Of a stretch of DNA of 26,649 nt, positions 1-26,649 are shown piece by piece. The stretch is from positions 1-26,649 of IMG/VR virus record IMGVR_UViG_3300030037_000043. One strand, given 5' to 3'. Every line of letters starts with the position of its first letter. Position 1 is the stretch's first letter. The notes under the pieces are model-generated. The model was not told the DNA's origin. It saw only the letters and a list, made by a program, of their open reading frames with translations, and made no database searches. A program made the position numbers and the translations under genes. The DNA is from a virus. Its lineage: Duplodnaviria > Caudoviricetes.

Positions 1-165
1 TTAGTTCTCTGCAATCCACTGGCGGGCTAGGTGGTAGCGGTCTGCCCCGGTAAAGGACGCCTTGCACAGTGTCCCGCCTTGACGGCTCACATAGACACTG
101 TGGGAATCACTCCAAACGCTATAGCCGTGCAGGTCTTCCTCATGCGTCGTCTGCTCACTAATCAT
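1..165 (-). CDS. small hypothetical early protein (54 aa, MISEQTTHEEDLHG...QWIAEN)
   Basis: Translated by hand (below the ORF-track cutoff). ATG at 165 overlaps the upstream TGA (ATGA coupling) and TAA is at 3-1. Confidence 0.65.
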   Translation of the reverse strand: MISEQTTHEEDLHGYSVWSDSHSVYVSRQGGTLCKASFTGADRYHLARQWIAEN

Positions 166-317
166 CGGTAAGCCCTCGACACTTGGCGCAGAGCATCCCA
201 GACGTTCCCGCCTTGCTTAGCGTATGGCGTCGCCTTGTAGTGGCTCGGTGTTGCTGCCTGTTGGGCTAGTCGTTGCTTGAAGGTGCTCGGTGTGGTCGTG
301 CGTCGCTGTAAAGTCAT
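162..317 (-). CDS. small basic hypothetical early protein (51 aa, MTLQRRTTTPSTFKQ...SRAYR)
   Basis: Translated by hand. ATGA overlaps at both ends (314-317 and 162-165) place it in a translationally coupled chain. Confidence 0.6.
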   Translation of the reverse strand: MTLQRRTTTPSTFKQRLAQQAATPSHYKATPYAKQGGNVWDALRQVSRAYR

Positions 318-508
318 AGTGTCGCCTCTGCCTCACGCCTCTCGCACTCAGCCTTGGCGCGTTGGAGTCCGCGATCCCCTGGGATGCCTATTTGCGCGCA
401 GCGTGTGGAGTGTGTGATTCCCTTGCGGTACACCTCGAAACCTTTGGGAAGACGGAGCACCCAATAGCGGGTGGTTTCGTGTAATACGTCGCTTGCTTTG
501 TAAGTCAT
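314..508 (-). CDS. hypothetical early phage protein (MTYKASDVLHET...)
   Basis: ORF 314..529; start moved to ATG 508, which follows an AGAGGAG Shine-Dalgarno sequence (523-517). Confidence 0.75.
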   Translation of the reverse strand: MTYKASDVLHETTRYWVLRLPKGFEVYRKGITHSTRCAQIGIPGDRGLQRAKAECERREAEATL

Positions 509-522
509 TGCGCTGGCTCCTC

Positions 523-1023
523 TTAGCACTGGTGGAAGTAGTGGCCATTGTCTGAGTACATCTCGAACATCATGTCGCGGGCGAAGCTCTCAACATCGAA
601 GTAAGTGCGGACGTAGTCGGGCACGTCTTGAAGCATCCCAGTGGACTTGATGTGCTCCTCTGCCATCCCCTCATCGCTGCTAAACGACCCCTCGTAGGCA
701 TCCTCAACCTGATCGGTACTGAGCCCGCAAGCTATGCCCGCGTGAAAGACTTCCGCGTCTAGGTGAGAGTTATCAATAGCCTCCATCAACTCAAAGAACG
801 CCTCATCAAGTGACCACTCGCCTACAAATTCTCGCGGGATGTCGTCCACGTCGCACACTATGTATTCCTCGCAAAGCGCGCCTGTTGACTGGGTAAGCGC
901 TTCCCTCCACTCGGTGATTTCCGTCAGGTGGGCGTCGTATGTAATCCCGTCAACATTGAAAGTCTTAGGAATTAAAGTGCCGCCGTTGTAGTTGCTTAGT
1001 TCGTAATAAGTAATTGATGACAT
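523..1023 (-). CDS. ardA: ArdA-family antirestriction protein (DNA mimic inhibiting type I R-M)
   Basis: Very acidic 166 aa protein. N-terminal YNxGxL, central EEYIVCD and C-terminal YFDVESFARDM resemble ArdA motifs (EExxIHD; YFDYEAFARDL). GGAG RBS upstream. Confidence 0.85.
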   Translation of the reverse strand: MSSITYYELSNYNGGTLIPKTFNVDGITYDAHLTEITEWREALTQSTGALCEEYIVCDVDDIPREFVGEWSLDEAFFELMEAIDNSHLDAEVFHAGIACGLSTDQVEDAYEGSFSSDEGMAEEHIKSTGMLQDVPDYVRTYFDVESFARDMMFEMYSDNGHYFHQC

Positions 1024-1042
1024 CGTGATAATCTCCGTTCGT

Positions 1043-1312
1043 TTAGCGGTATCTAACAGTATTTAAAAAGGGGTTTCTTGTGGCCGCATTGAGCCGCTTT
1101 AAATCAGCGAGGTTCATGGAGCGCCCAATTAATAAAAGGGCGCGTCTAGCTGGATAAGTAGTGCGCTTAGTGTCGCCAACTTTCAGCACGACATCACCAA
1201 CGGGGCTTGTATAGTAGAGCGCAGCCTGTAAAGCCTCTGCTCTGTCTTCCGTGGAAACTACCGGCGACTCTGCGCCCGCGTCTAAGTAAATCTCATAAGT
1301 CTCGTTGTGCAT
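1043..1312 (-). CDS. hypothetical protein, first gene of the early operon
   Basis: 89 aa ORF with a purine-rich RBS (AAAGGACAGGGAC-ATG) directly downstream of the promoter. Confidence 0.7.
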   Translation of the reverse strand: MHNETYEIYLDAGAESPVVSTEDRAEALQAALYYTSPVGDVVLKVGDTKRTTYPARRALLLIGRSMNLADLKRLNAATRNPFLNTVRYR

Positions 1313-1341
1313 GTCCCTGTCCTTTCCCGTGTTTGCCCAGT

Positions 1342-1373
1342 CAGTGACGACATAGTAAGCGACCAGTGACGAC
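1342..1373. repeat. 10-bp direct repeat CAGTGACGAC x2 flanking the -10 box (putative operator)
   Basis: Exact copies at 1342-1351 and 1364-1373, period 22 bp. Confidence 0.7.
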
Positions 1374-1430
1374 GACGCAAGTGATAAATTGAATAAAAGT
1401 AAATTAAATAGGAATTAATTAATTAAATGG
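1352..1430 (-). promoter_or_regulatory. sigma70-type early promoter with AT-rich UP region
   Basis: Minus strand: TTGCGT (1380-1375), 17-bp spacer, TACTAT (1357-1352). A very AT-rich tract at 1381-1430 lies upstream. Confidence 0.75.
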
Positions 1431-1472
1431 GTATAGAAGACACTCACATAAACAACGGAGGCCGTCACCTGC

Positions 1473-2015
1473 ATGGCTAATAAAGAGAAGGTTAAAACAC
1501 CGCTGCTAGACGCTTTGATGCCGCGCCGCCGTGCGTTCGTTATTGAATACTTAAACCGCTTTCACCCTAAAGAGGCAGCGCTCAAGGCGGGCTACGCGAA
1601 GGCTACCGCACACGAGAAGAGTAAGTCCTTATTAGAAGAGGATGAAATCAGAGCCGCCCTCAGTGAAGTGCTCGAAGTCAAAGCGGGAGAGATGGAGTCA
1701 GCCAGGGCGGCGGTGGTTGCGCGTCTATTCGCTCAGACTATGGTTTCTATCGCTGACCTCACTAAATGGGATGAGAAGAACCGCAAGCTGATACCACTAG
1801 ACCCTGATGAGGTAGACGCCAACTTTCGCACCTGCCTGGGTTTCCTCACTGTGAGTCGTGAAGGCTTTTGCGTGTTCAATCAAGGAATGCAGTTGCAGAG
1901 CGCTAAGCTATTGCAGTCCTACATGCTATGGGACAAGCACACGCCTGACCTGTTACCGGCGGTGTCCTTCGACTTCTCAGGTCTCAAGCTGGACAACTAC
2001 GAGCACTCGAAGTGA
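1473..2015 (+). CDS. terS: terminase small subunit
   Basis: N-terminal HTH pattern RRAFVIEYL...AALKAGYA..A....LL typical of Terminase_2-like small subunits; GGAGG RBS; lies upstream of terL. Confidence 0.8.
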   Translation: MANKEKVKTPLLDALMPRRRAFVIEYLNRFHPKEAALKAGYAKATAHEKSKSLLEEDEIRAALSEVLEVKAGEMESARAAVVARLFAQTMVSIADLTKWDEKNRKLIPLDPDEVDANFRTCLGFLTVSREGFCVFNQGMQLQSAKLLQSYMLWDKHTPDLLPAVSFDFSGLKLDNYEHSK

Positions 2016-2598
2016 ACAGGGAGTAAGCCTTACGCACTGCGAAGCCTTAAGCACGCCAGTAGTGTGCTGGAAGTAGAACATAAGGTGTTGCTAATGTAAC
2101 CCACCGATGCACACGGGCAAGGACGCTCGTTATATCAGGGGTTACGAATATAAGCTGGGAGAATCCCCGCAACTGTACCCAAACTGTACCCCGATTCGCT
2201 AACCCATTGAAAAACAAGAAGTTATCGAAGATTAAACATCATTAAGTCCCCTCCCAGGCCCCGAATTGAGCCAAACGGAGGCACCCCACCCCCCTTATAT
2301 ACAAGCGTGCGCGGGCGATGGCTAGCATGGCAATACGTCTTTTAGTCCACTTTTAGCCCCAGGGATGACCATCAAAAACCACTAGCAAACCATCAGTAAA
2401 CCCGCGCCTTCCTTAAGGCATCCAGTTGTTATAACTATTGGTTATAAGCGGGGGGGGGCGACCACTAGATCACCCGTAGAACACGACCAGCAAGCGGCTA
2501 GAACGCCTTCTGGCTACGACTCCATGCCTTCTGGCTACGACTCCACCTCTCCCGGCCACCTCTGGTCATCCACTTGACCACTTAAGGCCACTCTACCT
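2016..2598. other. non-coding terS-terL spacer with tandem repeats, hairpins and IHF-like sites (candidate packaging/terminus region)
   Basis: No ORF of 60 aa or more lies within it. Repeats at 2025-2037/2042-2054, 2171-2180/2182-2191 and 2505-2524/2526-2545; inverted repeat TTATAAC/GTTATAA at 2429-2447; G-run at 2450-2458. Confidence 0.55.
2505..2545. repeat. 20-bp perfect tandem repeat GCCTTCTGGCTACGACTCCA x2
   Basis: Copies at 2505-2524 and 2526-2545, period 21. Confidence 0.9.
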
Positions 2599-4119
2599 AT
2601 GTCCGACATCACCATTAAGTATGAAGCGTCACCTACGGGCCACGACTTCCACAACTCTCACGCTGATGTTCGCGGCGTAATGGGGCCGGTAGGCTCCGGT
2701 AAGTCCACCATGATGATTATCGAATTGATAATGATGGCGGTACTTCAGAAGCCCGACAAGTACAACAAACGTACCTCTAAGTGGGTGATCGTCCGAGAGA
2801 CATACCCGCAGCTACGCAATACGGTCTTCGAGTCCTTCAAGCTCTGGCTGAAGCCGAATGAGATTACCTGTCGTTACACGGAGTCGGCACCAATGCGTAT
2901 TCGGTGGACTGACAAGATGTCTGATGGCACGACTATGAACGCTGAGTTCATCTTCATGGCCGTAGCGAAGCCGCAGGACTATGAGAACCTGAAGTCGCTT
3001 GAGCTGACTGGTGGCTTCATCAATGAGTGCGGCGCAATGGATTACGATGTCGTGACGACTGTGCTCTCTCGATTAGGTCGTTACCCAGCACCCGTCGATG
3101 CCGTCGATGAAGACAATCCGATCACCCGAGTAAGCCTATTGCTCGATACGAACCCGCCTGAAGATGACGGATGGTTCGCTGAGAAGTTACTCAATCCTCC
3201 TCGTGGATGGGAGTTGTGGAAGCAGCCTGGAGCTCTCGTTAAAGACTCCGCGTCTGACTACGGCTACAGCCTGAATCCTACCGGCGAGAACTTCAAGTAT
3301 CTCGGAGTAGGGCCAGTCGCTTACTACTTGAACAAAGTAGGTGCAATGACGCCCGAGCAGATCAGCGTCCTCTTCTGCGGTGAGTTCGGTGTCACATTAG
3401 ATGGTCGTGCGATTTATCGTCGTCAATGGTCGGATGATTACCACGTCGCTAAGGCGGAACTATCGGCTGTTCCTTCGCAGAACAAGGCGCAGATTCTACT
3501 CGGCTGGGATTGGGGTAAAGGTGGTGAAGCCTGCATCGTAGGCCAGATGCTCCCGACGGGTCAGCTCCGAATTCTCCATGAAATTATCGCTGAGAATATC
3601 GGCCTCGCAGACTTCGCTAAGAACTTCGTCAAGCCTCTATTGGAGCAGTACTACCCGAAGGATAAGTTCGAGATTATCTCAGTAGGAGACCCGGCTGGTG
3701 TCGCCTCTCATGGCCTCGCACAGAACGGGCTGAACTACTTCGATGTCTTGAATAATAGTCGTACCGGCATATTCCGTGACTGGTTCTCGACGACGCCTGC
3801 CCGTAGTAACCATGTAGAACTCCGCCTGAATTCTGTACGCCATTTCCTAACAGAGAAGACACCTAATGGTGCCCCGATGCTCCAGCTTAATCGTGAGTGT
3901 TCGGTGCTCCGTAAGGGCTTCAATGCCGCTTATTGTTACGAGCGGAAACAGGTAGCAGGCAAGGCGCAATACAAGGATTCACCGACTAAAGGGCCGTCGA
4001 GCCATCCCCACGACGCCCTTCAATATCTGTGCCTCCACGCACACCCCGATTACAAACGATTGGTTACGCACACTGAGTTCGTCACACGGCGGGCAGTCGA
4101 TCCAATTACTAATTATTAA
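2599..4119 (+). CDS. terL: terminase large subunit
   Basis: Walker A GPVGSGKS, Walker B-like GFINEC, coupling motif DTNPP, and nuclease acidic residues in LGWDWG, GDPAG and HPHDALQY. Confidence 0.93.
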   Translation: MSDITIKYEASPTGHDFHNSHADVRGVMGPVGSGKSTMMIIELIMMAVLQKPDKYNKRTSKWVIVRETYPQLRNTVFESFKLWLKPNEITCRYTESAPMRIRWTDKMSDGTTMNAEFIFMAVAKPQDYENLKSLELTGGFINECGAMDYDVVTTVLSRLGRYPAPVDAVDEDNPITRVSLLLDTNPPEDDGWFAEKLLNPPRGWELWKQPGALVKDSASDYGYSLNPTGENFKYLGVGPVAYYLNKVGAMTPEQISVLFCGEFGVTLDGRAIYRRQWSDDYHVAKAELSAVPSQNKAQILLGWDWGKGGEACIVGQMLPTGQLRILHEIIAENIGLADFAKNFVKPLLEQYYPKDKFEIISVGDPAGVASHGLAQNGLNYFDVLNNSRTGIFRDWFSTTPARSNHVELRLNSVRHFLTEKTPNGAPMLQLNRECSVLRKGFNAAYCYERKQVAGKAQYKDSPTKGPSSHPHDALQYLCLHAHPDYKRLVTHTEFVTRRAVDPITNY

Positions 4120-4133
4120 GGTGCTACCGCTAC

Positions 4134-6467
4134 ATGGATAAAACCTTCAAAGATGACTACGACATGGAGTTCGCTAAAGACGACTCTCTGCCCGATGAGG
4201 AGCTGACTGAAGACCAGTTGCGCCTCCGTAATACACACGCCCTGGCCACCACGTTAGCCGGTGAACGCGCCAAGGCTATCAACGATAAGCGGGAGTCCGT
4301 CGATACCCGATTAGTCGATGCTGCCCGCTCCTACAAGGGTGCTACTGATGATGCAGGCCGCGATAGCCTTGCAGCACAATTCAGTACGCCTGATGTGGCA
4401 AGCCGTGTCTATCACAACATTACCCGGCAGGTTACGAACGACGGAGCCAGCCAGTTAGGCGACCTATTGTTCCCGTCGGATGATAAGAACTACGGCCTGA
4501 ACCCCGCGCCCCTTGCAGCGCCTCCTCTGGCACTTGCTGCTGAACCCGCCGTCGATGGTGATGGCGAGCCGTTGCTCGACGGTGAAGGCACTGCGCTCAC
4601 TAATCAGCAGGCTCATACCCGACGCGTCGAACGCACCCGGCAGAAGGGTAAGCGCATGTTCACTAAGGTAGACGCTGCTCTGATTGACGCGACCTACCCA
4701 CAGAAAGGGCGTCGTTGCATCCTTGATGCCGCAATGTACGGCACAGGCATTCTCAAAGGGCCAATCCCGAATAAGAAGTCAGAACGATGGGCTAAACGAA
4801 CGGACGGTAAGTACAGCCTGAAGACTTCCGGTGAGTTGGCTCCCGGCGTTAAGGTCGTTTCACCTTTCGACTTCTACCCTGATATGTCGGCCACCGAGCC
4901 GGACGAATGGGGTTACACCTGGGAGCGCGCCTTCCTGTCTCCCTTCCAGCTTCAGAAGGCCGCTAAGCAGAAGGGCTTTGCTGAACGAGAGGTCACGCGC
5001 CTGCTGACTGTTGGCCCTCTATCCGTAGGCTCAATGGCTGATGAGGCGAGAGAGTCGGCGCGGGAAGAAAGCTACGGGAAGAACCTATCGACAGGCCGCT
5101 TTGAACTATGGGAGCGACACGGCCCATTAGAGCGCAAGTCGTTGGCTGCGTATGGCGTCGAGGCTCCCGGTACTGATATGTGGTTGGACTGCGTGGTCTA
5201 CATGATTAACGACCGCGTGCTACAGGTCTCCATCACGCCTTACGAACGGGCAGCGACGGTCTACTCAGTATTCAACTGGGACGAAGACCCGCTATCTGTA
5301 TTCGGCTATGGCATCCCGTACCTGATGTCTGATCCGCAGCACGTCTATAACACAGCATGGCGTATGACCCTGGATAACGCGGGTGTCTCTACCATGCCGC
5401 AGGTCGTTATCGACAAGCTCCAGATTAAGCCCGCCGATGGCGGCAACGACTACTCTTTAAAGTCAGGCAAGGTGTGGGAGCGGGTCGGTGAAGTCTACTC
5501 CGCAGAACGCCGCGACAAGCCCTTCGAGCTGTTCCACATCACTCAGGATATTCAGCAGCTATTCGGCATCATGGATAGGTCGTTACAGGACGCTTACGAG
5601 CTGACTGGCGTGACCCGAGTCGATAAGACACAGCAGATGAACGATAACGCGCCGGTCACTTTAGGTGCTACTCAGATTCAGCAGAACAACAGCTCTGTGA
5701 GTCGTCGCTCTCAAGCACGCCGGTACGACGATCAGATCACCGCAACACTGATTCAGCGCTTCTACGACTACTTTATGCAGTTTGAAGATGACGATGACAT
5801 CAAGGCGGTATTAGTCGTTGAACCGCGTGGCTCCACGATCCTGTTATCGAAGGAGTTGCAGGCGACTAACCTGATGACCTTCTACCAGATGACTTCCGGT
5901 GGTCAAGCTGAAGGCGTTAAGGAGCTTCCACTGCTCCGTGCTATCTCCAGCTCCATGCAGCATCCCGAAGGTCAATTTATAAGCACTGACGATGAGATGG
6001 CTAAAGTCGCTGAAGACGCGGCGAATAACCCACCGCCTCCTGATCCTGCTATCGAGCTGGAGAACCGGAAACTGGAAGTCTCTGAAGCTGAAGTTGAGCT
6101 GGCCCAGGGTCGTCTGCAATTAGACGCCCAGGTGAAAGAAGCTGATTACCAGTTGCGCGTCGCTGAGTCTGAACGGAAGTTTGAGCTTGAGTACGCGAAG
6201 CTAGATGCCACCGAAAGGGCGGCGATGGATAAGTCGCAATCCGAGTTCTCGAAGATTGAACTGAAGGCTAACTTCGACGCACAGATCAAGGCTGAAATAG
6301 AGCGTAACAAGCGCGATATGAAGGCGGCTGACTTATCCACCAAGCAAGCTAATGACCAGCAGACTTCTACTAAAACAGCAGCAGAGCTAGGGCTCCGGCA
6401 ACAATCCGAAGACCGTCAAGACGCCGAGCTGCATCATAAGATCACGACCGGCCAACCCGGCATTTAA
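4134..6467 (+). CDS. portal protein (P22/N4-like, long C-terminal coiled coil)
   Basis: 777 aa directly after terL. Motifs YGTGILKGP, VSPFDFYPD and FGYGIPYLM..PQ match podovirus portals; helical C-terminal tail. Confidence 0.85.
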   Translation: MDKTFKDDYDMEFAKDDSLPDEELTEDQLRLRNTHALATTLAGERAKAINDKRESVDTRLVDAARSYKGATDDAGRDSLAAQFSTPDVASRVYHNITRQVTNDGASQLGDLLFPSDDKNYGLNPAPLAAPPLALAAEPAVDGDGEPLLDGEGTALTNQQAHTRRVERTRQKGKRMFTKVDAALIDATYPQKGRRCILDAAMYGTGILKGPIPNKKSERWAKRTDGKYSLKTSGELAPGVKVVSPFDFYPDMSATEPDEWGYTWERAFLSPFQLQKAAKQKGFAEREVTRLLTVGPLSVGSMADEARESAREESYGKNLSTGRFELWERHGPLERKSLAAYGVEAPGTDMWLDCVVYMINDRVLQVSITPYERAATVYSVFNWDEDPLSVFGYGIPYLMSDPQHVYNTAWRMTLDNAGVSTMPQVVIDKLQIKPADGGNDYSLKSGKVWERVGEVYSAERRDKPFELFHITQDIQQLFGIMDRSLQDAYELTGVTRVDKTQQMNDNAPVTLGATQIQQNNSSVSRRSQARRYDDQITATLIQRFYDYFMQFEDDDDIKAVLVVEPRGSTILLSKELQATNLMTFYQMTSGGQAEGVKELPLLRAISSSMQHPEGQFISTDDEMAKVAEDAANNPPPPDPAIELENRKLEVSEAEVELAQGRLQLDAQVKEADYQLRVAESERKFELEYAKLDATERAAMDKSQSEFSKIELKANFDAQIKAEIERNKRDMKAADLSTKQANDQQTSTKTAAELGLRQQSEDRQDAELHHKITTGQPGI

Positions 6468-6573
6468 CTACCGTTACTCCTCGCCGTACTCCTTACGGCT
6501 CCAGGTCTAACTCCATAAAAGAGCGGTTCCCTCCGATTCACTTCGGACGCAGCCGTTCGCCCGAGGAAACTTA

Positions 6574-7389
6574 ATGTCACAAGATTCAATTGCTCCACAG
6601 GACACTTCTCAGACTGGTTACGACGCTGAGTGGGCTCTCGAAGATGGCAACACCGACAGCCCACCTAAAGTAGCAGTTAACGACTCTGAGCAAGACCGAA
6701 AGACTGAAGATGAAGGAACCGCACCCGAATCTACAGCACAAGATGGTACTCAAGATGCTCCCAAAGGGGAGTCTGGAAGTAAGGCTGCGGAGCCTGAAAC
6801 AGACGAACCCTTCGCCGGTATGACTGAAGATCAGATTGCAGCTCATCGCAAAGCTGAGCGAGATGGCAAAGCGATGGCAGGCCGCCACCGTTTAGCTCAA
6901 GACCGAATGTCCCACCTTGAGAAGCAGCTCGATGAACAGCGAAAGCTGAACGGCGAACTGACTGACCAAGCTCGTACACCGTCTGAGTTTGAGCAGGCCC
7001 ACCCTGAGTACTTTAAGGAACTCAAAGATGAGTTTGGCACGAAAGGGGAGCCCAGCTCGCCCGATGTTGATGCAGGGAAGAGTGAGTACGATGAAGCCGA
7101 CGCGATCATCGACGCTCACCCTGATGCTGGGGATGTTTATGCCTCTGCTGAGTTCAACACCTGGCTAAGCGCACAGCCTCCTCAATCTATGGCTGACATT
7201 AATTCTACTCAAGCCTCTGAAGTAATCCCCGTTATCGCCGCGTACAAGACCTACGTCGCTGACGCCGAGAAAGCCAACCTGCAATCAATCGCAGATGTCG
7301 GTGGCACTTCCGCTCAGCCTGATTTAAGGGTCGCCTCACAACGCTCCTCGCAAGAGCTGTACGACGCTGAATGGGCCAATGACGACTAA
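6574..7389 (+). CDS. capsid scaffolding protein (putative)
   Basis: Acidic, low-complexity N-terminus plus coiled coil; lies between portal and capsid; GAGG RBS. Confidence 0.7.
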   Translation: MSQDSIAPQDTSQTGYDAEWALEDGNTDSPPKVAVNDSEQDRKTEDEGTAPESTAQDGTQDAPKGESGSKAAEPETDEPFAGMTEDQIAAHRKAERDGKAMAGRHRLAQDRMSHLEKQLDEQRKLNGELTDQARTPSEFEQAHPEYFKELKDEFGTKGEPSSPDVDAGKSEYDEADAIIDAHPDAGDVYASAEFNTWLSAQPPQSMADINSTQASEVIPVIAAYKTYVADAEKANLQSIADVGGTSAQPDLRVASQRSSQELYDAEWANDD

Positions 7390-7404
7390 TTAAGGAACAC
7401 GCAC

Positions 7405-8400
7405 ATGGCTTTAGAAAACGTATATGGTGACATCACTGGCACCGTTGCCGCTCAGTTAGAAAAGAACGCCCTTCGCCACGTTAAGCCCTTCCTGGTGCTG
7501 GACTACGGTGCTAAGAAGTTCACCCAGCCTAAGAATGCGACACAGACTGTTCGGGCACGTCGCGCCATCCCTTACGCCGCTGCCACCACGCCGCTGTCCG
7601 AGGGTGTCCCTCCTTCCGCTACCCAGATTCGCTACGAGCAGATCGACCTCGTACTGAAGCAGTACGGCGGCTTCACGCCCACTACTGACATTCTGATCGA
7701 CTTCCACACCACGCCTGTTCTGAAGGACATCAACGAGTTGAATGCGGAGCAAGTCGCCGCCACTCGTGAAGCGCTGTTGTGGGGCAAGTTGAAGGCCGCT
7801 ACCAACGTCCAGTACGCGAACGGCGTCGGCTCATTGGGTGCTGTAATCGCTCCTTTAAATAAGGATGAACAAGAGAAGGCTGTTCGTACCTTGCAGCGCA
7901 ATAAGGCGAAGCTGTTCACTCAGATCGTTACAGGTGGTGTTAAAGAGAACACCTTCCCCATCGAAGCGGCCTACATCGGCTTCGTCCATACGGACAGCGA
8001 GAAGGTTATTCGTGCCATGGACGGCTTCGTGCCCTGTGCCAAGTACGGCTCCCAGGCCAAAATCTGCGAGCATGAGTTCGGCTCTGTCGATAACGTCCGC
8101 TACTGTAGTTCTCCCGACCTCGACCCTCAGATTGATGCGGGTGGCGCGAAGGGTGACAAGATTTCCACTACTGGCACCCTTGCTGATGTCTATACCGCGT
8201 TGTACTGCGGCATGGAGGCTTATGGCTGTGTGAACTTCGCAGGTAAAGGTGCGTTCACTCCCGTCGTTCGCGGTGTTGGTAAGCCTACTGATACCGATCC
8301 TCTCGGTCAGACCGGCCACGCTGGTTGGAAGATGTACACCGCAGAGGAGATTCTGAACGCTGATTGGGTCGTCGCTGTTAAGCACACCATCGTCGATTAA
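7405..8400 (+). CDS. major capsid protein, N4-gp56-like family
   Basis: 331 aa with YGDI start, PKN.TQTV..RR, PLSEGVPP, LKQYGGF and C-terminal DPLGQ.G..GWK motifs; AAGGA RBS; followed by a terminator. Confidence 0.9.
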   Translation: MALENVYGDITGTVAAQLEKNALRHVKPFLVLDYGAKKFTQPKNATQTVRARRAIPYAAATTPLSEGVPPSATQIRYEQIDLVLKQYGGFTPTTDILIDFHTTPVLKDINELNAEQVAATREALLWGKLKAATNVQYANGVGSLGAVIAPLNKDEQEKAVRTLQRNKAKLFTQIVTGGVKENTFPIEAAYIGFVHTDSEKVIRAMDGFVPCAKYGSQAKICEHEFGSVDNVRYCSSPDLDPQIDAGGAKGDKISTTGTLADVYTALYCGMEAYGCVNFAGKGAFTPVVRGVGKPTDTDPLGQTGHAGWKMYTAEEILNADWVVAVKHTIVD

Positions 8401-8417
8401 TCATTAACTGACGGTAC

Positions 8418-8454
8418 AAGGGGTCACTACGTTCTGTAGTGGCCTCTCTTATTT
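8418..8454 (+). terminator. intrinsic terminator after the major capsid gene
   Basis: Stem GGGGTCACTAC (8420-8430) / GTAGTGGCCTC (8436-8446), followed by TCTTATTT. Confidence 0.75.
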
Positions 8455-8475
8455 CAATAAGACATTCGAGGAAGT

Positions 8476-8949
8476 ATGACTAAACCTAAAGCACCTGAAG
8501 TAACCCTGACGCCCGAAACTATCATTGACGCGAGCACCACTGAGATTCATGCGTTCGCTGATTCGGAATGTGGCCTGTCGTTTGACGAAGGCACCTCCCG
8601 AGACTACATGCTCGAGCAGATATTCGAGTCCCTCGCGTGGCTGCGTAAAGACCCTACCGAAGACGCCACTCACGTTCTATTGAAGATCGGCTTCAGCCCT
8701 GAAGAGGGCGGTATGCGCGACGTTCGCCTGGGCCATAACGGTCGCATGATGACGCTACAGCGCGAGAAGGAAGTAGAGGTTCCCATCGGTTTCTACAACG
8801 TACTGATGGATATTAATACGCTTGGCTTTGAGATTCCGCCTCTTGCTAAAGATGGTCGCCTCGTCAGCGAGACACCGGCTGAGCAAAAGGTTCAGAAGAC
8901 TAAGTTCCCAGTAGTCGTTCTCCGTTTTATCAATAAAGGCACCGACTAA
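8476..8949 (+). CDS. hypothetical protein of the morphogenesis module
   Basis: 157 aa, GAGG RBS, TAATG coupling to the next gene. Confidence 0.8.
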   Translation: MTKPKAPEVTLTPETIIDASTTEIHAFADSECGLSFDEGTSRDYMLEQIFESLAWLRKDPTEDATHVLLKIGFSPEEGGMRDVRLGHNGRMMTLQREKEVEVPIGFYNVLMDINTLGFEIPPLAKDGRLVSETPAEQKVQKTKFPVVVLRFINKGTD

Positions 8950-9620
8950 TGAATTACCTTCAGCTCACTAATGATTACCTTATCGACACGGGCGCGGGCG
9001 ACCCTATTGGCTCTGTCGTAGGCCAGTCTGATGAGTACCTACAGGGCACCACTTGGATTGCAGATGCTTGGGTAGAACTCCAGCGTAATCGTAACTGGGG
9101 CTTCCGGTGGGCTGAAGGTACTTTCGACACCGTGCTCGGGCAGTCTGCCTACGCACTTGTAGACCTCTCCCGTGTGGCCGGTGATGACTTTGATATGAAG
9201 TCGTTTTACTACCCAGTTGACGGCGGCGGCTCTACCCCATTGACGCCTGTCGAACCCCACGTTCTCCGCGCCGCGCTCTCTGCTTCTGGAGCCACGCAAG
9301 GAACACCTCGTTACATCTCCCGCTACCCTGATGGTTCCCTCCGCCTCTACCCAACACCTGACAGTGTGGCGACCATTAAGTATGAATACTTCGGGGCTCC
9401 TATCGTCCTCGTCGCTGACCTGGACACGCCCACGTTAGACCCTAAATTCCATAAAGCAATCGTCTGGAAAGCCGTAGAGCAATACGCAAGGGAGCAAGGG
9501 AAGGAGTGGTCGGCACTCTATCAGGCCGCTATCCGCAACTTCAATGCCATCTACAGCCAGATGCTTAATCAAGAGACAGGCCGCGTTTACAGAGCGCCAT
9601 CTCCTTTCACGCACAGGTAA
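8949..9620 (+). CDS. head-tail adaptor / tail tubular protein A-like
   Basis: 223 aa with MNYLQL start, W.F..., G.P..., LRLYPTPD and FH.AIVW.A patterns of podovirus adaptor proteins; synteny. Confidence 0.7.
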   Translation: MNYLQLTNDYLIDTGAGDPIGSVVGQSDEYLQGTTWIADAWVELQRNRNWGFRWAEGTFDTVLGQSAYALVDLSRVAGDDFDMKSFYYPVDGGGSTPLTPVEPHVLRAALSASGATQGTPRYISRYPDGSLRLYPTPDSVATIKYEYFGAPIVLVADLDTPTLDPKFHKAIVWKAVEQYAREQGKEWSALYQAAIRNFNAIYSQMLNQETGRVYRAPSPFTHR

Positions 9621-9623
9621 CTT

Positions 9624-11690
9624 ATGACTGATAAATTCGTCGCTCTAAAAGGGGGACTAGACCTCGTTACGCCTCCCTTATTAGCAGCACCCAGCGCGGC
9701 TAGTGAGGCATTGAATTACTTTGAAGCAGTGAAGGGGGGCTACACGCGACTGGCGGGCTACGAACGCTTTGATGGCCAGCTCCCACCGCACGAAGCGGTT
9801 TACTATTTAATTACGATTAACGACTGGGACTTACGGGTCACGCCCACGCCGCTTACTGTTGGCGGAAGCCTTGTCGTTGATACTGCGACCTTCACCGTCC
9901 TATATCTCAATGAGTCTGAAGACGGCACCACGCTGGAGGTCGTCGGCGGGGAAGTTGCCGGTGCTGTACCGGAAGACCTCGAAGACAACCCGCTGACTTT
10001 CGACACGAACTGCTCGATCACTTCGGCCGTCCATCGCGGCGCTGAAGATGAAGAGGTCGATACAGAATACTTGAATTACGCAAGGGACGTTCGCCGCGAC
10101 TTAATCGGTGTTGTCCCCGGCACGGGTGCCATTCGTGGTGTCGCTCAGATTGACGGTAACGCTATTGCATGGCGCGACGACGGCACAGGTAAACTCCTTG
10201 CCTACAAGGCGTCGGCTACTGGCTGGCAGCTCGTTGATTACGCACAATTAGTCGTCTGCGCAAACACGAACGAGCCAATCAGAGGCGATGTCTGCAACAC
10301 GGCTACTCACACGATTCTAAGTGCCTTTGAATACCTTGATGATGCCGGGAATCCCGACGCCACAAAGCAGGTATTAGCTGTTCATAACACCAGTGGTACA
10401 GCGCTGACTACATCGGACACTTTGATCCGTGATTCTGACTCAGTGACCATTGGCGCTGTCGAAGCACTTATTACCTATCAGTTTAACCCTGGTGGCCATG
10501 TGCGACCTCTCCTGCACAACTTCTATGCGAGTGCCGCTACCCGGCATCTCTACTGCGCTGATGGTGTAAGTTCCGCTGCTGTTTATAAATCATCGTACAA
10601 CTGCCTCCAACCTATCGCCTCCAATTACCGGAAGATGGAGGAGGTCTGTTCGCACCTTATCGCGCATAACAGCCGCTTATGGATGGCGACTAACTATGGC
10701 ACCACGTTGACCTCTGTTGCAGACGAACCCGAAGTGATCGACGGCTTCCTGGGCTCTGCTGAGTGGGGCGTAGGTGATCGGGTTACAGGCTTCTCGCATA
10801 CCGGCGCAGATATGTTGCACACCTTCACAGAAAACACAGTGCAGGCTGTCCGTGGCACCAGTAGCGCAGACTGGACGCAGTACATGGTGTCAGACACCGC
10901 AGGCGCAAGGCCGGACTCTATCGTAACGCTCGATGATGTATTCGCTGTCGCTAAACGTGGCATTACTTCACTGAAGCGAACTAACACGCTCGGTGGCTTC
11001 GCTGCGGCGACCATCACTGATGACATTCAGCCTTTAATCCGTGAACTACTTGAAACTGAGTGTACGGCGAGTGTCACCATCAAAGGGCTGAACCAGATGC
11101 GCTTCTACTTTGGCGACCGTTTCTTGATGCTCTCCAGAGTCCCGTACAACGCTAATGGCAACGAAGGGATTCGCTACGGTATCACTGAAGGCTTATACCC
11201 CGTTGATGTGTCGTGCGCTGCTTCTGGCGAAGATGCTGACGGTAACGAGCGGCTTCTATTCGGTGGCGACGACGGCTACGTCTACCACTCTGATGTAGGT
11301 ACGTCGTTTGATGGTGGCGCTATCGAGTCCACGTTGACGCTGCATAACAACCACCTGGGCGCTCCTGGTATGCGAAAGCGTTTCAGAGACTTGCTCCTCG
11401 AAGGCTTCGCGGCCTCGTTGGTGAACCTACGACTCTACTACTCTGAGAATGATGGTCGTAAAACCTTTAGCCCTAAAGAGCTGACCCTGGAAGGCGGCGC
11501 TACTGGCTGGGATGAAGGCCAGTTCGATCACGCGATTTACGATGCGTACCCTTTGTCGCGCCCAAGTACGCGGCTGGTAGGTACGGGCCATAACATTGAG
11601 TTCTCTTTCTACCATTCAGACGCAAACAGCCCGTCATTCACGCTGACAGGTTACACCTTGCGTTATTCTAATCGAGGTTTAACACGATAA
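9624..11690 (+). CDS. tail tubular protein B / nozzle (P22 gp10-like)
   Basis: 688 aa beta-rich protein with N-terminal GGLDL and C-terminal D.G.SFDGG.I...KRF; synteny after the adaptor. Confidence 0.7.
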   Translation: MTDKFVALKGGLDLVTPPLLAAPSAASEALNYFEAVKGGYTRLAGYERFDGQLPPHEAVYYLITINDWDLRVTPTPLTVGGSLVVDTATFTVLYLNESEDGTTLEVVGGEVAGAVPEDLEDNPLTFDTNCSITSAVHRGAEDEEVDTEYLNYARDVRRDLIGVVPGTGAIRGVAQIDGNAIAWRDDGTGKLLAYKASATGWQLVDYAQLVVCANTNEPIRGDVCNTATHTILSAFEYLDDAGNPDATKQVLAVHNTSGTALTTSDTLIRDSDSVTIGAVEALITYQFNPGGHVRPLLHNFYASAATRHLYCADGVSSAAVYKSSYNCLQPIASNYRKMEEVCSHLIAHNSRLWMATNYGTTLTSVADEPEVIDGFLGSAEWGVGDRVTGFSHTGADMLHTFTENTVQAVRGTSSADWTQYMVSDTAGARPDSIVTLDDVFAVAKRGITSLKRTNTLGGFAAATITDDIQPLIRELLETECTASVTIKGLNQMRFYFGDRFLMLSRVPYNANGNEGIRYGITEGLYPVDVSCAASGEDADGNERLLFGGDDGYVYHSDVGTSFDGGAIESTLTLHNNHLGAPGMRKRFRDLLLEGFAASLVNLRLYYSENDGRKTFSPKELTLEGGATGWDEGQFDHAIYDAYPLSRPSTRLVGTGHNIEFSFYHSDANSPSFTLTGYTLRYSNRGLTR

Positions 11691-12568
11691 TGGCAGACAT
11701 TTTTAGCGTATTCAAAAGAGTGCGCCCCCGGAAGACGATTAAGTCAGACGACTTCAACGGGCTACAGGATTCCCTGAAAGCCTCCTTCGATTCACTCGGA
11801 GCGCCTTTAACAGCCGGAGCCCCAGCAGGGCATCTAGGCGTTTCTACACCCTTCCACGTCGGCACTGCTGTTGACGACGATCACGCGGCCACTAAGGCGT
11901 ATGTCGTAGAAGTAACGGCTGACGCTGTACAGGTAGGGCTGGACGCAACTGATACCGCAGCAGATCGTGTGCAGACAGGGCTTGATGCTACAGCGACGGC
12001 TGCCGATAGGGCACAGACAACTTCAGATGCTACAGCGACGGCTGCTGATAGGACGCAAACAACCGCAGATGCTACAGCGACGGCTGCTGATAGGACGCAA
12101 ACAACCGCAGATGCCACAAGTGCCGCAGCCAGTGCTCAGTCTGCACAGGACGTAGTGGCGGGTAACGTCTTTGATGACGGCCAGGCCAGTGCAGTACTCG
12201 GCTGGACAGGCGCGAAGGTCGAAAGTGAACTCACCACTAAGCTTGATAAGGCAGGCGGCACCCTTACCGATTACCGCGAGACCACCGACACCACAGCCAC
12301 GGCAGCCAGTCTTGATGTCGCCACGGGTAATGTCCATGTACGCACGCTCACCGGCAGCACGACCTTTACCCTCGATAATATCCCGGCCACAGGTAGTACT
12401 AAACTTGAATTGCTACTCACCGCCGCAGGTAACACCGTAATCTGGCCAGCGGGTGTCGTTTGGGAGAGTGGTAGTGAACCCACGCTAGGTACTATCGACC
12501 GAATTATCTTCAGCAAGTATGCTGGCGTGGCCACGGTATATGTCGCGCATTCATCGGTGGTTTCCTAA
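11690..12568 (+). CDS. tail fibre proximal/adaptor protein with 14-aa repeats
   Basis: HAATKAYV tail-fibre motif, DATATAADRxQTT repeats, and a C-terminal TVIWPAGVVWESGSEPT domain common in tail fibres. Confidence 0.75.
   Translation: MADIFSVFKRVRPRKTIKSDDFNGLQDSLKASFDSLGAPLTAGAPAGHLGVSTPFHVGTAVDDDHAATKAYVVEVTADAVQVGLDATDTAADRVQTGLDATATAADRAQTTSDATATAADRTQTTADATATAADRTQTTADATSAAASAQSAQDVVAGNVFDDGQASAVLGWTGAKVESELTTKLDKAGGTLTDYRETTDTTATAASLDVATGNVHVRTLTGSTTFTLDNIPATGSTKLELLLTAAGNTVIWPAGVVWESGSEPTLGTIDRIIFSKYAGVATVYVAHSSVVS
11942..12115 (+). repeat. 42-bp in-frame tandem repeat (about 4 copies)
   Basis: Units start at 11942 (degenerate), 11984, 12026 and 12068; the last two are identical. Confidence 0.9.
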
Positions 12569-14490
12569 TGCACGAGCGTAAAGCATTAGCCGTAGCGGGC
12601 GGAAAAAGCCTTCTGGTTGAGGAAGTGTTCTCGCCGTATTTGTACGAAGGCAATAGCTCTGCCCAGACGATTACAAACGGCATTGATCTCGCTGGTGAGG
12701 GTGGGCTGGTTTGGATTAAAGTCCGAACTGGAGCGTTCAACAACTACTTGTTTGATACCGAGCGGGGGGCTGAGAATCGCATCGTCTCTAACGACACTTC
12801 GAGTGAAGTGAATGTGCCGACGTCCTTGACTGCTTTTAATAGCGATGGCTTTGATCTATCTTCGCACGCGGGCTTTAACGGTGCTTACGATTACGCAAGC
12901 TGGACATTCCGCAAAGCCCCGCGATTCTTCGACGTAGTAACCTATACCGGCGATGGTGTTGCAGGGCGTGAGATAGCGCATAGCCTTGGTGTTACGCCGG
13001 GGATGATGATTGTTAAGTGTACCAGTGCTGGAACAGTGTACCCGTGGAGGGTATATCATAAATCTACGACAGGGACTAGCTACGGGCAATTAAACGAAAC
13101 GAGCGCCTTTGTCGCAGCATCCTCTGTCTGGAACGACATTAACGCTACTACCACTGAGTTTACAGTTGGTGCCAATACTTATGTAAATGAAGATACAAAG
13201 TCATACGTAGCCTACATCTTCGCCCACGACCCGCTAGGCCCATCCGGTGATGGCAGAGATGGGATGATTGCTTGTGGGAGTTATACGGGTAATGGCTTGG
13301 CTGATGGGCCGGAGATAGACTTGGGCTGGGAGCCGCAGTACATTCTTTTAAAGAACACTACCGGGACAACATCGTGGTTCGTGTTTGATGTGATGCGAGG
13401 TCTAGTTGTGGGAGGGAGCGACAGGTATACACAGCCTGATAACCCATCCGCCGATTCGAGTATTACTGCTATCGACATAACCCCGACAGGGTTTTCAATA
13501 ACGTCTGCTGCCTCCTCTTTCAACACCTCCGCTGCCGAATACATCTACATGGCAATCCGCCGCCCAATGGGTGTGCCAGAGAGTGCTAGTGAGGTGTTTG
13601 CGATTGATGAACAAAACGGGACAATAAAGCCAGCATTTAAAGCGGGGTTTCCTATAGATATGGCGCTGAGTAGAAACGTATCCTCTGCTGTTAACCCTAT
13701 AAACGCGTCTGCTCGCTTGGCTCAAGGTGGATTTCTACAGACAACAGACACAGGTATAGAATCTTCAAATGGCGCGTATGTGTTTGATTACATGAATGGG
13801 CATTTTGACTCTGCCGCCGTTAGTACTGATTATTATTCTTGGATGTGGAAACGCGCCCCCGGCTTCTTCGATGTAGTGGCTTACACTGGTACAAGCGTAA
13901 CTACATCATACGACCACAACTTGTGTGTAGCTCCTGAAATGATGTGGGTTAAGGGTAGAACTTACACAGCAGGAACCAATAACTGGGTTGTGTACCACAA
14001 AGACTTAACTAACACAGAGTCGCTATATCTAAACACTGATGCCGCGAAATCTTCCGCTACCGGCTACTGGAACAGCACAACACCTACGGATACACAATTC
14101 TCATTAATCTACACTAACGAGACAAACAGGTTTGGTGAAGATTACGTCGCCTACCTATTCGCCACACTACCCGGCATCTCAAAAGTCGGCTCATTCACCG
14201 GCAACGGTACCGCGCAAACGATTGATTGCGGCTTCACTGCTGGTGCTCGATTCGTGATGATTAAATCAGTAACCGACACTGGCAACTGGTTATTCTGGGA
14301 TAGCACGCGGGGCATTGTCGCAGGTGACGACCCCCATTTAGCCCTTAACGCAACAGCCGCAGAAATCACTACCAACGATTCAATCAACCCTGATACCTCA
14401 GGCTTCGTTGTCAACCTTGATGGCGGTGCAGCGACACTCGATCAAATCAATATCAACCTTAAAGAATATATCTATTACGCGGTGGCCTAA
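12568..14490 (+). CDS. tail fibre / receptor-binding protein with internally duplicated beta domains
   Basis: 640 aa with duplicated blocks (RKAPRFFDVVTYTG / KRAPGFFDVVAYTG; GSYTGNG..IDLGW / GSFTGNG..IDCGF); TAATG-coupled to the preceding gene. Confidence 0.75.
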   Translation: MHERKALAVAGGKSLLVEEVFSPYLYEGNSSAQTITNGIDLAGEGGLVWIKVRTGAFNNYLFDTERGAENRIVSNDTSSEVNVPTSLTAFNSDGFDLSSHAGFNGAYDYASWTFRKAPRFFDVVTYTGDGVAGREIAHSLGVTPGMMIVKCTSAGTVYPWRVYHKSTTGTSYGQLNETSAFVAASSVWNDINATTTEFTVGANTYVNEDTKSYVAYIFAHDPLGPSGDGRDGMIACGSYTGNGLADGPEIDLGWEPQYILLKNTTGTTSWFVFDVMRGLVVGGSDRYTQPDNPSADSSITAIDITPTGFSITSAASSFNTSAAEYIYMAIRRPMGVPESASEVFAIDEQNGTIKPAFKAGFPIDMALSRNVSSAVNPINASARLAQGGFLQTTDTGIESSNGAYVFDYMNGHFDSAAVSTDYYSWMWKRAPGFFDVVAYTGTSVTTSYDHNLCVAPEMMWVKGRTYTAGTNNWVVYHKDLTNTESLYLNTDAAKSSATGYWNSTTPTDTQFSLIYTNETNRFGEDYVAYLFATLPGISKVGSFTGNGTAQTIDCGFTAGARFVMIKSVTDTGNWLFWDSTRGIVAGDDPHLALNATAAEITTNDSINPDTSGFVVNLDGGAATLDQININLKEYIYYAVA

Positions 14491-15104
14491 TGAACAAACT
14501 AATCAAGCTTGACGACCTGGAGTACCCCGTAACTATCACGGAGTTTAAAGCCCGGCACAAAGCCTCCTTTCCCTCGCAGATTCCTTTTGAAGACTTTGGC
14601 TACGCGGTAGTGTTCGCCGCGCCTAAGCCTGCCACTACGCCCCTACAAAGAGCAATCGAAGGCCCGCCAGTTCTAACCGAGCTGGGGACTTACGCGCAGA
14701 CATACACCGTCGTCGATATTACTACCGGCATGAGTCAGGACGAGCTTGACGCGCTCGCCGCTCAACTAAAAGACCAGAAGATAAGAGCGCTCGCGCCTTT
14801 GTCTGCTGAGAAGTCTACCGGCACTCTAACTATCGGAAGCCTTGAGTTTAGAACCAATGACAAAGTTCTGGCTGAAATTACCGCCGCCATATCATTGATG
14901 GGTAGAAACCCGGCGGAGTCCATCGACTTTAAAGGTGTCGGTGGGTGGGGAGTGGCCACCAAAGCGGTGCTTGAGGCGATGCAGGACGCCACCTGGGGCC
15001 AACGGAAAGCGGCCAGCGCTACCCAGCGAAGGCACGAAGAGGCACTTCACAGCCTCGTAACGCCGCAAGAGATTGTTGACTACGACACTACAACTGGTTG
15101 GTAA
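14490..15104 (+). CDS. tail fibre-associated protein (DUF4376-like)
   Basis: 204 aa directly after the fibre gene; ends in the typical EIVDYD...GW C-terminus. Confidence 0.6.
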   Translation: MNKLIKLDDLEYPVTITEFKARHKASFPSQIPFEDFGYAVVFAAPKPATTPLQRAIEGPPVLTELGTYAQTYTVVDITTGMSQDELDALAAQLKDQKIRALAPLSAEKSTGTLTIGSLEFRTNDKVLAEITAAISLMGRNPAESIDFKGVGGWGVATKAVLEAMQDATWGQRKAASATQRRHEEALHSLVTPQEIVDYDTTTGW

Positions 15105-15170
15105 CGGAGGAATGAATAATGATGTGGATTAATAGCGGCTATGTCGTTGCCTACAGAGGGACGTCGTAGC

Positions 15171-15353
15171 ATGACAGTAGAAATCACTGAGGCGCTAAGT
15201 CAGTCCCTCCCGGTAGGCGTCGCGGGTGCTCTCGTTTGTGGCGTTCCTGTCGCGGATTGGCTCGTTATGGGCTCCTGCGTTGTGCTGTTTGGCAACCTCT
15301 GTTTCATGGGCTTACGCATTTATGATCGTGTGGGCCGTACAAGTAAGGACTAA
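15171..15353 (+). CDS. holin (T7 gp17.5-like)
   Basis: 60 aa from ATG 15171 (AGAGGG upstream); pattern P.GVAG....GV.VADW, hydrophobic segment, basic C-terminus. Confidence 0.65.
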   Translation: MTVEITEALSQSLPVGVAGALVCGVPVADWLVMGSCVVLFGNLCFMGLRIYDRVGRTSKD

Positions 15354-15355
15354 AT

Positions 15356-16384
15356 ATGGCAATTCAAACAGCGAGTGGCACCGGGAACTCTTTCGATGAC
15401 TCACTCGCTAACGTACAGCTAAACGAGGCCACCGATACGGTCTACGGCCAGCTACAGAAGCACACTGACTTTAAGTCACCTGTAATGAAGCTGGTCGCCC
15501 AGGAGTCACTGGATAAGTCATCAGGGCGGGGCCTGGGTAACACTACCATCGCCGGACGATCTGCCATTGCGGGAGTCGTCGCTAAAGCGGGTGAGTTCGC
15601 CACTAAGGATGCTGAGTTGTACTCCGGTAGACGCACCGAGAATCAGCGGGCGAACACGCACCTCACCGCGACTGCAATGTCTAACCAGAACACGCATAAG
15701 GTAGGCGCAGAGCGGAATGAAGCGGGCCTGGAGCAGCAGCGTATCTCTAACGCAGGTCAACTTGCAGCCACGAAGATGCAGACGGAATCCGCAGAACGTG
15801 TAGCTGCTAAGAATGTCGCCGCAGAGAGCGCCCGCCAGTCTAAGGCACTTGCCTCGCAGCAGCTTATCGCAGCACAGGGTAATACCTCCCGGCAGACAAT
15901 CGCATCGCGTAACAACGCAACGACTACAGCAGCTAATCAGCTCGATAATAAGACACGCCTTGATGTCGCGCAGACTCAGCAGGACACAGAGGTTCTACGG
16001 CAGAACAATCAGGCGACTCAATCAGCGTGGGATAGCTTTCAGAACGGTGTCGCGCAGATTGATCCTAACGCGCACTCCGCCTCACAGAAGACGCAGTACT
16101 CCCGATTGAAAGAGAACTTCCAGGCGCGTATGGACTTCAATAACGGACTATTTGCGCCGAATGCTAGCCCTACCAACACCTCCGATATTCGGGTAGCTCC
16201 TACGCGTACTGCGGCCAGAGGGAGCACACCAAGTTCCTCACAGACTCCAACGCAGGGTTACGTCTTGCCCTCACTTAAGTCCACGGCTCCTACATTGACA
16301 AAGGCTCAAGCAGCCGCACTCGCTAACCTTACTGCTATCAGTGGACGGCGTGGAGGTCGGCTAATGGCCACCAACTTTAGGTAA
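15356..16384 (+). CDS. internal virion / DNA ejection protein (putative)
   Basis: 342 aa, A/Q/N/T-rich and predicted helical; lies in the internal-virion block. Confidence 0.6.
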   Translation: MAIQTASGTGNSFDDSLANVQLNEATDTVYGQLQKHTDFKSPVMKLVAQESLDKSSGRGLGNTTIAGRSAIAGVVAKAGEFATKDAELYSGRRTENQRANTHLTATAMSNQNTHKVGAERNEAGLEQQRISNAGQLAATKMQTESAERVAAKNVAAESARQSKALASQQLIAAQGNTSRQTIASRNNATTTAANQLDNKTRLDVAQTQQDTEVLRQNNQATQSAWDSFQNGVAQIDPNAHSASQKTQYSRLKENFQARMDFNNGLFAPNASPTNTSDIRVAPTRTAARGSTPSSSQTPTQGYVLPSLKSTAPTLTKAQAAALANLTAISGRRGGRLMATNFR

Positions 16385-16387
16385 TGT

Positions 16388-16861
16388 ATGCCCTATCAAT
16401 TAATCGTCGCTCGCCCAAGCCACTTGGATGAGTTGTTAAAGCTATCAATGAAAGCCCTCCGCGAAGGCAACGAGAAATCCCTCCCTCTCAATAAATACAA
16501 AGTGAAGACTGTCGTTTACGACTGCCTTATGGACGCCCACCAGTTAGCCGTCGTCGCTATGGTTAACGGGCGTATCAAAGGGATGGCTTTAGGTTCGGTG
16601 ACGGCTCATGCCTACGCCGACGGTCTGGTCGCGGAGGACATTGCTATCTACGTCGCCCCATCGTTACGCGGGTCGTCCTGCTACAAGGACTTGGTGGAGG
16701 CTTACGATAAGTGGTGTGGGCGCATTCCTAATCTACTTGGAGCGACATTAAGTCTCTCGCAGTTAAACGCAACGACTCAAGTTATGGATAAGTTATACAC
16801 CGACCTAGGCTATAAGCGGAGCGGGATTGACTACCTGAAATTAAGGGGAACGGATGAGTAA
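16388..16861 (+). CDS. GNAT-family acetyltransferase-like protein
   Basis: 157 aa with IYVAPSLRG and LY..LGY GNAT motifs; a usual position among podovirus internal virion genes. Confidence 0.75.
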   Translation: MPYQLIVARPSHLDELLKLSMKALREGNEKSLPLNKYKVKTVVYDCLMDAHQLAVVAMVNGRIKGMALGSVTAHAYADGLVAEDIAIYVAPSLRGSSCYKDLVEAYDKWCGRIPNLLGATLSLSQLNATTQVMDKLYTDLGYKRSGIDYLKLRGTDE

Positions 16862-17540
16862 AGCACTCAAGAAAATCGTCAAGAAAGTTAAGAAGGTCTT
16901 TAAGAAGATCGTTAAGGTCGTCAAGAAGATTGTTAAGTCGAAGATATTTAAGATCATCGTTATGGCCGTCGCTATCTACTTCACAGCGGGGGCGGCGATG
17001 GGCGCTATGGGTGCCGCAGGAGCGGGGGCGACGGGTGCAGCCGCAGGTACAGCAGCAGCCACGGGTACAGCAGCCGCCACGGGTACAGCCGCAGCAGTAG
17101 GTGGTGCAGCCGGTGTAGGAGCCGCCGCGGGTGGTGGTGCTATGGCTACTATAGGCAGTGCAGCCTCTACCGCCGCAACTTGGGCGGGTAAGCACCAACT
17201 CCTCACCTCTATGGCCCTATCAAGCGGCGGTTCCCTCCTCGCAGGGCAGGCTGAAGCTAAAGAGGCGAAGGAGGCGGAGAAGAAGCGCGATAAGGAACTC
17301 GCCCGCAACAATAACACCTACCTGGATGTTTACAACGACACTAAAGCTATCGCTACTGGCTCCTATCAAGGCGAAGGGGAGCAAAACGTCGATCAGGACG
17401 CAGACGGGCAGTCAGTCTATCAGGCCCCCAGCGGTGCTATGCAGCAAGTGGCCGCACGCCCTACGAACGTCGAAGCGCAGCAGCCTAAGTTCTTCAATTC
17501 ATCAAATAACAAGTGGCAGAAAGTAAAGGGGTTCGGATGA
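16854..17540 (+). CDS. DNA ejection / pilot protein with cationic amphipathic N-terminus
   Basis: K/V/I-rich N-terminal helix, hydrophobic segment and Gly/Ala-rich region (TGTAAA repeats), as in P22 gp7-like ejection proteins. Confidence 0.65.
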   Translation: MSKALKKIVKKVKKVFKKIVKVVKKIVKSKIFKIIVMAVAIYFTAGAAMGAMGAAGAGATGAAAGTAAATGTAAATGTAAAVGGAAGVGAAAGGGAMATIGSAASTAATWAGKHQLLTSMALSSGGSLLAGQAEAKEAKEAEKKRDKELARNNNTYLDVYNDTKAIATGSYQGEGEQNVDQDADGQSVYQAPSGAMQQVAARPTNVEAQQPKFFNSSNNKWQKVKGFG

Positions 17541-18109
17541 GTCTATTAGAACAGATCAGTCAACGACAGGCGGGTAATACACAGCAGGCCGCAGAGGCCG
17601 AACAGGCCCAAGTTGCCGAATCACAGAAGCCCGATGCAGGCGCGCAGGCCACTCAACGGCGTGCTGAACTCTCGCAGTCAATGGCTTCGGGGCCAGAAGA
17701 AGAGATCGGGGACGAAGCGGCTACACCGGAGGAGCAGGAGTTGTTCACGCAGTTGGAGCTGGAGGTCGTCGAAGCATTAAACGGCCCTAAAGCTGACGCG
17801 ATGTTCACGGCGATTGACTCCGCTCAAGACCCGGTAGAAGGCATTGGTCTCGTGACCTCTGATGTCGTCACCGGCTTACGCCAGAAGTACCCCGATACGG
17901 ACGATGAGATTCTATTAGCGATTGGTGAGACTACAGTCGAGCAGGTCGTCGATGCCTACGAGGCGATGAATCCCAGCGTATCGCTCAACGAAGATCAGAT
18001 GGCGGAAGCCTTCTCAATCGGCTTGCAGGACTTCATGCAATCTAACGGTGACATGGTGGACGATGATATGCAGTCGTATCTAGCAGGGCCACCACCTGCA
18101 CAACTTTAA
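17537..18109 (+). CDS. acidic hypothetical protein of the virion module
   Basis: Start reassigned to ATG 17537 (ATGA overlap with the preceding gene; AAAGGGG upstream). Confidence 0.75.
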   Translation: MSLLEQISQRQAGNTQQAAEAEQAQVAESQKPDAGAQATQRRAELSQSMASGPEEEIGDEAATPEEQELFTQLELEVVEALNGPKADAMFTAIDSAQDPVEGIGLVTSDVVTGLRQKYPDTDDEILLAIGETTVEQVVDAYEAMNPSVSLNEDQMAEAFSIGLQDFMQSNGDMVDDDMQSYLAGPPPAQL

Positions 18110-18118
18110 GGAGGCTTA

Positions 18119-19117
18119 ATGGCCAGTTCAAGTGTGCTACACGCACTCAGTACGATGGCGAGCCAAGGTGGCAATTACTATGGCCGTCTGCACCAAACGA
18201 GTCTACAAGAGGGTCGGATTAAGTCAGCCCAGGAAGAGGCTGCTCGTGTTCGGCAGGAAAGCCGGGAGTATCAGGAAGGGAAGACCGCAGAGGCCCAGGC
18301 GCACGCCGCTGGTGTACGGAAGGAAGGCTGGGAGCGACAAGACGCTTCTCAGCAGGAAAGTCGGGAGTATCAGGAAGGTAAGGTGTCGGCTTCTAATTCG
18401 GCTGCGCTTGCTGAGAAGGGTATGTCGCGTGAGTTCAAGACCTATTACGATAAGGAAGGCAACGCGACGACTGTCAGCTTTGACGGTCACGGGCGGCCTA
18501 TGAATATGACTGAAGATGAGCTAATGGGCTTGAGTAGTGCTCAGCCTAAAGGCGGCGTTGGTGGGCGTGGCGGCAAGAAGACAGTTAAGCAGATAGATAT
18601 GGAAAAGCGCTTTAAGGACGCAGAGGGCGCTCTCGATATTATGAAAGGGCTTGAGGCAGACGGCTACGATCCCTCTGCGACCAGTTCGCGTATCTTCGAT
18701 AACATCGCGTCATCTTCAGGCTTCACTAACTGGATGGCGTCGTCTGAAGGGCAGTCGTACAAAGCTGCTGCTTCCAAGGTGGTCGAAGCCTTCCTCCGTG
18801 ATGCCACAGGTGCAGCCGCGCCTGAACCGGAACAAGCCCGATACGCTTATATGCTAACGCCGCAGGCCGGTGATAGTGAGGCGACCGTTAAAACGAAACG
18901 GAAACTATTGGAGCAGTCGTTGACCTCTATCGGTGAAGCTGCGGGTATGGATCAGGCTGCACTACGGAAACGCTTTGAGGCCCAAGTCGATGCCGGAGCC
19001 CGTGAGGGTGGCTTCTATAAGGAGAAGGAAAGAGCACCGCTAAGCGGCGGGCGTAATGGACGACGGGCCGCGCCTGAGACCCCATCTGCGGCTGACTACG
19101 CATCTAAATACCTATAA
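18119..19117 (+). CDS. internal virion / DNA transfer protein
   Basis: 332 aa, AAGGAGG RBS; LR.ATGAA motif and C-terminal DYASKY typical of ejection proteins; internal QESREYQEGK duplication. Confidence 0.65.
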   Translation: MASSSVLHALSTMASQGGNYYGRLHQTSLQEGRIKSAQEEAARVRQESREYQEGKTAEAQAHAAGVRKEGWERQDASQQESREYQEGKVSASNSAALAEKGMSREFKTYYDKEGNATTVSFDGHGRPMNMTEDELMGLSSAQPKGGVGGRGGKKTVKQIDMEKRFKDAEGALDIMKGLEADGYDPSATSSRIFDNIASSSGFTNWMASSEGQSYKAAASKVVEAFLRDATGAAAPEPEQARYAYMLTPQAGDSEATVKTKRKLLEQSLTSIGEAAGMDQAALRKRFEAQVDAGAREGGFYKEKERAPLSGGRNGRRAAPETPSAADYASKYL

Positions 19118-19126
19118 GGAGGCCGC

Positions 19127-21238
19127 ATGGAGTATTCACGCGAACAATACATTGATGCACTTCGTAAGGCGCACGATGCTGGCGATGAAGCGGCTGTCGT
19201 TTCTATCGGTCAGCAGCTCGACGCTATGCCTGAAAAGCCTGCTGCTCTCGAAGGCACCTATGAGCATCCATTAGGTTTCGAGTTAGAACGCGACGGTAAC
19301 GCCTATCAAGCCCTTGTCGGTGCAGGAGAAGTCGTCGGTTCTGCTGTCGATGGCGTTCAAGACCTCTACCTACGCGGCTTCGGCACCGATGAAGAGGTCG
19401 CTGCTCACAATAAGCGGGCTGACGCTGATGAGGCCATCTATGATGAACTGGCAGAGTACTCACCGGCTGCACGTTACGGCAATGTCGGCGGTGAGGTTGC
19501 ACTCGGTCTCGCTACAGGTGTCGGTACAGGCGCGATAGCACGCGGAGCTACGACTGCTCTTACAGGAGGAGCCAGGGTGGCTGCCGGTATGGGCGTTGCT
19601 GCTACTGAAGGTGCGGTCGTTGAAGGTGTTCGTAATCGCGGTGACGCCCTTGATCGGGTACTTGCTGCGGGTGAAGGTGCTGCCTTCGGTGCCGCTGGCC
19701 AGGGCGTTATGGACATCGCCGGTAAAGCTATCGGTGCTACAGGGCGTCGTGTCCTCAAGAGCGGCGTCAAGAATCAGATTGTCGGTGCGGGGGATGAAGC
19801 AGCAGAGGCGAGGAAGCTACAAGCCTCCCGCGACGGCGGCTTCCTTCTGGATGATGCCGATGCCTACGTTGATCGTACCGCCATTGCTCGTCGTGACGCT
19901 TTACGCCGCGATGGTGGCGATGGCGGCTCTGCACTTGCTGCCCGTCATGCTGGAGCTGAAGATGATGTAACGGCGGCGGCCCAACAGTTCGTCGATAACG
20001 GCGCAGAAGGGGCGGCTAAGCTCGATCTGAATGCACGCTCTGATAACTTGGCGAGTGGCTTACGGTCACAACGCGCCTCTGCCTGGGCTGAAGTCGATGG
20101 CGCTTACGAGCAATGGCGTATGCACCCTGATATTGAGTCGGCACCCCTTGAGACTGCCCCGATTCAGGAGAGGCTGGGTGAGGTCTTCAAGTTATCGAAG
20201 AACACCGCTGACGGCTCAATCCATAGGAAGCTGCGCGGTCTACTTGACCAGTATGGTGTGACTACTTCAGGGCTCAGTGAAGTGGAAGTACCACTCACTG
20301 CTAAGACTTATGAAGACCTCGTTATCGGTATCAACGGCCTCTACAGCCACAATAACAATTCAGCCTCTAAAGTGTTAATGCACGATGTCCGTGAGTTACT
20401 GGAAGAGGCTAAGTTCAACATGATGGACTCAGCACCCGGTGCATCGCGGGAGGCTATCGAACTCGGTGAAGCTGCCCGTTCCACCCGTAAAGCCTTCGCT
20501 AAGGAATGGGAGCGGGGCGACATCGTTGATAAGTTAACCAGCAAGACGCCAAGCGGTGAGGAGTACCGAGCTAAACCTGTCGATGCTGTTCGTCATCTAA
20601 TGAACCCGCGTAATCTCGACGACCTCAAAGGTATCAAAGACAAGATGGCTTTAAGTAAGTCACCGGAGCATAAGCAGTTCTGGTCAGACGTGCAGGCAGC
20701 CCCTTTATTTGAGGCGATGGAGAAGGCGACTAAGGGAGGTCGTGTCACTTCTACTGGCGCACCTATCTTTAACGATAAGGCGTTCATCAATGAGTTCTCG
20801 AAGTACACGGACAGCCAACTCACAGCGCTCTACGGTGCTGATTGGGTGAAGTCGTTGAAGAAGGCCGGTAAGGCATGGCGTCTGCGTGAAGCCCGCCCTG
20901 ATTGGCAGTCTAATATGAACCCTTCAGGCTCCGGCGAGATGGCGCATAGTCTCGCTTCAGCGGGTATTCGTATTGCAGCCTCCAGAGGCGCAGGTGGCTC
21001 TATTCTCGCTATCCCTGCTGCGATGAGTGGCTTAGGTCAATGGGCAGCTAAACGCACCGCTGGTAAGGACACGGCGAAGCTACTAGCGGGCAAGCTTCCC
21101 AGTGCTTCCACTCGACTCACTGAGGGTCAGGTAGCCGCTGCTTTGAAAGAAGCATGGCCGAACCCTCAGTTCCTCCAGTTCGAGAGTGCCTTCGCAGGCA
21201 TGGCGCGGGCCTGGGTGCGCTCAGACTCACCTGAATAA
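19127..21238 (+). CDS. large internal virion / DNA transfer protein
   Basis: 703 aa, AAGGAGG RBS; N-terminal ALRKAHDAGD..A motif and Gly/Ala-rich membrane-like stretches; last gene of the late operon. Confidence 0.7.
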   Translation: MEYSREQYIDALRKAHDAGDEAAVVSIGQQLDAMPEKPAALEGTYEHPLGFELERDGNAYQALVGAGEVVGSAVDGVQDLYLRGFGTDEEVAAHNKRADADEAIYDELAEYSPAARYGNVGGEVALGLATGVGTGAIARGATTALTGGARVAAGMGVAATEGAVVEGVRNRGDALDRVLAAGEGAAFGAAGQGVMDIAGKAIGATGRRVLKSGVKNQIVGAGDEAAEARKLQASRDGGFLLDDADAYVDRTAIARRDALRRDGGDGGSALAARHAGAEDDVTAAAQQFVDNGAEGAAKLDLNARSDNLASGLRSQRASAWAEVDGAYEQWRMHPDIESAPLETAPIQERLGEVFKLSKNTADGSIHRKLRGLLDQYGVTTSGLSEVEVPLTAKTYEDLVIGINGLYSHNNNSASKVLMHDVRELLEEAKFNMMDSAPGASREAIELGEAARSTRKAFAKEWERGDIVDKLTSKTPSGEEYRAKPVDAVRHLMNPRNLDDLKGIKDKMALSKSPEHKQFWSDVQAAPLFEAMEKATKGGRVTSTGAPIFNDKAFINEFSKYTDSQLTALYGADWVKSLKKAGKAWRLREARPDWQSNMNPSGSGEMAHSLASAGIRIAASRGAGGSILAIPAAMSGLGQWAAKRTAGKDTAKLLAGKLPSASTRLTEGQVAAALKEAWPNPQFLQFESAFAGMARAWVRSDSPE

Positions 21239-21257
21239 CCATTAACAGTTCCTCTTT

Positions 21258-21296
21258 GACCACTCAATACCTTCGGGTTGCGGGTGGTCTTTTTTT
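21258..21296 (+). terminator. intrinsic terminator of the late operon
   Basis: GACCACTC...cTTCGg...GGGTGGTC stem followed by T7. Confidence 0.85.
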
Positions 21297-21330
21297 GCTA
21301 CACAATCGCGAGCCATCATGGAGACCACAT

Positions 21331-21522
21331 TTGCGCCTATTACTCGTTACAGCATTACTCATTATTCTCACGGGCTGTATGCCTACAGGCTACACGCAAC
21401 AACAATGGGCAACTAAGCCACTAGCCCAGGTAGAGGCTATCTGTAGCGCGGAAGTCAGCTCTAATCCTCTCGCCAGTTACGAGTTATGTATGGAAGCTAA
21501 CGGCTGGAAAGGGTACTACTAG
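21331..21522 (+). CDS. small lipoprotein (63 aa; lipobox LTG|C)
   Basis: TTG start at 21331 with GGAG 7 nt upstream; MRLLLVTALLIILTGC is a signal peptide II; two further Cys in the mature part. Confidence 0.75.
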   Translation: MRLLLVTALLIILTGCMPTGYTQQQWATKPLAQVEAICSAEVSSNPLASYELCMEANGWKGYY

Positions 21523-21525
21523 CAC

Positions 21526-21550
21526 AAAAAGGGAACCCGTTAAGGTTCCC
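21526..21550 (-). terminator. intrinsic terminator ending the minus-strand transcript
   Basis: Minus strand: GGGAACC-TTAACG-GGTTCCC-TTTTT. Confidence 0.85.
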
Positions 21551-21762
21551 AATAGTGGAGCGCGTTGTTCACTAATTAGTCCTGGTTACTAGCATCCAGG
21601 GTAGCTATTACGCTGCTACAGCCATACGGCACGCCTCCGCTTTCACAGAGGAGAATCCCGACTCTCGGTGCGCATCCAGTAGGTTACTCCCACCAGTCCG
21701 AGTGATACCTGTAGTTTCAGGTCGCAGTTTGAGCATCGTAGAGAGGCTTGCCGGGTATTAGG
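21551..21762 (-). ncRNA. candidate structured non-coding RNA (family not identified)
   Basis: About 210 nt without an ORF. At least seven abutting stems, a GAAA tetraloop, and several pairs that are G-U only on the minus strand. Ends directly at a terminator. Confidence 0.6.
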
Positions 21763-21975
21763 TTAAGCGAGTTGCTTGGCTTCAAGTGTGCGCGTCGCGG
21801 GGCAACAGACGCACGCCTGCTGTACCGCGTAGACATCGAAGTAGTCGAACTCAATACCACCGCCAAGACACCACGGCTTGCTGAAGCTACGCAGGTAGGT
21901 ACGGTGGCCTTCCTTCCAGATGTGCTTACAGCGTCGTGTTGTGAGCCGGGTGTAGAAGCGCTTGAAGACGTTCAT
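21763..21975 (-). CDS. small Cys-rich hypothetical protein
   Basis: 70 aa, ATGA-coupled to the upstream gene; CxH...CxxC possible Zn-binding pattern. Confidence 0.7.
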   Translation of the reverse strand: MNVFKRFYTRLTTRRCKHIWKEGHRTYLRSFSKPWCLGGGIEFDYFDVYAVQQACVCCPATRTLEAKQLA

Positions 21976-22562
21976 ACACCCTTACCTTCAGCCTCATGGG
22001 CCTTCGACACGATCAAGGCGGCTTCTGCTTTTGTCGAGGCGACCGCTGCCTCTTCTGCCGTTTGCTGCCATGCTTCTACCTGCTGGACGAGGGCGGCTAG
22101 TCGATCTTCAGCAGCCTCCTTAGCACTCCCTTCAGGCTCAAAGCCAATCAGTAGATCAATGCAATGCTTCGCCTTCCGTAAGTCCTCAATACCGCCCTTG
22201 TCACGAAACCGCGTAATGTACTTAATCGCGGTGTGCTGGCAGGCATCCAGGCCGTTCTTCATGCTGTATTCCATCGGCTGAATAGCGAGGTGCTTGTAGT
22301 GGTCGCCGCCTTCCTGAACGTCCAGCGCTGATGCTTCGACCTCCAGGTTTGCCGCTATTGCCATTGAGGTTTCAGCTATGTGGACGTGCCCTTGCCGACT
22401 CTCACTCCACCGTCTGAATGACTCACTCCACTCATTAGGCGTCGCGTCGTTTAACGACTTGCGTACTGCGGCATCGGGTGTGCCTTCCCCTTTCCCCACC
22501 AACGGGGCATCGACAGCACCCAATTCCTTACCTATCCGTGTTCCAACATTTCCGGTAGCCAT
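21972..22562 (-). CDS. DUF3310-domain protein (T7 gp1.7-like putative nucleotide kinase)
   Basis: GGDHYK...IQP.E....AIKYITR...KGGIEDLRKAKHCI signature; AAGGAG RBS located inside the exonuclease gene. Confidence 0.8.
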   Translation of the reverse strand: MATGNVGTRIGKELGAVDAPLVGKGEGTPDAAVRKSLNDATPNEWSESFRRWSESRQGHVHIAETSMAIAANLEVEASALDVQEGGDHYKHLAIQPMEYSMKNGLDACQHTAIKYITRFRDKGGIEDLRKAKHCIDLLIGFEPEGSAKEAAEDRLAALVQQVEAWQQTAEEAAVASTKAEAALIVSKAHEAEGKGV

Positions 22563-23332
22563 AACTTGATCTCCTTACTTCTTATATCGAAGTCTTCTGC
22601 GCGCAGTATTCGAGCGCATTGTGCTTGTTGAATAGCGTCGGCTTCGTTCAGCTTCTTAGAAGCGAATGCCTGCCATGTGATGTCCCATAGTTCCTCCCGG
22701 TCGGCACCGATGATGTCGAGTGCGTACTCCGAAGCAGGGCCGACTCCTTTCGCACCTGAGTAGCCGTCGGTAGCATCGCCGCAGATCGTCTGCCATAAGT
22801 GGAAGCGGTCGGCGTCCAGTTCGCTGATCTCGATAACGCCTAGTGAGGCGCGGTGAGGTGCGTAGAGGAAGCCGGGGATAGTTCGCATGTCCTTATCTTC
22901 AGAGACAATGATCTTCTTACCGGGGATCAGGTGCGGGTGAGTCGCCAGGACGCCCATTACATCGTCAGCTTCAAGTGCCGGGTAGCCCTTGCTCTCGTAC
23001 TCTTCTGCGTAATACAGCTTGAGAGCAGCAAGTAACTCAGGGCGTTCGACAGCCTTACGGTTGCCCTTGTAAGTAGGGAGTACGCCGTACCTGAAGTTGA
23101 ACTCCGGTGTCTGGGAGTCTGCTGTCGTACCACCTTGAGGGCCGTCGGATAGACAGAGGATTACCCGGTCTGCCTTCAGTAGCTCAGTGAACTCCGCGAC
23201 GACCTCATCGGCGGTAGCCAGGGCCGTGTCGATGTCACTCACCACCTTGCCGAATGCTGTAGCTTGTTCGTGTCTACAGGCGACTCGGTAGGCGATGATG
23301 TCGGTGTCGATCAGGAGTGTGGTGTCACTCAA
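22532..23332 (-). CDS. 5'-3' exonuclease (T7 gp6-like)
   Basis: LIDTD..AY, NFR..VLPTYKGNR, LEADDV, SEDKDM.TIPG and GD.TDGY.G..GVG motifs. Confidence 0.92.
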   Translation of the reverse strand: MSDTTLLIDTDIIAYRVACRHEQATAFGKVVSDIDTALATADEVVAEFTELLKADRVILCLSDGPQGGTTADSQTPEFNFRYGVLPTYKGNRKAVERPELLAALKLYYAEEYESKGYPALEADDVMGVLATHPHLIPGKKIIVSEDKDMRTIPGFLYAPHRASLGVIEISELDADRFHLWQTICGDATDGYSGAKGVGPASEYALDIIGADREELWDITWQAFASKKLNEADAIQQAQCARILRAEDFDIRSKEIKLWLPEMLEHG

Positions 23333-23535
23333 AGCTTGACCCTTACGCGGGCGTGGAGGTGCTGCTGCTGGACACCTGATAGCAACGCGCCGCTGCCATT
23401 GGTGTACAGATCGACCTCCATGTTCTTCGCCTTGGCTTCAGCCAGTATCTCGTTAAGTCTGTCTACGAGGCTTGTTACCTGCTGAGCAATGTAGCGTTCA
23501 GGCGCTAACGTGTGGTCTCCGCTGATTAGTTCCAT
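23329..23535 (-). CDS. hypothetical protein
   Basis: 68 aa filling the gap between the peptidase and exonuclease genes, with a tight junction and a 4-nt overlap. Confidence 0.7.
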   Translation of the reverse strand: MELISGDHTLAPERYIAQQVTSLVDRLNEILAEAKAKNMEVDLYTNGSGALLSGVQQQHLHARVRVKL

Positions 23536-23537
23536 AC

Positions 23538-23855
23538 CTACTTCACTCCGTTATATTCAAAAGAATAGTGATTGCCGTCTTTAAACCGACCGCCCCAGCA
23601 AGCGTCTGGGTGCAACGCTTCCCAGAACTCGCCTAACTCCTGATGGTCTTCAGTCTCCGTCAGGTACTCACCGTCTTTGAAGAGGTTGAAGTCCACAGCG
23701 AGTCGTACCCGGTGACAGCTACGCTCGTGGCCATCGGGATTCGTCGGGCTACGGTAGGCATCACCGAAGGTCAGCTCGTAGCCCAGGGAGTAGGCGTAGC
23801 GGATCAGCTTGCTAATACAGAGCGTGAACGCCCGCTGCTTACTGCCCAGGCTCAT
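23538..23855 (-). CDS. M15-family zinc peptidase, probable endolysin
   Basis: GDAYR, S.H..RLAVD.NL and WGGRF.DGNH match M15 (L-Ala-D-Glu type) phage endolysins. Confidence 0.88.
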   Translation of the reverse strand: MSLGSKQRAFTLCISKLIRYAYSLGYELTFGDAYRSPTNPDGHERSCHRVRLAVDFNLFKDGEYLTETEDHQELGEFWEALHPDACWGGRFKDGNHYSFEYNGVK

Positions 23856-24607
23856 AGCTCATCTCCGCAGGCGTGGACGGCTCCGCGATACCACTTGATA
23901 GCGTGGTCGTCCATATCGTAGAAACGAGGGAAGCGGAGTTTGAGCATTTGCCATGTACTCGGGTTTATATGCAGTTCCATATCCCGGTCGAAGAAGAACA
24001 GCGTGCCTACTTGTCGATACGTCGGGTTCCACTTGAGCAGTCGTGGCACCGGGTCACCGTCGAGAACAAAGCGGGCGAACTCAGTGTCAGGCAGCGCCTC
24101 GCATTCCTTCTTAAAGACCTTGCCGCCTACGGGTGGTGCGCCAAAGGTGATGCAGTGATCGGGACGGTGTGTAGCGGCTGCAAGTTGAGCCAGAGCGCCG
24201 CCAAGGGAATGCCCGCAGTAGACGAAAGGCTTCGACTCCCGGTGGCCGTTAACCATAGCGAGGCGGCGCTCCATGACTTCAGTAGCAACAACATCGGAGA
24301 CATCACGCCACGCTTCCCAGAAGCCACGGTGAAGCTGTGAGCCGCTGAAGGCTTCTTTCTTGAGGAAGCGTAGGTCGGTTTTCAGGTCGTCGAACTCATT
24401 GGTGCCGGTGAACACGAGGTAGGTGTAATGAGAGTCTTCGACGACGTAGGCTTCAGTGCCACCTTCAGGGTCGTCGATAACACAAATGTCCTCAAAGCCT
24501 GCTTCCTTAAACGCATTCGCGCCCAGGTAGGCAAGCCGTGAGACATCTGCTGCTTGATAGTAGAGGTTCATAGGTGGTTCCATGTAGCGATTCATAGTTG
24601 GTTCCAT
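23852..24607 (-). CDS. class 3 lipase (alpha/beta hydrolase)
   Basis: VFTGT lid region, HRGF, nucleophile elbow GHSLGG, TFGAPPVG, catalytic D in DPVP and C-terminal H (DDH). The start may instead be ATG 24595, 24583 or 24571 because of a duplicated start region. Confidence 0.88.
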   Translation of the reverse strand: MEPTMNRYMEPPMNLYYQAADVSRLAYLGANAFKEAGFEDICVIDDPEGGTEAYVVEDSHYTYLVFTGTNEFDDLKTDLRFLKKEAFSGSQLHRGFWEAWRDVSDVVATEVMERRLAMVNGHRESKPFVYCGHSLGGALAQLAAATHRPDHCITFGAPPVGGKVFKKECEALPDTEFARFVLDGDPVPRLLKWNPTYRQVGTLFFFDRDMELHINPSTWQMLKLRFPRFYDMDDHAIKWYRGAVHACGDEL

Positions 24608-24614
24608 GTAGAGG
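24560..24614. repeat. 24-bp-period tandem duplication spanning the lipase start
   Basis: TTCATAG(G/T)TGGTTCCATGTAG at 24567-24587 and 24591-24611 (20/21 identical). Confidence 0.85.
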
Positions 24615-24640
24615 ATTAGGGTGTTGCGGGAGGAGGCGGG

Positions 24641-25063
24641 TTAGGGCGTTTCAGCCTTCCACCCTCGAATCCAACGACAGGCCGCAGACGGCGTGACATT
24701 GAAGTGCTGACTGAGCGCCGTCCCCGTACAGGCGGTCTCTTGCCAGAGGGCTTCTGCCTTAAGGCGGCGGGCTTTGTACCGCTCGCTATTGGTCTTGACT
24801 AAGTGAGTTGTTCTATCGAGGACTTGGAGGTGCTGCGGATTACTACAGGCTCTATTTCGGCAGATATGATCTACCTCGTAGCCTTCCGGTATTTCCCCGT
24901 TGTGCGCCCGGTAGATGAATCTGTGGAACATCTCGCAGATGTCGTCCCCAGATGCGCCGGTAAACCTTTTGCGAAAGTAGCCATCTGGGTTCAGCTTGTG
25001 CGATAGGGGAACAAAGCAGCCACCCTCAAACTCGACGAAGACTAACGGCCTGCGATTAGCCAT
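24641..25063 (-). CDS. free-standing HNH homing endonuclease with C-terminal HTH
   Basis: DGY..., HR.IY...GEIPEG.EVDHIC.NRAC.NP.HL (HNH_3 type). Start at ATG 25063 (TAATG overlap with the polymerase stop; AAGGAG RBS). Confidence 0.88.
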   Translation of the reverse strand: MANRRPLVFVEFEGGCFVPLSHKLNPDGYFRKRFTGASGDDICEMFHRFIYRAHNGEIPEGYEVDHICRNRACSNPQHLQVLDRTTHLVKTNSERYKARRLKAEALWQETACTGTALSQHFNVTPSAACRWIRGWKAETP

Positions 25064-26649
25064 TAGTGTGTCTCCTTCCAGCTCGCCCCGATCTTCGCTT
25101 CCCCGTCGATACGACATCTGAAGTTGAAGAAATCACCCGCCAGGGTCATTGCCTCGACAGATAAACGGGCAAACTTCTCAGCGTGTTCTGGCTTAACTTG
25201 AGCGCCCCACTCATCATGGCAATTTACGACGAACTCATAGTCGGGGGAGTCGGACTGCCATGAGTTCTGCAAGCCGTGCGCCTGTAGTAACGCTTCGAGT
25301 TCAACGAGTGCGCGCTTCATAATCAGAGCGCCTGCTGACTGCAACAGGGTGTTCAACGACGCGTGTTCATGTCGGACATGCAGCGTCCGCCCGTCGAGCC
25401 CCTTCAGTTTCTTGTAGCGCTTCGCTTTAGCTTTTACTGCTTGCGACAAGGAGCCAATCGCCGGGATGGAAGAGAGGAACTTATTCTTCAGCTTCTTACC
25501 GGCCTGCGCTCCTCTGCCAACTATCTCACCAATCTTTGCGTCACCGGCTCCGTAGAGCCAGCCGTAGATGAAGGTCTTGGCGTTGTCCCGAGTAGGTAAA
25601 CCCGCCGCTTCCTGGTTGGCTGTGTGAATGTCGCCATTGAGGACAATTTCGGCGTAGGCACCGTTGTCATAATTAGCGAGGAAGTGAGCCAAGCAGCGCA
25701 GCTCTAAGCCCGACGCATCGGCACCGACCAGCACATAGCCGTCGTCCACAGTGAACAGGTCGCGGCACTCAGCACCGTAGGCTGACTTGGTAGCCGGTAC
25801 TTGAGCGACGTTCGGTTTACTGTGAGTGCAGCGACCCGTAACAGCGCCCATCGTGTCGACACGACCATAGATGCGACCGTCCCTTACCTGCTTCTTCCAT
25901 GCCTGCTTACCTTCAGCCAGCATCCCTAATCGTTTATCGACCATGAGATATTCGAGCAGCATCGGGATGGCTTCATACTTGAGGCTTTTGAGGACAGGTT
26001 CATCGACCGTAGGCTTACCGTCGCCCTGATTGAACACGGTAGGCTTCCAGCCGTAGACCGCGTTGAGTCGTTCAGCGATATGGTCGCGGCTGCCAGCGTT
26101 GAAGGTGATACGTTTGGTCTTAACGGTGGGTACGCCTTTGACGTAACCCCGCGACTTGTTGTTCACCTTCGGGATGAAGTGAGGGTCGATCACCTTGTCC
26201 CACGGTGGGAAGATGGCCTGTAGCTGATCGTTCAGGGCAGCCTTACGCACCTCTAAGACGCCATGTAGCTTATCGGCCTTGACCTCGTTGAACTTAAAGC
26301 CGAACTGCTCCTGTCGCTTGATGATCCAGGCGAAGTCGTGCTCCAGGTCGTAGGCTTTAAGTGGGCAGTTGTAGGACTCAAGGTCATCCCAGAGAGCGAG
26401 GGTGACGACGACATCTTGTACGCAGTAATCCTCCATCTCCTGTAGCCAGCCGATAGTCTTCCATGTGTGGCGCTGGGCCGCTAATTGCTCACGGAACGCT
26501 TTAGCCTTGGCAGGCGATAGGGGCTTGGTGGCCTCTTGACGGAGGTAAGCGACTGTCGGTAACGGATCGACCTTCTTACCATTCAATAGGTAATCAGTTG
26601 GGTCGAAGTCGTCCTTAAAGTCACCTAATCGCCAGCCCCACGCCTTCAA
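25063..26649 (-). CDS. family A DNA polymerase, T7 gp5-like (5' end outside the window)
   Basis: ExoIII YCVQDV, motif A DASGLELR, motif B RDNAKTFIYGWLYG, motif C HDE, and C-terminal W.ETH. Confidence 0.96.
   Translation of the reverse strand: MKAWGWRLGDFKDDFDPTDYLLNGKKVDPLPTVAYLRQEATKPLSPAKAKAFREQLAAQRHTWKTIGWLQEMEDYCVQDVVVTLALWDDLESYNCPLKAYDLEHDFAWIIKRQEQFGFKFNEVKADKLHGVLEVRKAALNDQLQAIFPPWDKVIDPHFIPKVNNKSRGYVKGVPTVKTKRITFNAGSRDHIAERLNAVYGWKPTVFNQGDGKPTVDEPVLKSLKYEAIPMLLEYLMVDKRLGMLAEGKQAWKKQVRDGRIYGRVDTMGAVTGRCTHSKPNVAQVPATKSAYGAECRDLFTVDDGYVLVGADASGLELRCLAHFLANYDNGAYAEIVLNGDIHTANQEAAGLPTRDNAKTFIYGWLYGAGDAKIGEIVGRGAQAGKKLKNKFLSSIPAIGSLSQAVKAKAKRYKKLKGLDGRTLHVRHEHASLNTLLQSAGALIMKRALVELEALLQAHGLQNSWQSDSPDYEFVVNCHDEWGAQVKPEHAEKFARLSVEAMTLAGDFFNFRCRIDGEAKIGASWKETH

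Follow-up and report, generated by a model that had tools for sequence, protein, structure and literature searches.

A predicted modular phage RNA carrying an abiF antitoxin motif and its possible role as a decoy antitoxin

A non-coding stretch at the end of the minus-strand gene block of a tailed-phage record is one of a family of phage sequences, conserved and uncatalogued, with a predicted RNA fold, in which a motif known from AbiF antitoxin RNAs appears to be built into a four-way junction. Since one arm of this RNA copies the antitoxin and no toxin gene adjoins it, we favour the reading that it is probably a decoy antitoxin, presented on a modular scaffold, that would block host RNase toxins of the AbiF type (Abi_2, HEPN). 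The window, meaning the whole stretch of 26,649 nucleotides analysed here, is a 26.6-kb record (G000) that is 34% complete and classed as a provirus. A preliminary description made from the letters alone had proposed a structured non-coding RNA that fits no family at this locus; the RNA is indeed uncatalogued and reads from the minus strand, but one arm is the Rfam abiF motif, overlooked there at 21750-21725, and a partial family assignment therefore follows.

The plus strand of the window carries terminase, portal-like and capsid genes and the minus strand exonuclease, HNH and endolysin genes (all PHROG matches), the latter preceded by a DNA-polymerase-like ORF recognised by eye. On the minus strand, a 70-aa ORF with its stop codon at 21763 precedes the RNA locus, and an intrinsic terminator (21550-21523), similar in sequence to one in Klebsiella phages, follows it; the terminator had been announced beforehand, and its stem was found where expected. 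Neither a PHROG family nor a relative among 80 related loci was found for the 70-aa ORF. Domain 1 and module B of the RNA (Table 1) are absent at all 80 phage loci with a related exonuclease, searched up to 4 kb, and in the two closest phages, with the same gene order, the stop codon is followed directly by the terminator; the window RNA is therefore an accessory insertion between the two. Two further observations concern the surroundings. The closest relative (L239:4-394) contains group II intron domains about 3.6 kb upstream of its exonuclease, and the plus strand of the window encodes, at 21331-21522 in the interval from the late-gene block to the terminator of the minus strand, a 63-aa ORF with a TTG start. 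This possible lipoprotein, with its hydrophobic leader and lipobox-like motif (LTGC), has no relative in the 80 related loci. On the minus strand, positions 523-1023 match an anti-restriction protein family (PHROG 2059), which would be a second counter-defence gene of this phage.

Table 1. Predicted elements of the RNA locus and its borders, in 5' to 3' order of the minus strand
Feature	Position	Strand	Basis or remark
70-aa ORF, function unassigned	21763..21975	-	RNA begins a few bases past its stop
Domain 1, four-way-junction RNA (P1, abiF arm P2, P3 hairpin, P4 arm)	21655..21757	-	model R1 and covariation
P1 5' strand CCCG, partner 21660-21657	21752..21755	-	covariation
abiF antitoxin motif	21725..21750	-	Rfam RF03085 positions 6-31 of 37
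P2 stem AGC 21748-21746 / GCU 21734-21732, 11-nt loop	within 21725..21750	-	Rfam abiF alignment
CAAA-type single-stranded linker after P2	21731-21724	-	Rfam abiF alignment
P3 hairpin (stem ACCUG/CAGGU, loop AAACUA), conserved flanks	21704..21723	-	homologue search
P4 arm: 5-bp stem, inner 8-bp hairpin P4a (21696-21676), 7-nt 3' bulge AUGCGCA	21664..21702	-	covariation
Conserved AGU joiner and P1 3' strand CGGG	21657..21663	-	homologue alignment
P5 hairpin, optional module, loop type GU-n-AAGC / GUAYAGC	21634..21651	-	recurring counterpart in members
P7 hairpin, immediately before module B	21601..21619	-	covariation in 4 sequences
Module B: 5-bp hairpin, loop AU(n)RGUAA, unpaired ACUAAU tail	21575..21600	-	pattern and alignment
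Intrinsic terminator, end of minus-strand (replication) gene block	21523..21550	-	stem 21550-21531

Homologues were collected in two steps. A pattern for the abiF loop retrieved 84 viral stretches, two of which run on into the P3 hairpin of the window and ten of which have the junction form, and a pattern for the P3 hairpin retrieved 17 viral and at least 120 metagenome stretches. Many homologues have the same order of P1, abiF-type P2, P3, P4, a three-base joiner and the P1 partner. A model (R1) built from 20 homologues with the window excluded scores domain 1 of the window at 64.9 bits (E 2.9e-15); in the alignment of these 20 sequences, 90.8% of the cells are paired, double changes occur at 13 of 19 pairs, and the covariation score is reached by none of 500 shuffles. 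R1 matches 65 of the 100 loci searched at E <= 0.001, with the seeds matching by construction and the lowest six (24-28 bits) resembling chance hairpins, and domain 1 is present at about 60 distinct viral and metagenomic loci. On the 65 rows, an alignment fitted to the model, covariation is 0.516 versus 0.133 in shuffles. Across the family, 35 G-U cells stand against 9 C-A cells, which fixes the minus strand, as had been argued from the G-U pairs of the window, and favours an RNA over a DNA operator.

The idea that these are chance hairpins in a spacer deserves next to no weight. It can call on the folding energy, with an MFE z-score against shuffles of -0.29 for the whole stretch, at odds with the expectation that the locus would fold better than shuffled controls; the values for domains 1 and 2 are -1.55 and -0.32. 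Against it are the homologues, anticipated as a check in the preliminary description, with compensatory changes in P1, P2, P4, P4a, P7 and module B, and slid controls whose covariation reaches at most 0.11 compared with 0.52. MFE z-scores are uninformative here and the support comes from the homologues; judged by covariation, a chance origin of domain 1 and module B can be considered refuted.

As a conserved structure the RNA thus predicted is real, although it is drawn differently from the fold first proposed. All helices named in the preliminary description are present in the minus-strand sequence at the coordinates given there, and homologue covariation supports the closing CCCG/CGGG pairs (P1), the CUCGG/CCGAG stem (P4), its inner hairpin P4a (seven pairs counted in nine sequences) and the hairpin at 21619-21601 (P7). 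The cloverleaf fared worse: its closing GCGU/ACGC helix has a pair probability of 0.18 and shares G21634 with the GNRA hairpin, the hairpin 21630-21621 has a pair probability of 0.33 and no counterpart in a four-sequence alignment, and the hairpin 21580-21571 is contradicted because ACUAAU is conserved and its partner AGU is not. The repeats remarked upon, CUGGAUGC and AGUAACC, do occur twice each, but a stretch of 801 bases contains 21 two-copy families of 7-11 nt, these two included; the AGUAA loop of P4a, which is the first copy, varies among homologues. That the RNA is neither a tRNA nor a tmRNA agrees with ARAGORN (0 genes) and with the lack of a corresponding Rfam match. Two other classes were likewise rejected: no Rfam model of a self-cleaving ribozyme matched, and a presumed resemblance to 6S RNA did not survive comparison, with no Rfam 6S match and with R1 and the module B model R2 both failing on the E. 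coli ssrS locus (L409).

The match to the antitoxin motif is partial and close. RF03085 scores 29.2 bits in the window, below its gathering score of 37 (E 3.8e-5 within the record), and is the one informative Rfam match; across P2 stem, loop and 3' bulge, 23 of 26 positions equal the consensus. The 20-nt core is identical to the motif beside an Abi_2 gene (L075), and a toxin encoded beside a loop one base off that of the window (L042) matches PDB 8VZ6 at E 3.5e-114. Within three edits of a true antitoxin core are 16 of 66 rows versus none in shuffles, with edit distances overstated by 1 through a base dropped in extraction and six of the 66 rows being probable chance matches. The same haplotype classes recur across the family. 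In true antitoxins the AGC/GCU stem is combined with an NAAA bulge in 9/9 cases and the CGC/GCG stem with NAAA in 0/15 and NACC in 13/15; the corresponding figures for the phage RNAs are 13/16, 2/18 and 9/18, drawn from the 36 of 64 members in which a canonical P2 could be parsed (L414 and a single match in L419 were removed by hand), and kinship among the sequences inflates these statistics. The basal stem does not close right after the bulge: its P1 partner strand follows some 65 nt further downstream, with P3 and P4 enclosed, and these two hairpins inserted at the bulge alter the geometry and keep the Rfam score below threshold. The window RNA is not a full member of RF03085.

Nor is it part of a full AbiF toxin-antitoxin system. 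An Abi_2 gene was found beside none of 65 members (flanks from under 100 to 2000 nt) and in none of the 27 phage records searched, a set that left out 11 metagenome records and includes 16 junction carriers, five of them complete. The 67 distinct viral matches to the abiF loop split into seven with a flanking Abi_2 gene, 30 with a tRNA no more than 500 nt away, and 30 without either; in no case do the two coincide. The RNA might still be the antitoxin of an AbiF-like toxin of the phage itself, whose gene would lie outside the recovered sequence or be so divergent that Pfam Abi_2 misses it, and the incomplete, provirus-flagged record and the AbiF systems carried by prophages would suit this. 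It is nevertheless a far-fetched explanation, as true abiF motifs abut their toxin gene, the five complete junction carriers have no Abi_2, and the junction form is absent at 38 viral Abi_2 loci (out of 79 submitted) and at 28 bacterial ones, where R1 gives only P2-level scores of at most 21 bits.

Some observations on true Abi_2 loci are added here. AbiF is common among hosts: of 300 genomes from the class to which the Vibrionaceae genome G001 belongs, 26 have Abi_2 (G042 and G144 are only non-matching members of the class tallies), and many of these genes carry simple abiF hairpins upstream. At L075/L360, L413 and L419, abiF motifs flank the Abi_2 gene on both sides or occur twice nearby. 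Other Abi_2 subfamilies (L361, L364, L376, L391, L399, L406, L407) have different conserved-looking leaders with no abiF-pattern match, which are possible further classes of antitoxin RNA. An element that we take to resemble C4 antisense RNA recurs downstream of domain 1 in L087, L091, L092 and L193 and upstream of abiF in L068 and L084; it has no Rfam C4 match.

The remaining arms of the junction bear on the main rival to the decoy reading. P3 is invariant in members that were retrieved with P3 as the search pattern, an invariance partly built in by that pattern; the L018/L021 group, retrieved through the abiF pattern, has the inner pairs swapped and provides independent evidence for the ACCUG/CAGGU hairpin of the preliminary description. 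The hairpin with the GNRA loop described at 21651-21634 (P5) recurs in similar form in 20 of 63 members, compared with four upstream controls, no reverse-complement controls and 5% of shuffles, with a pattern that was set after the data had been seen and rewritten from a first version matching 5/63. Several members lose or distort P2 (L193, L185, L090, L100, L237) yet retain P1, P3 and P4; the scaffold therefore seems to have a role beyond the abiF arm, which points to a second function in P3/P4. According to the rival, the core function would lie in P3/P4 and the junction, as a sponge for another host protein, a ribozyme or an element for processing or stability of phage tRNA arrays, with the abiF arm as optional cargo. 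We consider this rather unlikely. Apart from the P2-less members, it draws on the 8/63 members that start 1-13 nt after a tRNA and the 9/63 that end within 60 nt of one, on a P3-like hairpin that occurs without the junction in two crAssphage records, and on module B, present in many phages without domain 1. Opposed to it are the partly search-made invariance of P3, the failure of any ribozyme or other Rfam family to match, the 51 of 65 members with no tRNA within 500 nt of available sequence (partly owing to short flanks), and the faithful antitoxin haplotypes, unexpected in neutral cargo. The hairpins of the two crAssphages, cr53_1 (L326:1501-1521) and cr4_1 (L329:1501-1521), are perfect, have the identical six-base loop and lie in a conserved non-coding stretch.

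Downstream of the junction, P7 has 20/20 cells paired and double changes at three of five pairs in four sequences. Module B, which corresponds to the hairpin proposed at 21600-21581 and upholds it, lies 3' of domain 1 in the window, L011, L133, L180, L185 and L231 and, weakly, in L137; six of these seven sequences were in the module B model. A pattern with free stem positions retrieved 60 viral stretches (40 distinct). In 24 of the distinct copies all three free positions continue the stem as pairs, and 23 of these lie outside long ORFs; of the other 16 copies, 14 lie inside ORFs. In 22 aligned copies, all 110 cells are paired. Domain 1 was detected by R1 at 0/60 module B loci, which means that the modules move independently of each other. 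For module B a pseudoknot was considered and rejected, its partner not being conserved. P7, module B and the other downstream modules have no Rfam family match and no bacterial cognate was found for them; as predicted from covariation, the junction and module B are two RNA motifs with no Rfam family. Module B also stands at the start of a 1-kb unannotated, hairpin-rich gap of Pseudomonas phage phCDa (L085:1459-2470), which may hold more non-coding RNA modules. In a group of about 15 related phages (L440-L488), another conserved non-coding stretch some 110 nt upstream precedes module B and a tRNA array, and no Rfam family matches it, save for weak int-alpA matches further off.

Searches beyond phages returned no cognate of P3, of the junction or of module B. 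The P3 pattern gave nine matches in GTDB, all overlapping ORFs and none with the junction, the pattern being too narrow because a required T is missing in many members; in the phylum of G002 it gave one match in 301 genomes, again the coding one. R1 found nothing in 151 genomes (30 candidates scored per genome, no positive control), and a plasmid search for domain 1 gave one match, in a coding region. The module B pattern was absent from 401 genomes, the six weak matches that R2 gave among 151 genomes from the phylum of G003 each overlap a long ORF, and module B was found neither at six AvcD-like or 22 Abi_2 loci nor on plasmids.

All but one of the 65 family members lie outside long ORFs and 14/65 are within 500 nt of a tRNA (flanks under 100 to 2000 nt). 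A sigma-70-like promoter accompanies 9/63 members, eight with a -10 box ending 9-12 nt before the start, compared with 2/48, 4/46 and 3/45 in controls over a 43-nt window; the eight members that start right after a tRNA are not among these nine. No sigma-70 promoter was found near the window copy. A cis-acting element, that is, a captured abiF-type leader serving as attenuator or 3' stabiliser of its phage transcript, could be imagined for an RNA placed between stop codon and terminator, the more so as true abiF motifs precede terminators and regulate in cis, according to the accessible part of PMC12373285. This is improbable, given that no same-strand gene follows before the terminator, that 76 ORFs neighbouring members comprise unrelated phage genes with no shared family and no Abi_2, that some members have their own promoter, and that the closest relatives terminate without the RNA. 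As a separate observation, toxin-less simple abiF-type hairpins are packed between or beside tRNAs in cyanophage-like, mycobacteriophage and Bacillus phage sequences (L009, L024, L028, L033, L036, L051, L062, L086, L327, L328), and RNA-repair genes (RtcB, PNKP, RNA ligase) adjoin some orphan abiF or junction RNAs (L013, L098, L123).

The decoy reading can be put into a sequence of steps. Host shut-off during infection would drain the antitoxin and free AbiF, and a stable RNA supplied by the phage would replace what the host has lost. The window RNA, having neither its own promoter nor a tRNA just upstream, would arise from the 3' end of the replication transcript, and its relatives from their own promoter or by tRNA-array processing. 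The P2 loop and linker would then occupy the AbiF enzyme and keep this anti-phage RNase inactive, the four-way junction would stabilise and present the abiF motif, and P3, P4, P5 and module B may bind further proteins. Of the functions suggested in the preliminary description, an anti-defence RNA or protein sponge is now the best reading, but a tRNA-like cloverleaf decoy and a packaging RNA are unsupported. A region of phage sk1 DNA was reportedly protective against AbiF in a study of 2000 (PMID 10612752).

Several known systems supply the parallels. [quoted passage not shown] With the abiF RNA RF03085 (AbiFr / RCd22; PDB 8VZ6), as far as the accessible text of PMC12373285 describes it, the window RNA shares a basal stem, a 3-bp P2, a CUCU-type loop and a 3' bulge; unlike AbiF antitoxins it has no toxin gene found with it, further modules follow, the Rfam score is below gathering and the basal stem closes around two inserted hairpins rather than after the bulge. 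The different bulge geometry, and the single motif of the window RNA where RCd22 has two, argue against the decoy. By analogy, the window RNA likely works like a pseudo-antitoxin, although it falls short of full membership both in RF03085 and in an AbiF system. The model is pseudo-ToxI of phage PhiTE, which the accessible part of PMC3475682 presents as a type III antitoxin RNA that the phage carries as a non-coding copy, the toxin being absent. There the toxin is ToxN and tandem repeats are expanded in escape mutants, whereas here it would be the HEPN protein AbiF, and a single motif sits on a multi-arm scaffold (the record has one abiF match, and no repeat longer than 11 nt occurs in 21200-22000); unlike pseudo-ToxI in that source, the predicted window-type RNA is spread over dozens of unrelated phages.

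Two other cases are more distant. The lytic cyanophage S-CREM1 has, among its non-coding RNA genes, an orphan abiF sRNA annotated as a simple 37-nt Rfam match, its role unconfirmed and no junction form or antitoxin-decoy reading given in the accessible portions of PMC9964418 and PMC12197685. Phage tRNAs that counter PARIS and Septu are, in the accessible part of PMC13728456, phage RNA genes, often in arrays, that offset RNA-cutting defences; they replace the target tRNA, whereas the window RNA, which is not a tRNA, would block the enzyme. No AbiF decoy is reported in the accessible parts of PMC12283969 and PMC13728456, abiF is not mentioned in PMC9602691, and the accessible supplement of PMC10690425, other than files 1 and 2, contains no motif match. 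The literature search returned no report of the window RNA or of an abiF decoy, and supplements of related surveys may list the motif.

Taken together, a modular phage RNA family around a known antitoxin motif is, on comparative grounds, real and uncatalogued. It is possible, though doubtful, that its members are multivalent decoys, in which interchangeable modules (the abiF arm, P3, P4, P5 and B) would each jam a different RNA-controlled host defence protein. AbiF has been described as a toxin-antitoxin ancestor of Cas13. If the multivalent reading were true, the unassigned modules would be baits for defence systems yet undescribed, and an RNA-based counter-defence against this ancestral family would be widespread, embodied in the orphan abiF hairpins that sit among the arrayed tRNAs of cyanophages, mycobacteriophages and Bacillus phages. 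Simple orphan copies are present, unannotated, in the cultured phages SBSphiJ5 and P59 (Bacillus), Lolly9 (M. smegmatis) and S-SZBM1 (Synechococcus). Unannotated gaps in the tRNA arrays of phages would have an explanation if the decoy reading were true. The literature search turned up no RNA by which a phage counters AbiF, and the window RNA is a candidate for one; the junction and module B may themselves be usable as baits toward their protein targets.
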